64,000 bases of DNA, from NCBI GenBank assembly GCA_007695365.1, contig REDV01000078.1:43562-107561 (forward strand). The letters are read 5' to 3'. The stretch comes from Cryomorphaceae bacterium. GTDB lineage: Bacteria; Bacteroidota; Bacteroidia; Flavobacteriales_D; SKUL01. Made by a program: the position numbers and the translations under genes. Below, one piece after another: positions 1-64,000 of the stretch. How positions within the stretch are numbered: position 1 is the stretch's first letter; every line of letters starts with the position of its first letter. The notes beneath the pieces were generated by a model. That model saw only the letters and a list, made by a program, of their open reading frames with translations. It made no database searches and had not been told where the DNA came from.

Positions 1-1313
1 TCGAAACGCGCAAATACATGGATGCTGCAGGCTTTCTTGAGATAGAAACTCCGTACCTGATAAAATCTACCCCCGAGGGAGCCCGCGATTTTGTGGTGCC
101 CAGCCGAATGCACCCCGGTCAGTTTTATGCGCTGCCCCAGTCGCCCCAAACCTTTAAGCAGCTGCTGATGGTAAGCGGTTACGACAAGTACTACCAGATT
201 GTGAAGTGTTTTCGTGACGAAGACCTCCGCGCCGACCGCCAGCCTGAGTTTACCCAGATTGACTGCGAGATGGCTTTTGTAGAGCAGGAAGACGTGCTCA
301 ACAATTTTGAAGGTCTGGTTCGCCATTTGTTTAAAGTAGTAAAGGGAGTTGAACTTCCTGCTTTTCCGCGAATGGATTACGCCGAAGCCATGGAGCGATT
401 CGGCTCAGACAAGCCCGACCTTCGATTCGGAATGGAGTTCAAAAACCTCGATTCGGTAGCCAAAAACAAAGGCTTTAATGTGTTTGATCAGGCAGAATGC
501 GTGCTGGCCATAGTGGTTCCGAATTGCGCCGAGTACACCCGCAAACAACTCGACGCCCTCACCGATTGGGTGAAGCGCCCGCAAATAGGAGCCAAAGGGC
601 TTGTTTACTGCAAGTGCAACCCAGATGGCACCTTCAAATCGTCGGTGGATAAATTTTTCGACCAGGACGCGCTGGCCGAGTGGGCTGCGCATTGCGGTGC
701 ACAATCGGGCGATCTTATCCTGGCTCTATCGGGCGACTTGCACACCACCCGCAAACAACTCTCCGAGTTGCGCCTGTACATGGGTTCTGAGCTGGGCCTT
801 CGCAAAAACGATGTCTTCAAACCGCTGTGGGTGGTTGACTTTCCGCTGCTCGAGTGGGACGAGGACTCACAGCGTTTCCACGCCATGCACCACCCCTTTA
901 CTTCGCCCAAACCCGAGGATTTACCGATGCTGAACACCGACCCCGGCAAGGTGCGGGCCAATGCCTACGACATGGTCATCAACGGGGTTGAGCTTGGAGG
1001 CGGATCCATTCGTATTCACGACCGCAAACTTCAGTCGCGAATGTTTGACCTGCTCGGTTTCACGCCCGATGAAGCCTCGGCTCAGTTTGGCTTCCTGATG
1101 CAGGCCTTCGAATACGGTGCGCCTCCACACGGCGGTATTGCCTTTGGCTTCGACCGCTTGTGCGCCATGTTTGGAGGCAGCGAGTCAATCAGAGATTACA
1201 TCGCATTCCCCAAGAACAATGCGGGTAGAGACGTGATGATTGATGCGCCTGCACATGTGGATGCAGCACAGCTTGATGAGCTGAGTCTCGACATTGTTCG
1301 CAGAGAGGAATAG
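1..1313 (+). CDS. aspS: Aspartate--tRNA ligase (AspRS), C-terminal ~437 aa; 5' end lies outside the window
   Basis: Frame is open from the window edge (frame of nt 3). Class II aaRS/AspRS motifs: [56 protein letters not shown]. Confidence 0.95.
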
Positions 1314-1316
1314 ACC

Positions 1317-2588
1317 CTACATCCGGCCTTTCAGCATCATGTTCCAGTACATGAACGGCAGGCCGTACTTTTTGAGGACCCACATGCTCCACTGCTCTTT
1401 GGCGGTATTCACAAACTTCGAAATCAGCGGATCAGAGTCTCGCACGTTGCCGTATTTAAACTCAGCAAGCACCATCTTTCCGTAGCCTGTAACCAGCGGG
1501 CACGATGAATAACCTTCGTATTTAAGATTACTCAGGCCTCCACTATTTTCCATCATGTGCAGAATATTACCAACCACAACGGGAGCCTGCTTGCGGATGG
1601 CCGCGCCCGTTTTGGCAGTGGGCAGGGCAGCCGAGTCGCCTAGACCAAAAACGTTGGCGTAGCGAGGGTGCTGAAGTGAGTTGATATCAACCTCCATCCA
1701 GCCTTTGTGGGGACCTTCCTGATGGGCCAGCGGCGAGTTCCTAATAAGCTCGGGAGCCGATTGTGGCGGCGCAAGATGCAGCATGTCGTAAGGAACAGCA
1801 ATCACGGTATCGCCTACCAATTGCTCGTTGATTTTGTTGTCTTCTGTGACCACGCAGGCGTTTTCGCCCGGCTCTGAGTAGTGGAAATAGATGATTTTCT
1901 TCTCGGGATCTATGCGCTCAGGGCTGTAAAATGGCTTGAAGATTATCTCGCGGTCAATCAGTATTTTATTGAGCGTTTTGGCAAAGTCTTTCACCCCAAA
2001 AATGACGGAACCCGGCGTGGCAAACACCACGTTGGTATTGTCGCGCACTCCTTGCTTTCGGAAGTATTCCTCAGCGAGGTACATAATTTTTTGCGGCGCG
2101 CCACCACAGCGAATGGGGGTAGAAGGTTGTGTAAAAACGGCATTTCCGCCTTTAAAGCGCTGCAGAACCTCCCAGGTGTGTTTGGGGTCGGTGTAGTTGC
2201 TGCATACATCGCCTTTGCCCAGCGCTTCTGACAACCCCGGCAGCAAATCGGGCCGGTTTTGCACACCGATGCTCACTATCAGGTAGTTGTACGTGAAGTC
2301 TCCGGAATTTCTTGTGATTACCGCATTGTTCTCCGGGTCAAGCTTTTCTGCGTAGTCTTTGATCCAGTCCACATCGGGCGGAATAACTGAGGCCTCCTTG
2401 CGGATGGTTTTGTCAAAGTCGAAAGTACCCGCTCCAACCAATGTCCACGCGGGTTGGTACTGGTGCTTTTCCGAAGGCTCTATCAGGCCAATGGTAAGTT
2501 TCTTGTTTTTTCGTCGAAGCTGAGCGGCGGTCATAATGCCGCCGGTTCCACCTCCAATGATTAGCACTTCATAGTGTGTCCTGGCCAT
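1317..2588 (-). CDS. sqr: Sulfide:quinone oxidoreductase, mitochondrial-type (type II SQR), FAD-dependent
   Basis: Rossmann motif VLIIGGGTGG. IRCGGAPQKIMYLAEEYFRK and SSCPLVTGYGKMVLAEF match the two redox-Cys regions of SQOR-type enzymes as I recall them. The track start 2633 is GTG. ATG 2588 (MARTHYEVLIIGGG) places the GxGxxG motif about 10 aa from the N-terminus. Confidence 0.88.
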   Translation of the reverse strand: MARTHYEVLIIGGGTGGIMTAAQLRRKNKKLTIGLIEPSEKHQYQPAWTLVGAGTFDFDKTIRKEASVIPPDVDWIKDYAEKLDPENNAVITRNSGDFTYNYLIVSIGVQNRPDLLPGLSEALGKGDVCSNYTDPKHTWEVLQRFKGGNAVFTQPSTPIRCGGAPQKIMYLAEEYFRKQGVRDNTNVVFATPGSVIFGVKDFAKTLNKILIDREIIFKPFYSPERIDPEKKIIYFHYSEPGENACVVTEDNKINEQLVGDTVIAVPYDMLHLAPPQSAPELIRNSPLAHQEGPHKGWMEVDINSLQHPRYANVFGLGDSAALPTAKTGAAIRKQAPVVVGNILHMMENSGGLSNLKYEGYSSCPLVTGYGKMVLAEFKYGNVRDSDPLISKFVNTAKEQWSMWVLKKYGLPFMYWNMMLKGRM

Positions 2589-2732
2589 CTCGATAGTTTT
2601 TGTTGAGGTGAAGGTGGCGGTTTTGTTCGACACACGCGGTAACAGGGGTTACACAAGCAGGGCAAACGCAGGTAGATAAGAGTCTATGACTGGCATTCAT
2701 TCTCTTAGCGCCCATTGCACCTCCCCGCCCGC

Positions 2733-2763
2733 CCGCAGAAGGCGGGCCTGTCCGCAGAAGGCG
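2733..2763. repeat. Direct repeat CCGCAGAAGGCG x2 (2733-2744 and 2752-2763), overlapping a GC hairpin at 2728-2746
   Basis: Two perfect 12-mers whose starts are 19 bp apart. Hairpin is CCCGCC-CGCAGAA-GGCGGG. Lies 145-175 nt upstream of the sqr ATG 2588. Confidence 0.6.
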
Positions 2764-2858
2764 CAAAGTTGGCAAGGGTAGACCTCACATTCTAAAATCA
2801 AACTTCGTCTTCGTTAAACGCAATCAATTTAAAATGTGTTTGCTCTATTACACAAGCC

Positions 2859-3206
2859 TCATGAGAGGCGCTTTTTGAGCTTTTCAATGGTTGCAGCCGC
2901 ATTGCCGATATAAATATCGTTATCTACCACAAAAACCGGGCGTTTCAAAAAGGTGTACTCGTCGAGTATGAGTTGTTGATAGTCCTTTTCGGTCAACTCT
3001 TTTTGGGCCAGCCCCATGGCTTTGTACTTCATGGCCCGTCGGCTGAAAAGCGCTTCATAGGATCCTGCCCGCTCTTTCATTTCGTTGAGCTGCGCGGGTG
3101 TAATTTTTTCGTGTTTGATGTCTTGCTGAACAAAACCATCGAGCTTAAGGTCGTTCATAATGCGTTGACATGTGCTACAAGTGGAGAGAAAATAAACCTT
3201 CTTCAT
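2859..3206 (-). CDS. ArsC/Spx/YffB-family thioredoxin-fold protein (arsenate-reductase-like)
   Basis: 115 aa with an ATG start. N-terminal redox motif LSTCSTCQR. Length and layout are typical of the ArsC family. Confidence 0.75.
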   Translation of the reverse strand: MKKVYFLSTCSTCQRIMNDLKLDGFVQQDIKHEKITPAQLNEMKERAGSYEALFSRRAMKYKAMGLAQKELTEKDYQQLILDEYTFLKRPVFVVDNDIYIGNAAATIEKLKKRLS

Positions 3207-3235
3207 GGCGGTAAATCGTCAAAAAATGGGAAACT

Positions 3236-4486
3236 TTGAGGCCCAAATATCTGCAAAGAAAATTGGTAACCCAAGAAAGCGATATTCGATCCAAGCTGGG
3301 CTTCCGGCGCATTATGATTCCGGTTGTTATCGGGTTGGCGGTGGCTACCTATTTGCTGGTGAGCAACCTCAACGAGGTTCGCTTTGAGGCGGTAGAGCCC
3401 GGCACAGGCACCTATGAGTGGCTCAACCCCGAAGGAGATTTGCAGCCCGATGTGTACGACGAAAAAAGTTTCGCCCCCACCGAAGGCGGAGATTACATCC
3501 GTCTGACCTATCGGGAGATTTTGCGCAGCCTTGACTGGAGCTGGTATTCTGCGTTCTGGTTTTTTATGGCCCTGTGCTGTGTGGCTGCGCGCGACGCCGG
3601 ATATATGTACCGCATACGCGTGCTCACTGACAAGGCATTGTCGTGGCGAAAGTCCTTTGACACCATCATGCTGTGGGAGTTTGCGTCCGCGCTCACCCCA
3701 TCGATAGTGGGGGGTTCGGGCATTGCGCTCTTTATATTGAACAGGGAAGGCATCAAGATGGGGCGAAGCACGGCGGTGGTGATGGTTACGGCGCTACTCG
3801 ATGAGCTTTTTTACATCACCATGGTTCCGGCTATTTTGCTGCTGATTGGCACGGGGCAGCTGTTTCCGGTGAACATGGAGAAAGAGTTGTTGGGCATCAC
3901 TTTTGGCACGCAAGGCATTTTCTGGCTGGGCTACTTTTTTATTGTGATGCTCACCACCATCATCGCACTGGCTGTATTCTGGCGACCGCGATTGTTCAAG
4001 TTTGTGCTGCTCCAGATTTTCCGCCTTCCTTTTTTACGAAGGTGGCGCTATGATATTATCGCGCTGGGAAATGACATCATCATCACTTCGCGCGAGCTGA
4101 AAGGGAAATCAAAAGGATTTTGGGCACGGGCGCTCGGGGCCACATACTTTAGCTGGACTGCCCGTTTTTTGCTGGTAAACATGCTTATCATGGCCGTGAT
4201 TCCCGTTTCTGACCACTTCCTTTTGTACGGAAGGCAGCTGGTGATGTGGGTCATTATGCTCATCAGCCCTACTCCCGGCAGCAGCGGATTGGCCGAATTT
4301 GCCTTTACAGGTTTTCTGGCCGATTTCATTCCGCTCGGACTGGCCGGTGCCCTTGCTTTTATCTGGCGATTGCTCACCTACTACATTTACATCTTTATTG
4401 GCGTCATTGTGCTTCCACGGTGGTTGCGCAGAACGGCCATTGAAATACGCCGTAGAAAATCCCAACCCAAACCAGAGTCTTTTTAG
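3236..4486 (+). CDS. Polytopic membrane protein, LPG-synthase-TM / flippase-like (UPF0104) family
   Basis: Multiple hydrophobic helices. ISPTPGSSGLAEFAFTGF resembles the family PxTPGGxGxxE motif. Track start 3236 is TTG; TTG 3263 and ATG 3314 are alternatives, so the 5' end is uncertain. Confidence 0.65.
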   Translation: MRPKYLQRKLVTQESDIRSKLGFRRIMIPVVIGLAVATYLLVSNLNEVRFEAVEPGTGTYEWLNPEGDLQPDVYDEKSFAPTEGGDYIRLTYREILRSLDWSWYSAFWFFMALCCVAARDAGYMYRIRVLTDKALSWRKSFDTIMLWEFASALTPSIVGGSGIALFILNREGIKMGRSTAVVMVTALLDELFYITMVPAILLLIGTGQLFPVNMEKELLGITFGTQGIFWLGYFFIVMLTTIIALAVFWRPRLFKFVLLQIFRLPFLRRWRYDIIALGNDIIITSRELKGKSKGFWARALGATYFSWTARFLLVNMLIMAVIPVSDHFLLYGRQLVMWVIMLISPTPGSSGLAEFAFTGFLADFIPLGLAGALAFIWRLLTYYIYIFIGVIVLPRWLRRTAIEIRRRKSQPKPESF

Positions 4487-4491
4487 AACCT

Positions 4492-4499
4492 TACCTTTG
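4492..4499 (+). promoter_or_regulatory. Bacteroidota -7 box TAnnTTTG (TACCTTTG)
   Basis: 29 nt upstream of ATG 4528 and just after the upstream stop codon. Confidence 0.45.
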
Positions 4500-4527
4500 G
4501 GCACACATTTAATTCAAGCATTCACAA

Positions 4528-5667
4528 ATGAAATTCGGAACCAAAGCCATACACGCGGGTGTAGAGCCCGATCCTTCCACCGGAGCTATCATGACTCCTA
4601 TTTTTCAAACCTCAACCTACGTACAGGAAAGCCCCGGAAAACACAAGGGCTATGAATACTCTCGCACCCAAAACCCTACCCGAAATGCACTTGAGCGCAG
4701 TCTTGCTGCCCTGGAAAACGGCAAACACGGTCTCTGTTTTGGCTCTGGCCTGGCTGCCATTGATGCCGTATTGAAAAGCCTTCGCCCCGGCGATGAGGTG
4801 GTTTCAACCAACGACCTTTACGGCGGCACGTACCGATTATTCGACAAGGTGTTTGCTCCCTTCGGACTCAAATTTCACTTTACCTCTATGAGTGACCCCA
4901 AAAAGGTAGAGGAGCTGATGAATGAAAAAACCAAAATTATTTGGGTCGAGACGCCCACCAACCCCATGCTCAACATCATTGATATTGAAGCCATGGCCGC
5001 CATAGCAAAGAAAAACGGTTGTTTGCTGGCGGTGGATAACACCTTTGCGTCGCCCTATTTGCAGAACCCGCTCGATTTGGGTGCGGACATCGTGATGCAC
5101 AGTGTAACCAAGTACCTCGGTGGTCACTCTGACGTGGTAATGGGCGCGCTGGTGTGCAACGACGATGCGCTCGCCGAAAAACTCTATTTTCTTCAAAACA
5201 GCAGCGGTGCCGTGCCTGGCCCTCAGGATTCTTTTTTGGTACTGCGAGGCATCAAAACCTTGCACTTGCGTATGCAACGCCACTGCGAAAACGGCAAAGC
5301 AGTTGCGAATTATCTGGCCGGCCATCCACGGGTTCAAAAGGTGTATTGGCCCGGATTCGAAAACCACCCCAACCACGATGTGGCCAAGCGGCAAATGCGC
5401 GACTTTGGCGGGATGTTGTCCTTCAGCCTGAAAGACGATACGCAGGATGCAGCTTTCAGAATCCTTGAGAAAACGCGTGTATTTACGCTTGCGGAGTCGC
5501 TTGGCGGGGTTGAGTCGCTAACAGGCCATCCTGCCTCCATGACCCACGCTGCCATTCCACGCGAAGAGCGCCTCAAAGCCGGATTGGTGGATAGCCTGAT
5601 ACGTTTGAGCGTTGGTGTTGAGGACATAGAAGATCTGCTCGAAGACCTGAAGCAAGCGCTGGCTTAG
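4528..5667 (+). CDS. Cys/Met-metabolism PLP enzyme (cystathionine gamma-lyase / gamma-synthase / beta-lyase family)
   Basis: 379 aa with an ATG start. N-terminus MKFGTKAIHAG. PLP-lysine motif HSVTKYLGGHSD. A TAnnTTTG box lies 29 nt upstream. Confidence 0.9.
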   Translation: MKFGTKAIHAGVEPDPSTGAIMTPIFQTSTYVQESPGKHKGYEYSRTQNPTRNALERSLAALENGKHGLCFGSGLAAIDAVLKSLRPGDEVVSTNDLYGGTYRLFDKVFAPFGLKFHFTSMSDPKKVEELMNEKTKIIWVETPTNPMLNIIDIEAMAAIAKKNGCLLAVDNTFASPYLQNPLDLGADIVMHSVTKYLGGHSDVVMGALVCNDDALAEKLYFLQNSSGAVPGPQDSFLVLRGIKTLHLRMQRHCENGKAVANYLAGHPRVQKVYWPGFENHPNHDVAKRQMRDFGGMLSFSLKDDTQDAAFRILEKTRVFTLAESLGGVESLTGHPASMTHAAIPREERLKAGLVDSLIRLSVGVEDIEDLLEDLKQALA

Positions 5668-5722
5668 TTTTAGAATTCCAATATTGGCCAAGGCTATCAT
5701 TGCAAATGGTGGCCCGTTTGCT

Positions 5723-5730
5723 TATATTTG
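5723..5730 (+). promoter_or_regulatory. -7 box TATATTTG
   Basis: 25 nt upstream of ATG 5755 of the M43 protease gene. Confidence 0.5.
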
Positions 5731-5754
5731 CAACATTACCTGCAAATCACCCCA

Positions 5755-7881
5755 ATGAAGTATTTAAGCTTAACTCTCGGCGCTCTCCTTGCATTGAGTG
5801 CTGTCAACCTTTTTGGCCAAAACAGCCATCATCACCATGATGGAACCATACATCCTTGCCATACAGACGAGCGAACTGAGCAACTCCTGCAGGAAAATCC
5901 TGAGTGGATTCCACTGGTTGAAGAAGCCAACAATGAACTAGAGCGCTTTACCCGCGAATTTGAAGAGAGTGGTGCTGCCGGAGAGCGAAGCGTGAAAATC
6001 ATTCCTGTGGTTTTTCACGTGATTCACGCCAACGGCCCGGAAAACATTAGTGCAGAGCAGATTGAGGATTGCATACGCATTATGACCGAGGATTTTACAC
6101 TTCAAAACAGCGATATTTCGCTTGTTGTGCCTGCTTTCCAAAACATTACTGCTGATGTAGGTGTAGAGTTCCGCCTTGCCAAACTCGACCCTAACGGAAA
6201 CTGTACCAACGGAATAGTTCGTGTTGAGAATCAGGCAACATTTAATGGCGGCGAAAACCTCAAATCCATTTCGCCGGCATGGCCCAGAGCCAAATACATG
6301 AATGTTTGGGTTTGCAACAACATCTCAGGCAATGCCGCGGGATATACCTATACGCCCGGAACTGTAGCCGGCCCCTGGGGAGCTGCTGCCGACGGTATTG
6401 TTGTTCAGCACAGCTATGTGGGAAGCATTGGTACAGCCAATTCCACTACAAGCCGAACCATGACCCATGAAGTTGGGCATTGGATCAACCTGCGTCACCC
6501 CTGGGGTGGTTCCAATACTCCCGGCCTCGCAAGTAATTGTGACATAGACGATGATGTTGCCGATACGCCAAACACCATCGGATGGACATCCTGTAACCTC
6601 AATGGATCATCATGTGGCTCGCTGGATAATGTGCAGAATTTCATGGAATACTCATTCTGCTCCAGGATGTTCACCAACGGACAGCGCACACGGATGCTGG
6701 CTGCACTGAACAGCAACACGGCCAGCCGAAGCAACCTATGGACTGCCAACAACCTGGCAGAAACCGGGGTTTTAACAGATGGCGTGCTTTGTAATGCGAA
6801 GTTTTCGGCAAGCCAGCGTGAAATTTGCGCCGGTGATTCAGTGGTATATACAGATATGTCTTACCACAACGTAACCACCAGAAACTGGACCTTTGAGGGA
6901 GGCACACCTTCAACTGCTACGGGTGAGCAAGTGGTGGTTTATTACAACGAGCCCGGAACCTATAATGTAACCCTGCAGGTTTCTGACGGAAGCAACTCTG
7001 TCAGTTCCAACGAAGGAGGATTTGTACACGTGCGCCCCACAGTGGGAGTGCCGCTGCCTTACTCTCAGGATTTCGAGTCTTATGATGCGCAATCACCAAA
7101 CCCTGCTGACTTTGAATTGGATTGGCAATACGGGAATACCATTACATCTTCGTCATGGGAAGTTACCAGCTTTGCAACCGGGGCATCGGGAACGCACACA
7201 CTTCGACTGCCCAACCGAAATCTGCCGGCCGGTTCGGTAAGTGAAATCATCAGTAAACCCATTGACCTGTCGAACACCACCACCGATGTTACCATTTCAT
7301 TCAAATACGCCTACGCACGCCGAAACCCTTCGAATAATGAGCGCCTGCGCTTTTGGGTATCTGCCGATTGTGGCGAAACCTGGAGTTTGAGGGGAATTTG
7401 GAGCAATAATTTCGACACAGCGCCTTTCACAAATGTGAATTGGTTCCCGAACAGCCCAAGCCATTGGGAACAAGTGGAAATCACCAATATTCTGGAGAAT
7501 CATCTTGTAGAGAATTTCCGTTTTAAGTTTTCCTTTGAAAGCGACGGCGGTAACAATTTCTTCGTTGATGACATAAACATCAGCGGCCCACTCGTGTCGA
7601 GTATTGAGAACATGGACATTTCACAGAACTTATCTGTGTTTCCCGTTCCCGCCACCGATGTATTGAATATTGCTCTTTACGGAGCTGACCCCTATATGTA
7701 CCACATTGAGTTATTCAACCCCGTTGGTCAATTGGTGCACGCCTCAGGGCAGAACGCTTTCCCGGGAGGGAGTGCACAAATTACGCTTGATACCCGGTCA
7801 TACGCAGCGGGTATGTATCATTTGGTGCTGATAAATGACAAGGGGCAACGTGCAGTGAAACGCGTAGTACTCGCCCGCTAA
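5755..7881 (+). CDS. Secreted M43 (pappalysin/cytophagalysin-like) zinc metalloprotease with T9SS type A C-terminal sorting domain
   Basis: Signal peptide MKYLSLTLGALLALSAVNLFGQ. Metzincin site HEVGHWINLRH. C-terminal LSVFPVPATDVLNI...GMYHLVLINDKGQRAVKRVVL is a type A CTD. Track start 5728 is a TTG that overlaps the -7 box, so ATG 5755 is preferred. Confidence 0.85.
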   Translation: MKYLSLTLGALLALSAVNLFGQNSHHHHDGTIHPCHTDERTEQLLQENPEWIPLVEEANNELERFTREFEESGAAGERSVKIIPVVFHVIHANGPENISAEQIEDCIRIMTEDFTLQNSDISLVVPAFQNITADVGVEFRLAKLDPNGNCTNGIVRVENQATFNGGENLKSISPAWPRAKYMNVWVCNNISGNAAGYTYTPGTVAGPWGAAADGIVVQHSYVGSIGTANSTTSRTMTHEVGHWINLRHPWGGSNTPGLASNCDIDDDVADTPNTIGWTSCNLNGSSCGSLDNVQNFMEYSFCSRMFTNGQRTRMLAALNSNTASRSNLWTANNLAETGVLTDGVLCNAKFSASQREICAGDSVVYTDMSYHNVTTRNWTFEGGTPSTATGEQVVVYYNEPGTYNVTLQVSDGSNSVSSNEGGFVHVRPTVGVPLPYSQDFESYDAQSPNPADFELDWQYGNTITSSSWEVTSFATGASGTHTLRLPNRNLPAGSVSEIISKPIDLSNTTTDVTISFKYAYARRNPSNNERLRFWVSADCGETWSLRGIWSNNFDTAPFTNVNWFPNSPSHWEQVEITNILENHLVENFRFKFSFESDGGNNFFVDDINISGPLVSSIENMDISQNLSVFPVPATDVLNIALYGADPYMYHIELFNPVGQLVHASGQNAFPGGSAQITLDTRSYAAGMYHLVLINDKGQRAVKRVVLAR

Positions 7882-7902
7882 GCCATTGTTGGAACAAGAC
7901 AT

Positions 7903-7934
7903 AAAAAAAACCGGCCTCAATGGGCCGGTTTATT
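7903..7934. terminator. Bidirectional rho-independent terminator between convergent genes
   Basis: AAAAAAAACCGGCC-TCAATG-GGCCGGTTTATTAT. 9-bp stem (7908-7916 with 7923-7931), flanked by an A8 run on one side and a T-rich run on the other. Confidence 0.8.
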
Positions 7935-7955
7935 ATGAATGACATTATCCCGTCA

Positions 7956-8384
7956 TTACAGTTCCTTAAAGCCGATCATTACAGTAACGCAACCCTCATG
8001 AATAAGCTCGTTGGGGTTGTCTTTCATGGGCACGTTGATACGCAACTTCAGTTTCTGGGTTGATTCCGGCCGAAAGTCAAAATAATTACTTTGATCGTCA
8101 GATTTTCTGGCATAAATCTCATTCTTTCGGTCGTCCAGAATCGTAAAGTTTACCTCTCCGAGCAGAGGATGACTACAAACAAGAAGGCGGTATTCCTGCC
8201 CACTGAAAAAAGTGAGATTCAGTTCAGCTTCATCTCCGGGCACCAAAAGTGTGCTGTTGTAGTTTTCATTGGGAATAAAGTCCTCAAGTACCGGCCTGCA
8301 CGAGTTTCGTGTGAAGCTTTTGCACTGTCCAAAGGCCGATCCGGTAAGGATAAGCGCGAGAATAATTGCGAATGCAGTTTTCAT
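7956..8384 (-). CDS. Hypothetical secreted protein (142 aa)
   Basis: ATG start. Cleavable signal peptide MKTAFAIILALILTGSAFGQ. Four Cys. No family recognised. Lies 12 nt downstream of the 305-aa lipoprotein gene. Confidence 0.6.
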   Translation of the reverse strand: MKTAFAIILALILTGSAFGQCKSFTRNSCRPVLEDFIPNENYNSTLLVPGDEAELNLTFFSGQEYRLLVCSHPLLGEVNFTILDDRKNEIYARKSDDQSNYFDFRPESTQKLKLRINVPMKDNPNELIHEGCVTVMIGFKEL

Positions 8385-8396
8385 TTTCGGTCGGTT

Positions 8397-9314
8397 TTAT
8401 TGTATGAAGGAAGTACGAATTTCTTTAACACGCGCTGTAATAGCGGCTATATCATCTGCAGTGTAGCTGTAAGTGGAGGCTCCCCCAATCACCGTTACAC
8501 CGGTTGACTCGTCCGTCGTAACATCACCCGCCTCGCGGTTTATGTCAATTTGATCGTAAAGTACTTTCAGGGATTCGAGGTCGGCAATGATGCTATCGAG
8601 GTTACCTCCGTCGTTGTATGCATTTACCAGTTCGAGCAAATCTGACAGGGAGTACTTTTGGTCTATGACGCGCTGAATGATTTCCTGAGGTACATCCTTC
8701 GAGTTTTTGGCGATTTGAGTAGCCAGGTAAAGGCCTTCAATCCAACCTCCGGTGATGACCAATGCAGACACATTTTGGCGGTCGTTCTCCTTCAGGTATG
8801 CATCAAGTGTGTAAAAAGAGTCTGAAATGATATCAATAAGCGAGTCTCTGTTCTCAATGTTGGATTCGATGCGATCCATCGTTTCATTATCGAAAGCACT
8901 GGTTACTCCCAACTTGTCGGCAAGCTGTTTCGCACAAGACAGGTAAATAATACTCTCCTGATTCTGATTGAAGATACTAGCATAACTGAGATTGGCTCCG
9001 TAAATTCCCAAATTGAGGGCCTGTCTTTTGGAAGACGTGTACTTAACCACGTTGCTTACATCGTTTAGCATGCTTGCATCGTAGGTTGTACCGGCTTTTT
9101 TCAGAAGAGATGCCATCTCCATAGGTGAAGGAATGGTGTAGAATATTTCCTGTACTTTCTGCAATTTCTTCGCAGCAGAGTCATCTGCTCGTACATCGTC
9201 ATCTACTTCGCTAATTGCTTTTCTTGAGTCTCCGTTTTCACATTTGCAAGAGCTAAAAGCAACTGCGATTGTTGCGATAAGAACAACGCTGATGAGATTT
9301 CGACAGTTGTACAT
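8397..9314 (-). CDS. Hypothetical lipoprotein (305 aa), predicted helical
   Basis: ATG start. Lipobox IAVAFSSC. No family recognised. A -7 box lies 28 nt upstream. Confidence 0.6.
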   Translation of the reverse strand: MYNCRNLISVVLIATIAVAFSSCKCENGDSRKAISEVDDDVRADDSAAKKLQKVQEIFYTIPSPMEMASLLKKAGTTYDASMLNDVSNVVKYTSSKRQALNLGIYGANLSYASIFNQNQESIIYLSCAKQLADKLGVTSAFDNETMDRIESNIENRDSLIDIISDSFYTLDAYLKENDRQNVSALVITGGWIEGLYLATQIAKNSKDVPQEIIQRVIDQKYSLSDLLELVNAYNDGGNLDSIIADLESLKVLYDQIDINREAGDVTTDESTGVTVIGGASTYSYTADDIAAITARVKEIRTSFIQ

Positions 9315-9341
9315 AATTGGTTGCGTTAGGGGTTAGGATAA

Positions 9342-9349
9342 CAAAATTA
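9342..9349 (-). promoter_or_regulatory. -7 box TAATTTTG (minus strand)
   Basis: 28 nt upstream of ATG 9314 of the lipoprotein gene. Confidence 0.45.
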
Positions 9350-9524
9350 GTAGTATTCGGCGCAAAGCCACTATTTCAGGGGTTAAACTATAAACAATAT
9401 ACTGTTCATCGGAACTCTGTTGAGGCATGCATACGGTGCGGCTGTACACCCGGTTTCGTTTTTGAGTGCATTTTTCAAACAATTTATATTCACACCCAGG
9501 CCTCTCACCTTACTTTGCTTATGA

Positions 9525-12287
9525 TCAATGTGCTTCAAGCCAATTGTTGCCCGTGCCCATATCTACTTTCAGTTCAACATCCAGTTTTACAGCTTCCTGC
9601 ATTTTCTGAATGATGATGGGCTTGATGATGTTAAGCTCATCTCTCTGCGCATCAAACACCAGTTCGTCGTGTACCTGAAGCACCATTTTCGACTTGAAGT
9701 TCTCTTCCCTGAACTCCCTGTAGATGTCGATCATGGCTTTTTTAATGATATCGGCGGCGCTTCCCTGGATGGGTGTGTTGATGGCGTTTCGTTCGGCCTG
9801 CCCTCGAACCACAGGGTTTTTGGAGTTAATATCCCGCAGATAGCGACGCCGCCCCATGATGGTTTCAACATAGCCGTGTTCCCTGGCAAACTCAATGCGG
9901 TTGTCCATGTATTTTTTAATACCCGGGTAGGTTTTGAAATAGGACTCTATCACCTCTGCCGCTTCGGTGCGACTCAAGCTGCTTTGCTGGCTTAAACCAA
10001 ATGCGGATACGCCGTAGATAATGCCAAAGTTTACCGTTTTAGCATTGCTTCGTTGTTCTCTGGTCACTTCGTTCAGCGGCACTCCGAAAACCTTAGCGGC
10101 AGTGGCAGCGTGGATATCCTCGTCGTTTCTGAAGGCTTCAATCATGGCCTTATCGCCACTCAAGGAAGCAATAACCCTGAGTTCAATTTGAGAATAATCA
10201 GCGGCAAGAAGCACGTGTTCTTTATCGCGGGCCACAAAGGCTTGGCGCACTTTTCGTCCGCGCTCTGTTCGCACCGGAATGTTTTGCAGGTTGGGGCCCT
10301 GCGAACTGAGTCGCCCGGTAGCAGCTACGGCCTGATGAAAGGTGGTGTGAATTCGCCCCGTTCGCGGGTTCACCAGTTCGGGGAGCGTATCCACATAGGT
10401 GTTCTTAAGTTTCACTACTTGCCGGTACTCCAGAATCTGGTCAATGATTTCATGCGTTCCGCGCAGGGTTTCGAGCACAGGCTCCGATGTGGCATACTGC
10501 CCGGTTTTGGTCTTTTTGGGTTTGTCAACCAGTTTGAGGTGGTCAAACAATATTTCTCCCAGTTGTTTGGGCGATGCAATGTTGAAATCTGTTCCGGCCA
10601 ACTCTTTGATTCGTTTTTCAAACTGCACAATGTCGCGGGTAAGTTCCTGAGAATACACCTTAAGCTGGGAGATATCAATGGCTACACCGGCCGCCTCCAT
10701 GGCTCCAAGCACTTTAACCAGCGGCATTTCAATGTTGTTAAAAAGCTTCCATGTACCTGTTTCCTCCAATTGAGGCGCAAAAAGTTTGTAGAGTCTAAAG
10801 GTAATGTCGGCATCTTCAGCTGCGTAATCCTTTACCAGCTCCACAGGCACATCGCGCATGCTCTTTTGGTTTTTGCCTTTTTTGCCGATTAGTGTTTCAA
10901 TGGAGGTAGGTCGGTAGTTGAGATAGGTTTCGGCAAGCATATCCATGCCGTGGCGCATATCGGGCTCCAACAGGTAGTGAGCCAGCATGGTATCGAACAC
11001 GGGGCCTTCAATCTCAACCCCATACCATTTCAGCACGGTGAGGTCGTACTTGAGGTTGTGCGCTATTTTGGTGATGTTGGGATGGGTAAATACTTCAGTG
11101 AAGTCCTCCAGGATTCTTTTGGCGGCTTTTGGGTTATCGGGTATGGGAACATAGTGCCCTGTGCCAGCCTTTGTGGAAAAGGCCACACCTACCAATTCGG
11201 CTTCGTGGGCATCAATATCGGTGGTTTCGGTGTCGAAGCAAAAGGCTTCTGACGATAAAAGCTTCTTCACCAGTCGGGCGCGCTTTTCAGCGGTATCTAA
11301 CAGTTCATAGCCTTCATTCTGGGTTGATGCAGCAGGAGGTTCGCCGGAGTTTTCAGCAGGTTGAGCAAAGAGATCCATCTGGGTTCCTCTGCCCCCTGTA
11401 ACAGGAATTTTCTCACCCAGTAAACGCTCACTCAGCGTCCGAAACTCGAGCTCGGTAAAAATTTCCTGTAGTTTCTCTTTATTTGGCTCTTCCACTTCGA
11501 GCGATTGCGGCTCGAAGGTTACAGGCACATCCAGCCGAATGGTGGCCAACTGTTTCGACAACAATGCCTGCTCGGCATTCTCTATCACTTTCTCCTTCAT
11601 TTTTCCCTTCAGCTCGTTGGCGTGCTCCAGCAAACCCTCAATGCTTTTGTACTGCGCTATGAATTTTTTAGCGGTTTTTTCGCCCACACCGGGAATGCCA
11701 GGAATGTTATCGACGGCATCACCCCACATACCCAGAATATCAATAACCTGAAGCGGGTCTTCAACCTCAAACTTCTCCTTTACTTCATCCACGCCCCATA
11801 TCTCTACGCTACCTCCGTTTTTGGCCGGTCGGTGAATCTTCACTTTATCGGTGACCAGCTGCGCAAAATCCTTGTCGGGCGTTACCATGTATACCTCAAA
11901 ATTGTCTGCTGCGGCCTTGTGGGCAAGGGTACCAATTACATCATCTGCTTCAAAGCCTGCCACCTCAAACACCGGTATGTTAAACCCCTCAACAATGGCC
12001 TTAATATAAGGCACTGCCCGTTTAATATCCTCGGGGGTTTCGTCGCGGTTGGCCTTGTATTCGGCGTAATCTTCTACCCTAAAACTACCCCCGGGCGGGT
12101 CAAACGCCACGGCAATGTGGGTTGGTTCGTGGTTTTTGAGCACATCCACCAGGGCATTGGTAAACCCAAACACAGCAGAAGTGTTCATGCCTTTTGAATT
12201 GATTCTGGGTGCGCGGATAAACGCGTAATACGCACGGAATATCAAGGCATAGGCATCAATGAGGTACAGCTTTTTCTTATCGGACAT
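9525..12287 (-). CDS. polA: DNA polymerase I
   Basis: 920 aa. 5' nuclease N-terminus (YLIDAYALIFRAYYA). 3'-5' exonuclease motif FDTETT. Polymerase motifs DYSQIELR, RSNAKTVNFGIIYG and LQVHDELVF. Confidence 0.97.
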   Translation of the reverse strand: MSDKKKLYLIDAYALIFRAYYAFIRAPRINSKGMNTSAVFGFTNALVDVLKNHEPTHIAVAFDPPGGSFRVEDYAEYKANRDETPEDIKRAVPYIKAIVEGFNIPVFEVAGFEADDVIGTLAHKAAADNFEVYMVTPDKDFAQLVTDKVKIHRPAKNGGSVEIWGVDEVKEKFEVEDPLQVIDILGMWGDAVDNIPGIPGVGEKTAKKFIAQYKSIEGLLEHANELKGKMKEKVIENAEQALLSKQLATIRLDVPVTFEPQSLEVEEPNKEKLQEIFTELEFRTLSERLLGEKIPVTGGRGTQMDLFAQPAENSGEPPAASTQNEGYELLDTAEKRARLVKKLLSSEAFCFDTETTDIDAHEAELVGVAFSTKAGTGHYVPIPDNPKAAKRILEDFTEVFTHPNITKIAHNLKYDLTVLKWYGVEIEGPVFDTMLAHYLLEPDMRHGMDMLAETYLNYRPTSIETLIGKKGKNQKSMRDVPVELVKDYAAEDADITFRLYKLFAPQLEETGTWKLFNNIEMPLVKVLGAMEAAGVAIDISQLKVYSQELTRDIVQFEKRIKELAGTDFNIASPKQLGEILFDHLKLVDKPKKTKTGQYATSEPVLETLRGTHEIIDQILEYRQVVKLKNTYVDTLPELVNPRTGRIHTTFHQAVAATGRLSSQGPNLQNIPVRTERGRKVRQAFVARDKEHVLLAADYSQIELRVIASLSGDKAMIEAFRNDEDIHAATAAKVFGVPLNEVTREQRSNAKTVNFGIIYGVSAFGLSQQSSLSRTEAAEVIESYFKTYPGIKKYMDNRIEFAREHGYVETIMGRRRYLRDINSKNPVVRGQAERNAINTPIQGSAADIIKKAMIDIYREFREENFKSKMVLQVHDELVFDAQRDELNIIKPIIIQKMQEAVKLDVELKVDMGTGNNWLEAH

Positions 12288-12486
12288 AATCTGGTAAATC
12301 TTGCCGTGAAGATAGAACTATTCCTCGCTTTGGTTAAGCCATAAGGCGTGCAAACCGGGAACTGCAAGCCCAAATTATTTTTTCTCGGGTTCCGGCCACC
12401 GCACGCAAAATCTTTCTACATTGCCTCATGCAATCAATCCATTGGGATGGATTGCACCAAAAATAACCAAACCAAAAACCAACGTT

Positions 12487-12906
12487 ATGTTAAGAGAATT
12501 CCGGGATTTCATCATGCGGGGCAACGTACTTGAGCTTGCCGTAGCCGTAATCATTGCCGGTGCCTTTGGCGCTGTAGTCGCATCTTTTACCAACGATGTA
12601 ATCATGCCCCCTATCGGGTTGGCTCTGGGCGGGGTTGATTTTGCTGACCTGGCAATTACCATTCAGGAAGGCCAGTTATCCGCCGATGGATCGGTATCAG
12701 TTGAAGCCGTTCAGATTCGGTACGGCGCATTCATTCAGAAGGTTATTGATTTTATCATCATTGCCTTTATCATTTTCATGTTGATTCGCACGTACAACAA
12801 AATAAAAGACCGAAACAAGCAAGCCGAAGAGGCCGCTCCTGCGCCACCTCCGGGGCCTACTGCCGAAGAGCTGCTTGGCGAAATTCGCGATTTGCTGAAG
12901 AAATAA
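12487..12906 (+). CDS. mscL: Large-conductance mechanosensitive channel
   Basis: [28 protein letters not shown] is the canonical MscL N-terminus. Track start 12421 is TTG, so ATG 12487 is preferred. Confidence 0.92.
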
Positions 12907-13101
12907 GATTGGATCTTTCAATGAAAACCCCGCCCTGTATGGTTTGGGATTCTTTTGTTGGCCTCCATGGAAAATGAGATTAACACGGCTCCGTGCATAA
13001 GCTTCATGGCAGCATCAGTAAAAATCAGGTCTAAGCTTGATCTTTGAAGCTTGGATAACAAAACGTGGTTAATTCCGTAATAAACGTATCATTCTGCTGC
13101 C

Positions 13102-14604
13102 ATGCACAAACTTTTTCTGACACCTGCACTTCTTCTTGCATTCCCGCTGTTCGCGCAATACACCGAGCCAGTCGATAGTGCCGAAACACCTGCTTTAGAA
13201 ATCGCTCCGGACGATCCGTTTCTGGAGCGAATAGATGCTCAGTGGCAATCCATAGCACATCAGGCGTGGTTTGTACACAGTGACACGGCGTGCTTGAATA
13301 TCTACGGTTACGAACCTTCTGTGGTGCCAAAAGTATCGGACGACGAAATGCGTGAGCGCGTGAGGCAAATGGATGAGGAAACCATCATGGAGATGCGCTA
13401 TGACGGGCACATCCGCGGCTTTATTGAGCTTTATGTGTCCAAAAAGCGCGAGTTGTCGTCAAGGGTTTTGGGTCTGTCGGAACTCTACTATCCGATGATT
13501 GAGGAAATGCTCGATCGCTTTGACATTCCGCAGGAAATGAAACACCTTGCCGTTGTTGAATCTGCGCTCAACCCTACCGCACGCTCGCGTGCCGGGGCCA
13601 AAGGTTTGTGGCAATTCATGTATGGTACCGGTAAGATGTTCGATTTGAAGGTGAATTCATTTGAAGATGACCGCTTCGACCCATTGCAAAGTACCGTTGC
13701 CGCCTGCCGCTACCTTCGCCATCTTTATGGTCTGTACGGAGATTGGAATCTTGTGCTGGCAGCCTACAATTCAGGTCCGGGAAACGTGAACAAAGCCATA
13801 CGTCGCTCAGGAGGTAAGCGCGATTACTGGGCCATACGCAACTACTTACCCAGAGAAACACGGGGTTATGTGCCTGCATTCATCGCGGTAAATTACATGA
13901 TGACCTACCACCAGGAGCACAACCTGTACCCCCTCTACAATGCCTGTGCATACTATGAAACTGACACCGTGCACGTGCGTCAGCGTCTCACCTTCGATCA
14001 GGTTTCGGCTTACACCAACGTGGATGCTACATTGATAGCCTCTCTCAACCCCATGTACCTGCGTTTTGTCATTCCTGCTCAGCCCGATGCACCCAAAGTC
14101 TTGCGTTTGCCTTCAGAAGCAATCGGTGTGTTTCTTGCCAACGAAGACAGCATTTACCATCACCAACCCGAACCCACCACTCCGATGCTCGCACAGGAGG
14201 TTACCGAGTACCACCGGGTGCGCAGCGGTGAGTTTCTGGGCTCAATAGCCAACCGCTACGGAGTGCGGGTTAATGAACTAATGGAGTGGAATGGATTGCG
14301 AAACACCAACATTTACCCCGGTCAGAACCTTGTGGTACACCGTACGGTATCTCCGGCTGGTGTCGCCAGCACCACAGGCAGCACACCCACTGTAACCCAA
14401 CAAACCCAAAAACCCGCTCAGCCGGCCGTTGTTACCGACGAGGGCGCTTATCGCTACCACGTAGTACGGAGCGGTGATACACTGTGGGACATCGCCAAAC
14501 TGTACGATGGGGTTACCGTAAATCAGCTGAAGCAATTAAACAGCGGACTGAACTTTAATCGTCTCAAGCCCGGACAAAAAATCAAGATTGGTCAAGCTGG
14601 TTAA
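13102..14604 (+). CDS. Lytic murein transglycosylase (SLT domain) with two C-terminal LysM domains (MltD-like)
   Basis: Signal peptide present. SLT catalytic region AVVESALNPTARSRAGAKGLWQFM. Two LysM repeats: YHRVRSGEFLGSIANRYGV... and YHVVRSGDTLWDIAKLYDGV... Confidence 0.9.
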   Translation: MHKLFLTPALLLAFPLFAQYTEPVDSAETPALEIAPDDPFLERIDAQWQSIAHQAWFVHSDTACLNIYGYEPSVVPKVSDDEMRERVRQMDEETIMEMRYDGHIRGFIELYVSKKRELSSRVLGLSELYYPMIEEMLDRFDIPQEMKHLAVVESALNPTARSRAGAKGLWQFMYGTGKMFDLKVNSFEDDRFDPLQSTVAACRYLRHLYGLYGDWNLVLAAYNSGPGNVNKAIRRSGGKRDYWAIRNYLPRETRGYVPAFIAVNYMMTYHQEHNLYPLYNACAYYETDTVHVRQRLTFDQVSAYTNVDATLIASLNPMYLRFVIPAQPDAPKVLRLPSEAIGVFLANEDSIYHHQPEPTTPMLAQEVTEYHRVRSGEFLGSIANRYGVRVNELMEWNGLRNTNIYPGQNLVVHRTVSPAGVASTTGSTPTVTQQTQKPAQPAVVTDEGAYRYHVVRSGDTLWDIAKLYDGVTVNQLKQLNSGLNFNRLKPGQKIKIGQAG

Positions 14605-15628
14605 ATACTTTGCAGTCCTATTGGCTGCCGTTGTTATGGTCTCCTGCGATGAAGATGCATCGCATGTGCTGCCCAGATATTCCGGTGCTCCGGGCGAATT
14701 GCTGGTAATTATACCAGATGCGCTTTATGAGTCGCGCCCGGGAGATATCCTCTACGACCACTTTGCCGCATACCAGGCTATGCTACCTCAGGCCGAGCCC
14801 TATTTCAACCTGGTGCACCTCAGCCCGGAAAAAGTAAACAACATAACACGACAGCACCGCAATCTGCTGTTTGTAAACATCAAGCCCGAATCAGAAGAAA
14901 CCCCAAGGGTGGAGGCCCTTCGAAACAAATGGGCGTCCGAACAACTCGTGGTGAATGTCTATGCGCCGTCCATTGATGCATTCGATTCACTGATGGCCGA
15001 TAACGGGCCGGCTTTACTCGAAAAGTTCAACGAGTACGAGCGCAAAAGGCTGAAAGGGAATTTTGCTTTCCGCAAGAACCACAACATTGCCGATGAACTT
15101 CGTATTCAAGAAGCCCTGAGCATTACCGTGCCTCGTGATTGCAGCATTGCCCGACAGGAAAAGAATTTTACGTGGATTGAGCGCAAACGCGAAAAACCTT
15201 CGGGCGGCTCATTACACGATGTACTGCAAGGTGTATTGGTCTATCATTATCCATACACGGCCGATACCTCTTTCACCGCGGGTCATATACTTGCTGTGCG
15301 CGACTCCGTGTTGAGGCGTTACGTTCCCGGATCCGTTGAGGGCTCGTACATGACCACCGAATACCTTGTAGAACCTGCATATCGGGTGGTTGAGCACAAC
15401 GGAGCATACGCCGTTGAAATGCGTGGATTGTGGAAAGTAGCGCTGGGAGCCCCTATGGGAGGCCCTTTCATCAGCTTAACAGTGCACGACGAGCAGCGCG
15501 GAAGAATTGTAACCGCCGAGGGATTTGTCTTTGCTCCAAAATTCAGCAAACGTGAGTACCTGCGCGAAGTAGAGGCCATGATTTACAGTATCGAGTGGCC
15601 CGACGTTGAAGACTCTGAAAAAAGCTGA
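14588..15628 (+). CDS. DUF4837-family lipoprotein
   Basis: TTG start overlaps the MltD-like stop by 17 nt. Lipobox AVVMVSC. The family call is from recalled similarity (LPRYSGAPGELLVI, LPQAEPYFNLVH) and was not searched. Confidence 0.65.
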   Translation: MVKLVKYFAVLLAAVVMVSCDEDASHVLPRYSGAPGELLVIIPDALYESRPGDILYDHFAAYQAMLPQAEPYFNLVHLSPEKVNNITRQHRNLLFVNIKPESEETPRVEALRNKWASEQLVVNVYAPSIDAFDSLMADNGPALLEKFNEYERKRLKGNFAFRKNHNIADELRIQEALSITVPRDCSIARQEKNFTWIERKREKPSGGSLHDVLQGVLVYHYPYTADTSFTAGHILAVRDSVLRRYVPGSVEGSYMTTEYLVEPAYRVVEHNGAYAVEMRGLWKVALGAPMGGPFISLTVHDEQRGRIVTAEGFVFAPKFSKREYLREVEAMIYSIEWPDVEDSEKS

Positions 15629-15640
15629 TTTAAGGTCTGC

Positions 15641-15657
15641 GGAAATGACCGTCATTC
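15641..15657. repeat. Abutted element tips (GGAAATGAC-C-GTCATTC)
   Basis: Right-tip-like and left-tip-like sequences are separated by 1 nt. They form a 13-nt palindrome 16 nt after the DUF4837 stop. Confidence 0.5.
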
Positions 15658-15712
15658 ATTTGAGGAAACAAAGTCTGTAATGGGACGAAAAAACCCGATG
15701 CATCCCCTTAGT

Positions 15713-15862
15713 GTCATTTCGACCGGAACGCCGAGGAACGAGGCGTGAAGTAGCCTGCCCCGAAGAATTTCGGGGGAGAAATCTCATTCAGTTCACACTT
15801 TGATCTCATAATAGATTTCTCCGCTACACAGCTCCTGCCGTCGCTGCTTCGGTCGAAATGAC
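15713..15862. repeat. Nested-palindrome element, copy A (150 bp, REPIN/MITE-like)
   Basis: Perfect 13-bp terminal inverted repeats GTCATTTCGACCG / CGGTCGAAATGAC. Inner inverted repeat GAGAAATCT / AGATTTCTC. 23-bp core GAGAAATCTCATTCAGTTCACAC. 18-nt hairpin module at 15758-15775. Confidence 0.85.
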
Positions 15863-15907
15863 AAAACACTCATAACCTGAAATAAGAACCCCCAATCACA
15901 CCCCTTT

Positions 15908-16047
15908 GTCATTTCGACCGGAGTGCTGAGGTACGAAGCACGCAGTGGAGAAATCTCATTCAGTTCACACGTCGTCTCCCTAGAGATTTCTCCCCCCGAA
16001 GAATTTCGGGGCGCAGCTCCTGTTGTCGCTGCTTCGGTCGAAATGAC
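15908..16047. repeat. Nested-palindrome element, copy B (140 bp)
   Basis: Same 13-bp terminal inverted repeats and an identical 23-bp core (15948-15970). Inner 11-bp inverted repeat GGAGAAATCTC / GAGATTTCTCC. Identical 18-nt hairpin module, now at 15994-16011 on the other side of the inner stem. Confidence 0.85.
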
Positions 16048-16095
16048 AAAACGCCAATAATCAAAACAAAAAAGCAATCACACCTTGAACACGAC

Positions 16096-16127
16096 AATCA
16101 GAGCATCACCCGGCTGCGACTCTGATT
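16096..16127. repeat. Isolated hairpin AATCAGAG-N16-CTCTGATT
   Basis: Perfect 8-bp stem with a 16-nt loop. No flanking T-run on either strand. Confidence 0.5.
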
Positions 16128-16153
16128 GATGATAACCGCTACGATTCAGCATA

Positions 16154-16175
16154 GACCCTGAAAGGGTCAAATGTC
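16154..16175. repeat. 22-nt hairpin repeat, copy 1 (GACCCTGAAAGGGTCAAATGTC)
   Basis: 6-bp stem GACCCT/AGGGTC with loop GAA. Related copy 51 nt downstream. Confidence 0.75.
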
Positions 16176-16204
16176 TGAAGAGAAAGCAACGAAGATAGAA
16201 GTGC

Positions 16205-16226
16205 GACCCCGAAGGGGTCGAATGTC
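16205..16226. repeat. 22-nt hairpin repeat, copy 2 (GACCCCGAAGGGGTCGAATGTC)
   Basis: 6-bp stem GACCCC/GGGGTC with loop GAA. The loop-closing pair is C-G here and T-A in copy 1. Confidence 0.75.
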
Positions 16227-16588
16227 CACCGAAACATGCAATAACACTATATTTCAATCCCTTATGATTTTAAATTAGGGTGCATCTCAAACGCAGACGC
16301 CTGAAAGAGACGCTTAGCACAACTCGTCAAACCCCAATTACCGAAGTAACCTACGCACACGCTAAGCCAAGCGCATTTCATGAAATCGCTACCCAACTCG
16401 AGATCGCTATCCAGTAATCATAGTAACCGCTGGATGACTTTCATTGATATAAGTCTGATCTATTTGACGTTAAGTGGTGGGTGAAAAACCCACCCCAACC
16501 CCGACTTTCAACATCAAGGTCTTGTGAAACCCGCGTTTGTCGGGGCCACCCCTCCGGTGGAGGAGACAAGGCCTCCGTTTCAATTTTG

Positions 16589-16613
16589 GGATTTCTCGCT
16601 CGTAATGACAAAA
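16589..16613. repeat. Degenerate right end of the same element family
   Basis: GGATTTCTCGCTCGTAATGACAAAA compared with AGATTTCTCC...GGTCGAAATGACAAAA. Confidence 0.45.
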
Positions 16614-16624
16614 TGCTACTAATC

Positions 16625-16667
16625 AGAAATAAAAGCTCAGGTCAGCGTAGCGTCTCGCTACACTGAC
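16625..16667 (-). terminator. Strong hairpin plus U-tract oriented for minus-strand transcripts
   Basis: 12-bp stem 16641-16652 with 16656-16667 and a 3-nt loop. The single non-Watson-Crick position is C.A on the plus strand but G.U on the minus-strand RNA. On the minus strand it is followed by CTGAGCTTTTATTTCTG. Confidence 0.5.
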
Positions 16668-16754
16668 ATCTTCAAGGCGTCCCCGCCTGCTCTTTTGATT
16701 CCGATTGTAAGCCGCGAGCATCCGCACCAAATCCTTTCCAACCCCACTCCTTTT

Positions 16755-16793
16755 GTCATTTCGGCCGGAGTGCTGCGGAACGAAACGCTGAGG
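16755..16793. repeat. Solo left end of the same element family
   Basis: GTCATTTCGGCCGGAGTGCTGCGGAACGAAACGCTGAGG aligns with the left arm of copy B. No right end follows. Lies ~45 nt from the stop of the 128-aa gene. Confidence 0.65.
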
Positions 16794-16836
16794 ACATCAA
16801 GACTCAACACTTACGTCGTTTTTCAGCGAACCTGAT

Positions 16837-17223
16837 TTAAACCGGAAAGGACATCAGCCACTCCAAGGCATCCTCGCGGTTCTTAAAGAGCTGCGTGGGG
16901 CGATTGGGCTTGTTGAAGCGAATGAAGAAATTGGCAGTCATTTCGTGCGAGTAACTCTGCACCACAACCGCATCTGCTACTATAGCATCGGTTGACCCGG
17001 CTGAAGACGCATAATTTCGGGCGTCCTGACTGAGAGAGGCCTTTTCTCCGGCGGTAACAAGCAAACGAAATTTCTGCCCATTGGCTTCGCTGTTGATGGT
17101 CTCAAAAATTCGTTTCACCTCCTCTAGTTCAACCACCTGACCTTCTTTCATGTGGAGATGAAGAATGTTGTCGGGTTGAAAGGTCAATGTTGACTTACCT
17201 AAATCGAAAGTTTTGTCTGACAT
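16837..17223 (-). CDS. Hypothetical protein (128 aa), possibly SpoIIAA/STAS-like fold
   Basis: ATG start with a -7 box 31 nt upstream. No motif that I can name with certainty. Confidence 0.55.
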   Translation of the reverse strand: MSDKTFDLGKSTLTFQPDNILHLHMKEGQVVELEEVKRIFETINSEANGQKFRLLVTAGEKASLSQDARNYASSAGSTDAIVADAVVVQSYSHEMTANFFIRFNKPNRPTQLFKNREDALEWLMSFPV

Positions 17224-17253
17224 GCCCGGTTGCTCAATTCATTGCTTCTGCAG

Positions 17254-17261
17254 CAAAGGTA
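17254..17261 (-). promoter_or_regulatory. -7 box TACCTTTG (minus strand)
   Basis: 31 nt upstream of ATG 17223. Confidence 0.45.
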
Positions 17262-17312
17262 GAAAGAAATACCACGTAGGGCCAATGAACTGCTTTTCAT
17301 TACGGGCATCAT

Positions 17313-18503
17313 TTAACGCAGCAATAACCAGGCAGCAGGCATTTCATCGCGCTTGATATCGCGCAGCGCATCCAGCGCCTCCTGTCGGCGCGCATAATTA
17401 CCGAATGTAACCCGGTAAAGCCCTTTGTGCTGATCGAGCAAATAGGCTGGATAGCCCTTTGCACGCAATCGATCTACCAGCTTGTGTGCGTTGGACAGCT
17501 CTGCGAAACACCCGCCCACCACATGGTAACGCATGGCAAGGAGCTCAGGAGTGGCTACATAGGTGTTTACCGCTGGTGCAGGTGGCGGTTCGGGCATCCT
17601 CAATCGCACAGCAACGCCCTCTTCATTGGATACATCAGTAAACGCTATGCGCACAACCTCTTTTTCGGAGTCGAGCAATTCCAGCAAGGCATCATCTTCA
17701 GAATGATCTACCCACAAAAAAGTGTGCTCACGGGCTGTATATACCGGGGGATCCTTGGGGGCGAAGGGGTTAAGGTCTGCAATGGTAAGATGGGCCGGGC
17801 GAAGCACATCTGCTGATGATACCAACCACCCTGAGTAAAGAAGAAAAGGCAACACAACTGCCGCAGCCCATATCCATCGCGCCCTGCGATTACCCGAACT
17901 TTCCTGAGCTTCTGCGGCATCATTCTCCAGGTTTGCTGCATGGGTAATGGGAACTACGGGAGCCTCTGCTGGTTCAGGAGCAGGAACCTTTTTAACCGGA
18001 GCCGATTGCGGCAAGCCGGTTGATTCCGGTACTTTTTCCGGTTGCATCACCGGAATGGCAAACAACTGCTCCAACCCAAAGGCGTCTTTCAAGAAGTTCT
18101 CTTCCTGCGATGGTTGAAACCGCAATTGTCTGGCCGTATCGCGATAAACTATGCCCACCTTTTTAAAGGTGATCCGCTCTCCATTGTTGAGGCGGGTAAA
18201 ATAGTCTTCTACCTCTGTACGTATTTTATCGTTGGCCTCCTCAAACGTGCAGTTGTTCCATTCTGCGAGGTGGCTGGCCAAAAGACCGTCGTTTTTCACC
18301 AGGCTGCGGTTAAATGACACCTCCTTGGAAGGGGGTTGAAAAAGATGCAGGCGCTTGTTGAGCGAAGCTGGTTTGTAATTGGTAACAAAACCGCCAAACT
18401 CCGGAATAATTACGCAGTCATAGTGGTATAGTAAATCGCCTATGTGATTTTGAAGGGCCAATGCGCCGGGCTTTGTACGAAAGTACAAAAGTAATCCAAA
18501 CAC
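17313..18503 (-). CDS. HU-like (HU-CCDC81-type) N-terminal domain / C-terminal SPOR domain protein
   Basis: N-terminal LLYHYDCVIIPEFGGFVTNYKPA. One TM segment. C-terminal SPOR repeat YHVVGGCFAELSNAHKLVDRLRAKGYPAYLL...YRVTFGNY. Track start 18503 is GTG. TTG 18461 would give the family-typical N-terminus (M)ALQNHIGDLLY. Confidence 0.75.
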   Translation of the reverse strand: MFGLLLYFRTKPGALALQNHIGDLLYHYDCVIIPEFGGFVTNYKPASLNKRLHLFQPPSKEVSFNRSLVKNDGLLASHLAEWNNCTFEEANDKIRTEVEDYFTRLNNGERITFKKVGIVYRDTARQLRFQPSQEENFLKDAFGLEQLFAIPVMQPEKVPESTGLPQSAPVKKVPAPEPAEAPVVPITHAANLENDAAEAQESSGNRRARWIWAAAVVLPFLLYSGWLVSSADVLRPAHLTIADLNPFAPKDPPVYTAREHTFLWVDHSEDDALLELLDSEKEVVRIAFTDVSNEEGVAVRLRMPEPPPAPAVNTYVATPELLAMRYHVVGGCFAELSNAHKLVDRLRAKGYPAYLLDQHKGLYRVTFGNYARRQEALDALRDIKRDEMPAAWLLLR

Positions 18504-18533
18504 AGCTGGAATACCGAAAAAAGAGCGCTCGAA

Positions 18534-19289
18534 TCAATAGCCGTAATCTCCCTCCCGGTATCGCTCAAGCATCCGGCGCAAGTCGTCGGGGTGATCAATG
18601 GAATCCGATTCCAAATCGGTTTCGGCAGTGCGGATACGATAACCGTGTTCCAGCCATCGCAGTTGCTCAAGTTGTTCGGCCTTTTCCAACGATGAAGGTG
18701 CAAGCCGCGTAATCTCTTCCAGAATATGGGGTCTGTACGCATACATCCCAATATGCAGAAAGTAAACATGGTCCTTGAGCCATTCGGAAGCCTCTATTCC
18801 GTTGCGATAGGGAAGCGGTGCCCTGCTGAAATACATGGCATCCATCCGCTGGTTCAACAGCACTTTTACACGGTTGGGATTGAAGAGGTCGGCCGTGCGT
18901 TCTGCGCGCTTTACAAGCGTGGCTATCTGGGTATTACGGTCTTCAAAACAACCGATCAGGTTATTGACCTGACCGGGTTGAATAAAGGGCTCATCTCCCT
19001 GGATGTTGACCACCACATCAAAGTCCTCATCCACTTTGGCACAAGCCTCCTGACAACGATCTGTGCCGCTGGGATGATTCGCGGAAGTCATCAAAACTTC
19101 TCCCCCAAAAGCACGGCCAGCCTCTGCAATACGCTCGTCATCGGTCGCGATAACCACCTTGGTCAATTGGGCCTTACAGGCTTGCTCATAAACCCTCTGT
19201 ATCATGGGTTTACCCGCGATATCTGCCAATGGTTTGCCGGGAAACCTTGAGGATGCATAGCGGGCCGGAATAATGCCGAGGGCTTTCAT
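18534..19289 (-). CDS. kdsB: 3-deoxy-manno-octulosonate cytidylyltransferase (CMP-KDO synthetase)
   Basis: MKALGIIPARYASSRFPGKPL N-terminus. NIQGDEP motif. 251 aa. Confidence 0.93.
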   Translation of the reverse strand: MKALGIIPARYASSRFPGKPLADIAGKPMIQRVYEQACKAQLTKVVIATDDERIAEAGRAFGGEVLMTSANHPSGTDRCQEACAKVDEDFDVVVNIQGDEPFIQPGQVNNLIGCFEDRNTQIATLVKRAERTADLFNPNRVKVLLNQRMDAMYFSRAPLPYRNGIEASEWLKDHVYFLHIGMYAYRPHILEEITRLAPSSLEKAEQLEQLRWLEHGYRIRTAETDLESDSIDHPDDLRRMLERYREGDYGY

Positions 19290-19291
19290 GG

Positions 19292-21856
19292 TTATATCTC
19301 GAGCGAATATTGCAGCATGGTTAAACGCGGTGATTCTATACTCAACGGGCGGATTGCGTATTCCGTATTGTACAGATTGTTGACAATGAGAGCCACTTTG
19401 CTTCGTTTCGACACTTTAACCGATGCGCGGAGATCCATCACATAAATGGGGTTTTGGTTGTCTTCCATCCACTGCGTTACACCCGAAGGCAGAAACAAAT
19501 CTGTATCCAGCACAATAAAAGCGCGGTCTATATTGCGAATGGGTGTCATCATTCTTACACTGGTGCCCAAGCTGAAACCTTTGTATGTGGCTTCCACATC
19601 GAGTTTGGCCATGTGCTCCACCCTATACTTCAGCAGGTTGCCGTCTCCAAAAGAGCTTGTGTTTTGATAGGTAATGGGAGCAAATACGGGCTGAAGACCC
19701 ACCTGATCTGCCGGATTTTCAGGCACTATCGGGTAATTGTCTCCCATTGCCGTTTCTAAATCCGACACGATGTACACATTCTCCGGGTCAAGCACCAGTG
19801 GCTGCACATACGTGTATCCCAAAAGCAGGTTAAGCTCAACGCCTCCGATTTTGCCCTGACCCATTACTGAAAAGTCGAGGCCGCGAACAAGCGCGGGGCC
19901 AGTATTAACCGACCGGAAACCGAGGATTTCGTTCAGTTGCTGAATATTTAAACCCGGGCCCAAAGGATCAGGCACCCCCCAGGTGCCGAAAGTGAACTCG
20001 ATGAAGTTATCAAACTCCTGGTAGAAAACAGCTGCATCAACAAAACCGCGAAAACCACCCACTTCAAATCCCTGCTTCACTCCAAACTCAGCATTGTAGC
20101 TGCGCTCAGACTGAAGGTTGGGATTCGGGAAAATGTTCTGACCGCCTACCGCAGTTACAATAAAGCGCTCGCCGATGGTTGGAAACCGAATACCCTGACC
20201 GATAGAGGCCCGCACAAAGGTGCCATCGAGCACCCGGTAATTCGCCCCCGCGCGGAAAATGGGTGCCTCCCTAAAGTCATTGTTGATGCGAAACCACTCA
20301 TAGCGCACACCTCCCGACAGGGTGAGCCGGTGAAACAGGCGCTTGTCAATCTGCATGAATAGCGCAGAATTGTGTGCAAAGTTTTCGCCGTCTCCGCGCT
20401 CATTGGCCACATACAAATTCGACCACGCATCCGTGTAGGTGGTCATACCCCCGGCCGTGATATTCAGGCCCTCAATGCCGTAATGACTAAAGTCTTGACT
20501 TACTGTGTATTCAGCAAAGTAAGTGCGCGAATAATTAGATTGATTGTTGGTGTTCTCGTTATCGAGGTGGAAGTACCGCGTTTTAAGTTTGTGGTTTCGT
20601 CCCTTTTTGCCAATGTATTCTACGTATGGGTCTATATTAAAGTTAAGTTGCTCCGTTGTGGTAATTCCGCGGGTTCGCGGACGGTACAGACCAGTATCCG
20701 CATCGAGCCAGAGCAAGGCAAAGCTGCTGAGGCTGTACATGGCGTTTGAATTAACTCCCACACTCAAGCCTTCGATGTTCTTAAAGCGATAGCGCAAATT
20801 GAGGTTTCCACGGGCGCGGTTTTCTGACATTTGCGCAGGTCTTCTGAACAAGGTATCACCCGATTCCTCAATGCTGTCCCATACCAACGGGCGGCCATTT
20901 TCATCGAATTTATCGGGTATCTCGGGGCCTGTAAAACCCATGTCAGAAAAGAGGTTGGCTCCGAAAGTCACATCCAGTTGCCCCACCTTGCGGGAGTGAA
21001 AAAAGTTTGCGCCTCCTTGCATCGGTGCAGCCACCATATTCTGCACAGGGTGGTACACACCCAACTCATGCCGGTAATCCGGGTCGCGCCAATACAAGTC
21101 CGGGCTGGTACGCGGTGCGCTGTATACCCCTTTAAATATGCTCACCTTGGTAATGGGCTCATCGCGGGGGTATGCGGTGCGCAGGTTGATCACTCCACTC
21201 AGTGCCGCTGACCCGTAAAGCACGCTCGATGCTCCTTTGATGACCTCTATTTGTTCTACATTCTCCGTCGGGAGGTAGCCCCAGTTGGGACGTCCGATAT
21301 CGCCGGAAAGCATGGGTATGTCATCGAGCAACACCTGCACACGGCTTCCTGCACCAAAACTATAGCCGCTACCTCCGCGAATCTGCGGCTCACCATCCAC
21401 AAGAATTACACCCGGTGTTTGATCCAGCACCTGAGAAATATTGGTATTATTCCGGTTCTCAATCAAATAAGGTTTTATAACCTCCATGGAAACCGTAAGT
21501 TCCTCCAGTCGCTGTTCATAGCGCCCCGCGCTTATTACCACCATTTCGAGCTGGCTTACGCTGGGCGTCAGCATCACTTTCACTTCGGTAGCTTCTCCGG
21601 CTTTTATTTCATAGGTTTTCTCGAGGTTTTCAAACCCAATGTAGCGGAATGTTATAGTATGTGTACCGGGAGAGAGAGAGAATTCAAACCTACCATCGAT
21701 ATCTGTGGTAACACCAGAGCCATTTTTGGCAATTACATTTACACCAATAAGTAGGTCTTTGGTATCGGAAGAGCTTACTGTACCGCGCAAAATACCCAAC
21801 TGTGCATGAGCGCAAATGGCACCCAGCAACAATCCCAAGACAAGGAAAATTCTCAT
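19292..21856 (-). CDS. TonB-dependent outer-membrane receptor with N-terminal carboxypeptidase-regulatory-like domain
   Basis: Signal peptide present. CarbopepD_reg-like GILRGTVSSSDTKDLLIGVNV. Plug region (IEVIKGASSVLYGSAALSGVINL). Long beta-barrel. Stops 2 nt before the kdsB start. Confidence 0.88.
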   Translation of the reverse strand: MRIFLVLGLLLGAICAHAQLGILRGTVSSSDTKDLLIGVNVIAKNGSGVTTDIDGRFEFSLSPGTHTITFRYIGFENLEKTYEIKAGEATEVKVMLTPSVSQLEMVVISAGRYEQRLEELTVSMEVIKPYLIENRNNTNISQVLDQTPGVILVDGEPQIRGGSGYSFGAGSRVQVLLDDIPMLSGDIGRPNWGYLPTENVEQIEVIKGASSVLYGSAALSGVINLRTAYPRDEPITKVSIFKGVYSAPRTSPDLYWRDPDYRHELGVYHPVQNMVAAPMQGGANFFHSRKVGQLDVTFGANLFSDMGFTGPEIPDKFDENGRPLVWDSIEESGDTLFRRPAQMSENRARGNLNLRYRFKNIEGLSVGVNSNAMYSLSSFALLWLDADTGLYRPRTRGITTTEQLNFNIDPYVEYIGKKGRNHKLKTRYFHLDNENTNNQSNYSRTYFAEYTVSQDFSHYGIEGLNITAGGMTTYTDAWSNLYVANERGDGENFAHNSALFMQIDKRLFHRLTLSGGVRYEWFRINNDFREAPIFRAGANYRVLDGTFVRASIGQGIRFPTIGERFIVTAVGGQNIFPNPNLQSERSYNAEFGVKQGFEVGGFRGFVDAAVFYQEFDNFIEFTFGTWGVPDPLGPGLNIQQLNEILGFRSVNTGPALVRGLDFSVMGQGKIGGVELNLLLGYTYVQPLVLDPENVYIVSDLETAMGDNYPIVPENPADQVGLQPVFAPITYQNTSSFGDGNLLKYRVEHMAKLDVEATYKGFSLGTSVRMMTPIRNIDRAFIVLDTDLFLPSGVTQWMEDNQNPIYVMDLRASVKVSKRSKVALIVNNLYNTEYAIRPLSIESPRLTMLQYSLEI

Positions 21857-21863
21857 ATATTTG
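21856..21863 (+). promoter_or_regulatory. -7 box TATATTTG for dprA
   Basis: 56 nt upstream of TTG 21919. Abuts the start codon of the divergent receptor gene. Confidence 0.4.
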
Positions 21864-21903
21864 GCTGCTTAAGGCGATTCCCTACGGGGATCGGTTCACC
21901 TCG

Positions 21904-21911
21904 CAAATATA
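21904..21911 (-). promoter_or_regulatory. -7 box TATATTTG (minus strand) for the receptor-kdsB-SPOR string
   Basis: 48 nt upstream of ATG 21856. Confidence 0.4.
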
Positions 21912-21918
21912 GCAGGAT

Positions 21919-23043
21919 TTGAAAACCGGCACTGATTTCTGGAAGATAGCACTGAGCCTCATTGAAGGCATCGGACCGGCCACGGCTCGTAAGCTTGTTC
22001 GCGCCTTTGGCTCTCCCGAAAAGGTGTTTGAAGCACCGGTTGGAGCACTCCGCAAAATACCTGGGGTTCACGAACAGGTGGTGAATCAAATTCTATCCGG
22101 CACTTGCCTGCCAGAAGCTGAGCGCGAGGCTGGTTTCGTGAAAGAACACAATGTACGCGTACAACTGGCCAGCGATGATGATTACCCGCTGCGTCTTCGT
22201 CAATGCCCCGACGCTCCTGTTATCCTGTACACACGCGGCAATTTCAACCCTGACTCAGGGCGGGTGCTGGCTGTAGTAGGAACGAGGCAGGCCACACCCC
22301 ACGGAAAAGCGGCTTGCGAACGGATTATCGAATCGTTGAGCCAGGAATCTGTGCTCATCGTGAGCGGTATGGCCTACGGTGTGGATTTTTGTGCCCATCA
22401 GGCAGCTCTTCGCTACGGCTTACCAACCGCGGCTGTTTTTGCGCACGGCCTGGACACCGTGTATCCCTCGGTGCACCGGAAAACTGCCAACCAAATGCTC
22501 GAAAACGGTGGCTGGGTGAGCGAATTCAGAAGCATGACCGCCCTTGACCGCCACTATTTTCCGCGCAGAAACCGAATTGTTGCCGGAATGTGCGACGGAG
22601 TATTGGTGATTGAATCCGACAAAAAAGGTGGCTCACTCATCACCGCCGATATTGCCAACTCATACAGCCGGGAGGTGATGGCGCTTCCCGGAAGGGCAGA
22701 CGACATTCGCTCAGCCGGTTGCAATTGGCTGATTAAAACGCACCGCGCAGCACTGGTTGAATCCGGCGAAGACGTATTGCGCCATATGGGCTGGGAACGC
22801 CGCGAAGCCGAACCCGCTCCGGTTCAGCTATCGGTTTTTCCGAGCTTATCGGAAGATGAATTGGAACTGGCCCGGTGTCTTCAGCAGTCGGGACCGGTAT
22901 CCATTGATGCATTGGCAGACCTTTCGGGCAAACCCATGCAGGATGTGTCACATCTGCTTCTCAACCTCGAAATGGAAGGTGTTGTAAAAGCCATGCCCGG
23001 CAAGCGTTACAGCCTGAAAAAGCCGCTGGCGAGCTTCGGCTAG
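21919..23043 (+). CDS. dprA: DNA-processing protein DprA (Smf)
   Basis: TTG start. Rossmann-like core AVVGTRQATPHG...SGMAYGVDFCAHQAAL. C-terminal winged-helix tail. Confidence 0.9.
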   Translation: MKTGTDFWKIALSLIEGIGPATARKLVRAFGSPEKVFEAPVGALRKIPGVHEQVVNQILSGTCLPEAEREAGFVKEHNVRVQLASDDDYPLRLRQCPDAPVILYTRGNFNPDSGRVLAVVGTRQATPHGKAACERIIESLSQESVLIVSGMAYGVDFCAHQAALRYGLPTAAVFAHGLDTVYPSVHRKTANQMLENGGWVSEFRSMTALDRHYFPRRNRIVAGMCDGVLVIESDKKGGSLITADIANSYSREVMALPGRADDIRSAGCNWLIKTHRAALVESGEDVLRHMGWERREAEPAPVQLSVFPSLSEDELELARCLQQSGPVSIDALADLSGKPMQDVSHLLLNLEMEGVVKAMPGKRYSLKKPLASFG

Positions 23044-23045
23044 AC

Positions 23046-24233
23046 TTATCCGTTTTTAATAGCTGCCACTCCGGGCAGTTCCATTCCCTCGAGGTACTCA
23101 AGCATAGCGCCGCCACCGGTGCTCACGTAGCTCACCCTTTGGGCAAGTTCAAACTGATTAACCGCTGCTACCGAATCTCCTCCGCCCACCAGCGAAAAGG
23201 CACCCCCATCTGTAGCTTCGGCAATGGCCAACGCAATCTCTTTGGTGCCGCGGGCAAAGTTCTCCATTTCAAATACCCCCATCGGTCCGTTCCAGAGAAT
23301 GCTCTTACAGGCCAAAATCGCCTCGCGGTAATGCCTTATACTGTCTTCGCCAATGTCCAATCCCATCCACCCCATCGGAATTTCATCGCTCGGGCAGCTG
23401 TCGCGATTGGCCTCGTTCTGAAATTCATCTGCTATTACTGAATCGGGTGGCAGGAGCAATGTCACCTTGTGCTTTTTGGCCGCTTCAATCACCTCCAGAG
23501 CCATGCTGAGCTTGTCTTCCTCCACCATCGAGTTACCCACTTCACCTCCCATGGCGCGCACAAAGGTGTATGTCATGCCTCCTCCAATCAACATGTAATC
23601 TACCCTGGGCAGTAAGTTTTGAATAACCCCGATTTTGGAGCTCACCTTGGCTCCTCCTACAATAGCCACTGCCGGTGAGGCTGGCGATTGCATAAAGCGG
23701 TCAAGGTTTTCGAGCTCGTCCTGCATCAACATGCCGAACATTTTATCGCTCACAAAACGGGCAATAACCGCCGTGGAAGCGTGGGCACGGTGAGCCGTTC
23801 CAAAGGCGTCGTTCACGTATACATCGCCGTGTTTGGCCAGCTCTGCGGCAAAGCCTTCATCACCCGCAGTCTCCTCTTTGTAAAACCTGAGGTTTTCGAG
23901 CAGTATGACCTGCCCTGGTTTGATGCCGGATGTAGCTGCCAGCGCATCGGGGCCCTTGCAATCATTCACAAAAGCCACCTCCCGACCCAGCAATGATGAA
24001 AGGGTGGGCACGATATGCTTCAGCGAAAAACGATGCTCCGGACCTTCTTTGGGCCTTCCAAGGTGCGACATGAGTACCACAGAGCCCCCACCTTCGAGAA
24101 TCAATTTTACCGTTTGCAAGGTGGCCCTGATGCGGGTATCATCGGTTACTTCAAAGCGCTCATTGAGCGGCACGTTGAAATCCACGCGGATCAGTGCCCG
24201 CTTACCTGAAAAATCGTAGTCTTTGATCGTCAT
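23046..24233 (-). CDS. pgk: Phosphoglycerate kinase
   Basis: DFSGKRALIRVDFNVP, LENLRFYKEE and GGGDS motifs. Track start 24239 is GTG, and an ATG lies 2 codons downstream at 24233. Confidence 0.96.
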   Translation of the reverse strand: MTIKDYDFSGKRALIRVDFNVPLNERFEVTDDTRIRATLQTVKLILEGGGSVVLMSHLGRPKEGPEHRFSLKHIVPTLSSLLGREVAFVNDCKGPDALAATSGIKPGQVILLENLRFYKEETAGDEGFAAELAKHGDVYVNDAFGTAHRAHASTAVIARFVSDKMFGMLMQDELENLDRFMQSPASPAVAIVGGAKVSSKIGVIQNLLPRVDYMLIGGGMTYTFVRAMGGEVGNSMVEEDKLSMALEVIEAAKKHKVTLLLPPDSVIADEFQNEANRDSCPSDEIPMGWMGLDIGEDSIRHYREAILACKSILWNGPMGVFEMENFARGTKEIALAIAEATDGGAFSLVGGGDSVAAVNQFELAQRVSYVSTGGGAMLEYLEGMELPGVAAIKNG

Positions 24234-24241
24234 TTCCACCG

Positions 24242-24249
24242 TATATTTG
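24242..24249 (+). promoter_or_regulatory. -7 box TATATTTG for holB
   Basis: 57 nt upstream of ATG 24306. Confidence 0.4.
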
Positions 24250-24252
24250 GAG

Positions 24253-24260
24253 CAAAAGTA
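24253..24260 (-). promoter_or_regulatory. -7 box TACTTTTG (minus strand) for pgk
   Basis: 20 nt upstream of ATG 24233, which implies a very short leader. Confidence 0.4.
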
Positions 24261-24305
24261 GAACTAATTCAGTATTCGTTTCCCTGCGAAACAACCCTTC
24301 AAAAA

Positions 24306-25439
24306 ATGGCCGCCCAGAACTTTGCATCCGTAGTAGGACAACAATCTGTGAAAAATCTGCTTTTGGGTGCAGTACAGCGCAACCACGTAAGTCATGCGCT
24401 TCATTTTGTGGGCCCTGAAGGCTCCGGCAACCTCTCCCTGGCACTTGCTTTTGCTGCGTACCTCTTGTGCAACCAACCCGGTGAGCACGATGCCTGCGGC
24501 TCATGTCCGTCGTGCATCAAAATGGCAAGCCTGCAGCACCCTGATTTACATTTTCTTTTTCCGGTTGTGAAACCCGACACCAACAAATCCGTCGAAGTGT
24601 TCATGGCCGAGTGGCGCAAAATGCTCCTTACCAACCCGCTGTTCACATACAAAGACTGGATGCAGGTTATTGCCGACGAGAATAAAACGGGCATTATTTC
24701 GGTTCATCTGGCCCAGGAAATCCAACAAAAGGTAAACATGAAATCTTTTGAAGGCGGTTACCGGATTGCGCTTATCTGGATGCCCGAAACCATGAAGCCA
24801 CCAGCGGCCAACAAGCTGCTTAAAGTCATTGAAGAGCCACCCGCCAAAACACTGTTTCTACTCGTTGGAAATTCGCGTGACACCCTGCTTCCAACCATTC
24901 TTTCAAGGCTTCAAACAGTTAAGGTTCCTCCGTTGGCAGATAACGAGGTTGAAACAGTGCTGCGCGACAAGATGGGCGCTGCTCCTGAAAAGGCCCGGCA
25001 CATTGCACTGATGAGCGCGGGAAACCTCAGGGATGCACTGCTTCATATGCAGGAAGAAGGGGGGCAGGAAGACTTTGTTGCTCTCTTTGGCGACTGGTTC
25101 AGGGCGTGCTACAAAAAAAGCGATGGCGTAAATCGCATTGCCCTGTCCGACAGGTTTTCAGACCTGAAGCGCGAAGGTCAAAAGTCTTTTCTTGCCTTCT
25201 CGCTCAAAATGCTGCGGCAGTGTATGCTAGTCGCCAATGGGCGAGAAGATTTACTAACCGTTGACGGTAACGCCCGAAAGCTTGTCGTCAACCTTGCCAA
25301 AGCCATACCGGTGCAGGCCATGCCTCAAATGGCCAAAGCCATCGATGAAGCCATATACCACATTGAACGGAACGCCCACGGAAAAATCACCTTTGTGGAC
25401 CTTTCAATACAAATCAAGAATCTGTTTTGGAATAGCTAA
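24306..25439 (+). CDS. holB: DNA polymerase III subunit delta' (clamp-loader AAA+ subunit)
   Basis: HALHFVGPEGSGNLSLALAFAAYLLC. Zinc module CGSCPSC. PTILSRLQ sensor motif. Confidence 0.85.
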   Translation: MAAQNFASVVGQQSVKNLLLGAVQRNHVSHALHFVGPEGSGNLSLALAFAAYLLCNQPGEHDACGSCPSCIKMASLQHPDLHFLFPVVKPDTNKSVEVFMAEWRKMLLTNPLFTYKDWMQVIADENKTGIISVHLAQEIQQKVNMKSFEGGYRIALIWMPETMKPPAANKLLKVIEEPPAKTLFLLVGNSRDTLLPTILSRLQTVKVPPLADNEVETVLRDKMGAAPEKARHIALMSAGNLRDALLHMQEEGGQEDFVALFGDWFRACYKKSDGVNRIALSDRFSDLKREGQKSFLAFSLKMLRQCMLVANGREDLLTVDGNARKLVVNLAKAIPVQAMPQMAKAIDEAIYHIERNAHGKITFVDLSIQIKNLFWNS

Positions 25440-25466
25440 CTTTGTCCGCCTAAGAAAGCCGATAAC

Positions 25467-26738
25467 ATGGGATGCAGCAGTTGTTCGAAGGGTGGAGGCA
25501 TACCGGCCGGTTGTAAAAGCAACGGCTCGTGTGGCACCTATGGATGTAACAACCTGGACGTTTTTGACTGGCTGGCCGACATTGCTCCGCCTTCAGGGCA
25601 GAGCGGATTTGGAGTTGTTGAAGTGCGTTTTAAAGGCATACGAAAAGCGTTTTACCGCAATTCCGAAACAGAGCGTTTCCTAGTGGGCGATGTGGTAGCC
25701 GTTGAAGGCAACCCCGGCCATGACGTAGGCGTGGTATCGGCCTCGGGAGAATTGGTGCGGCTGCAACTTCGCAAGCACGGCATTGACGAAAACGACCGCG
25801 ATATCCGGCGCATATACCGCCGTGCTACAACCGAAGATATGGAGCGCTGGCGCGAATCGCGTGCGCGGGAGGACGAAACCATGTTTAAAGCCCGCCGCAT
25901 AGCCGATTCTCTGAAGCTCGATATGAAAATAAGTGATGTGGAGTTTCAGGGCGACGGCGCCAAAGCCACCTTTTACTACACCGCTGATGACCGGGTGGAT
26001 TTTCGCCAACTGATACGTGAATTTGCCGATACATTTGGCGTGCGTGTTGAAATGCGCCAGATTGGTGCCCGTCAGGAAGCCAGCCGTGTAGGTGGAATCG
26101 GTTCCTGCGGACGCGAATTGTGCTGCTCAACATGGCTTACGGATTTTCGGTCGGTATCTACCAGTGCTGCGCGCTATCAGCAACTTTCTATCAATCCGCA
26201 AAAGCTGGCCGGCCAGTGCGGTAAACTCAAATGCTGTCTGAACTATGAGCTGGACAGCTACCTGGATGCTCTCAAAGATTTTCCGGATAGCAGCACCCGA
26301 CTGAAAACCAAGAAAGCCAACGCTTTTTGTATCAAGACTGACATTTTTCAGCGCAAAATGTGGTTCCTCTACGAAAATGAGCCGGGAGCCAATCCGGTTT
26401 GCTTAATGGTGGAGGAAGTGAAAAGTGTGATTGAGCAAAACAAAAAAGGCGTTATTCCGCATGACCTCAAGCAGTTTGAATATGTGGAGGAGGTAGAGGT
26501 GCTTCCCGATTACGAAAACGTGGTAGGTCAGGACAGCTTGAATAGATTTGACACACCGAAGCGAAAAAAGAAGCGCCGAAAAAAACCTGCTCAGGGCGGT
26601 GCAGGAAAGCCCGGCCAGCAGCAGGCAAAAACACAGCCTGCAGACAAGCAAGCCCAACACGGGGCTTCGAGCGGAAATCGACCTAAGCGGCGGAAAAACA
26701 GACAAGGCGGAAAACCGCGTCGGCCCAAAAACGACTAA
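25467..26738 (+). CDS. PSP1-domain protein (RicT/YaaT-like) with Cys-rich N-terminus and basic C-terminal tail
   Basis: PSP1 core around VRVEMRQIGARQEASRVGGIGSCGRELCCSTWL. N-terminus MGCSSCSKGG...CGTYGC. The last ~60 aa are rich in K/R/Q/G/P. Confidence 0.85.
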   Translation: MGCSSCSKGGGIPAGCKSNGSCGTYGCNNLDVFDWLADIAPPSGQSGFGVVEVRFKGIRKAFYRNSETERFLVGDVVAVEGNPGHDVGVVSASGELVRLQLRKHGIDENDRDIRRIYRRATTEDMERWRESRAREDETMFKARRIADSLKLDMKISDVEFQGDGAKATFYYTADDRVDFRQLIREFADTFGVRVEMRQIGARQEASRVGGIGSCGRELCCSTWLTDFRSVSTSAARYQQLSINPQKLAGQCGKLKCCLNYELDSYLDALKDFPDSSTRLKTKKANAFCIKTDIFQRKMWFLYENEPGANPVCLMVEEVKSVIEQNKKGVIPHDLKQFEYVEEVEVLPDYENVVGQDSLNRFDTPKRKKKRRKKPAQGGAGKPGQQQAKTQPADKQAQHGASSGNRPKRRKNRQGGKPRRPKND

Positions 26739-26741
26739 ACG

Positions 26742-27218
26742 ATGCGCAGTTTCATCTGGTCGGTTCTGATTGCCGCGATATTGGCCTCCTGCCAACCACC
26801 CGCTGAACACGCTTTTGTGCGCGAACTACCAGCAGAAGGATGGCCCGCAAGGATGCGTGTGGGGGGTGATTTTGAAGTGCGCGATACCCTGAACCCACAC
26901 CACTTCTTTATCACCTTGCGCAACACCAACGACTATCCCTACAGCAATCTCTATTTGTTTGTACATACACATTTTCCCAACGGACGTAAATCGCGCGACA
27001 CCATTGAATGCGTGCTTGCCGACCGCACAGGCAGATGGCTCGGCTCAGGTAACGGCTTTATCGTAGATCAGAAAGTGATTTCCAATAAAATCATGTACAA
27101 CTACCAAAAGCGCTTTCCGCTAGCCGGCACCTACCGCATTGAACTCGAACATGCCATGCGTACAGACACGCTCCGTGAAGTGCTGGATGTGGGAATTCGG
27201 ATTGAAAAAGCCAAATAA
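26742..27218 (+). CDS. gldH: Gliding-motility lipoprotein GldH
   Basis: Lipobox ILASC. ITLRNTNDYPYSNLYLFV and VGIRIEK match recalled GldH signatures. Conserved position between the PSP1 gene and the PBP1A gene. Confidence 0.8.
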   Translation: MRSFIWSVLIAAILASCQPPAEHAFVRELPAEGWPARMRVGGDFEVRDTLNPHHFFITLRNTNDYPYSNLYLFVHTHFPNGRKSRDTIECVLADRTGRWLGSGNGFIVDQKVISNKIMYNYQKRFPLAGTYRIELEHAMRTDTLREVLDVGIRIEKAK

Positions 27219-27320
27219 GGCACGAATCGCCCCGCTCCTGCGTTGATAGTTCGTTGCGGAACTCACCATGGCCTGTGGAAAGCCCGCAAAAGAAAACCAT
27301 TCGCGTAGTGAGCAAAGAAG

Positions 27321-27328
27321 TAGATTTG
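27321..27328 (+). promoter_or_regulatory. -7 box TAGATTTG for the PBP1A gene
   Basis: 38 nt upstream of ATG 27366. Confidence 0.45.
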
Positions 27329-27365
27329 CATACCATCGGTGTTTTCAGTTCATCAACCACAATAC

Positions 27366-29798
27366 ATGACTGCGGAGAAAAAGACGAATGAGAAGAAGCC
27401 ACGGCGCTTCGGAAAGCTGATTGCGCTTTTCTGGCTGGTATTGCTCTCGCCCTTTTTGGGCCTGGCGCTCATGCTCTACCTTGCATCCATTAGTGATTTG
27501 CCGGGTTTTGACGAACTGGAAAACCCCAAAAGCAATCTCGCCACGGTGGTTCTTTCCTCTGACGGGCAGGTGTTGGGCCGCTATTTCCGGGAGAACCGGG
27601 TGAATGCTACCTACGAGGAGCTCTCTCCTATCCTTGTAAAAACCCTTATTGCCACGGAGGACGAACGGTTTTGGGAGCACTCCGGAGTGGATGTGCGGGC
27701 CACAGGTCGCGCCATTGTGTTCATGGGCAAAAAAGGAGGCGCAAGCACCATTACCCAGCAACTCGCAAAAATGCTCTTCCACGACCGCTCGCCCAATATC
27801 GTGAAACGCATTTTTCAGAAATTTCAGGAGTGGATTATTGCTGTTCGCCTTGAGCGTCAATTCACCAAGGAAGAGATCATCACAATGTACCTCAACAAAT
27901 TCGATTGGGTAAACAACGCTGTGGGCATCAAGTCGGCGGCTTCGGTGTATTTCAACAGCAGCCCCGATTCTCTCAACATCGAGCAATCGGCCATGCTCAT
28001 AGGCATGTTTAAAAACCCCCGGATTTTTAACCCCTTGCGCCGTCCTGACTCTACCCTACACCGCCGCAGCGTAGTACTGGGTCAGTTGATGCGCAACGAG
28101 CTCATTAACAAAGCTGAGTACGACTCATTGCGATTGTTGCCCCTCGGGCTCGACTACCAGCGCGTGGATCATACCGAAGGCCCGGCTCCCTATTTTCGCG
28201 AGGTATTGCGCTCTGATTTACGCGAAATGCTTGCCGCAAAAGACGAGCGCGGTGAATTCATTTACCACAAGCCAGATGGTTCCCCTTTCGATTTGTACAG
28301 CGATGGTTTGCGCATTTATACTACCATCGACTCGCGCATGCAGCATTATGCGGAGCAAGCTGTGACAGCCCACCTTGGCGGCCCCAGCAGATTGCAGGAA
28401 GAGTTCTTTTCAGACATTGCCCGTTGGCGAAACCCACCATTTTCCAATGATTTGAACAAAGAGGAAATTGACCAGATCATGCAAACCGCCGTACGGCGAA
28501 CTGAACGTTACAGGGTGCTTATGGGCAAAGAATGCAGTATTTGTCACCGCCGCGTCAACATTGTACGTGAGCCTGTAGATGGTAAAGAACATTTTGTTTG
28601 CCAGGCAGCAGATTGCGGACATTCGTGGCGCGCGGTGCCCGAAGATTCGGTGCCCATCATCTTTGAGAAACCTACTCCCATGCGCGTATTTTCCTGGCGC
28701 GGCGAAATAGACACGCTGATGTCGCCCATGGACAGCATTCGCTACTACAAAAGCTTTTTGCAGGCCGGAATGGTTTCAATAGAGCCCCACACCGGTTTTG
28801 TTAAGGCCTGGGTAGGAGGCATCAACTTCAGGCATTTCATGTACGACCACGTGCGCGTGGGAAAACGTCAGGTGGGCTCTACCTTCAAGCCTTTTGTGTA
28901 TGCCACCGCCATTCGCGAGGGTTACTCACCTTGCCACGAGGTAGTAAAAGCACCGACCACCTTTCACAAAGGCACTTTTGGTTTGATAAAGGACTGGACG
29001 CCCCAGGATTCCGACCGGGAATACGGATTTATGGTATCGCTCAAATGGGGGTTGGCCAACTCGGTAAATACTGTGACCGCCTGGGTGATGAAACAATTCG
29101 GACCAGAAGCAGTCATTCGGCTGGCGCGCGATTTAGGCATTGAAAGCAAGCTTGAGCCTGTACCGTCGTTAGCGCTTGGTGTGGCCGATCTTTCGGTGCT
29201 CGAAATCACTTCGGCCAATGCCACATTTGCCAACAAAGGCGTGCACATCAAACCGATTATCATTACCCGGATAGAAGACATGAACGGCAACGCCATTTAC
29301 GATGTGATGCCCGAAACCAACGAAGCCATGGACGAGAAAACGTCCTACGTGATGCTCAATCTCATGAAGGGTACGATTGATGGCGTGTACAATGAAACCA
29401 GGGGTAGACCTGAAGGAACCGCCATTCGCTTGAGGATGAACGTACCCAACCGGGCGTACGACGACATCCGAAATGTTCCTATTGCCTGTAAAACCGGAAC
29501 CACGCAAAACCAAAGCGACGGTTGGTTTATCGGTTTAACGCCCGATCTTGTAACAGGGGTTTGGGTGGGCGCCGAGGACCGGGCCGTGCGGTTCCGAACC
29601 CTGAAGCTGGGCATGGGAACCAATATGGCACTGCCCATCTGGGGTTACTTCATGAAGTCGGTGTATGCAGACCCGAGCCTGAACATCTCTACCGACGATT
29701 TTGAGCGCCCGCCCGGTGACCTCGGGGTAGAGCTGGACTGCGAGAAGTACAAACAACAGCAGAAAGGCCATTTCGGGGGCGACTCACCCAATTGGTGA
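27366..29798 (+). CDS. mrcA: Bifunctional penicillin-binding protein 1A (GT51 glycosyltransferase + transpeptidase)
   Basis: GT51 motifs EDERFWEHSGVD and GASTITQQLAK. Transpeptidase motifs STFKP (SxxK), SVN and KTGTT. Track start 27339 is GTG and lies only 11 nt after a -7 box, so ATG 27366 is preferred. Confidence 0.92.
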   Translation: MTAEKKTNEKKPRRFGKLIALFWLVLLSPFLGLALMLYLASISDLPGFDELENPKSNLATVVLSSDGQVLGRYFRENRVNATYEELSPILVKTLIATEDERFWEHSGVDVRATGRAIVFMGKKGGASTITQQLAKMLFHDRSPNIVKRIFQKFQEWIIAVRLERQFTKEEIITMYLNKFDWVNNAVGIKSAASVYFNSSPDSLNIEQSAMLIGMFKNPRIFNPLRRPDSTLHRRSVVLGQLMRNELINKAEYDSLRLLPLGLDYQRVDHTEGPAPYFREVLRSDLREMLAAKDERGEFIYHKPDGSPFDLYSDGLRIYTTIDSRMQHYAEQAVTAHLGGPSRLQEEFFSDIARWRNPPFSNDLNKEEIDQIMQTAVRRTERYRVLMGKECSICHRRVNIVREPVDGKEHFVCQAADCGHSWRAVPEDSVPIIFEKPTPMRVFSWRGEIDTLMSPMDSIRYYKSFLQAGMVSIEPHTGFVKAWVGGINFRHFMYDHVRVGKRQVGSTFKPFVYATAIREGYSPCHEVVKAPTTFHKGTFGLIKDWTPQDSDREYGFMVSLKWGLANSVNTVTAWVMKQFGPEAVIRLARDLGIESKLEPVPSLALGVADLSVLEITSANATFANKGVHIKPIIITRIEDMNGNAIYDVMPETNEAMDEKTSYVMLNLMKGTIDGVYNETRGRPEGTAIRLRMNVPNRAYDDIRNVPIACKTGTTQNQSDGWFIGLTPDLVTGVWVGAEDRAVRFRTLKLGMGTNMALPIWGYFMKSVYADPSLNISTDDFERPPGDLGVELDCEKYKQQQKGHFGGDSPNW

Positions 29799-29846
29799 TG
29801 TGGGCACTTTTGGTTAATTTGGCGCTCCATTGAATAATCTGTTTCC

Positions 29847-30542
29847 ATGAACAAGGTGTACAACAATGCGGAAGAAGCCATTGCCGGTATTGAAAGCGGC
29901 ATGACCCTGATGCTCGGCGGATTTGGACTCTGCGGAATTCCAGAAAACTGCATCGCTGCGCTCGTAAAAAAGGGCGTTCGCGATCTGACCTGCATCTCAA
30001 ACAACGCAGGTGTAGATGACTTCGGGCTTGGGCTGCTGCTTCAAAAGCGTCAGATTCGGAAAATGATTTCGTCTTATGTAGGCGAAAACGATGAATTTGA
30101 GCGCCAGATGTTAAGTGGTGAACTGGAGGTTGACCTTATACCACAAGGCTCACTGGCAGAGCGTTGCCGCGCCGGAGGTGCCGGAATTCCCGCCTTTTTT
30201 ACCCCCGCCGGATACGGCACCGAAGTGGCTGAAAGCAAGGAAGTGCGCTACTTTGAAGGCAAACCCCATATTCTTGAGTCGGCGCTCACTGCCGATTTTG
30301 CCATTGTGAAAGCATGGAAAGGAGACCGCTACGGAAATCTTGTGTACAAAGGCACCGCCCGAAATTTTAACCCCCCCATGGCCATGGCCGGTAAAATCAC
30401 CATCGCTGAGGTGGAAGAACTCGTTGAACCAGGGGAACTGGATCCCAATTACATTCACACCCCGGGCATTTTTGTGCAGCGCATCTTCCAGGGGCAGAAC
30501 TACGAAAAGCGCATTGAGCAGCGCACAGTGCGTGCGCGCTAG
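29847..30542 (+). CDS. scoA: 3-oxoacid CoA-transferase subunit A
   Basis: [33 protein letters not shown]. 231 aa. Canonical A-subunit layout. Confidence 0.92.
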
Positions 30543-30587
30543 GGCAGCTACAGCCCACATAGGCTAAGAGTGTTCTTACAGAAGGTC

Positions 30588-32363
30588 ATGAGCCAAATTG
30601 AAAAGCGGACCTATCTTTTTCTTGTTCTAGCCATTTGGGTTTATGTGCTCATACGCGCAGCATTGGTGCCCATTGTGCACGATGAAGCAGCAACTTTTCT
30701 CCACTACATCCAGCTCAATCAGTTCATCCCCTACTTTGCAATGTGGGATGCCAACAACCATCTACTAAACACCGCCTTTGGCCATTTTTTTGTAAACCTG
30801 TTTTCTGATCACACTTTTTGGCTGCGTCTACCTAACGCTCTGACGTTTCTGATTTTTGCCTACTACCTGCAACGCATTTGTGCTGAAATTCCGCAGACCT
30901 TACTTCGTTGGCTCACGCTCATTGCGTTGCTCACTGCCACCTTTCAGCTCGACTTCTTCTCGCAGGCCCGCGGCTATGGCATGGGAACGGCATTCTTGAT
31001 TGCAGCGATATACAGCGCCTCCAGATATGTAAAAACCCCCACTGTAATGCAGCAATTGAAAGTGTGGTTTTTCATGACACTGGCACTTCTGGCCAACATG
31101 AGTTTGTTGAACACGCAAATTGCATTGATGGGGATTTTTGCCTTCGTACTTCTCTCCAGGCAACAAAAACACTTGCCAAAACACGGCTTGCTATTACTTG
31201 CAATTGGTGGAGGTGTTTTGTTGATTGCATCGTTATACGCACTAAAGATGCGGGCCATGGGACTACTCTACACCGGCTCACTGGACGGCTTTGTTCAGGT
31301 TACTGTGTTTTCATTTGCCCGCTTTCAATTTGATGCAGCAAGCATGCTCTTGGCCTGGTTGATTTTTGCTTTCGGGCTTGTGGTTTGCCTCACGCTGGTG
31401 CTTCGGTGGGTTCAAAATCGGTTGGTCTGGAATATGGGCGGCATCATTGGCGGATTGCTCGTTTTGAATGCTCTTGGTTCGGTGTTGCTCGAGATGCTGC
31501 TGAACGTAAACTACCCTGAGGAGCGCACAGGCCTTTATTTTTTAACGCTCACCCTGCTTGCAACAGGGTTCGCCGCCAGCGAGGGAATGCGCTGGAACCG
31601 TAGGTTTGCATTATTGGGGCTTCCGTTGATTTATTTTCCGTTGCAGTTTCTGCTCACATTGAATTTCTGCACAAGTCAGCTTTGGTTTGACCAGCACATA
31701 GACCGGCAGATATACAGCGTTGTGTTAAAGGAGCAATCCGCGCAAGACACTCCCTTGCGAATAAGCGGTGGTAGAATTCACGAGTTGTCCTGGGCACACT
31801 TGAATATCATCAACAAAAGCCAACTACCCCTGCTGGAGACCAAACACCACCCTGACCCGGGTGCCGATCTGGTGCTCATTCATCAATCTTCAAATGAGCC
31901 CATTGATTTTGAATACACCATTCTGTTCACCAGTCCATGCACCGGTTTTTCACTCATTAAACCCAAACGAACTCAGGCATTCGAAACCCTGCCCGACACT
32001 CTTTCACTTGCGGCAAAAGCTTTGGGAAACCCGACCTACTTCAATCTGGCCGAATGGAAAGTTGATTCAATTGCTGGTGAATGCGGCCTTCTCAACTTTG
32101 GACTGTCCGCAAACTCTATGGGAAATCCCATGCATGTGCAGATTGTAATCAAAGCAGAAAATGCTGAAGGAAAGAAACTAAGCTATGAAATCATTCCACT
32201 TTACTGGGTTCGGAAGCACTGGAAGGACGACGAACTACTCGTTCACCGCTATTACCGGTTTCCACCCGGAGCTACCCGCGCAATTGTATATTTGTGGAAT
32301 ATCGGTGAAAACGAGTTTGAAGTTGAACACTCGGCAGTAACCCGCAAACTTTGTATGGACTAG
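30588..32363 (+). CDS. Polytopic membrane protein with ~220-aa C-terminal soluble domain; GT-C (ArnT/PMT, GT39/GT83)-like glycosyltransferase suspected
   Basis: About 10 hydrophobic helices in the first ~370 aa. The first-loop motif PIVHDEAATFLHY resembles the DE/DEx loop-1 motif of GT-C enzymes. Track start 30570 is GTG; ATG 30588 gives MSQIEKRTY. Confidence 0.5.
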   Translation: MSQIEKRTYLFLVLAIWVYVLIRAALVPIVHDEAATFLHYIQLNQFIPYFAMWDANNHLLNTAFGHFFVNLFSDHTFWLRLPNALTFLIFAYYLQRICAEIPQTLLRWLTLIALLTATFQLDFFSQARGYGMGTAFLIAAIYSASRYVKTPTVMQQLKVWFFMTLALLANMSLLNTQIALMGIFAFVLLSRQQKHLPKHGLLLLAIGGGVLLIASLYALKMRAMGLLYTGSLDGFVQVTVFSFARFQFDAASMLLAWLIFAFGLVVCLTLVLRWVQNRLVWNMGGIIGGLLVLNALGSVLLEMLLNVNYPEERTGLYFLTLTLLATGFAASEGMRWNRRFALLGLPLIYFPLQFLLTLNFCTSQLWFDQHIDRQIYSVVLKEQSAQDTPLRISGGRIHELSWAHLNIINKSQLPLLETKHHPDPGADLVLIHQSSNEPIDFEYTILFTSPCTGFSLIKPKRTQAFETLPDTLSLAAKALGNPTYFNLAEWKVDSIAGECGLLNFGLSANSMGNPMHVQIVIKAENAEGKKLSYEIIPLYWVRKHWKDDELLVHRYYRFPPGATRAIVYLWNIGENEFEVEHSAVTRKLCMD

Positions 32364-32389
32364 CGCCTTAATCTCACATTCACAAAACC

Positions 32390-33049
32390 ATGGCACTCGA
32401 CAAGCACGGCATCGCAAAACGCATTGCACAGGAATTGAAAGACGGTTGGTATGTAAACCTCGGAATTGGTATTCCTACCCTGGTTGCCAACCATGTACCC
32501 GACGGAATGTATGTGGAGTTTCAATCTGAAAACGGTATTCTGGGCATGGGCCCCTTTCCTTACGAAGGCGAGGAAGATGCCGACATGATTAACGCCGGCA
32601 AGCAAACGGTAACCTTATTGCCCGGTGCCTGCCTGTTCGATTCATCTACCAGCTTTGCAATGATCCGCGGGCAGCACGTACAACTTACGGTATTGGGTGC
32701 TATGGAGGTAGCCGACAACGGCGACATTGCGAACTGGAAAATTCCGGGCAAAATGGTGAAGGGAATGGGTGGTGCCATGGATTTGGTAGCCTCTGCCGAG
32801 AACATCATCGTGGCCATGATGCACACCAACCGGGCCGGTGAATCCAAGCTGCTGCGCCAATGTACACTACCACTTACCGGTGTGGGCTGCGTGAAAAAAG
32901 TGGTGACCGATCTTGCCGTGCTGGACGTAACCGAAAAGGGCTTTCTGCTGGTTGAACGGGCTCCTGATGTAAGCGTGGAAGAAATCAAAGCTGCTACCGA
33001 GGGACGCCTCATTGTTCCCGACCATGTGCCGGAAATGCAGATTGACTGA
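32390..33049 (+). CDS. scoB: 3-oxoacid CoA-transferase subunit B
   Basis: [35 protein letters not shown] and GMGGAMDLV. 219 aa. Confidence 0.92.
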
Positions 33050-33054
33050 TTTTC

Positions 33055-34782
33055 TCAGAAACGAACCACCTTTTGTGTGGTGGATGGGTCTCCGTCCACT
33101 GTAAACAAGTACGTTCCCGGAATCAAGTCATCCAACTGAATAAAGGTAGTGTGCAGGTTCAGGCGGCCTTCTTTCACCAGTCGCCCGAAGATGTCTCGCA
33201 ATTGATAATCACTGTAATCACCTGCTCCGAAATGGAAAACTCCCAGAGCACCATTGGTGGGGTTGGGATACAAGCGAAAGCCGTGTGATTCTCTTCTCTC
33301 CACGGAGGCTGCCTGCTCACAAAGCTCGGCGATAAAACCATCCAGGTAGGCCACCCGTTCCTCCAGCCAGGCACGTGTGTATTGAAGTACATCGGGATTA
33401 TAGCTGTACTCAGGCCAGGCCATTTCCTCGCGATGATATACACCATTGGAATACAAGCTGTTGTGGTGGCGCTGCAACCTGGTCATCATTGAGTCTGTAT
33501 GAAATACCCCTTCACGCAAGGCAAACCAGCGCTCCTGAACCAGTGATGCGAACTCGTGTTCCTCACAGGCATCCAGAAAACGGTCGTACAGGCCATTCGT
33601 CAAAATGTCTTCGGTCTCTTCTAAAACAGTTCCATCGTAATTGTAACCCAATACAGCATCGAGGTCCCACGGCACATAAAAGTACGGGGCTCCCTGCTGA
33701 GTACGTGCAACAAAGATGTTTTTACCGGTATTGTCTTCCGCTCGAAGAAAGTTCAGGAACAGAAAGTAATCCACCGCATTACCCGTGTGAAAGTTGCTGT
33801 TGATTTCATAGGTAAACAGGCTGTCTTCTGTCTGCATCACGAAGGCCTTCATGTCGAAGAAGTCTGACCAATCTGTGTGTTCTTCTTCGCGGGGATACTT
33901 TTTCTGGTATCCATCAAACCAGCGGCTTTGGTTGTTGTAAAAGGGCAAAAATCTGAACGACACCGTACCAGAGCCCCATTCTTTGGCTTTGTGAAGCTCA
34001 CCATAAGCGTCACTGCCTCCCTCCCAATGATTGATTTTGAGCTGTTTTCTGTCTATTCGTTCAGTAAGCAGATACACTCCCATGTAGCTGCCATTTCGGA
34101 AGATTTCCACATGTCTGCCCCGGGACCCCGGCAGTGCATCGGGCTGCTGAGCCGCATAATGAGGGGTGTGAACTTCACCCCACAGTTCGTGGCACGACCG
34201 ATTTCGGATGCGCAGCGGTTCATTATACTGTGCCAGAAGAATCCAATCGTCGTCACTGCGCAAATCAAGCAGTTTGATGTTTCGGGTTTTGCTGCCTTCA
34301 GGGTCGAGCCAAAATTCCAGCCGCATAGATTTCTTGGGGAAAATCAGAGAAAAAGCCCCGCGGTAATTGAGGCCGGCGTTGGAATTCACCTCGTTGCCAT
34401 TGGTTTCGGTCATTCGGAAACGGGCCGGGCGGCGCTCGTCAATATCCATTTCTGCTTCCATGTCGATATGAATCAGCGGAAGCTCTGTGAAGTAAAACAC
34501 ATATTGCTTTCCGCCACGATTCACTGTGTAAGGGTAACCTACCAAAAGTGTATCGGGCGGAATGGTAAACTGATATTCTGAGTCATCGAGCAACAACACA
34601 TTCACACCTTCGCTGTGTATCAGATTCAACAGGTAGGTGTCCTGATTGCTCACAATCAGGCCGCGTTCGTGATCTATTCCATACCAATTGCTACCCAATT
34701 GCAGGGTCTGCGCCATTATTTGCCCGCAAAACACGGCCAAAAGCACAGCCATGCCATGGCGGAGCAAATAGGTTTTCTTCAT
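33055..34782 (-). CDS. CotH-family (atypical kinase fold) secreted protein with T9SS type A C-terminal sorting domain
   Basis: Signal peptide MKKTYLLRHGMAVLLAVFCGQIMAQ starts at ATG 34782; the track start 34800 is GTG. CotH-like core (LRSDDDWILLAQYNEPLRIRN...). C-terminal FRLYPNPTNGALGV...GTYLFTVDG...KVVRF is a type A CTD. Confidence 0.75.
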   Translation of the reverse strand: MKKTYLLRHGMAVLLAVFCGQIMAQTLQLGSNWYGIDHERGLIVSNQDTYLLNLIHSEGVNVLLLDDSEYQFTIPPDTLLVGYPYTVNRGGKQYVFYFTELPLIHIDMEAEMDIDERRPARFRMTETNGNEVNSNAGLNYRGAFSLIFPKKSMRLEFWLDPEGSKTRNIKLLDLRSDDDWILLAQYNEPLRIRNRSCHELWGEVHTPHYAAQQPDALPGSRGRHVEIFRNGSYMGVYLLTERIDRKQLKINHWEGGSDAYGELHKAKEWGSGTVSFRFLPFYNNQSRWFDGYQKKYPREEEHTDWSDFFDMKAFVMQTEDSLFTYEINSNFHTGNAVDYFLFLNFLRAEDNTGKNIFVARTQQGAPYFYVPWDLDAVLGYNYDGTVLEETEDILTNGLYDRFLDACEEHEFASLVQERWFALREGVFHTDSMMTRLQRHHNSLYSNGVYHREEMAWPEYSYNPDVLQYTRAWLEERVAYLDGFIAELCEQAASVERRESHGFRLYPNPTNGALGVFHFGAGDYSDYQLRDIFGRLVKEGRLNLHTTFIQLDDLIPGTYLFTVDGDPSTTQKVVRF

Positions 34783-34813
34783 AGGGGCTGTTTCTGACAC
34801 GGAACTGGTTATA

Positions 34814-34840
34814 CCAAAACCGTACCCATCGGGTTACGGC
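34814..34840 (-). terminator. Rho-independent terminator at the end of the 41220-34875 gene string
   Basis: On the minus strand: CCGTAACCC-GAT-GGGTACGG (8 bp with one bulge) followed by TTTTGG. The plus-strand side also carries CTGTTTTT. Confidence 0.5.
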
Positions 34841-34874
34841 CTGTTTTTCGGGGCGCAAAGGTACAAAACCTGGC

Positions 34875-36623
34875 TTAGCGCTCAACAGCAGGGTTGGATG
34901 CCGGAATGGCTTCAATCAACTGCCGGGTGTATTCGCTTTGCGGATTGCGGTAAATCTCGTCGGCGTTGCCCATTTCCTCTATGCGACCCTGGTTCATCAC
35001 CACCATTCGGTCGCTCATGAATTTTACCACAGAGAGATCGTGAGAGATAAAGATGTAGGTGAAGTTGAACTCCTTCTTCAGGTCGTTGAGCAGGTTGAGA
35101 ACCTGTGCCTGCACAGACACGTCGAGGGCTGAAACCGATTCATCGCAGATAATAAACTCCGGATTGAGGGTGAGCGTTCGCGCAATCACCACGCGCTGCC
35201 GCTGACCTCCCGAAAACTCGTGTGGATAGCGGTTATAGTGAGCAGATTGAAGCCCCACTTTTTCGAGAAGCTCCATGACCTTTTCCCGTCGTTGGCGGTT
35301 GTTGGCCCCGATTCCGTGCACCTGCATGGGCTCCATCAAGGCCTGGCCTACCGTTAGCCTGGGGTTGAGCGAGGAATACGGATCCTGAAAAATGATTTGC
35401 AGATTTTTGCGCAAGGGCCTCATTTCGGCCGCGCTGAAAGAGGTGATATCTCTGCCGCGATACAGGATCTGCCCTCCGGTAGGCTCGGTCAGTTTCAGGA
35501 TGGTTCGGCCAAGGGTGGTTTTTCCACATCCCGATTCACCTACAAGGCCGAGGGTTTCGCCGGGATAGACTGAAAACGTCACATCGTCAACCGCTTTCAC
35601 GTGATCAATAGTGCGCTTAAACAAGCCTTTGCGAACCGGAAACCACTTTTGCAGATTGCGAATCTCCAACATGGGTTCCTGCGCGTAGAGCTTTTGGTGG
35701 TGTGCGCTGATCTCCTCAACAGTGTAGGCCAGTTGTGCCTGTGCCACTTCTACCGATTTTTTCTCCTCTGCATCCACAAAATCGGCAATCACCGGTAGGC
35801 GCTTAAGGCGGCGGTCGAGCGGCGGCCGACAAGCGAGCAGTCCCCTGGTGTAGGGGTGTTGTGGGTGGAAGAAAATGCTTTGGGTCGGGCCTTCTTCCAC
35901 TACTTTGCCGCGGTACATCACCACCACGCGGTCGGCAATTTCGGCCACCACGCCAAGGTCGTGTGTAATGAAAATCACCCCCATACCGCGATCCTTCTGC
36001 AGATTGCGCAACAACTCAAGGATGGTTTTTTGCACGGTTACATCCAGGGCGGTGGTGGGTTCATCAGCAATAAGCACCGAAGGCTCGCAGCTCAGCGCCA
36101 TGGCAATCATCACGCGTTGCTTCTGGCCCCCGCTGAGTTGATGTGGATAGGAATCGTACATGGCTTCAGGCCGGGGTAGTTTTACTTCTTTGAACAGGGC
36201 AATGGTTTTTTCGCGGGCTTCGCTTACGGAGCATTTCTGGTGTACCACGATGGCCTCGGCCACCTGCTTGCCGCATTTCATCACCGGATTGAGAGACGTC
36301 ATGGGCTCCTGAAAAATCATCGCAATGTCATTACCCCGGTAGGTACGCATTTCCCTTTCGGGCAGTGAGAGCAAATCAACTTCCCCGCCGCGGCCCGTGT
36401 ATGTTATTTTACCGCCGGCAATTTTCCCGGGAGGGTCGGCAATGAGCCTCATCACAGATAGACTGGTCACACTTTTTCCTGATCCTGACTCTCCCACCAC
36501 ACCCACAATCTCACCGCGGTGCAGCACGATGCTGACATCATCGACAGCGCGCACAGTGCCTTCCTCAGAGCGAAAAGTAACCAACAGGTTCTCAATATGA
36601 AGCAAGGGTCGGGCTTCGCTCAT
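34875..36623 (-). CDS. ABC-transporter ATP-binding protein with two fused nucleotide-binding domains (Dpp/Opp D-F type)
   Basis: Walker A GESGSGKS and GESGCGKT. Signature motifs LSGGQKQR and FSGGQRQR. The ATG at 36621-36623 shares one nt with the upstream TGA (TGATG). No permease gene lies nearby. Confidence 0.9.
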
Positions 36624-37162
36624 CAATGCTTAAATTGATAGGGTTGATCAATAAAAAGCCACAGGCAGGGCCGGCCACATTCACGGCTGCGCAGTTCAAG
36701 GGTGGCCTCGATATTTCGGCGGTTCTCCGTCCACTCCCAAAAGGCAAAGCGATCGCGCGATACAGGTTCGCCCAACCGCTTTTGTAATTCCTGTTTCAGC
36801 TCGACGAACCATTCGGTGGCTTCCTCATCACTGTTGAGGTACACATCAACCATGATTTCAGTAAGTTCATGGTGGGTAAAAAAGTATCGGACGTCAAAAT
36901 AGGCGCTATCAGTAGAGGAAAAGGGAATGGAATACATCAGCTCATCGTGGTTGCGCCTGAACAGAAAATCCCTGTCGCGTTCCAGCACTTTGCGGTATCC
37001 GTCGCCAATGGTATGCGTTCTGAAATGCCCTGCCTTACCGAGCATGGTTAGCGCGGGGTGATGCACCATGGGGGCCTCGGCTGTTCGGGTTTCAGTTTCT
37101 CCCGAGCAGGACAAAAGCAGCAAAAAAAAGAGCACTAACAAAGGATGCGGTTGGATGGGCAT
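36623..37162 (-). CDS. Hypothetical lipoprotein (179 aa)
   Basis: ATG 37162 gives [21 protein letters not shown], a signal peptide with a lipobox. The track start 37237 is TTG and would overlap the upstream gene. No family recognised. Confidence 0.6.
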
Positions 37163-37208
37163 GGCAGTTTGAGCAGCGGGGTTAAAGGTAGGAAAGCCCA
37201 TGTAGCCC

Positions 37209-37928
37209 TCAAACCACCACCACATTTTTTTCGGCAATAGGCGGCTCGCCTTTCATGCGCAAGAGCAATTGGGCCACGGCCAGCACGTCTTTTTCGCAGT
37301 AGCGCACAATTTTTTCCAGATCATCTTCCTCGTAATATACCCGCGCTACGTCGGCACCGCTGATATCATCTTTGGGCGTAGGAATGCCAAAAATATGGGT
37401 CAGAAGATTGAGCGATGTATAATGTTTGTAGTCGCCAAACTTCCACAATTCGAGGGTATCGAGGTGCGGAACCTCCCAGGGCTTTTTCCCGCTCAGGTCG
37501 AGCAAGTCAGGCAATGGAATGCCCAAAACCAGCATTCTGCGGCACAGATACGGGATATCGAATTCCTTGATATTATGACCGCAAAGCAAGTAGTTGGAGC
37601 CACTGAAACGCCCGCTCATCAGGTCGGCAAATTCCTCCAGTAAGACGCGCTCATCCTTGCCCGAAAATGAGGTTACCCGGAACTTCTTTTCTCCGGCTGT
37701 ATGGTGCAAATATCCCATGGATATGCAAACCACCTTGCCAAACTCAGCGTACACCCCGGCCCGTTCGTACACCTCATCGGGGGTCTTTTCCTCCCGCTGC
37801 TGAAAAAAGCGGGTTTTGTCGGCCCAGAGCTGCTGCATTTCGGGCGAAAGCTCCTCAAAGGTGTAGTACTGAGGAACGGTTTCGATATCGATAAAGAGAA
37901 TACGGTCGGAGTTGATTTGTTGTAGCAT
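37209..37928 (-). CDS. DEDD-type 3'-5' exonuclease, PolB-exonuclease-like / RNase H-like fold
   Basis: ILFIDIETVP (Exo I), CGHNIKEFDIPYL (Exo II) and YCEKDVLAVAQL (Exo III). Confidence 0.75.
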   Translation of the reverse strand: MLQQINSDRILFIDIETVPQYYTFEELSPEMQQLWADKTRFFQQREEKTPDEVYERAGVYAEFGKVVCISMGYLHHTAGEKKFRVTSFSGKDERVLLEEFADLMSGRFSGSNYLLCGHNIKEFDIPYLCRRMLVLGIPLPDLLDLSGKKPWEVPHLDTLELWKFGDYKHYTSLNLLTHIFGIPTPKDDISGADVARVYYEEDDLEKIVRYCEKDVLAVAQLLLRMKGEPPIAEKNVVVV

Positions 37929-37967
37929 ATTAGGATAATTTGGTTGGCCTAAAGTTGCACAAACCGT

Positions 37968-38372
37968 TTAAATAATCAAAACGCCACGCGTATTGATAAC
38001 CGGAACATTACCCATGTTTTCCTCCGTGATACTGCCCGGCACAAAAATGTATTTTTTATCGTACATCACATTTTGCTGGTAAAAGCTCACCCAATATTGG
38101 TTGGTGAGACCGAGCAGGCTGTCGGGGATAAGCTCAATTTTACGGTAGCTTTTGGGTTCCATGGTGTCAAGAAAATAGCGCAGCTCACTGGTTTTTACCG
38201 ATTCATCGTTTTGCTGACCATAACCGCTCGACCTCACCAACACTCCCTCTATGGGCTCGTCTTTGAGGTTGATGAGAAAGCTGTACCACGAAGGCACTCC
38301 GTTCTCGTCGGGTTGCAGAATCACAGCCAGGGCAATGTCTTCAACCTTGGGCACGTGAATGTCCTTAATCAT
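37968..38372 (-). CDS. Hypothetical cytoplasmic protein (134 aa)
   Basis: ATG 38372 forms an ATGA overlap with the stop of the upstream serine-hydrolase gene. The longer track ORF (to 38561) runs inside that gene. No family recognised. Confidence 0.6.
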   Translation of the reverse strand: MIKDIHVPKVEDIALAVILQPDENGVPSWYSFLINLKDEPIEGVLVRSSGYGQQNDESVKTSELRYFLDTMEPKSYRKIELIPDSLLGLTNQYWVSFYQQNVMYDKKYIFVPGSITEENMGNVPVINTRGVLII

Positions 38373-39520
38373 GGCATAAGTTGTTGTGCGATGTTGATGT
38401 ACTGGTAGGCATCGGCGGGCAAGTGGTTCAACTTTTCGTCGGAGCGTTGGTGGCCCAGACGCACTACGACTAATTCGTAATCGGGCACCACAATGATGTA
38501 TTGGCCGAGCATACCCTGCGCCTGAAAAAAGGGTGTGCCATTGTGATTGCCCAGCCACCACTGAAATCCATAGTGCATCACGGTTTCGCCGTATCGGTCG
38601 GGGATGCGGATGGGGCTTACGGAGGCCTCCACGTAATCAGGCGGAATCACCGTTTTACCTTTCCACTCACCCCCGTGCATGTAGAGTAGGCCCAATCTGG
38701 CGAGGTCGCGCACCTGGGCGTAAAAGCAGCACGACGATCGCTCCATACCATGAGGTTTGTCTGTAGTCCACCAGGCGTCGGCTTCAGCACCAATGGCTTT
38801 CCAGATGTGACGCGAAAAAAAGTTGGCGAGTGATTCGCCACTTGCGGCCTCCACAATCATAGCGAGCAAAATGGTATTTCCTCCGGCGTAGTAAAACTCG
38901 CTTCCGGCGGGTTTTTCCGGGCCAAAAGCAAGGGTGTGTTCACGCAGTTGATTGCCGTAGTACACACGGGCCTGATAGCCCAGCGGGTTTTTGTAGTTTT
39001 CGTCAAAGCCGTAGCCGGAGGCCATCTGAAGCAGGTGTCGGATGGTAACATCATGCTCATTGCGCTCTGCCAGTTCGGGAACATAGTTTGACGCAGGTTC
39101 ATCCAGGCTTTTAATCATCCCTTCGCGAAGCAGCACACCCACAGCCATGCTCACAAATGACTTGGCCATTGAAAAGGTGTTGAGGTAGCTTTGTGCGCTG
39201 TACTCGTCAAAAAAGTGCTCAGTCAACACGCTGTCGCGATGCACCACAAGATAGGCTGCGGTTCCATATGACTCCAGATAGCTTATGTCGTCGGCTGAGA
39301 GCGGGCGATTGAATGCCGCGTGATTGGGCAGTGACGGCCCTCCGGGAGCTTCTATACGCCGGTGGTCAAACAGCCGGAAGTCATCAATGGAAGGGCCCTT
39401 CTGCCCCACGAAATACGTTTTGGAAACAGCCACAAGCACATGTCCGTTTCCGGTGAAATAAAGTCCGGATGCGATGAGAATAATGAGCAGGAGGAATCCG
39501 AGAAAGAGGCGCCGTATCAT
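38369..39520 (-). CDS. Beta-lactamase-family serine hydrolase (class C/PBP4*-like)
   Basis: N-terminal membrane anchor or signal sequence. SxxK nucleophile motif FSMAKSF. 383 aa. Confidence 0.8.
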   Translation of the reverse strand: MIRRLFLGFLLLIILIASGLYFTGNGHVLVAVSKTYFVGQKGPSIDDFRLFDHRRIEAPGGPSLPNHAAFNRPLSADDISYLESYGTAAYLVVHRDSVLTEHFFDEYSAQSYLNTFSMAKSFVSMAVGVLLREGMIKSLDEPASNYVPELAERNEHDVTIRHLLQMASGYGFDENYKNPLGYQARVYYGNQLREHTLAFGPEKPAGSEFYYAGGNTILLAMIVEAASGESLANFFSRHIWKAIGAEADAWWTTDKPHGMERSSCCFYAQVRDLARLGLLYMHGGEWKGKTVIPPDYVEASVSPIRIPDRYGETVMHYGFQWWLGNHNGTPFFQAQGMLGQYIIVVPDYELVVVRLGHQRSDEKLNHLPADAYQYINIAQQLMP

Positions 39521-39532
39521 AGTGTGGAGGTT

Positions 39533-40234
39533 TTAAACGTAGTTCCAACCAAAGATAGCAGAAAGATGTCCGCGCAGAACTTTGCTCACCTCATCGAAAT
39601 TTTGCCGGCTGCCCAACTCGACCTCCATGCTCGTGACGGCCTTGTCGTCAATTCCACACGGGATGATGTGCCCGAAGTAAGACAGGTCGGTATTCACATT
39701 AAACGCAAACCCGTGCATGGTGACCCAGCGGCTGCACTTCACTCCCAGGGCACATATTTTTCGGGCGCGATTGGGATCATCGGGGTCGAGCCATACCCCG
39801 GTATAGCCGGGGTAGCGATCTCCACTGATACCGTATTCGGCCAGCGTGCGGATAACAGCTTCCTCCAGTTCGCGCAGGTAGCGATGAATATCGGTGTAAA
39901 ACTGGTCGAGATCCAATATGGGGTAGCCCACAATCTGACCCGGACCGTGGTAGGTAATATCTCCCCCGCGATTGATGGGGTAAAACGATGCCTTGTAACG
40001 CTCAAGCCCTTCTTCATCGAGCAGCAGGTTCTGCACATCACCGCTCTTGCCAAGCGTGTACACATGTGGATGCTGGCAAAAAAGCAGGTAATTGGGTGGG
40101 GTTTTGGCCTCTTCGGGGTGATTGCGGTTAAAAATCTTCTGATCCACCACCCCCTTGAAAAGCTGCTCCTGATAATCCCAGGCTTGCCGGTAATCCATCA
40201 GCCCGAGGTTCTGAAAAGCTACCGCTGGTTTCAA
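39533..40234 (-). CDS. lipB: Octanoyltransferase (lipoyl(octanoyl) transferase)
   Basis: NRGGDITYHGPGQIVGYP, KICALGVK and IIPCGI catalytic-Cys motif. The TTG start overlaps the upstream TGA (TTGA). Confidence 0.9.
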   Translation of the reverse strand: MKPAVAFQNLGLMDYRQAWDYQEQLFKGVVDQKIFNRNHPEEAKTPPNYLLFCQHPHVYTLGKSGDVQNLLLDEEGLERYKASFYPINRGGDITYHGPGQIVGYPILDLDQFYTDIHRYLRELEEAVIRTLAEYGISGDRYPGYTGVWLDPDDPNRARKICALGVKCSRWVTMHGFAFNVNTDLSYFGHIIPCGIDDKAVTSMEVELGSRQNFDEVSKVLRGHLSAIFGWNYV

Positions 40235-41220
40235 TGCCGCGCAAGTTCGTTTTTGAGTTCGGTAATGACGTTTACTTCTATGGGGTCAACCTGCCTCTGC
40301 ACGGCCAGATAATACGAGAGCCAGTCGCCCAGGTGCACCAGGTAGTAAAGTCGTTCCATACGGGATGTTCCGATTGCATTGATCTCGAGTACGCAATCTG
40401 TTTGCTTGCGCATCAAATCCATATTCAGGTTCATACGCAGAGCGGTACGCGGATGATCGTCTTCGCTGCGAAGCATCAGCACACCCATGCGCTTGTCGCC
40501 ACCAGCCCAACCTACCAATTCATTGTGGTTCATTTCGGGCAGTACGTGATGCCAGCAGAGCATCTTGGCGTTTTCGTTGATTTGCTGACGCCAACGCACA
40601 GCCACGCCTTCAAGTCCGGTAGCTGCGTAGATTACGGGGGTACGGTTCTGGAGCTTTTCTGCCAAATCGCGGGCGGTATTGCGAATGGTTTCCTGCGATT
40701 GCTCCAGCACGTCGGCCACGCGGTGCAGATCTGTAGCGTCCCAGTCATTATACAGCCCTGCCCCTTGCAACAAGCCCAGAAGGGTAATGAGTCCATGTCC
40801 AAAGGCTGCTCGCGGGGGATAGCCTTCGGGTAATTTGGCGCTTACCCAGCCCTCTGTTTCAGCTGTGGCGAGCAATTGTCCGCCCGATGCAATGGCCGCA
40901 ATAGACGCTCCGGCTTCGTTCGCTTTGTGGGCGGCAGCAAGGGTCTCCTCGGTGTTGCCAGAGTATGAACAAGCCACTACGAGTGTATGGGTATTCACCC
41001 AGGCGGGTATGCCGTAATCCTTGTTAACACAAACCGGAACACTGCATCTGCGCGCCAAAACCTCAGCGGCAATGGTGCCTCCGATGCCCGAACCACCCAG
41101 GCCCGTGATCAGCACGTTTTGCATATCGGTAGGCATGACACCTATGAACCGCAGCCTGTCAATGGCCTGATGCATATCCTGCGGAAATCCCGCAATGAGC
41201 TTTTCCATGTATTCGAACAT
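40231..41220 (-). CDS. SIS-domain bifunctional phosphoglucose/phosphomannose isomerase family protein
   Basis: ITGLGGSGIGG, SYSGNTEET and RWRQQINENAK...PEMNHNE. ATG 41220 (MFEYMEKLIAG) is preferred over track start 41292. Confidence 0.8.
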   Translation of the reverse strand: MFEYMEKLIAGFPQDMHQAIDRLRFIGVMPTDMQNVLITGLGGSGIGGTIAAEVLARRCSVPVCVNKDYGIPAWVNTHTLVVACSYSGNTEETLAAAHKANEAGASIAAIASGGQLLATAETEGWVSAKLPEGYPPRAAFGHGLITLLGLLQGAGLYNDWDATDLHRVADVLEQSQETIRNTARDLAEKLQNRTPVIYAATGLEGVAVRWRQQINENAKMLCWHHVLPEMNHNELVGWAGGDKRMGVLMLRSEDDHPRTALRMNLNMDLMRKQTDCVLEINAIGTSRMERLYYLVHLGDWLSYYLAVQRQVDPIEVNVITELKNELARH

Positions 41221-41296
41221 CTTGCAGCAGATTTTGGGCGGTGAAATTACGAAAATTAGCCCCGCAGCGCTTGAACCTCTTATTGAAGGCATCTCC

Positions 41297-41304
41297 TATC
41301 TTTG
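41297..41304 (+). promoter_or_regulatory. -7 box TATCTTTG for lysS
   Basis: 27 nt upstream of GTG 41331. Confidence 0.45.
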
Positions 41305-41330
41305 CCGCACAATTCAAAACCCATAAGTCT

Positions 41331-43040
41331 GTGCAGTTATCCGAACAGGAAATCATCCGCCGCGAGGCGCTGAAAAAACTTCAGGAACTGGGCATCAATG
41401 CCTTTCCTGCCGAGGAAGTAGAAGTGAGTGATTACAGCATTTCGCTGAAGGAGCAGTACGAAGAGGGCAAACAGGTAAAGCTGGCCGGGCGAATGATGAG
41501 CCGCCGCATTATGGGTAAGGCTTCGTTTGCTCAGCTTCGCGACAGCAAAGGCGAAATTCAAATTTACATTACGCGCGATGATCTCTGCCCCGGAGAGGAC
41601 AAAACCTTCTACAACGAGGTGTTTAAGAAATTGCTGGACTACGGCGATTTTGTGGCCGTAGAGGGCACCCTCTTTAAGACGCAGGTAGGCGAAGTTACGG
41701 TACACGTTACCAAACTTCAATTGCTGAGCAAGGCGCTTAAACCGCTTCCGGTAGTGAAAAGCGACAGCGAAGGAAAGGTATACGATGCCCTGAGCGACCC
41801 CGAAACACGCTATCGACAGCGTTATGTGGATTTGATCGTGAATCCGCATGTGCGACGCATTTTTGAAACGCGCTCAAAAGTTTTTGCCGCCATGCGCGAC
41901 TTTTTTAACCGCAGCGGGTATGTGGAGGTTGAAACCCCTGTACTACAACCCATTCCGGGTGGTGCCAACGCAAGGCCCTTTGTTACGCACCACAACGCGC
42001 TCGACATTCCGTTGTACCTTCGTATTGCCAATGAACTGTACCTCAAACGTCTGATTGTTGGGGGTTATGAGGGTGTCTATGAGTTCTCACGCAACTTCCG
42101 CAACGAGGGGATGGACCGCACCCACAACCCCGAGTTCACCATTATGGAAATCTACGTGGCTTACAAAGACTATCAGTGGATGATGGACTACACCGAGCAG
42201 ATGATTGGCGAGGTGGCGCAAAGGGTACACGGCAAGATGAAAGTGCAGATGGGCAATCATGAGATTGATTTTACGCCCCCCTTCCGCAGGGTAACCATGT
42301 TGGGAGTGATTGAGGAGTACACGGGCCAAGACCTTACAGGTATGGACGAAGCCGGGGTGCGCGCCGTTTGCAAAAAACTCAATGTGCCGATGGATGAAAG
42401 CATGGGCAAGGGCAAGATGATTGACGAAATTTTCGGTCAGTACTGCGAGCCCAAACTCATACAGCCCACTTTTGTAATGGACTACCCCGTGGAGATGTCG
42501 CCATTGTGCAAAAAGCACCGCGACAACCCGGAGCTCACCGAGCGTTTTGAGTTGATTGTTAACGCCACCGAAATTGCCAACGCCTACTCTGAGCTGAACG
42601 ACCCCATTGACCAACGCGAGCGCTTTGAAGCCCAGCTCAAGCTCTCCGAAAAAGGCGACGACGAGGCCATGTTTATTGACCACGACTTTTTGCGCGCCCT
42701 AGAATATGGCATGCCTCCCACCTCGGGCATGGGCATCGGGATGGACCGTTTGGTGATGCTAATGACCGGACAAAGCTCTATTCAGGAGGTACTGTTCTTT
42801 CCACAAATGCGCCCTGAGAAGTTTGTCAAAAGTGCATCAGGTACAGACGCGTTGCGCGCCATGGGTGTGGACGAGGCCTGGCTGGAATACGTGCAAGCCG
42901 CCGGATATACCGATACCGAAAAACTACGCACCGAAAAACCCACGGCCATTCACCAGAAAATGAACGGCTACCGCAAAAAGAACAAGCTCGATATTCCCGC
43001 GCTTCAGCTTGAGGATGTGATGCGGTGGATAGCTGATTAG
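41331..43040 (+). CDS. lysS: Lysine--tRNA ligase (class II) with ~70-aa C-terminal extension
   Basis: OB anticodon-binding region VKLAGRMMSRRIMGKASFAQLRD. Motif 2 FRNEGMDRTHNPEFT. Motif 3 GMGIGMDRLVML. Track start 41241 is GTG, but a TATCTTTG -7 box sits at 41297-41304 inside that extension. GTG 41331 gives (M)QLSEQEIIRREALKKL. Confidence 0.93.
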   Translation: MQLSEQEIIRREALKKLQELGINAFPAEEVEVSDYSISLKEQYEEGKQVKLAGRMMSRRIMGKASFAQLRDSKGEIQIYITRDDLCPGEDKTFYNEVFKKLLDYGDFVAVEGTLFKTQVGEVTVHVTKLQLLSKALKPLPVVKSDSEGKVYDALSDPETRYRQRYVDLIVNPHVRRIFETRSKVFAAMRDFFNRSGYVEVETPVLQPIPGGANARPFVTHHNALDIPLYLRIANELYLKRLIVGGYEGVYEFSRNFRNEGMDRTHNPEFTIMEIYVAYKDYQWMMDYTEQMIGEVAQRVHGKMKVQMGNHEIDFTPPFRRVTMLGVIEEYTGQDLTGMDEAGVRAVCKKLNVPMDESMGKGKMIDEIFGQYCEPKLIQPTFVMDYPVEMSPLCKKHRDNPELTERFELIVNATEIANAYSELNDPIDQRERFEAQLKLSEKGDDEAMFIDHDFLRALEYGMPPTSGMGIGMDRLVMLMTGQSSIQEVLFFPQMRPEKFVKSASGTDALRAMGVDEAWLEYVQAAGYTDTEKLRTEKPTAIHQKMNGYRKKNKLDIPALQLEDVMRWIAD

Positions 43041-43144
43041 ATGATGAGGTGATCTGATCATTGGGCGGTGGGCCAATTAGCGGATTAGACAATGAACAAC
43101 CAACCGGATATTCTCAACTCGGGAAACCGATGTGGGTGTTGGTC

Positions 43145-43972
43145 TCAGCAATGCAATCCAAGCTTGCGCGCAACGTCAGGCGCACAAATGAGATAGTTGA
43201 AGTAATCACTTTTCTCAATGCCTGGGGTTTGCCGGACACCCCCTTTTTCGTCGATATTGAAATACACATAGCCCAGGTCACCAACCTCACCCTGAATGGA
43301 ATGGGCTAGCTCCGCTGTTAAGACTTCTATGATCAGCGTGGGCCTGTATTTTCTCAAGCACTCCGAAAAACCGCGAAGCACCTGTAGTTCATGCATTTCA
43401 ACATCAACTTTAACAAGGTCAACCCTGGCGAGGTTTTGTTGAGCAACAAAGGTATCCAGGGTTATGGATTTTACGGTCATTGAGTCGTTCTGACCGGTGT
43501 AGTCTTCGATCACCACATCCCCGTCCACATCTGATACGGCCAAATCAAAAGCACCAATGTCGAACTTATTGGTGGCAACGTTTTGCTTCAGCATCTTAAA
43601 AAAGACCGGGTGCGGCTCAAAGGCATGCACCTTCGCCTCAGGATTCTGTGTTTGCGCAACCAGTGCGTAAATGCCTGTATTGGCACCCACGTCAAGCACA
43701 ACCTGCGCATTCTCGCAGAGCTTTACCCACAACTTGAGCGACTCTTTCTCCCACTTGCCGACCAGTCCATTCCAAAAAATGTCATTCTCTATTTTTAGTC
43801 CAAAGTGATTCACTTGAAAGGATCGAGATTCATTGATCGGAACCGAAAAAACACCCTTAAAGTGCATGTGTTTGTAGATGCTTTCAGGCGGCGTCCAGAT
43901 AGCCCGAATGCCTGAATAAATCTGACGTTTAAAGGGAAGGGCCGCATAAATGGTCTTAAGTAATTTTTTCAT
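43145..43972 (-). CDS. FkbM-family SAM-dependent methyltransferase
   Basis: VLDVGANTGIYALVA SAM-binding motif and LVKVDVEMHELQVLRG. ATG 43972 (MKKLLKTIYA) is preferred over track start 44101. Confidence 0.8.
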   Translation of the reverse strand: MKKLLKTIYAALPFKRQIYSGIRAIWTPPESIYKHMHFKGVFSVPINESRSFQVNHFGLKIENDIFWNGLVGKWEKESLKLWVKLCENAQVVLDVGANTGIYALVAQTQNPEAKVHAFEPHPVFFKMLKQNVATNKFDIGAFDLAVSDVDGDVVIEDYTGQNDSMTVKSITLDTFVAQQNLARVDLVKVDVEMHELQVLRGFSECLRKYRPTLIIEVLTAELAHSIQGEVGDLGYVYFNIDEKGGVRQTPGIEKSDYFNYLICAPDVARKLGLHC

Positions 43973-44181
43973 GAGGAATGGTGCTGTTTCAGGAGAATGC
44001 TTCCTACCCGGTGCAACAAATATGAAGAAAAACTCCCGAGCAATGGTCAGCTTTCGGTGGTTCAAGGAGCGGCAAACCGGATAAATAAACCCCATGTCCA
44101 TGCGCTTTGGTTGAGCAAATCTTAAAGCAATAAATCAGGATTTCCGGACTGCAAGGGCAAAAAAAATCCTCCAAAAAGTCT

Positions 44182-44189
44182 TACATTTG
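44182..44189 (+). promoter_or_regulatory. -7 box TACATTTG for the suf cluster
   Basis: 64 nt upstream of ATG 44253. An A8 run lies at 44159-44166. Confidence 0.45.
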
Positions 44190-44206
44190 CGAACAAAACA
44201 AGCCTT

Positions 44207-44225
44207 ATTTAGATTTAGTCTAAAT
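44207..44225. promoter_or_regulatory. Inverted repeat ATTTAGA-TTTAG-TCTAAAT between the suf -7 box and sufA
   Basis: 7-bp arms with a 5-nt spacer, located in the predicted 5' leader. Candidate operator for an Fe or Fe-S responsive regulator. Confidence 0.3.
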
Positions 44226-44252
44226 TAAGCGATACTCAAAAACGGATTACTC

Positions 44253-44579
44253 ATGATCAAAGTGAATAACAGTGCACGCGATCAGGTGCTGAAAATCAAA
44301 GGCGAAGGAGCCCACCCAGAGGAGGCGTTCATTCGCGTAGGGGTACAGGGAGGCGGCTGCTCAGGACTCATGTACAATCTCAGCTTCGATACCACACTGA
44401 AGGAAGACGATAAAGTTTTTGAAGACAACGGCGTAAAAGTGGTAGTTGACAAAAAGAGTTTCCTCTACCTGGTAGGAACGGAGCTGGAATACTCAGGAGG
44501 CCTCAACGGAAAAGGCTTCGTGTTTAGAAATCCCAACGCCAACCGAACATGCGGTTGCGGAGAGAGTTTTTCAATCTGA
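44253..44579 (+). CDS. sufA: A-type iron-sulfur cluster carrier (HesB/IscA/SufA family)
   Basis: 108 aa. GGGCSG and C-terminal CGCGESF motifs. First gene of the suf cluster. Confidence 0.88.
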
Positions 44580-44595
44580 TAAAATCAAACAAAAC

Positions 44596-46041
44596 ATGTC
44601 TGAAGACGACAAAATATTAGAAGAGGTAACCTCGCGCGAGTACGCATACGGGTTTACCACCAATATAGAGTCCGACAAGGTTCCCAAAGGACTCAACGAG
44701 GACATCATCCGGTTGATTTCTGCTAAGAAAAACGAACCCGAATGGATGCTTGAATGGCGCCTTGAGGCCTTTAAAGTCTGGTCGGAAATGGTGGAGCCAG
44801 AGTGGGCACACGTACAATATAAAAAGCCCGATTTTCAGGACATCACTTATTACGCAGCGCCTAAGAGCAAGCCCAAACTCAACAGCCTCGATGAGGTAGA
44901 CCCCGAAATGCGCCGCACCATGGAGCGCCTCGGTATTTCCATGGAAGAACAAAAGCGCCTGACCGGCGTGGCCGTTGATTTTGTGATGGACTCGGTGTCG
45001 GTGGCTACCTCGTTTAAATCCAAACTTGCTGAACTGGGTATTATTTTCTGCTCCTTCAGCGAAGCCGTTCAGGAGCACCCGGAGCTGGTGAAAAAGTACA
45101 TCGGCTCGGTAGTGCCGCGCCGCGACAACTTTTACGCAGCCCTCAACTCGGCGGTGTTTACCGACGGATCATTCTGCTACATTCCAAAAGGCGTGAAATG
45201 CCCCATGGAGTTGAGCACCTACTTCCGCATCAACGAAGCAGGAACGGGGCAGTTTGAGCGAACGCTGGTAATTGCCGACGAAGACAGCTTTGTGAGTTAC
45301 CTGGAGGGCTGCACTGCCCCCTCGCGAGACGAGAACCAGCTTCACGCAGCCGTGGTTGAACTGGTAGCCCTAAAAGGCGCTGAAATCAAATACTCAACCG
45401 TGCAGAACTGGTTTCCGGGTGACGCCGAGGGCAAAGGCGGTGTGTTCAATTTCGTAACCAAGCGCGGCTTGTGCGACGGATTCCGGTCAAAAATCTCCTG
45501 GACACAGGTTGAAACGGGGTCGGCGGTGACCTGGAAATATCCTTCATGTGTGCTCAAAGGCGATGAATCGGTGGGGGAGTTCTACTCGGTAGCCGTAACA
45601 AACAACTTTCAGCAGGCAGACACCGGCACCAAGATGATTCACATTGGTAAAAACACCAAAAGCACCATCATCTCCAAAGGAATCTCCGCCGGAAAAAGCC
45701 AAAACTCCTATCGCGGCCTTGTTAAAATCAACAAAGGAGCAACCAATGCGCGCAACTTTTCGCAATGCGACTCCCTTCTCATGGGCGACCAATGCGGCGC
45801 ACACACTTTTCCGTACATCGAAGTAGCCAACCCTACGGGCAAAGTAGAACACGAAGCCACCACCTCCAAAATTGGTGAGGACCAGATTTTCTACTGCCAG
45901 CAACGCGGATTAGATGAAGAAGAAGCCATTGGCTTGATTGTAAACGGGTATGCCAAAGAAGTATTGAACCAGCTTCCCATGGAATTTGCCGTGGAAGCCC
46001 AAAAACTACTCGCCATTTCGCTGGAAGGAAGCGTGGGATAA
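44596..46041 (+). CDS. sufB: Fe-S cluster assembly scaffold SufB
   Basis: 481 aa. Typical SufB C-terminal beta-helix region ([16 protein letters not shown]...HEATTSKI). Operon context. Confidence 0.96.
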
Positions 46042-46071
46042 ATCAAATTCAACCTAAAAAGACAACGCAAC

Positions 46072-46830
46072 ATGCTCTCAATAAAAAACCTGCACGCCGA
46101 AATTGAAGGCCACGGCATTTTAAAAGGCCTCAATCTGGACGTTAAACCCGGCGAAGTACACGCCATTATGGGCCCCAACGGATCAGGAAAAAGCACCCTG
46201 GCCTCGGTTTTGGCCGGCCGCGAAGAATACGAGGTAACCCATGGCTCGGTAAACTATAAAGGCCAGGACCTACTGGAAATGGCGCCCGAAGAGCGTGCCC
46301 GCGAGGGTGTTTTTCTGGCGTTTCAGTACCCTGTTGAAATTCCCGGAGTAAGTAACATCAACTTCCTGAAGGCAGCCGTAAACGCCGTTCGCAACCACCA
46401 CGGAAAAGAAAAACTCTCCGCAGGCGATTTCCTCAAAATGGTGAAGGAAAAATCAGCCTTGGTGCAGCTCGACGGAAAACTTGCCAACCGCTCGCTCAAC
46501 GAAGGGTTTTCGGGCGGCGAAAAGAAGCGCAACGAGATTTTTCAAATGGCCATGCTTGAGCCTGCGCTTTGCATTCTCGACGAAACCGATTCAGGCCTGG
46601 ATATTGATGCCCTTCGCATTGTAGCCGAAGGTGTGAACAGCATGCGCAGCCCTGAGCGCTCGTTTATTGTGATTACTCACTACCAGCGTTTGCTCGATTA
46701 CATCGTACCCGATTACGTGCACGTACTTCAGGGCGGACGCATCGTTAAAAGCGGCCCGAAAGAACTCGCCTTGGAGCTTGAGGAAAAAGGCTACGACTGG
46801 ATTATCAACGAGCAAAACGTAGGAGTATGA
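46072..46830 (+). CDS. sufC: Fe-S cluster assembly ATPase SufC
   Basis: Walker A GPNGSGKST. Signature-like FSGGEKKRNE. Walker B ILDETDSGLD. Confidence 0.96.
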   Translation: MLSIKNLHAEIEGHGILKGLNLDVKPGEVHAIMGPNGSGKSTLASVLAGREEYEVTHGSVNYKGQDLLEMAPEERAREGVFLAFQYPVEIPGVSNINFLKAAVNAVRNHHGKEKLSAGDFLKMVKEKSALVQLDGKLANRSLNEGFSGGEKKRNEIFQMAMLEPALCILDETDSGLDIDALRIVAEGVNSMRSPERSFIVITHYQRLLDYIVPDYVHVLQGGRIVKSGPKELALELEEKGYDWIINEQNVGV

Positions 46831-48080
46831 CAACGCGACTGGCCACAGCAGCAGCCGATTCAGCGCTGGTTCAGAGCCTGCACGCCTCCTATGGAGAGCA
46901 CTATGGCCCTGTAGAGCAGGAGCAGCGGCTCGCTTCGCTCAACGACCTCGATGAGCTCGCCTTCCCCACATCCAAAACAGAGTTCTGGAAGTACACCCGT
47001 GTGAACAGACTCCTCAAGCAGGACGTGGCCTTTCAGCCGGATGAGCGCGCCGAAGATGCTCCCGCGATTGAAGGACTGAATGCGGTGCGCATACACATCC
47101 GCAACGGACACGCAGGGCAAAATACCAGTCTGCCCGACGGTGTGGATGTTAGGGTTTTGGGTGCGGGAGCTGAACTACCGGAGTCGTTCGGTGCCCTGGC
47201 GCAACCCAGGCACCACGTGATGGAAGCCATGAACACCGCCTTCTGCCCGGAAATCCTTGTGCTGCGCATTGCCCCAAACAAGAAGATTGAGGATGTCATT
47301 GAACTCAGTTTTACCGCCAGCAACGGAAGCGTGCATCAACCCCGTGTGATGATTGACGCCGGAGCCGGTTCATCGGCCACCGTGTTGATGCGATACAGCT
47401 CACCCAATGGAGCAACGGGTTTTACCAACAGCTTGAGCGAAATACACGTAGGAGCAAATGCCCGACTCAATGTGTTCAAAATGGAGCACGAGGGCAACCA
47501 ATGGTTCCACCACAGCGCAGACTACGCAAGGATATTCGATGGTGGTCACTTCGAAATTGTAACCGCACCCGAAAGCGGCGGCTGGACCCGCAACAACCTC
47601 AGAATACGCCTCGACGGCAAGCAGGCTTTTGCGCGCCTCAACGGATTGTACCTTCTGGAGGGCAATCGCCACCTGGACAACAACACTTTTGTAGATCACG
47701 CCGTGCCGCATTGCGACTCGTCGGAATTGTACAAAGGCGTGCTGTACGACGAAAGCACTGCTGTGTTTAACGGAAAAGTGATTGTGCGTCCGGACGCGCA
47801 GAAAACCAATGCTTTTCAACAGAACAACAACCTGGTGCTGTCAGAAAATGCGCAGCAATTCTCCAAGCCCGAGCTGGAAATTTATGCCGACGATGTGAAA
47901 TGCAGCCACGGCTCAACCACGGGCCAGATGGACGAAGAAGCTATTTTCTACCTTCAATCACGTGCTATTGACAAGACCGAAGCCACGCGTATGCTGGTGG
48001 CGGCCTTTGCAGCAGAGGTCATAGATCAGGTAGAGAACGAAGCCATTCGAAGCTATTTTTACGACAAGTTCACCCAATAA
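46827..48080 (+). CDS. sufD: Fe-S cluster assembly protein SufD
   Basis: ATGA overlap with sufC. Shares the SufB/D C-terminal beta-helix (ELEIYADDVKCSHGSTTGQ). Confidence 0.93.
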   Translation: MTTRLATAAADSALVQSLHASYGEHYGPVEQEQRLASLNDLDELAFPTSKTEFWKYTRVNRLLKQDVAFQPDERAEDAPAIEGLNAVRIHIRNGHAGQNTSLPDGVDVRVLGAGAELPESFGALAQPRHHVMEAMNTAFCPEILVLRIAPNKKIEDVIELSFTASNGSVHQPRVMIDAGAGSSATVLMRYSSPNGATGFTNSLSEIHVGANARLNVFKMEHEGNQWFHHSADYARIFDGGHFEIVTAPESGGWTRNNLRIRLDGKQAFARLNGLYLLEGNRHLDNNTFVDHAVPHCDSSELYKGVLYDESTAVFNGKVIVRPDAQKTNAFQQNNNLVLSENAQQFSKPELEIYADDVKCSHGSTTGQMDEEAIFYLQSRAIDKTEATRMLVAAFAAEVIDQVENEAIRSYFYDKFTQ

Positions 48081-48081
48081 T

Positions 48082-49332
48082 ATGGCACACACCCTGGAGG
48101 CACCCGGTTCATTTACAGCATTCGCGGAAGGTATCCGCAAGCAGTTTCCACTGCTCAATCAGCAGGTAAACGGGCGCCCTTTGGTGTATTTCGACAACGC
48201 TGCTACCACTCAAAAGCCCGTGCAGGTGATTGAGGCCATGAATCGCTATTATCGCGAGTACAACAGCAATGTGCACCGCGGTGTGCACCACCTGAGTCAG
48301 GTAGCCACCGACGCCATGGAGCAGGTGCGTCTCCAGATGGCCGGTTTTCTGGGAGCATCGCGGCACGAAGAAATCATTTTCACCTCAGGTTGCACGGGGG
48401 GTATTAACCTTGCAGCGCACATCATGGGTCGCGCTTATTTGCGTCCCGGCGATGAAATCCTGCTCACCGAAATGGAGCACCACAGCAACATTGTTCCGTG
48501 GCAACTGGCAGCAGAAATCAGCGGGGCCATCATCAAAGTGATTCCGGTGCTCGAAGACGGCACACTCGACCTGGAGGCCTGCCAAACACTTTTATCACCC
48601 CGCACCAAAGTAGTAGCCTTTGTGCACGTTTCCAATGCCCTGGGCACGATTAACCCTGCTGCTGAGATTATCTCCATGGCTAAAAATGTGGGGGCACTCA
48701 CGCTCGTGGACGGAGCCCAGGCACTGGCACACGAGCGGGTAAACGTGCAAAACCTTAACTGCGATTTTTACGTGACTTCCGCCCACAAGCACTATGGCCC
48801 CACAGGCATGGGTGTACTATACGGGCGCTATGAGCTGCTGGAAAAACTACCCCCCTACCAAGGTGGTGGAGAAATGATTGACCGCGTTACGTTTGATCGC
48901 ACCACTTACAACACCCCTCCGTTTAAATTCGAAGCCGGAACTCCAAATATTGCAGGAATCATTGGCATGGGAGCTTCTATCCAATGGCTGCTGGAGCAAG
49001 ATATTGATCAAGTGAAGGCCTACGAACACGAGTTGCTTGCGTATGCCACCCAGACCCTCTCGGAAATCGAGGGCTTTGTTCCGGTTGGAACGGCGGCTGA
49101 CAAGGCCGCAGTAGTTTCCTTTAACCTGAAAGGAGTACATCACTACGACGTGGGCGTGCTGCTCGACAAAATGGGGCTGGCGCTGCGCACAGGCCATCAC
49201 TGCACCCAACCGCTGATGGATCGCTACGCCATTGAAGGTACCGTGCGTGCCTCGTTTGCGCCCTACAACACTTTTGAAGAAATTGACCGTTTGGTGGAGG
49301 CACTTCGCAAAGCCCAACAAATGCTGAGTTAA
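48082..49332 (+). CDS. sufS: Cysteine desulfurase SufS (class II, PLP-dependent)
   Basis: FDNAATTQKP. PLP-lysine SAHKHYGPTG. Active-site RTGHHCTQPLM. Confidence 0.95.
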   Translation: MAHTLEAPGSFTAFAEGIRKQFPLLNQQVNGRPLVYFDNAATTQKPVQVIEAMNRYYREYNSNVHRGVHHLSQVATDAMEQVRLQMAGFLGASRHEEIIFTSGCTGGINLAAHIMGRAYLRPGDEILLTEMEHHSNIVPWQLAAEISGAIIKVIPVLEDGTLDLEACQTLLSPRTKVVAFVHVSNALGTINPAAEIISMAKNVGALTLVDGAQALAHERVNVQNLNCDFYVTSAHKHYGPTGMGVLYGRYELLEKLPPYQGGGEMIDRVTFDRTTYNTPPFKFEAGTPNIAGIIGMGASIQWLLEQDIDQVKAYEHELLAYATQTLSEIEGFVPVGTAADKAAVVSFNLKGVHHYDVGVLLDKMGLALRTGHHCTQPLMDRYAIEGTVRASFAPYNTFEEIDRLVEALRKAQQMLS

Positions 49333-49334
49333 CC

Positions 49335-49784
49335 ATGGGAAACGCAGTTGAAAACGAAATATCAGAAATCAACCGCCGTCAGGACGAGGTCATTGAAGAA
49401 TTTGCCCTGTTTGACGATTGGATGGATAAATACGACCACCTGATTAGTTTGGGCAAGGAATTGCCATTGATTGACGAATCACTCAAAACCGACGACCGCA
49501 TCATACGCGGCTGCCAGTCGAAAGTTTGGCTCGACGCCGGAATGGAAGACGGCAAAGTGCAGTTCACTGCCGACAGCGATGCCATCATCACCAAGGGAAT
49601 TATTGCTACGCTGGTGCGAGTGCTCAACGGCAACACACCGGCCGGCATTCTCGAAACGGATTTGTACTTTATTGACCGCATCGGGCTGAAGGAACACCTT
49701 TCACCTACGCGCAGCAACGGCCTGCTTGCCATGGTGAAGCAAATGAAAATATACGCATTGGCATTTCAGGCCAAAAACGACTAA
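49335..49784 (+). CDS. sufE: Sulfur acceptor protein SufE
   Basis: 149 aa. Conserved IRGCQSKVWL persulfide-acceptor Cys motif. Confidence 0.9.
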   Translation: MGNAVENEISEINRRQDEVIEEFALFDDWMDKYDHLISLGKELPLIDESLKTDDRIIRGCQSKVWLDAGMEDGKVQFTADSDAIITKGIIATLVRVLNGNTPAGILETDLYFIDRIGLKEHLSPTRSNGLLAMVKQMKIYALAFQAKND

Positions 49785-49794
49785 ACCGAGAGGT

Positions 49795-50115
49795 ATGGAT
49801 TTCCAGGAAAAACAGATTCTTGAGCAAAAGGTGATTTCAGTGCTGAAAAGCATCTACGACCCCGAGATTCCTGTGGATATCTACGAGCTGGGGCTCATTT
49901 ACGAAATCAATTTTGGCGAGGATCGGGGGGTTGCCATAACCATGACCCTTACCTCGCCCAACTGCCCGGTTGCCGAGTCGTTGCCGCGCGAGGTTGAAGA
50001 AAAAGTAGCAAGCATTGAGGAGGTTCCATCGGCACAGGTGGAGATTGTATTTGAACCACCGTGGAACAAAGACATGATGAGCGAGGAGGCACAGTTGGAA
50101 CTCGGATTTATGTAG
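49795..50115 (+). CDS. sufT: SUF-system Fe-S assembly protein SufT (DUF59/MIP18 family)
   Basis: 106 aa. DPEIPVDIYELGLIY and LTSPNCPVAESL motifs. Confidence 0.88.
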   Translation: MDFQEKQILEQKVISVLKSIYDPEIPVDIYELGLIYEINFGEDRGVAITMTLTSPNCPVAESLPREVEEKVASIEEVPSAQVEIVFEPPWNKDMMSEEAQLELGFM

Positions 50116-50118
50116 GCC

Positions 50119-50625
50119 ATGGCAGAAGAAATCGTTAATAAAGTAGCCAAAAGCGGGCTGATTACCCTTGATCTTGGGGAACTCGCTCCGAAGGCCGACA
50201 TTGTATCTTTCGACCTGGCCGAGCACCTATGGCAGGGCTTGGTGCTGAAAGAGCAAGACTTTCGGGACATGATAAAAACCCACGACTGGAGCCAGTACCA
50301 GGATCAGCATGTGGCGGTTTTCTGCTCGGCCGATGCCATTGTGCAGGATTGGGCCTACATGCTCGTTGCCTCAGCCCTTCAGCCTTACGCCAAGCGTGTG
50401 GAGATTGAAACTCCTGAAGCCTTTCGCAGCATGTTGTTTCTCGATGTCATTCGCGCATTGAAACCCGATGAATACCGCGATGCCCGTTTAGTGGTAAAAG
50501 GCTGTGGAGATGTAAAGGTGCCTCCGGCGGCATTTGCAGCAGTTGTAAGTCATCTGCAACCCGTTGTAAAGGCCTTGATGTATGGAGAACCTTGCTCAAC
50601 CGTGCCGGTTTACAAGCGCAAATAA
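50119..50625 (+). CDS. DUF2480-family protein
   Basis: EIVNKVAKSGLITLDL, FCSADAIVQDWAYML, VVKGCGD and MYGEPCSTVPVYKRK match the recalled DUF2480 pattern. Starts 3 nt after the sufT stop. Confidence 0.75.
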   Translation: MAEEIVNKVAKSGLITLDLGELAPKADIVSFDLAEHLWQGLVLKEQDFRDMIKTHDWSQYQDQHVAVFCSADAIVQDWAYMLVASALQPYAKRVEIETPEAFRSMLFLDVIRALKPDEYRDARLVVKGCGDVKVPPAAFAAVVSHLQPVVKALMYGEPCSTVPVYKRK

Positions 50626-50652
50626 GCAGACCCTTAGTACACCTGGTCCGAG

Positions 50653-50684
50653 GTTGAACCAAAGTTCTGTTCAACTGATTTTTT
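50653..50684 (+). terminator. Rho-independent terminator after the suf/DUF2480 cluster
   Basis: GTTGAAC-CAAAGTTCT-GTTCAAC followed by TGATTTTTT. Confidence 0.7.
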
Positions 50685-50694
50685 CACGATTCAG

Positions 50695-50715
50695 GCGGGC
50701 TCAAACCCGCTTTAA
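50695..50715 (+). terminator. Second, weaker terminator-like hairpin in tandem
   Basis: GCGGG-CTCAAA-CCCGC followed by TTTAATTCTGATTTT. Confidence 0.4.
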
Positions 50716-50756
50716 TTCTGATTTTCCGGCTTAGGCAGTGTCGGGTTGTTAATAAA

Positions 50757-51059
50757 ATGCAGACAACAAATAAGGCCGAACAGCGTATCTTGGACACGCA
50801 CTCAAAAGTGTTTAACATGACCCGCCACGATTTATCGCTATACTATAATCGTCACTGCCGCCTCAAACTGAAGTCGGGCAAGGAGGTTTTTGGCGTAATC
50901 TGGGAGCACGACAGCGACGAAGACAAACTCTATTTTGCAAGCCACGGCGACCACAAAGCTTACCGTCAAACCATTGCGCTGCAGCAGCCGGCCAGAAATC
51001 ACCGATGGGCTCAGGTGGTGAATGCAGATGATATCATCGCCGCAGAATCTCTTCAATAG
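50757..51059 (+). CDS. Hypothetical protein (100 aa)
   Basis: Isolated ATG ORF between two terminator-like regions. No family recognised and no promoter box seen. Confidence 0.45.
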   Translation: MQTTNKAEQRILDTHSKVFNMTRHDLSLYYNRHCRLKLKSGKEVFGVIWEHDSDEDKLYFASHGDHKAYRQTIALQQPARNHRWAQVVNADDIIAAESLQ

Positions 51060-51201
51060 CCGTTTTAAACAATCTGTGATGCGCTGCGTTTTCTCACCGA
51101 ACGTTTGCGGCTAACCGCTTACACGACTGATTATTCGTCTGTCAAAAAAAGAGGGCTATCAACGTTCAAAACCTGAATTTTGGCACAAACTCACCCACCG
51201 C

Positions 51202-53577
51202 ATGAAACGCGCACTAAGTATCTTTTTCTTTCTGGCAATTTTAACGAACGTCTTTGCACAGAAATACACACTCAGTGGGCATATTACCGATGAATCGAGC
51301 GGTGAAGAACTCATTGGCGCTGCCCTTTTCATTCAAGAAACAAGGGGAGGAGCGGTTACCAACCTCTACGGTTTTTATTCACTGACCCTTCCTGCGGGTA
51401 CCTACAATCTTGAGTACACTTTTGTAGGGTTTGCCAGCAAAAAAATGACCATTGAACTCAACCAGGATATGCGCATTGATGTAGAGCTATCGTCCAAAGA
51501 CCTCGAGCTTCAGGAAGTGGAAATCACGGCTGAGCGGGAAGATCGAAACGTGCGCAGCATAGAAATGAGTGTAGAACGGCTCGAAATGAAGACCGTGAAA
51601 AAGGTTCCGCAGTTTTTGGGCGAAGTGGATGTAATACGTACTATTCAACTTTTGCCCGGTGTAAGCACTGTGGGCGAGGGAGCCATCGGTTTCAACGTGC
51701 GGGGGGGGAACATTGACCAGAACCTTATTCTGATTGACGAGGCGCCTGTGTACCAATCATCGCACCTGTTTGGCTTTTTCTCGGTGTTCAATGCCGACGC
51801 GGTGAAAGATTTCAAACTATACAAAGGAGGCATTCCGGCTAAATACGGTGGGCGCCTGTCGAGCGTGCTCGACGTACGCCAAACCGAAGGAAATCTCAAG
51901 AAATTCAAAGGCTCGGGGGGCGTGGGTTTGATTTCGAGCAGACTGATGCTTGAAGGGCCTATTGCCAAAGACAAAGCTTCGTTTATGGTTTCGGGGCGGC
52001 GCTCCTATGCCGACCTGTTTTTTCCGCTGTTTGAGGATTTGCGCGGCAACGTATTCTACTTCTATGACCTCAACCTGAAAGTGAACTACAAAATCAACGA
52101 TAACAACCGCATCTTCCTTTCTGGGTATTTTGGCGATGATGTCTTTGATTTCGACGGAAACTTCGCTGCACGCTGGGGAAACGGCACCGGTAGTGCCCGC
52201 TGGAATCACATCTTCAACAGCAAGTTGTTTCTCAACACCACACTGGTTTACAGCAAGTACGACTATTCATTGGGGGTTCCTACCGGTTTTCAGGCTTTTG
52301 AATGGAAAGCCGGCATCCAGAACTACAACGCCAAGATGGATTTTAGCTTTTTTCCCAATCCCAACAACACCATAGAATTTGGCTGGAATGCACTGTTTTA
52401 TGTTTTCGACCCCGGGGCTACCCGAGGCACCAGTCCTGAATCCATCTTTGCCGAAGTGGGTGTAGATCGCAAACGCGCCGTTGAACCCGCCATCTATGTA
52501 AGCAATACCCAGAGTGTAACCGATCAGCTTACGGTGCAGTACGGCCTGCGTTATTCCATGTTTATGAACTACGGCCCGCAAACGGTGTATCAGTACGCAG
52601 AGGGTATGCCGCTTCGCCCGGAAAACATTGTGGACACCCTTGAATACGGCCGCGGTGATATCATCAAAACCTACAGCGGGCTGGATGGGCTTGAGCCCCG
52701 GCTTTCGGTAAACTACACCATCAACAACCGGCACTCAGTAAAAGCCAGTTACAACCGAATGAGGCAGTACATTCACCTGATTTCCAACACAACGGCTGCC
52801 ACTCCTATTGATGTATGGGCACCCAGCGACACCTACATCGAGCCCTCAACCGTAGATCAGGTGGCCCTGGGCTATTTCCGAAATTTCAAGGACAATATGT
52901 TTGAGCTGAGCGTTGAAGGTTACTACAAGAAGTTCAGCAATATTTTTGATTACCGCGACGGCGCAGAACTGCTCCTGAACGACAAGCTTGAAACAGACCT
53001 CCTTCCCGGTGAGGGTGAAGCCTACGGTATCGAGTTCATGCTCCGCAAAACCAAGGGCAAGCTCACAGGCTGGTTGAGTTACACCCTTTCCCGCACCGAT
53101 CGCACCATCCCGGGCATCAACAACGGCAATCCCTTTCCGAGTAACTGGGATAAGCTCCACGACCTGAGTCTTGTGCTAAGCTACGACTTTGACGACAGGT
53201 GGAATGTATCCACCAATTTCGCGTACATGACGGGGCGGCCCATCACCTTTCCCGACGGACGATATGAGTTCAACGGTATTATCGTGCCCAATTTCGCCAA
53301 TCGCAACGGGGCCCGCACCCCCGATTACCACCGCTTGGATTTATCGGTGACCTACACTAAGCCCAAGGACAAAGCCAAAAAGATATTCTTCTTCTTCAAT
53401 AAACCCGAAGACTGGACATCATCATGGGTGTTTACCGTGTACAACGCCTACGGGCGGCAAAACCCCTACAGCGTTTTCTTCCGGCAGAACGAAGAAAACC
53501 CCATGATTACAGAGGCTGTTCAACTCTCTATTTTCGGCTCGGTTATTCCGGCCATCACCTATAATTTCAGTTTCTGA
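51202..53577 (+). CDS. TonB-dependent receptor with carboxypeptidase-regulatory-like N-terminal domain
   Basis: Signal peptide present. YTLSGHITDESSGEELIGAALF (CarbopepD_reg). Plug motif FNVRGGNIDQNLILIDEAPVY. Barrel ends ...ITYNFSF. Contains a G8 run at 51701-51708. Confidence 0.88.
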   Translation: MKRALSIFFFLAILTNVFAQKYTLSGHITDESSGEELIGAALFIQETRGGAVTNLYGFYSLTLPAGTYNLEYTFVGFASKKMTIELNQDMRIDVELSSKDLELQEVEITAEREDRNVRSIEMSVERLEMKTVKKVPQFLGEVDVIRTIQLLPGVSTVGEGAIGFNVRGGNIDQNLILIDEAPVYQSSHLFGFFSVFNADAVKDFKLYKGGIPAKYGGRLSSVLDVRQTEGNLKKFKGSGGVGLISSRLMLEGPIAKDKASFMVSGRRSYADLFFPLFEDLRGNVFYFYDLNLKVNYKINDNNRIFLSGYFGDDVFDFDGNFAARWGNGTGSARWNHIFNSKLFLNTTLVYSKYDYSLGVPTGFQAFEWKAGIQNYNAKMDFSFFPNPNNTIEFGWNALFYVFDPGATRGTSPESIFAEVGVDRKRAVEPAIYVSNTQSVTDQLTVQYGLRYSMFMNYGPQTVYQYAEGMPLRPENIVDTLEYGRGDIIKTYSGLDGLEPRLSVNYTINNRHSVKASYNRMRQYIHLISNTTAATPIDVWAPSDTYIEPSTVDQVALGYFRNFKDNMFELSVEGYYKKFSNIFDYRDGAELLLNDKLETDLLPGEGEAYGIEFMLRKTKGKLTGWLSYTLSRTDRTIPGINNGNPFPSNWDKLHDLSLVLSYDFDDRWNVSTNFAYMTGRPITFPDGRYEFNGIIVPNFANRNGARTPDYHRLDLSVTYTKPKDKAKKIFFFFNKPEDWTSSWVFTVYNAYGRQNPYSVFFRQNEENPMITEAVQLSIFGSVIPAITYNFSF

Positions 53578-54437
53578 TGAAGACGCAAATTACTTTCATT
53601 GGCCTTTTGATGGCTGTGGCTTTTGGGCAAACAGCCTGCGAAAAAGTGATTGATCTGGATGTGCCCGAAGGCGAGGTACAACTTGTGGTGGATGGCTGGC
53701 TCACAGACCATGAAGATACGGTTCAATACCTCATTCTCACAACCACAGCTCCCTATTTTGAAGACAAGCCTACGCCGCGTGTATCCAGTGCCAACGTAAC
53801 CATTCACACCTACGAGGGCGAAACCCTTATTGAATCTACTGGCATGCCCGAAGACCCCAATAAGCCGGGTCACTACCCATTTCCTTTTCCGGCCGAAATC
53901 GGCAAAGGCTACCAGGTTGAAATTGATGCCCCGCCTTTTCCGCCGGCGATAAGCGACATTCAGCAAGTGCTCGAAGTGCCGCCCATTCTGGACATTTTCT
54001 GGGAAGAGGCCTCTCCTGACTTTCAGGATTCTTTGGCCATTTACCGCGTGTTTATCTCCACTTTTGAATTTCCGGGCCCCGGCGACTTTTATCGTTGGTT
54101 CATTTTCGTAGATGGAGAATTTCAGAATGCCCCTTTCAATATCTACGTTCAGAACGACCTGCTTGTTGACGGCATGAACCTACCCAAGTTCTCTGTAACC
54201 AGCACACGCTATCGTTTTGGGCAACGCGTGCGTATTGTACAGAGCCGCATCAATGAAAACGCCTACGATTTCCTGTCGCTACTGCGTTTTCAAACCGCCT
54301 TTATCGGCTCTCCGTTTGATACGCCGCCCGCACCACTTGTGGGGAATGTTCGGTTTATGGATAGCGACCGAACCGCGCTGGGGTTCTTCAGCGTTTCGGC
54401 AACGAGCGAAGCCGAGGTGGTGGTTGGTGTGGATTAA
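53577..54437 (+). CDS. DUF4249-family lipoprotein (partner of the preceding TonB-dependent receptor)
   Basis: The ATG shares one nt with the receptor stop (TGATG). Lipobox-like AFGQTAC. The receptor-plus-DUF4249 pairing is a recurrent Bacteroidota arrangement, from recollection. Confidence 0.65.
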   Translation: MKTQITFIGLLMAVAFGQTACEKVIDLDVPEGEVQLVVDGWLTDHEDTVQYLILTTTAPYFEDKPTPRVSSANVTIHTYEGETLIESTGMPEDPNKPGHYPFPFPAEIGKGYQVEIDAPPFPPAISDIQQVLEVPPILDIFWEEASPDFQDSLAIYRVFISTFEFPGPGDFYRWFIFVDGEFQNAPFNIYVQNDLLVDGMNLPKFSVTSTRYRFGQRVRIVQSRINENAYDFLSLLRFQTAFIGSPFDTPPAPLVGNVRFMDSDRTALGFFSVSATSEAEVVVGVD

Positions 54438-54481
54438 CCTATCAGGCCAACCACAAAATTTGACGGCTCCCTCCACTTAGG

Positions 54482-54847
54482 TCAGGCTTCCCGAAGGATT
54501 TTCTCCATTTTCCTGCCGTTGGCGAGCTCGTCCACAAGCTTGTCGAGGTAGCGCACCTGCCGGGTTACAGGGTTGTTGATTTCCTCAATGCGATATCCGC
54601 AAATCACGCCAGTAATCTGCTCAGCCCTGGGGTTCAGTCTGGCCCTTTCGAAGAAGGTTTCGAAGGAGACGTTCTCATCAATCAGTTTTTGAATATCCGC
54701 TTCGTCAAATCCCGTGAGCCACTCAATTACCTGGTGCAACTCTTCTACACTCCTGCCTTTGCGTTCAACCTTGGTTACATAGTGCGGATACACCGATGCA
54801 AAGGTCATGGCGGCCATTCGCGCGTTGTGCTCGGGGGTGGTTTTCAT
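54482..54847 (-). CDS. DUF2200-family protein
   Basis: MKTTPEHNARMAAMTFASVYPHYVTKVERKGRS...VIEWLTGF matches the recalled family N-terminus. ATG 54847 is preferred over ATG 54877, which would overlap the upstream gene. Confidence 0.7.
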   Translation of the reverse strand: MKTTPEHNARMAAMTFASVYPHYVTKVERKGRSVEELHQVIEWLTGFDEADIQKLIDENVSFETFFERARLNPRAEQITGVICGYRIEEINNPVTRQVRYLDKLVDELANGRKMEKILREA

Positions 54848-54860
54848 AGGCTCAATGGGA

Positions 54861-55391
54861 CTACACAAACCGCGCATCCGTCTCCATTACGGTGCCGCAT
54901 TGATTGCAGGTTCGGAGCGATTCGGATCCGTAAAACTCGCGGAAACGAGGTAAAAAGTCTTGCTCAATATTGGTGAGCGGAAAATAGGTTTCGTGCAATT
55001 TGTGGTTGCAATTATCACAAAACCAAAGTAGCCCGTCCTTCATGTCGGTGCCCTTGCGTACGCGCTCAATCACGAGCCCCACGGAGTTTTCGCTTCGTAT
55101 GGGTGAGTGCGGAATTTTGGCCGGAAGCAAAAACATTTCTCCGGCTTTAATCGGTACCTCCACCGCTTTACCATCCACCTGAATTTTCACAAGAATGTCG
55201 CCCTCAAGCTGGTAAAAAAGCTCCTCGGTTTCGTTGTAGTGATAATCCTTGCGGGCATTGGGGCCACCCACAATCATCACGATGTAATCGCCTGCTTCGG
55301 TGTAGAGGTTTTTGTTGCCAACCGGTGGCTTGAGCAAGTCGCGGTTTTCGTCAATCCACGCCTGAAGGTTAAAGGGAAGTCGAATATTCAT
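54861..55391 (-). CDS. nbaC: 3-hydroxyanthranilate 3,4-dioxygenase (cupin; kynurenine/NAD pathway)
   Basis: PPVGNKNLY..., DYHYNETEELFYQLEGD and IPHSPIR. C-terminal CDNC...CNQC rubredoxin-like site. ATG 55391 (MNIRLPFNLQAW) is preferred over the track start. Confidence 0.88.
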   Translation of the reverse strand: MNIRLPFNLQAWIDENRDLLKPPVGNKNLYTEAGDYIVMIVGGPNARKDYHYNETEELFYQLEGDILVKIQVDGKAVEVPIKAGEMFLLPAKIPHSPIRSENSVGLVIERVRKGTDMKDGLLWFCDNCNHKLHETYFPLTNIEQDFLPRFREFYGSESLRTCNQCGTVMETDARFV

Positions 55392-55426
55392 GTTGCTGCA
55401 TTTGGGATTAAAGGTACAAAACCCGC

Positions 55427-57712
55427 TCAATCCATCGCTTCAAAGGCAAACTCGGTGCGCCGGTTGCGGGCGTGTTCTTCCTCGGAGCAGGGCACATTGT
55501 TTTTGCAGTGATTGATCAGTCGCTGTTCCCCGAAACCGGTTGCTTTCAAGCGGTTTTGGGCAATTCCGGCCTCCCGCAAGTAGCGCAGCACCTCCCCGGC
55601 GCGTCGCTCCGAGAGTTTCAGGTTGTACGCGTCGGATGCGCGCGAATCCGTATGGCTCATCACGTGCACCTTGAGGTTGGGGTTTTTCTGAAGCAGCGCC
55701 ACAAGCCTGTTGAGCTGCTGCTTCGCCGCTTCGTTGAGCAGGTAGGCATCGAGGGCATAGTAGATATTGGAGATGGAGAATGCCTCTTTAGGAGCAATGC
55801 GCAATGTTCGGTCGTACTCATCGCGCACCGAGAGTACAGGCTCATTCGGACCAATGCGCTGATAAATGTAATCCATGTCTTTCCGGCCGAGTACTTTCAA
55901 CACATTACCATGTTCATCTACAATGGCAAGCTGAAGGTTGGGGTTGTCGGCCAGGAGCCTGAAAACATACTGATCGTCGGGAAAAAGATGCCTAAACAGC
56001 AACCGTCCGTTGCGCCGGGTAAAGGTTCGGGTTAGCACATTTCCGTTGGCATCGAGCAGCAAAACCTCTATTCGCTGGTTGAAATCTCCGGGCTCGTGCT
56101 CAAACACAAGAGCATGAATGTCAATACTCAGCAGGCTTACATCTTCAGCCTCAATCAGCTCAAGGTTGTCGTGATCATCGGGCGGCAGCAGTTCAAACTT
56201 AAAATCGCCGTGATCATTGGAAATGATTTTCTGCACTTTTTGCTGCTGGTCGTTTAGAAGATAAATGGAGAACAGCCTCATTTCCTGATTATTCAAGGCA
56301 TCAATACTCAGGGTATAAGGCACCCGGGAGTGCAGATAGGACAGTGAAAACTTACCAAACTGATTGGTGGTGGTTTCCTGAAGCACATTACCCCCTTCAT
56401 CCTTGAGATATAGCGTTGTGTGCGCCGATGGCTGCTTGTCGTATTCCAGAATTCCGCTCAACTCACGGTGTACATCCTTGTTGGCAATGCGTTCAAGCCC
56501 ATAGATATCGTCCCGGCCCTTGCCTCCTGGTCTATCGCTCGAAAAATAGGCTTTGTTCTCGTTCACAAAAGTGATGGAAAGGTCGTCCCAGGCACTGTTC
56601 ACCGGCATCCCCATGTTCTCGGGCTTGTTGTTAAGCGAATCGAGGTGCACGCGAAAGATATCCAGCCCACCGTAGCCCGGGTGCGCGTTGCTGGAAAAAT
56701 ACAGCCAGTCGTTATGAACATGCGGAAAAACCTCATCACCCTCGCTGTTAACGGCTGGGCCAAGGTTCACAGGGGTGCTCCAGCCTGAAGAAGTGAGGCG
56801 ACTGATGTAAAGGTCCATTCCTCCCCGCCCACCATCCATATCTGAACTGAACACAAGGGTGGAATCATTTTGAAGCGCCGGGTGGGCCACTGAGTGATAC
56901 CCGTCGGAAAAAGGCAACACTTTCGGCGGCGACCAACGATTGCCGTCGTAACGCGACACCAAAATGCGCATCGGGTTGCTTCGGTTGGGGGCAGTGCTCA
57001 TGCGTTCAACCCGCGTAAAATACACTTCCTGACTGGTTGAAGAAAAGCAGGCCGGACCGTCGTGGTAACGGGTGGTGAGTTCGCGGGCAAAGAGCTCAGG
57101 CGTCCAGAAGCTGGTTTGACGCTCATTACTGAAAGGCGCGTAATACAAGTTGGTGAAAGGGCGGTGCTCAATGGCAAACTCATCTTTGCCGGAGTCCTCC
57201 TTCCTTTCAGTGGTAAACACCAAACCGGCGTTGTGTACCACAGGTGAAAAGTCGGCATAGGGCGAGTTGATGCCGTGCAACGTAACGATTTCAAAACGGG
57301 GTTCTGCGGGCATGGCCTTGATGGCTTCGGACCAGGCAAGGAGACGGCGCGCACGGGCATGATCGGGGCTAGACACCAACAGCGCCTGCAAAATGGCGTC
57401 GGACCTGGAGTAGTCGCCCAACAAATAGTGCATTTCAGCGAGGTGAAAATGAAGGTCGGCATCCGCGTTGCCATTGCTGACCACCTTTTGGTAAAGTTGC
57501 ATCGCGTCTTCAAAGCGCTTTTCATGACGGTAACAATGTGCAAGGTACTCCATGGCTGAAACGTCGTCGGGATTGCGCTCCAGCACCTGTTCATACAAAC
57601 GTGCCGCCTGCGACCAGGCCTCGGCTTCGAACAGGCGGTTGGCCTTGTTCACCTGTGCACTCATAACCGTGGGAAGCATTACGAGCAAGAGGTATGTAAC
57701 AACTCGCAGCAT
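55427..57712 (-). CDS. OmpA-family outer-membrane/peptidoglycan-associated protein with N-terminal TPR and TolB-like beta-propeller region
   Basis: Signal peptide MLRVVTYLLLVMLPTVMSAQ. TPR-like helices. Repeated PFS..DG propeller-like segments. C-terminal OmpA domain (HTDSRASDAYNLKLSERRAGEVLRYL...RRTEFAF). Confidence 0.85.
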   Translation of the reverse strand: MLRVVTYLLLVMLPTVMSAQVNKANRLFEAEAWSQAARLYEQVLERNPDDVSAMEYLAHCYRHEKRFEDAMQLYQKVVSNGNADADLHFHLAEMHYLLGDYSRSDAILQALLVSSPDHARARRLLAWSEAIKAMPAEPRFEIVTLHGINSPYADFSPVVHNAGLVFTTERKEDSGKDEFAIEHRPFTNLYYAPFSNERQTSFWTPELFARELTTRYHDGPACFSSTSQEVYFTRVERMSTAPNRSNPMRILVSRYDGNRWSPPKVLPFSDGYHSVAHPALQNDSTLVFSSDMDGGRGGMDLYISRLTSSGWSTPVNLGPAVNSEGDEVFPHVHNDWLYFSSNAHPGYGGLDIFRVHLDSLNNKPENMGMPVNSAWDDLSITFVNENKAYFSSDRPGGKGRDDIYGLERIANKDVHRELSGILEYDKQPSAHTTLYLKDEGGNVLQETTTNQFGKFSLSYLHSRVPYTLSIDALNNQEMRLFSIYLLNDQQQKVQKIISNDHGDFKFELLPPDDHDNLELIEAEDVSLLSIDIHALVFEHEPGDFNQRIEVLLLDANGNVLTRTFTRRNGRLLFRHLFPDDQYVFRLLADNPNLQLAIVDEHGNVLKVLGRKDMDYIYQRIGPNEPVLSVRDEYDRTLRIAPKEAFSISNIYYALDAYLLNEAAKQQLNRLVALLQKNPNLKVHVMSHTDSRASDAYNLKLSERRAGEVLRYLREAGIAQNRLKATGFGEQRLINHCKNNVPCSEEEHARNRRTEFAFEAMD

Positions 57713-58620
57713 CAGAAATAGCGCGGGGATGAGAACCGCGATTTAAACACGTTAAACCGGTAGCTCAGGTAGAGCTCATGCGACCCGGCATGTTGGTTGC
57801 GCATGGGGTTGAGCGCAAAATCGTAGGCATAACCCACTTCGAGCTTATCCGTTGCCCTGAACTGAACCATGGCCAGCATTCCGTACTGGTGCCTGTAGCC
57901 TGCTCCAAGCCAGAAACGCTCCATGAAGAGCGCGTGCAGGTTAAGATCGAGTTGCACCGGAGCGTTTTCGGCATAGCGTACAAGGGCGTTGGGCTTGAGG
58001 GCCACTTTGTCCGAAAGCACAAAAAGATAGCCCCCTACAGCGGTGGCGTGCAGAAACTGGCGCGACTCCGAGAGTTCCACGTCTCTTATCCGCGCCTGTG
58101 CAAGATTGCTTACCTGTAGGCCGCCAAAGAACTTCTCGCCAGTAGCCAACACCGCAAAATCAAATACCGGCATCCAGTTGCTTTGTGAGCCTTGCCACTG
58201 AATGGGGTCATTTTCATCGCGGTATTCAATCTTATCAAAATCAAAGCGGTGATTTTCGGCTCCTGCCCGGAGCGCAAAGCTCAACCGCGATTTTTCGCGC
58301 AGGCGAATGCGATATGCGTAGGTTGCTGCCAATGAGGTAACATCTCGCGGACCAATGCGTTCATAATGCGCGTTAAGTCCCAGCGCCATGTTCTGGTTGC
58401 GCAGCGGGCTGTGCAACGCCAGGGCAAAGGTTTCGGGGGCACCGTTAAAGCCCACCCACTGCTTGCGCAGAATGGTTGACGCTGACAGCGCATCATGATG
58501 GCCCGCATAGGCCGCGTTAACGTATGCCAAATCGAAAAAGTAAAGGTTTTGCAAACCCTGCTGCTGAGCGGTTGCCTGCGCCAACCAACAACAACACCCT
58601 ATGAGCAGCAGCTTTTTCAT
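57712..58620 (-). CDS. PorP/SprF-family type IX secretion system membrane protein
   Basis: ATG 58620 gives MKKLLLIGCCCWLAQATAQQQ. LAYVNAAYAG and LRKQWVGFNGAPETF match the PorP/SprF pattern. ATGA overlap upstream and TGATG overlap downstream. Confidence 0.85.
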   Translation of the reverse strand: MKKLLLIGCCCWLAQATAQQQGLQNLYFFDLAYVNAAYAGHHDALSASTILRKQWVGFNGAPETFALALHSPLRNQNMALGLNAHYERIGPRDVTSLAATYAYRIRLREKSRLSFALRAGAENHRFDFDKIEYRDENDPIQWQGSQSNWMPVFDFAVLATGEKFFGGLQVSNLAQARIRDVELSESRQFLHATAVGGYLFVLSDKVALKPNALVRYAENAPVQLDLNLHALFMERFWLGAGYRHQYGMLAMVQFRATDKLEVGYAYDFALNPMRNQHAGSHELYLSYRFNVFKSRFSSPRYF

Positions 58621-59351
58621 CGTGTAAGTTCGATATATCCCTTGTAGGTTGTTCCGTTGATCTCTGCTACGTAGAAATAGGTGCCGTCGGGTAATTCCGC
58701 CTGTCGCTTGCCCTGCCCTTCCCAGCGCACCTGTTGGTTGTCGTAGTTTTTGCCTTTCCACACTTCTTCGCCCCAGCGATTAAAAACCCGCACCTCATTG
58801 TTGGCAAACCGTGGCAGGTGAATGTTTTCGATGTGCCAGTAGTCATTCTGGCCGTCGCCGTTGGGAGTGATACCTGAATAAAACTGAAGGTCGCAAGGCG
58901 TTTCGTCTTCCAGTCCGATGAAAAATGTTACCGTGGATTGACAGGCTCCGGTGCTTACGCTTACAGAGTGTTCGCCTGTTTCAAAACCTGCGGCCGACAT
59001 ACCGGTTGATCCATTGCTCCACAGGATGTTATAAGGTGGCTCACATCCTGAAATGGATGGAATAAGGGCGGAGCCATCCCGCGCACCCGCACAGGATTCA
59101 GGTTCGGTGAGTACTTCAAAAACAAGAATATTCTTGGTTAGTGGCTGTTGAAATCCTTGTGTCCAGGCCTCGTTGGCAGACTGCCCGGTTGCAATCACAG
59201 CCTCGCCCGCAGTGGACGATATCTCGTGCTGGCCCCCGCTGTAAAAGGCTCCGGTTGGGCCCACCACCTGTCGATCAACAATCACCGACTGGGCCTGCAA
59301 AGCTGTTATGCCCGAAATCAACAACGCTATGGACAACAGTTGCCTCATCAT
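58617..59351 (-). CDS. Small secreted protein with one SprB-type repeat and a T9SS type B (gliding-motility-associated) C-terminal domain
   Basis: Signal peptide MMRQLLSIALLISGITALQAQ. SprB-like repeat CAGARDGSALIPSISGCEPPYNILWSNGSTG. Type B CTD ITPNGDGQNDYWHIENI...FNRWGEEVW...GTYFYV. Confidence 0.8.
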   Translation of the reverse strand: MMRQLLSIALLISGITALQAQSVIVDRQVVGPTGAFYSGGQHEISSTAGEAVIATGQSANEAWTQGFQQPLTKNILVFEVLTEPESCAGARDGSALIPSISGCEPPYNILWSNGSTGMSAAGFETGEHSVSVSTGACQSTVTFFIGLEDETPCDLQFYSGITPNGDGQNDYWHIENIHLPRFANNEVRVFNRWGEEVWKGKNYDNQQVRWEGQGKRQAELPDGTYFYVAEINGTTYKGYIELTR

Positions 59352-60313
59352 TCTGACATCACGAACCAACCGGCGCTTCCTGCGCTAACCAACATTCGGG
59401 TTTCCAGTGCAGTGAGGTTGTTGAGTGGTATGCTGAAATTACTTCCGTCGATGAGGTCGCCGGGTGAAGGTGCAATTTCCAACGTGTTGGTGGTATTGAA
59501 AGACTTAAATCGTTTAACGTAGTAAATTCTGCCCTCGCAGCTTGAAGCTGGCGGCAAAATCACCACGCCCGGAGTAAGGCTCACGTCCACCACCAACATA
59601 TGGTCTTCATCGGTAAGCTCTATGGGGCTCAGGCCCGCATTTTCTATACGAATGGTTCCTGCCACAGAACCCTTCGTGTGCAAGTTACTATGCGGTTCAT
59701 CGGTACCAATTCCGATGTTTGCCTCCGTGTTGAACACCGTACCGGAACCAACTTGCCAAGGACCAAAATTGGCCAAACCGGCGAGGTTGATTACATGGGT
59801 AATCCCTCCTTCTGATATCACCAACAAGGTGTCATCCAGGAAAGTGCCGTCGGGGTCGATCAACTCGTTGGTAGGATCCGGATCATCGTCGTCCACATCT
59901 ACCGCGGTGGCCGCAAGGTCTGCAAACAGCGCGTAAGGCACCGACACAAACTGTGTGTTGGAAACCGCTTCAAAACCTTCTCCAAGATCCATCTCAACTT
60001 CAAGCCAGCGCGTTCCATCGCCCCAGTTTATGGCTTCAAAAGACCCTGTCATCACCGATCCGCCACCAATTACAAGGTTCACCAAACCAAAGGCATTGGT
60101 TTCTGCTTCATGCATTTCCTGGTAGAGAATCGCTCCGTTCGGGCCAGCGTCGCGCACCTTGAAAACCACGTCAACCTGCTGGTTGATAAGCTCTCCTCCG
60201 CTTTGCGCGTCTCGCGCTACCGCTTGGTAATGAATTTGTTCTGGGCTTTGGGCTATGGCTCCTATCGGCAGTGCGAGCCACCCCAACAATATCCAGCCTG
60301 CGAATCGTTTCAT
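59348..60313 (-). CDS. Hypothetical secreted protein (321 aa), tail-fibre-like; no T9SS CTD recognised
   Basis: Signal peptide MKRFAGWILLGWLALPIGAIAQ. N-terminal IHYQAVARD...NAFGLVNLVIGGG...VSVPYALFA module. Asp-rich linker VDVDDDDPDPTNE. NIGIGTDEPHSNLHTKG resembles the (V/N)GIGT..P...LH motif of fibre-like surface proteins, from recollection. Confidence 0.6.
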   Translation of the reverse strand: MKRFAGWILLGWLALPIGAIAQSPEQIHYQAVARDAQSGGELINQQVDVVFKVRDAGPNGAILYQEMHEAETNAFGLVNLVIGGGSVMTGSFEAINWGDGTRWLEVEMDLGEGFEAVSNTQFVSVPYALFADLAATAVDVDDDDPDPTNELIDPDGTFLDDTLLVISEGGITHVINLAGLANFGPWQVGSGTVFNTEANIGIGTDEPHSNLHTKGSVAGTIRIENAGLSPIELTDEDHMLVVDVSLTPGVVILPPASSCEGRIYYVKRFKSFNTTNTLEIAPSPGDLIDGSNFSIPLNNLTALETRMLVSAGSAGWFVMSE

Positions 60314-60335
60314 GGGCTTGGGTTTGGTTCGGTGA

Positions 60336-60351
60336 AATTTCGTTCGAAATT
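60336..60351. promoter_or_regulatory. 16-bp palindrome AATTTCG-TT-CGAAATT upstream of the T9SS cassette
   Basis: Perfect 7-bp arms with a 2-nt spacer, 23-38 nt upstream of ATG 60313. The spacer is too short for an RNA hairpin, so a protein-binding site is more likely. Confidence 0.3.
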
Positions 60352-60539
60352 AAACATTCCGCTTACTGATAACGGTAAACGCAACTGAGCCTGCCCTTTT
60401 CAGCGAAAAAATAAAAGACCTACACCGGAGTCGTAACGACCTGTTTTTGAACGGCAAGAACAAACATGTGCTCATCTTCACTAACAGCCGACTGTAAATA
60501 ACTCGGCTTTCAACTCCTGTTAACCGGCGATAAGCCTTG

Positions 60540-61964
60540 TTAAACCATAGAAAGCCTCACCATGTTCGTCATACCTTTCTCGGCAATAGGCATGCTTGCG
60601 GTGTTTACGATAAAGTCGCCATTTTTGAGTTCTTTGGCATCCACCAAAATATTCTTGACATCTTCCATGGTTGCATCGGTGCTTTCCATTCGGTTGTAGA
60701 AGTATGATTTTACGCCCCACACCAGCGATAATTGATTCAAAATAGCATGATTACCGGTAAAAACAAAGGTTTGTGCCCGTGGGCGCTGGCTCGATATTTT
60801 AAAGGCCGTATATCCCGAAAAAGTGAGCGTGGCTATGCCGGCCGCTGCCACACGATGCGCCAATCGGCAAGCATTATAGCATATTGAGTCGGTTACAAAT
60901 CGCTCTTGTTTGGATGGTGCGGGTGGATGTTCGTGGTGATATATAGATTCACTTTGTTCTACCTCCATCACAATTTTTCGCATGGCCTCAATCACTGCAA
61001 TAGGGTGCTTACCCACAGAGGTTTCTCCGCTGAGCATCACAGCATCTGCTCCATCCAGCACCGCATTGGCAACGTCGTTCACCTCGGCCCGGGTGGGTGT
61101 GATGTTTTCAATCATGCTCTCCATCATCTGCGTGGCGATGATAACCGGTTTAGCGTGTTTCAGGGCTTTCTTAACCAGCATTTTCTGAATCAAAGGGACA
61201 TTTTGCATCGGAATTTCCACACCGAGGTCTCCCCGGGCAACCATGATAGCGTCTGTTTCCTTGATAATGGCGTCAATCTCTCTAATGGCCTCAGGTTTTT
61301 CAATTTTGGCCACCACTTTTGCGTGCGAATTTTTCTGCTTGATGTGCTGTTTGAGTTCCACAATGTCGCGTGAACTGCGAACAAAAGAAAGCCCGATCCA
61401 ATCGAGGTTGTGGGAAAGAGCAAACTCAAGGTCTTCGCGGTCTTTGGGCGTTAATGACGGGAGAGAAACCTTGGTATTCGGCAGGTTTACTCCCTTGTTG
61501 GAGCTCAGCACGCCGCCCTGAATCACCTTGCATTTAACTTCCTCCTTGCCATCGGTTTCGAGCACTTCAAGGTGCAGCTTACCATCGTCGAGCAAAATGC
61601 GCTCCCCCTGTTTCACGTCTGAGGGAAACTGAAGGTAATTGATGCTGAACCTCGTTGCCGTTCCGGTTGCCTCGGTTGTTGTGATGGTCACCTCTTCACC
61701 TTGAACAAGCATCACTCCCTTGGCATCCATTTTTCCGGTGCGCAGCTTAGGGCCTTGAAGGTCTGCAAGGATGGCGATGGAAAGGCCTTTTTCCTTGCGG
61801 AGATCCTTCACCAATTCGATGGTTCGTGCGGCTTCCTCGTGCCCCCCATGTGAAAAGTTGATGCGGCACACATTCAGTCCTTCATCAAACATTCGGCTAA
61901 GGGTTTCACGGTTGGCCGATGCTGGGCCCAGGGTAGCTACTATTTTGGTCTTTTTGTGGTGCAT
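60540..61964 (-). CDS. pyk: Pyruvate kinase
   Basis: KTKIVATLGPAS, RINFSHG, MVARGDLGVEIP and ATQMMESM. 474 aa. Confidence 0.96.
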   Translation of the reverse strand: MHHKKTKIVATLGPASANRETLSRMFDEGLNVCRINFSHGGHEEAARTIELVKDLRKEKGLSIAILADLQGPKLRTGKMDAKGVMLVQGEEVTITTTEATGTATRFSINYLQFPSDVKQGERILLDDGKLHLEVLETDGKEEVKCKVIQGGVLSSNKGVNLPNTKVSLPSLTPKDREDLEFALSHNLDWIGLSFVRSSRDIVELKQHIKQKNSHAKVVAKIEKPEAIREIDAIIKETDAIMVARGDLGVEIPMQNVPLIQKMLVKKALKHAKPVIIATQMMESMIENITPTRAEVNDVANAVLDGADAVMLSGETSVGKHPIAVIEAMRKIVMEVEQSESIYHHEHPPAPSKQERFVTDSICYNACRLAHRVAAAGIATLTFSGYTAFKISSQRPRAQTFVFTGNHAILNQLSLVWGVKSYFYNRMESTDATMEDVKNILVDAKELKNGDFIVNTASMPIAEKGMTNMVRLSMV

Positions 61965-61965
61965 A

Positions 61966-62373
61966 TTATTCGTTTATCAGTAACAACTCCCTTGATTTAA
62001 GGCTGGCTGGGTCAATTTCAAAAGCCATCAAAACATGGGGGTTGCTCCGGAGTATTTCAATCAGGTCATCCATTTCCCAGCGCGCATTATCCTGTATCAT
62101 CAACAGATAGTCTGCCTGCCGTTGCTCAGGAATCAGGTAACCTTCGTCCGAGCGATTAACAAAGAGCTGCACCGTGGTACGGGTGTCCTGGCAATAGGAT
62201 CTGAAAACGGGGAATTCCGCAAGGCCATTGTTGGCTCCTTCTTCAGCGCGTTCCATATTGAGCTCCAGCAGCTGGTTTACTGTCCAACAAAGCCTGTAAT
62301 CGCGCAGGTGGCAACTTATTCCCACGAGGTCAAAATCAAAATCAAAGTCGTATTCAAGTACGTGTTTGGTCAC
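61966..62373 (-). CDS. IPExxxVDY-family protein
   Basis: GTG start. LVGISCHLRDYRLCWTVNQLL and IPEQRQADYLLMI match the recalled family signature. Usual position between rnc and pyk. Confidence 0.7.
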   Translation of the reverse strand: MTKHVLEYDFDFDFDLVGISCHLRDYRLCWTVNQLLELNMERAEEGANNGLAEFPVFRSYCQDTRTTVQLFVNRSDEGYLIPEQRQADYLLMIQDNARWEMDDLIEILRSNPHVLMAFEIDPASLKSRELLLINE

Positions 62374-62402
62374 GTTTTCAGCAGGTTTTTGACCGAGCCA
62401 AA

Positions 62403-63155
62403 TTACTCAGAGGCCTTCGCACCACCAAGCTTTTGGGCATTAAGGTTTGTTAACCCTTTTCGGGCTGCCATTTGATCGGCGGCTTTCTTGGACGCCCCAG
62501 AACCTTTTGAAAGTGGTACTCCGTTCCATAACACGGTGGTTTCGAAACGCGGCCGTCCATCTTCGATGAATTCGCGTGCTTCAAACTGTAACCCGGCACG
62601 GTGCCGGTGTGCTTTTTCGTAAAGCGAGCTTTTGGCGTCTGTGAGCTTAGACTGCAAGCGGTTCATATCTATCTTCGGGATGATCATTTTGAGCACCCAG
62701 GCGCTGGTGTATTCATAGCCCCGGTCTTTGAAAACGGCGCCAATCAGTGCCTCCAGTGCATTTCCGCCTATCACATGCATGGCTTGCCTGTTTCGCACAC
62801 GGGCCTGAATAAAGGGCTCAAGTCCCAGTTCACGAGCCAGTAGGTTGAGCCGTTTTCGGTTCACAATACCACTTTTGATTTTGCTCAGATAGCCCTCAGG
62901 CTTTTCGTTGAAGCGGTCGTACACCCAATCGGCAATGATGGCATCAAGCACAGCGTCGCCAATAAACTCAAGCCTTTCATTGTGCCCTCCCTGACGAGAT
63001 GCCTTGGTTTTGTGCACAAAAGCCAGCTCATACCAGCTCATATCCACAGGCTCTATGAGGAGTTCGCGGTGTAAAAAAGTGAAAAGAGAGGTGGAAATGG
63101 GTTGCCGCCTTTTAGCCGGCCTTTTAAGCCAACGCGGTAACCTTCTCCAAACCAA
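62403..63155 (-). CDS. rnc: Ribonuclease III
   Basis: Signature NERLEFIGDAVLD. C-terminal dsRBD (...GSGASKKAADQMAARKGL). TTG start immediately after the fabF stop. Confidence 0.92.
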   Translation of the reverse strand: MVWRRLPRWLKRPAKRRQPISTSLFTFLHRELLIEPVDMSWYELAFVHKTKASRQGGHNERLEFIGDAVLDAIIADWVYDRFNEKPEGYLSKIKSGIVNRKRLNLLARELGLEPFIQARVRNRQAMHVIGGNALEALIGAVFKDRGYEYTSAWVLKMIIPKIDMNRLQSKLTDAKSSLYEKAHRHRAGLQFEAREFIEDGRPRFETTVLWNGVPLSKGSGASKKAADQMAARKGLTNLNAQKLGGAKASE

Positions 63156-64000
63156 TTAACGATACTTTTTGAAAATCACGGAAGTATTGTGGCCTCCAAA
63201 ACCAAAGGTATTACTCAAACCGGCACGCACTTCGCGTTGTTGCGCTTTGTTGAGTGTAAGGTTGATACGACCGTCGATTTCGGGGTCGGGGTGCTCATGG
63301 TTAATAGTGGGCGGAATCAAATCGTTTTTCACCGCCAGCAAAGTAGCTATGGCCTCAATGGCCCCGGCCGCGCCGAGCAAATGGCCCGTCATGGATTTGG
63401 TAGAACTCACATTGAGTTGGTAGGCATGTTCGCCAAACAGTGTGGTAATCGCTTTGAGCTCGGCTACATCACCAAGGGGCGTAGACGTGCCATGAACATT
63501 CACGTAATCAATGTCCTCTGGCTTCATTCCAGCATCTTCCAGAGCCATGTTCATCACCAGGTTTGCCCCCAGCCCATCCGGATGAGGAGCGGTCATGTGA
63601 TATGCATCGGCTGACAGGCCACCCCCGGCCACTTCGGCGTAAATAGTGGCTCCGCGTTTTACAGCGTGCTCGTACTCCTCCAGCACCAGGGCAGCTGCAC
63701 CCTCGCCCAGCACAAAACCGTCGCGGGTAGCATCAAAGGGCCGTGAAGCTGTTTCAGGTGAGTCATTGCGCACCGACAGCGCTTTCAGGGCGTTAAAACC
63801 ACCCATGCCTGACTCATTCACAGCCGCCTCGGAGCCTCCGGTTATAATTACATCGGCTTTTCCAAGCCGGATGTAGTTGAATGCGTCGAGGATGGCATTG
63901 GTTGATGATGCACAAGCTGAGACTGTTGTAAAATTCGGACCGCGGTATCCGTTGCGAATGGAAATATGACCCGACGCGATATCGGCAATCATCTTTGGAA
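63156..64000 (-). CDS. fabF: Beta-ketoacyl-ACP synthase II, C-terminal ~280 aa; 5' end lies outside the window
   Basis: Active-site Cys region VSACASS. HGTSTPLGD and GHLLGAAG. C-terminal NTFGFGGHNTSVIFKK. Frame is open to the window edge. Confidence 0.95.
   Translation of the reverse strand, partial: PKMIADIASGHISIRNGYRGPNFTTVSACASSTNAILDAFNYIRLGKADVIITGGSEAAVNESGMGGFNALKALSVRNDSPETASRPFDATRDGFVLGEGAAALVLEEYEHAVKRGATIYAEVAGGGLSADAYHMTAPHPDGLGANLVMNMALEDAGMKPEDIDYVNVHGTSTPLGDVAELKAITTLFGEHAYQLNVSSTKSMTGHLLGAAGAIEAIATLLAVKNDLIPPTINHEHPDPEIDGRINLTLNKAQQREVRAGLSNTFGFGGHNTSVIFKKYR

Follow-up and report, generated by a model that had tools for sequence, protein, structure and literature searches.

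A gene-free island between convergent genes of a Bacteroidota lineage is probably a cluster of Ssn-related, GTC-tagged hairpin repeats

The REPs tagged with CGTC or TGTC, and the 'HH dimers' that they form, were catalogued by Di Nocera et al. (2013, BMC Genomics 14:522; PMC3733652). Units of this superfamily carry a CGTC or TGTC tag left unpaired at one end, a stem of 8-9 bp that opens with an A-T and a T-A pair, and a loop of 4-5 nt, and they occur mostly as HH dimers, with the tags outside, spacers of 20-100 bp and ends that are often complementary. Tagged REPs were found to be present in Bacteroidetes; no transposase was associated with them, and no RAYT was flanked by CGTC-type repeats. 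More recently, Chenal et al. (2025, Nat Commun 16:2388; PMC11893778) described repeats named NTS or SRM, whose hairpins are bound and cut in single-stranded DNA (ssDNA) by Ssn, a single-domain GIY-YIG nuclease of ~95 aa, the gene of which is itself flanked by the repeats (NTS-ssnA-NTS). The authors showed that Ssn binds the hairpin of one strand in ssDNA and nicks a few nucleotides 5' of GTC, being inactive on dsDNA, RNA and the opposite strand, and that SsnA fails to bind NTS presented as RNA. The unpaired GTC is required for cleavage (N. meningitidis), and the 3' cytosine is the most important base for binding. In Neisseria, Ssn cuts incoming transforming ssDNA and recombination near the repeats is lowered. 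The text of that paper mentions no Bacteroidota, and the question of repeat movement is raised there and left open; a follow-up search found no work later than the Ssn paper. The two descriptions meet in dRS3, which is CGTC-1 and the core of NTS (PMC11893778, PMC3733652).

The window analysed here, that is, the whole 64-kb stretch of DNA under study, contains a gene-free island of 1,208 bp (15629-16836) lying between two convergent 3' ends, that of the DUF4837 gene (ending at 15628) and that of a 128-aa DUF7793 gene on the minus strand (ending at 16837). It is the longest stretch of the window free of long ORFs, as an initial annotation made from the sequence had claimed, and a Pfam scan of its nine ORFs gave no meaningful match. 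All copies of the repeat described below within the 64 kb are confined to it; the genome of the organism is sampled by this window and one 6.5-kb metagenome contig, its reads being deposited in SRR7901804 and those of the sister lineage in SRR32456851 and neighbouring runs. Comparison with the sister lineage, which had been proposed at the outset, revealed an empty site: in this closest relative (89% aa identity in a flanking gene) the island is absent and a single nucleotide separates the two stop codons, as seen in the five contigs, out of six fetched and from different samples, that span both genes. Aligned with the empty site GAGCTGATTTAC, the island is bounded by a direct repeat of 9-12 bp (repeat family D15), the left copy of which, AAGCTGATTTAA (15622..15633), includes the TGA stop of the DUF4837 gene, and the right copy, AACCTGATTTAA (16829..16840), the stop of the DUF7793 gene (TTA, i.e. 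TAA on the minus strand). Both the empty site and the duplication apply to the island as a whole and not to single elements; the two outer ends of the island do not form an inverted repeat, and its outermost tips are oriented 'inside-out'. Outside the arms, the rest of the island has no similarity to any other fetched sequence. The elements also generate spurious ORFs and break metagenome assemblies.

Two elements of like architecture occupy 15713..15862 (dimer 1) and 15908..16047 (dimer 2), each made of two inverted arms with the TGTC tags outside, separated by spacers of 30 nt (15784-15813) and 29 nt (15956-15984), respectively. Most of what had been proposed for them stood up to measurement: both have the perfect 13-nt ends GTCATTTCGACCG / CGGTCGAAATGAC; the shared core, first given as 23 bp, is identical over 24 nt (15775-15798 and 15947-15970; 0 expected in shuffles); the inner inverted repeats, put at 9-11 bp, are 10-11 nt long at 100% identity (I21, I25); and the right arms, described as near-identical, match at 94.9% over 39 nt. 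The anticipated long, multi-branched hairpin is formed by each dimer as ssDNA on either strand (-35.2 and -36.0 kcal/mol, z -5.7 and -5.9, for the two strands of dimer 1; -36.4 and -35.9 kcal/mol, z -6.3 and -6.5, for those of dimer 2).

The left arm of dimer 1 (1L; 15713..15783, plus strand), detected by a generic arm scan and a tip profile (E 1.8e-4), reads GTC-ATTTCGACC...GGAGAAAT-C and carries in its loop a hairpin CGCC-GAGGAACGA-GGCG (15729-15745) and an 18-nt mini hairpin CCCCGAAGAATTTCGGGG (15758-15775). The right arm (1R; 15814..15862, minus strand; tip profile E 1.1e-4, inner-motif profile E 0.013) has a loop hairpin CAGC..GCTG (15829-15846). In dimer 2, the left arm (2L; 15908..15955, plus strand; tip profile E 5.5e-5, inner motif E 0.0067) holds the loop hairpin GTGCT-GAGGTACGA-AGCAC (15923-15941), whose stem differences relative to dimer 1 are compensatory, and the right arm (2R; 15985..16047, minus strand; fold z -3.0) combines a CAGC..GCTG hairpin (16014-16031) with the same 18-nt mini hairpin as 1L (15994-16011). 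Three of the dimer arms, 1R included, fold into the arm hairpin at minimum energy, and 1L folds otherwise; 1R (z -0.2) and 2L (z -0.7), both without the mini hairpin, adopt this fold with a stability no greater than that of shuffles. The whole-dimer fold, in which tip pairs with tip and inner repeat with inner repeat, would compete with the arm hairpin.

Dimer 1 is followed by a 45-nt spacer (15863..15907), the first ~27 nt of which, AAAACACTCATAACCTGAAATAAGA, are found again behind both other right tips; the repeated unit is therefore the dimer together with its spacer. A repeat family (D2) comprises three copies of 77-79% identity (15849-15887, 16034-16072 and 16596-16634), and another repeat (D18), CAATCACACC, is present twice. 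At 16755..16798 on the plus strand lies a solo arm with an intact tip, GTCATTTCGGCCGGAG, a dimer-2-related loop and a decayed 3' half (GAGGACATC vs GGAGAAATC); it matches family D1 at 73-80% and 15905-15937 at 90.9% over 33 nt, and its tip, earlier called a solo left end, was recovered by the independent profile (E 0.041). This arm also lacks the mini hairpin and does not adopt the arm-hairpin fold (z -0.6). A short degenerate arm without loop insert, GTCATTACGAGCGAGAAATCC, lies at 16589-16609 on the minus strand with two mismatches, where a degenerate right end (16589-16613) had been suggested: its tip is marginal (profile E 1.2) and alone it has no stable fold, and the conserved post-tip spacer does follow it (16610-16634, minus strand, family D2). 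The supposed abutted tips at 15641-15657 fared worse; the tip-like GTCATTTCCGCAG (15637-15649, minus strand) abutting GTCATTCATTTGAGGAAAC (15651-15669) is a match with two mismatches that does not rise above chance (tip profile E 12), and these are doubtful remnants. Two copies of a different small hairpin, GACATTTGACCC-TTTCA-GGGTC and GACATTCGACCCC-TTCG-GGGGTCG, occur at 16154..16226 on the minus strand; they resemble the tips but have the tag GAC, not GTC (ssDNA fold z -4.3), and are the only two matches of this hairpin in the window (0 expected). Tip profiles built exclusively from the copies of other organisms and run on the 64 kb detected five tips (15712, 15863, 15907, 16048 and 16754; E 5.5e-5 to 0.04), all in the island. 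The heptamer GTCATTT/AAATGAC is found exactly six times in the island and 15 times in the window, with two further one-mismatch variants, close to the seven or so occurrences first counted in the 1.2 kb.

The arms obey a simple grammar: an unpaired (T)GTC tag, the stem ATTTCGACC, a loop, the stem GGAGAAAT and an unpaired C. All four dimer arms and the solo arm begin with TGTC followed by ATTTCG, all four dimer arms end in GGAGAAAT plus C, and the five solid tips of the island all read TGTCATTTCG. In the stem, ATTTC-GA-CC pairs with GG-AG-GAAAT over nine positions, two of which are G.A, in tandem in mid-stem. Arms of this ATTTC type can be written as TGTC-ATTTCG...GAGAAATC; among 98 unique arms of other genomes tip position 11 and the base 5' of GAGAAAT were C-G in 80, G-C in 10 and A-T in 2 (pairs were counted by scripts; a MAFFT alignment of the arms misplaced gaps in short arms and was not used). 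In the window the loops measure ~24-50 nt, with one or two hairpins nested inside; short relatives of the arms have a 3-nt loop (GGA), and 26 of the 61 loop inserts of relatives contain a perfect stem of at least 5 bp, with 20 different stem sequences.

Matches at 120 genome loci were listed from a 15-mer contig scan, about half of them chance matches, and complete ATTTC arms were found in at least 58 loci (58 of the 120 listed) belonging to many phyla. Most of these loci consist, as in the island, of gene-less dimers with the tags outside, and several flank a small GIY-YIG gene. Convergent arm pairs span 50-250 bp in 46 of 49 cases, too short for an ssn gene. In three loci (L102, L105 and L095) a small GIY-YIG ORF (PF01541; 97-103 aa) lies between ATTTC-type arms; the last of these, from Mucilaginibacter lappiensis, has an ssn-like gene whose left arm is of the ATTTC type and which is flanked on either side by ATTTC-type dimers. 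Single-domain GIY-YIG genes are bracketed by such arms also in L143, L149 and L170. The GIY-YIG proteins encoded between ATTTC arms are 47-54% identical (E 1e-22 to 1e-28) to those flanked by the canonical NTS CGTCATTCCCGCGAAGGCGGGAATCCAG, which accompanies GIY-YIG genes in L250, L216 and L308. The only PDB matches were the UPF0213 GIY-YIG proteins 1ZG2 (E 4.5e-11) and 1YWL (E 1.6e-9), no Ssn structure being found there, and NCBIfam returned nothing above cutoffs. Among viral contigs, ATTTC-type arms occur at 3 loci, against more than 120 for the canonical NTS, and the 24-nt core has no match.

The association with the nuclease gene was also approached from the protein side, 80 metagenome loci being fetched with a small GIY-YIG protein, which gave 160 flanks. 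GTCAY was present in the correct orientation in 147 of the 160 flanks of these Ssn-like genes, and a hairpin of the form GTC-5-mer...reverse-complement-C in 104, the two halves of the stem co-varying in 13 variants; in all, the flanks held 126 hairpins, compared with 6.4 in a swapped control. Of 563 self-complementary 5-mers, 138 were preceded by GTC, far more than by any other triplet (runner-up 34), and in the hairpins beside the Ssn-like genes the base after the palindrome was C in 124 of 138 and the base before GTC was T in 125 of 138. The published SRM pattern HGTCWYN(0-2)YYVSBRHN(0-5)WNVSBRGN(0-2)RNCYNB, an operational search pattern rather than a biochemical definition, recovers the canonical NTS test sequence; it gave 0 matches in the window or in the short ATTTC arm, and 0 in 191,660 bases around the 80 Ssn-like genes. 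The simple grammar GTC-palindrome-C finds arms that this pattern misses, and since the pattern misses the ATTTC variant and all arms at the 80 genes, surveys that rely on it probably undercount the family.

We consider it probable, at roughly three chances in four, that the hairpin repeats clustered in the island are Ssn-related, SRM/NTS-like and part of the CGTC/TGTC-tagged REP superfamily. The family to which the island repeats belong is already described and very widespread. The initial annotation was right in seeing nested palindromes, similar to REP doublets, clustered between convergent 3' ends, but it has to be revised in three respects: two formal descriptions of the family exist where none was known to it (PMC3733652 and PMC11893778); the functional unit is the single hairpin arm instead of a 13-bp terminal inverted repeat; and, as the later of these ties the family to Ssn, the partner of the superfamily is this GIY-YIG nuclease and not a RAYT or IS200/IS605-type tyrosine transposase. 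The loop of such an arm can hold further hairpins, and two inverted arms with the tags outside show the SRM-ssn-SRM layout minus the gene. The island arms are predicted to serve as substrates for a cognate Ssn whose gene lies elsewhere in the genome, and on a tags-outside dimer this enzyme would make two cuts, just outside each end and on opposite strands; binding of Ssn to the expanded hairpins, with their loops of 24-50 nt, is likewise a prediction from sequence. Searches of the 64-kb window with tblastn and with an 80-protein profile (best profile E at least 8) detected no ssn gene or remnant, so that the cognate enzyme in this organism is assumed, not seen. A decayed ssn gene at 16050-16590 was rejected with tblastn and with the profile, the latter run with filters off. 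A dprA gene is present in the window at 21919-23043. The cluster may have formed by insertion in this lineage, local duplication of the 'dimer + spacer' unit and decay of some arms, and it may incidentally act as a transcription barrier for the two convergent genes. The one large non-coding island of the window would then belong to a known class of repeats, and be neither an RNA gene nor an element of a new kind. The very long loops with nested hairpins that the unit tolerates bear on the question of site recognition by a protein of ~95 aa, and also on the application of Ssn enzymes as tools for ssDNA.

It may be speculated, with considerable reserve, that the gene-less dimers are mobile but non-autonomous, and that Ssn moves them in trans, with the GIY-YIG protein as the enzyme of excision and insertion. 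We know of no strand-transfer activity of Ssn. If true, such dimers would constitute an unrecognised class of transposable elements, analogous to REPIN-RAYT with a different catalytic fold. The island would then record an insertion, marked by the empty site of the sister lineage and the 9-12-bp duplication, followed by tandem amplification of whole 'dimer + spacer' units at Ssn cut sites, which would explain the tandem arrays and the trails of tips in many phyla. The clean empty site, the flanking duplication and the 'dimer + spacer' units offer a concrete case on the question of repeat movement by Ssn.

Other readings of the island are less convincing. It is unlikely that the elements act mainly as RNA, be it a structured small RNA or bidirectional terminators or mRNA stabilisers. 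Their strong folding (z about -6), the compensatory changes between copies in the loop-hairpin stems and their position directly after two stop codons would fit such a role, but both strands fold equally well, as a DNA palindrome should, and the arms occur in both orientations and also inside gene-bearing units. The Rfam comparison recommended at the outset (Rfam 15, E <= 10) found in the island no relevant family, merely two chance matches below the gathering threshold (CRISPR-DR60, 19.7 bits with a threshold of 45; mir-1954, 16.3 bits with a threshold of 99), and in 18 related loci only tRNAs. Terminator-like sites are no commoner than expected (2 against 2.2), the sister lineage manages without any spacer, and the failure of SsnA to bind NTS as RNA (PMC11893778) points the same way.

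Somewhat less probable again is that the dimers are conventional MITEs, deletion derivatives of a DDE insertion sequence, cut and pasted via their 13-bp terminal inverted repeats with target-site duplication. The perfect 13-nt ends invite this interpretation, as do the 9-12-bp direct repeat around the whole island, the empty site in the relative and a minority of elements elsewhere with flanking direct repeats of 8-11 nt (e.g. L099 and L213). Against it, neither island dimer has a flanking duplication of its own (flanks ...CCCTTAGT / AAAACACT... for dimer 1 and ...CCCCTTT / AAAACGCC... for dimer 2), and no regular one is apparent across 127 elements, in which the longest flanking direct match averaged 4.68 nt compared with 4.14 nt in controls. 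Moreover, in 26 of the 49 dimers the arms differ in their stem 5-mer, each 5-mer being self-complementary, so that one end of such a dimer is not strictly the inverted repeat of the other; nor do the outer ends of the island match each other in inverted orientation, and the only gene found inside ends of the arm type encodes a GIY-YIG protein. The outcome of this test does not account for the 9-12-bp repeat at the level of the island.

A classical REPIN or BIME, in which a RAYT (an IS200/IS605-like tyrosine transposase with a single gene in the genome) mobilises REP doublets, is very improbable. Pairs of inverted hairpin units, clustered between convergent genes and able to form a long composite hairpin, would be expected of it, yet the gene between the arms of full-length relatives encodes a GIY-YIG nuclease and never a Y1 transposase, the tag is (T/C)GTC, not GTAG, and RAYTs flanked by CGTC-type repeats were absent from the published catalogue (PMC3733652). 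The 53 main ORFs of the window contained no transposase family and no RAYT or Y1 transposase, in agreement with the initial annotation. The least credible proposal, that the island is a decayed ordinary gene (an alternative which that annotation had entertained) or the remnant of a CRISPR array, is highly improbable, since a 94-aa ORF through the dimers (15793-16077, minus strand) and a weak CRISPR-DR60 match at 16577-16609 (19.7 bits, gathering score 45, E 3.2) stand against nine ORFs without notable Pfam match, no similarity to other fetched DNA except in the arms, no regular repeat-spacer array and a sister lineage with only 1 nt at the site.

Read as Ssn-related hairpin repeats, the island elements can be set beside the systems already known. 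The resemblance to NTS/SRM lies in the arm itself, CGTC-ATTCCCGC..GCGGGAAT-C in the former and TGTC-ATTTCGACC..GGAGAAAT-C in the island, both with an unpaired GTC, a palindrome starting with AT and a C, and in the gene context, the arms of relatives bracketing a ~95-aa GIY-YIG gene in inverted orientation and the repeats being intergenic and clustered. The island differs in its loops of 24-50 nt, against the 3-5 nt of those NTS and CGTC REPs that have been characterised, in its ATTTC stem with tandem G.A and nested hairpins, which escape the published pattern, and in that it consists of gene-less dimers only, in a Bacteroidota lineage, known from sequence alone. With the CGTC/TGTC REPs it shares the TGTC tag, a 9-position stem starting A-T/T-A, a short unpaired tail, and tags-outside dimers with 29-30-nt spacers whose ends are complementary; its loops far exceed their 4-5 nt, the comparison being made at the level of the superfamily, of which the 2013 paper has four families.

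The Neisseria intergenic mosaic elements are arrays made of short, oriented hairpin repeats in alternation with other repeat units of 50-150 bp, and dRS3 doubles as a phage attachment site. The island too is an intergenic array of hairpin repeats alternating with other units; it differs in phylum and stem sequence, and also in scale and setting, the Neisseria arrays being much larger and situated around genes for surface proteins; nothing in the island points to a role in phage attachment. REP/REPIN-RAYT systems and BIMEs likewise consist of hairpin units that occur chiefly as inverted doublets and cluster between convergent genes, and they have in common with Ssn repeats a single-copy nuclease gene bracketed by its own repeats and acting on ssDNA hairpins; however, the enzyme is an HUH tyrosine transposase instead of a GIY-YIG protein, the tag is GTAG instead of (C/T)GTC, and population data support the replication of REPINs by RAYT, with nothing comparable for SRM dimers. 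In IS200/IS605 elements, subterminal ssDNA hairpins are recognised and cut a few nucleotides away, comparable to the ssn unit as a gene between hairpins, but the two ends do not mirror each other as inverted repeats, and the enzyme is a Y1 HUH transposase.

The gene-free island between the convergent DUF4837 (14588-15628, + strand) and DUF7793 (16837-17223, - strand; 128 aa) genes, which at 1,208 bp is the longest stretch of the window without a long ORF, harbors repeats of a class that is already known, catalogued in 2013 (PMC3733652) and tied to an enzyme in 2025 (PMC11893778); the initial annotation had not known of these formal descriptions. Lesser pieces aside, that annotation is otherwise real and accurate. 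Its two nested-palindrome elements, at 15713-15862 and 15908-16047, have perfect 13-nt ends (GTCATTTCGACCG / CGGTCGAAATGAC), perfect inner inverted repeats of 10-11 nt, near-identical right arms and an identical core, here 24 nt long, and the multi-branched hairpin proposed for each was recovered in the ssDNA fold of either strand (-35 to -36 kcal/mol, z -5.7 to -6.5). Profiles of the tip (the tagged outer end) and of the inner motif, trained solely on the copies of other organisms, were run over the 64 kb: all five tips at E <= 0.04 and the two best inner-motif matches fall within the island, the outermost tips of which have an 'inside-out' orientation. The degenerate right end (16589-16609) is marginal by the tip profile (E 1.2), and the tip-like pair at 15641-15657, formerly read as abutted tips, is at chance level (E 12). 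The segment 16093-16588 has no match among the fetched sequences and no protein-family or RNA-family match. A 94-aa ORF (15793-16077, - strand) crosses both elements; repeats of this sort probably give rise to spurious 'hypothetical proteins' in which the same peptide motifs recur. A metagenome contig with 100% identity to the window (L001, Logan SRR7901804) ends inside the island at 16534, a break typical of assemblies at repeats or hairpins. The neighborhood is ordinary Bacteroidota housekeeping DNA (GldH, PorP/SprF, type IX secretion sorting domains), and, as initially stated, neither a transposase nor a RAYT is found among the 53 main ORFs of the window.

The anatomy of the single hairpin unit, or arm, was dissected in loci retrieved by a scan with the 15-mer GTCATTTCGRCCGGA, one genome per species, which gave at least 120 loci, about half of them chance matches. 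Complete arms are present in 58 loci among the matches listed, from Acidobacteriota, Alphaproteobacteria, Bacteroidota, Planctomycetota, Patescibacteria, Clostridia, Coriobacteriales and others; the initial annotation had proposed to look for further copies in the whole genome and relatives, and arms are seen here in many phyla. The layout of 123 unique arms consists of an unpaired (T)GTC, ATTTC-GA-CC, a loop, GG-AG-GAAAT and an unpaired C; the shortest arms have 25 nt (GTCATTTCGACC-GGA-GGGAGAAATC), while the loop of longer ones extends up to 60 nt or more, and of the 61 loop inserts 26 have a perfect stem of at least 5 bp, represented by 20 different sequences. In 92 of 98 unique arms the base at tip position 11 is paired with the one directly 5' of GAGAAAT (C-G in 80, G-C in 10, A-T in 2), and the intervening G and A always stand opposite A and G, forming a tandem G.A. 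The outer stem of the arm is real, since position 11 covaries through three pair types. From this anatomy, the '13-bp terminal inverted repeat' corresponds, in each arm, to the 5' half of the hairpin, and the 'identical core' to the left arm's 3' half together with the start of the spacer. Convergent pairs in genome loci mostly span 50-250 bp (46 of 49), too short for an ssn gene, and the tags-outside dimer without a gene is the common form, as in the window. In 26 of the 49 pairs the stem 5-mers differ (e.g., ATTTC and ATCTC), each pairing only within its own arm; these heterodimers, found among the fetched loci in L021, L040, L046, L059, L107, L120 and others, confirm that the unit is the arm and not the pair of ends. 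The REP-doublet layout stands, as dimers with tags outside, and the 13-bp repeat as a unit does not. Tandem 'trails' made up of bare tips or half arms come after some elements, with a period of 25-75 nt and a consensus identity that declines along the trail (L105, right of the ssn unit; L005, L025/L113, L118, L169, L207).

A partner enzyme has been reported for the Neisseria repeat NTS, CGTCATTCCCGCGMAVGCGGGAATCYRG, whose relatives were termed 'Ssn-related motifs' (SRM) by Chenal et al. (2025, PMC11893778). The authors showed that NTS/SRM hairpins bracket ssnA, which encodes a 94-aa single-domain GIY-YIG nuclease, and that SsnA binds the hairpin as ssDNA only, on one strand only, and cuts a few nucleotides upstream of it; cutting depends most on the three bases directly before the palindrome, and binding on the C directly 3' of it. 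In N. meningitidis, SsnA cuts incoming transforming ssDNA near NTS and reduces transformation (PMC11893778). In three of our loci (L102, L105, L095) a 97-103-aa single-domain GIY-YIG ORF (PF01541) lies between two arms, and similarity to its protein was used to fetch 80 metagenome loci (L134-L213), with 160 flanks. GTCAY is found in the expected orientation in 147 of these flanks, and GTC plus a 5-mer followed within 90 nt by the reverse complement plus C in 104. Thirteen stem 5-mers were observed, including ATTCC, ATCCC, ATTCT, ATCCT, ATGCT, ATTTC and ATTGC, and the hairpin count was 126, against 6.4 with 5-mers swapped among tips; the base 3' of the palindrome is C in 124 of 138 and the base 5' of GTC is T in 125 of 138, neither base being imposed by the search. 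Viral contigs scanned for the canonical NTS gave, among the matches listed, three NTS-gene-NTS loci (L250, L216, L308), with proteins 47-54% identical to those of L102 and L105 (E 1e-22 to 1e-28). IMG/VR viral contigs are rich in the canonical NTS, GTCATTCCCGCGNNNGCGGGAATC (at least 120 loci, L214-L333, some with up to 13 copies), and ATTTC-type arms are rare there (3 loci). In two of the metagenome loci, L143 (~607-640) and L151 (~1460-1510), the upstream arm has a 3' half (GGAGAAATC or GAAGGACC) that stops 2-3 nt before the Ssn-like ATG, so the purine-rich part of this half could double as a Shine-Dalgarno sequence; the hairpin could then regulate nuclease translation. Neither an ssn gene nor a remnant of one is found in the 64-kb window. 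The dprA gene (21919-23043) lies about 5 kb from the island; DprA, common in bacteria, loads RecA on incoming single-stranded DNA, and the position is of relevance solely because transformation is where Ssn has its single known role.

The history of the locus can be followed in relatives. Named relatives of the DUF4837 protein, from Flavobacteriales MAGs, are about 39% identical, and the closest relative, in a sister lineage, is 89% identical. Six contigs of the sister lineage, from different samples, were fetched; five cover both genes, in the same order and with stop codons 1 nt apart (GAGAGCTGATTTACACCGG), and the sixth (L126) stops shortly beyond the DUF4837 gene. The comparison of this intergenic region suggested initially has thus yielded an empty site. 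In a more distant relative (64%) the spacer is 95 bp long and arm-free, and about 100 kb of relatives' contigs contain no arms. The island is bounded by a direct repeat of 9-12 bp (AAGCTGATTTAA at 15622-15633, AACCTGATTTAA at 16829-16840), a duplication of the empty-site sequence in the overlapping stop-codon region that leaves both stop codons intact; in the sister lineage a single copy is present (L122, 7030-7050). At some point an insertion that created a 9-12-bp duplication must be supposed, both if the island was never present in the sister lineage and if it was lost there by recombination between the bounding repeats. Around single elements in other loci no regular flanking duplication was seen. 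The empty site with its duplication is the sole evidence here bearing on whether such repeats are mobile. In the island, the stretch of about 27 nt that follows a right tip is conserved at all three occurrences, which indicates that the unit repeated every 195 or 185 nt is 'dimer + spacer'; such repetition also occurs in L102, where a full ssn unit is duplicated, and in the arrays of L035 and L163. Unequal recombination or slippage fits this pattern, and so does the re-use of fragments set free by cutting upstream of consecutive arms on one strand.

Two small hairpins also recur in the island. An 18-nt one, CCCCGAAGAATTTCGGGG, is found in identical copies at 15758-15775 and 15994-16011, directly 5' of GGAGAAATC, once in dimer 1 (left arm) and once in dimer 2 (right arm); these are equivalent positions in oppositely oriented arms, yet the top-strand sequence is the same, including the loop GAAT, and it is therefore not a palindromic copy. 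The other, the GACATT...-type GACCCYGAARGGGTCRAATGTC (16154-16175 and 16205-16226), resembles an arm tip on the minus strand, but GAC replaces GTC; the window and all fetched loci hold no further copies.

The repeat superfamily was catalogued by Di Nocera et al. (2013, PMC3733652) as 'CGTC-tagged REPs', with a tag that is often TGTC, stems of 8-9 bp starting A-T, T-A and a short unpaired tail after them. These occur in Bacteroidetes and other phyla, mostly as 'HH dimers' with tags outside and spacers of 20-100 bp, without any transposase found alongside, and CGTC-1 of Neisseria is dRS3 (PMC3733652). The window dimers likewise have both tags outside, a TGTC tag and spacers of 30 and 29 nt (dimers 1 and 2), and their arms follow the same grammar as NTS/SRM; on these grounds the two elements are tags-outside dimers of TGTC-tagged units. 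The mechanism to which we commit is that the arms would be the ssDNA hairpins on which a cognate Ssn nuclease acts, a putative role based on homology and grammar rather than on observations in this genome. The published degenerate SRM search pattern matches the canonical NTS, yet it misses every arm of the window as well as all those around the 80 Ssn-like genes. In predicted folds the solo arm does not adopt the arm hairpin, two of the arms that do are no more stable than their shuffles (z -0.2 and -0.7), and the whole-dimer fold would compete with it. Whereas characterised units have loops of 3-5 nt, those of the window measure 24-50 nt and carry one or two nested hairpins, and the window repeats are a new stem/loop variant of this class in an uncultured Bacteroidota lineage.
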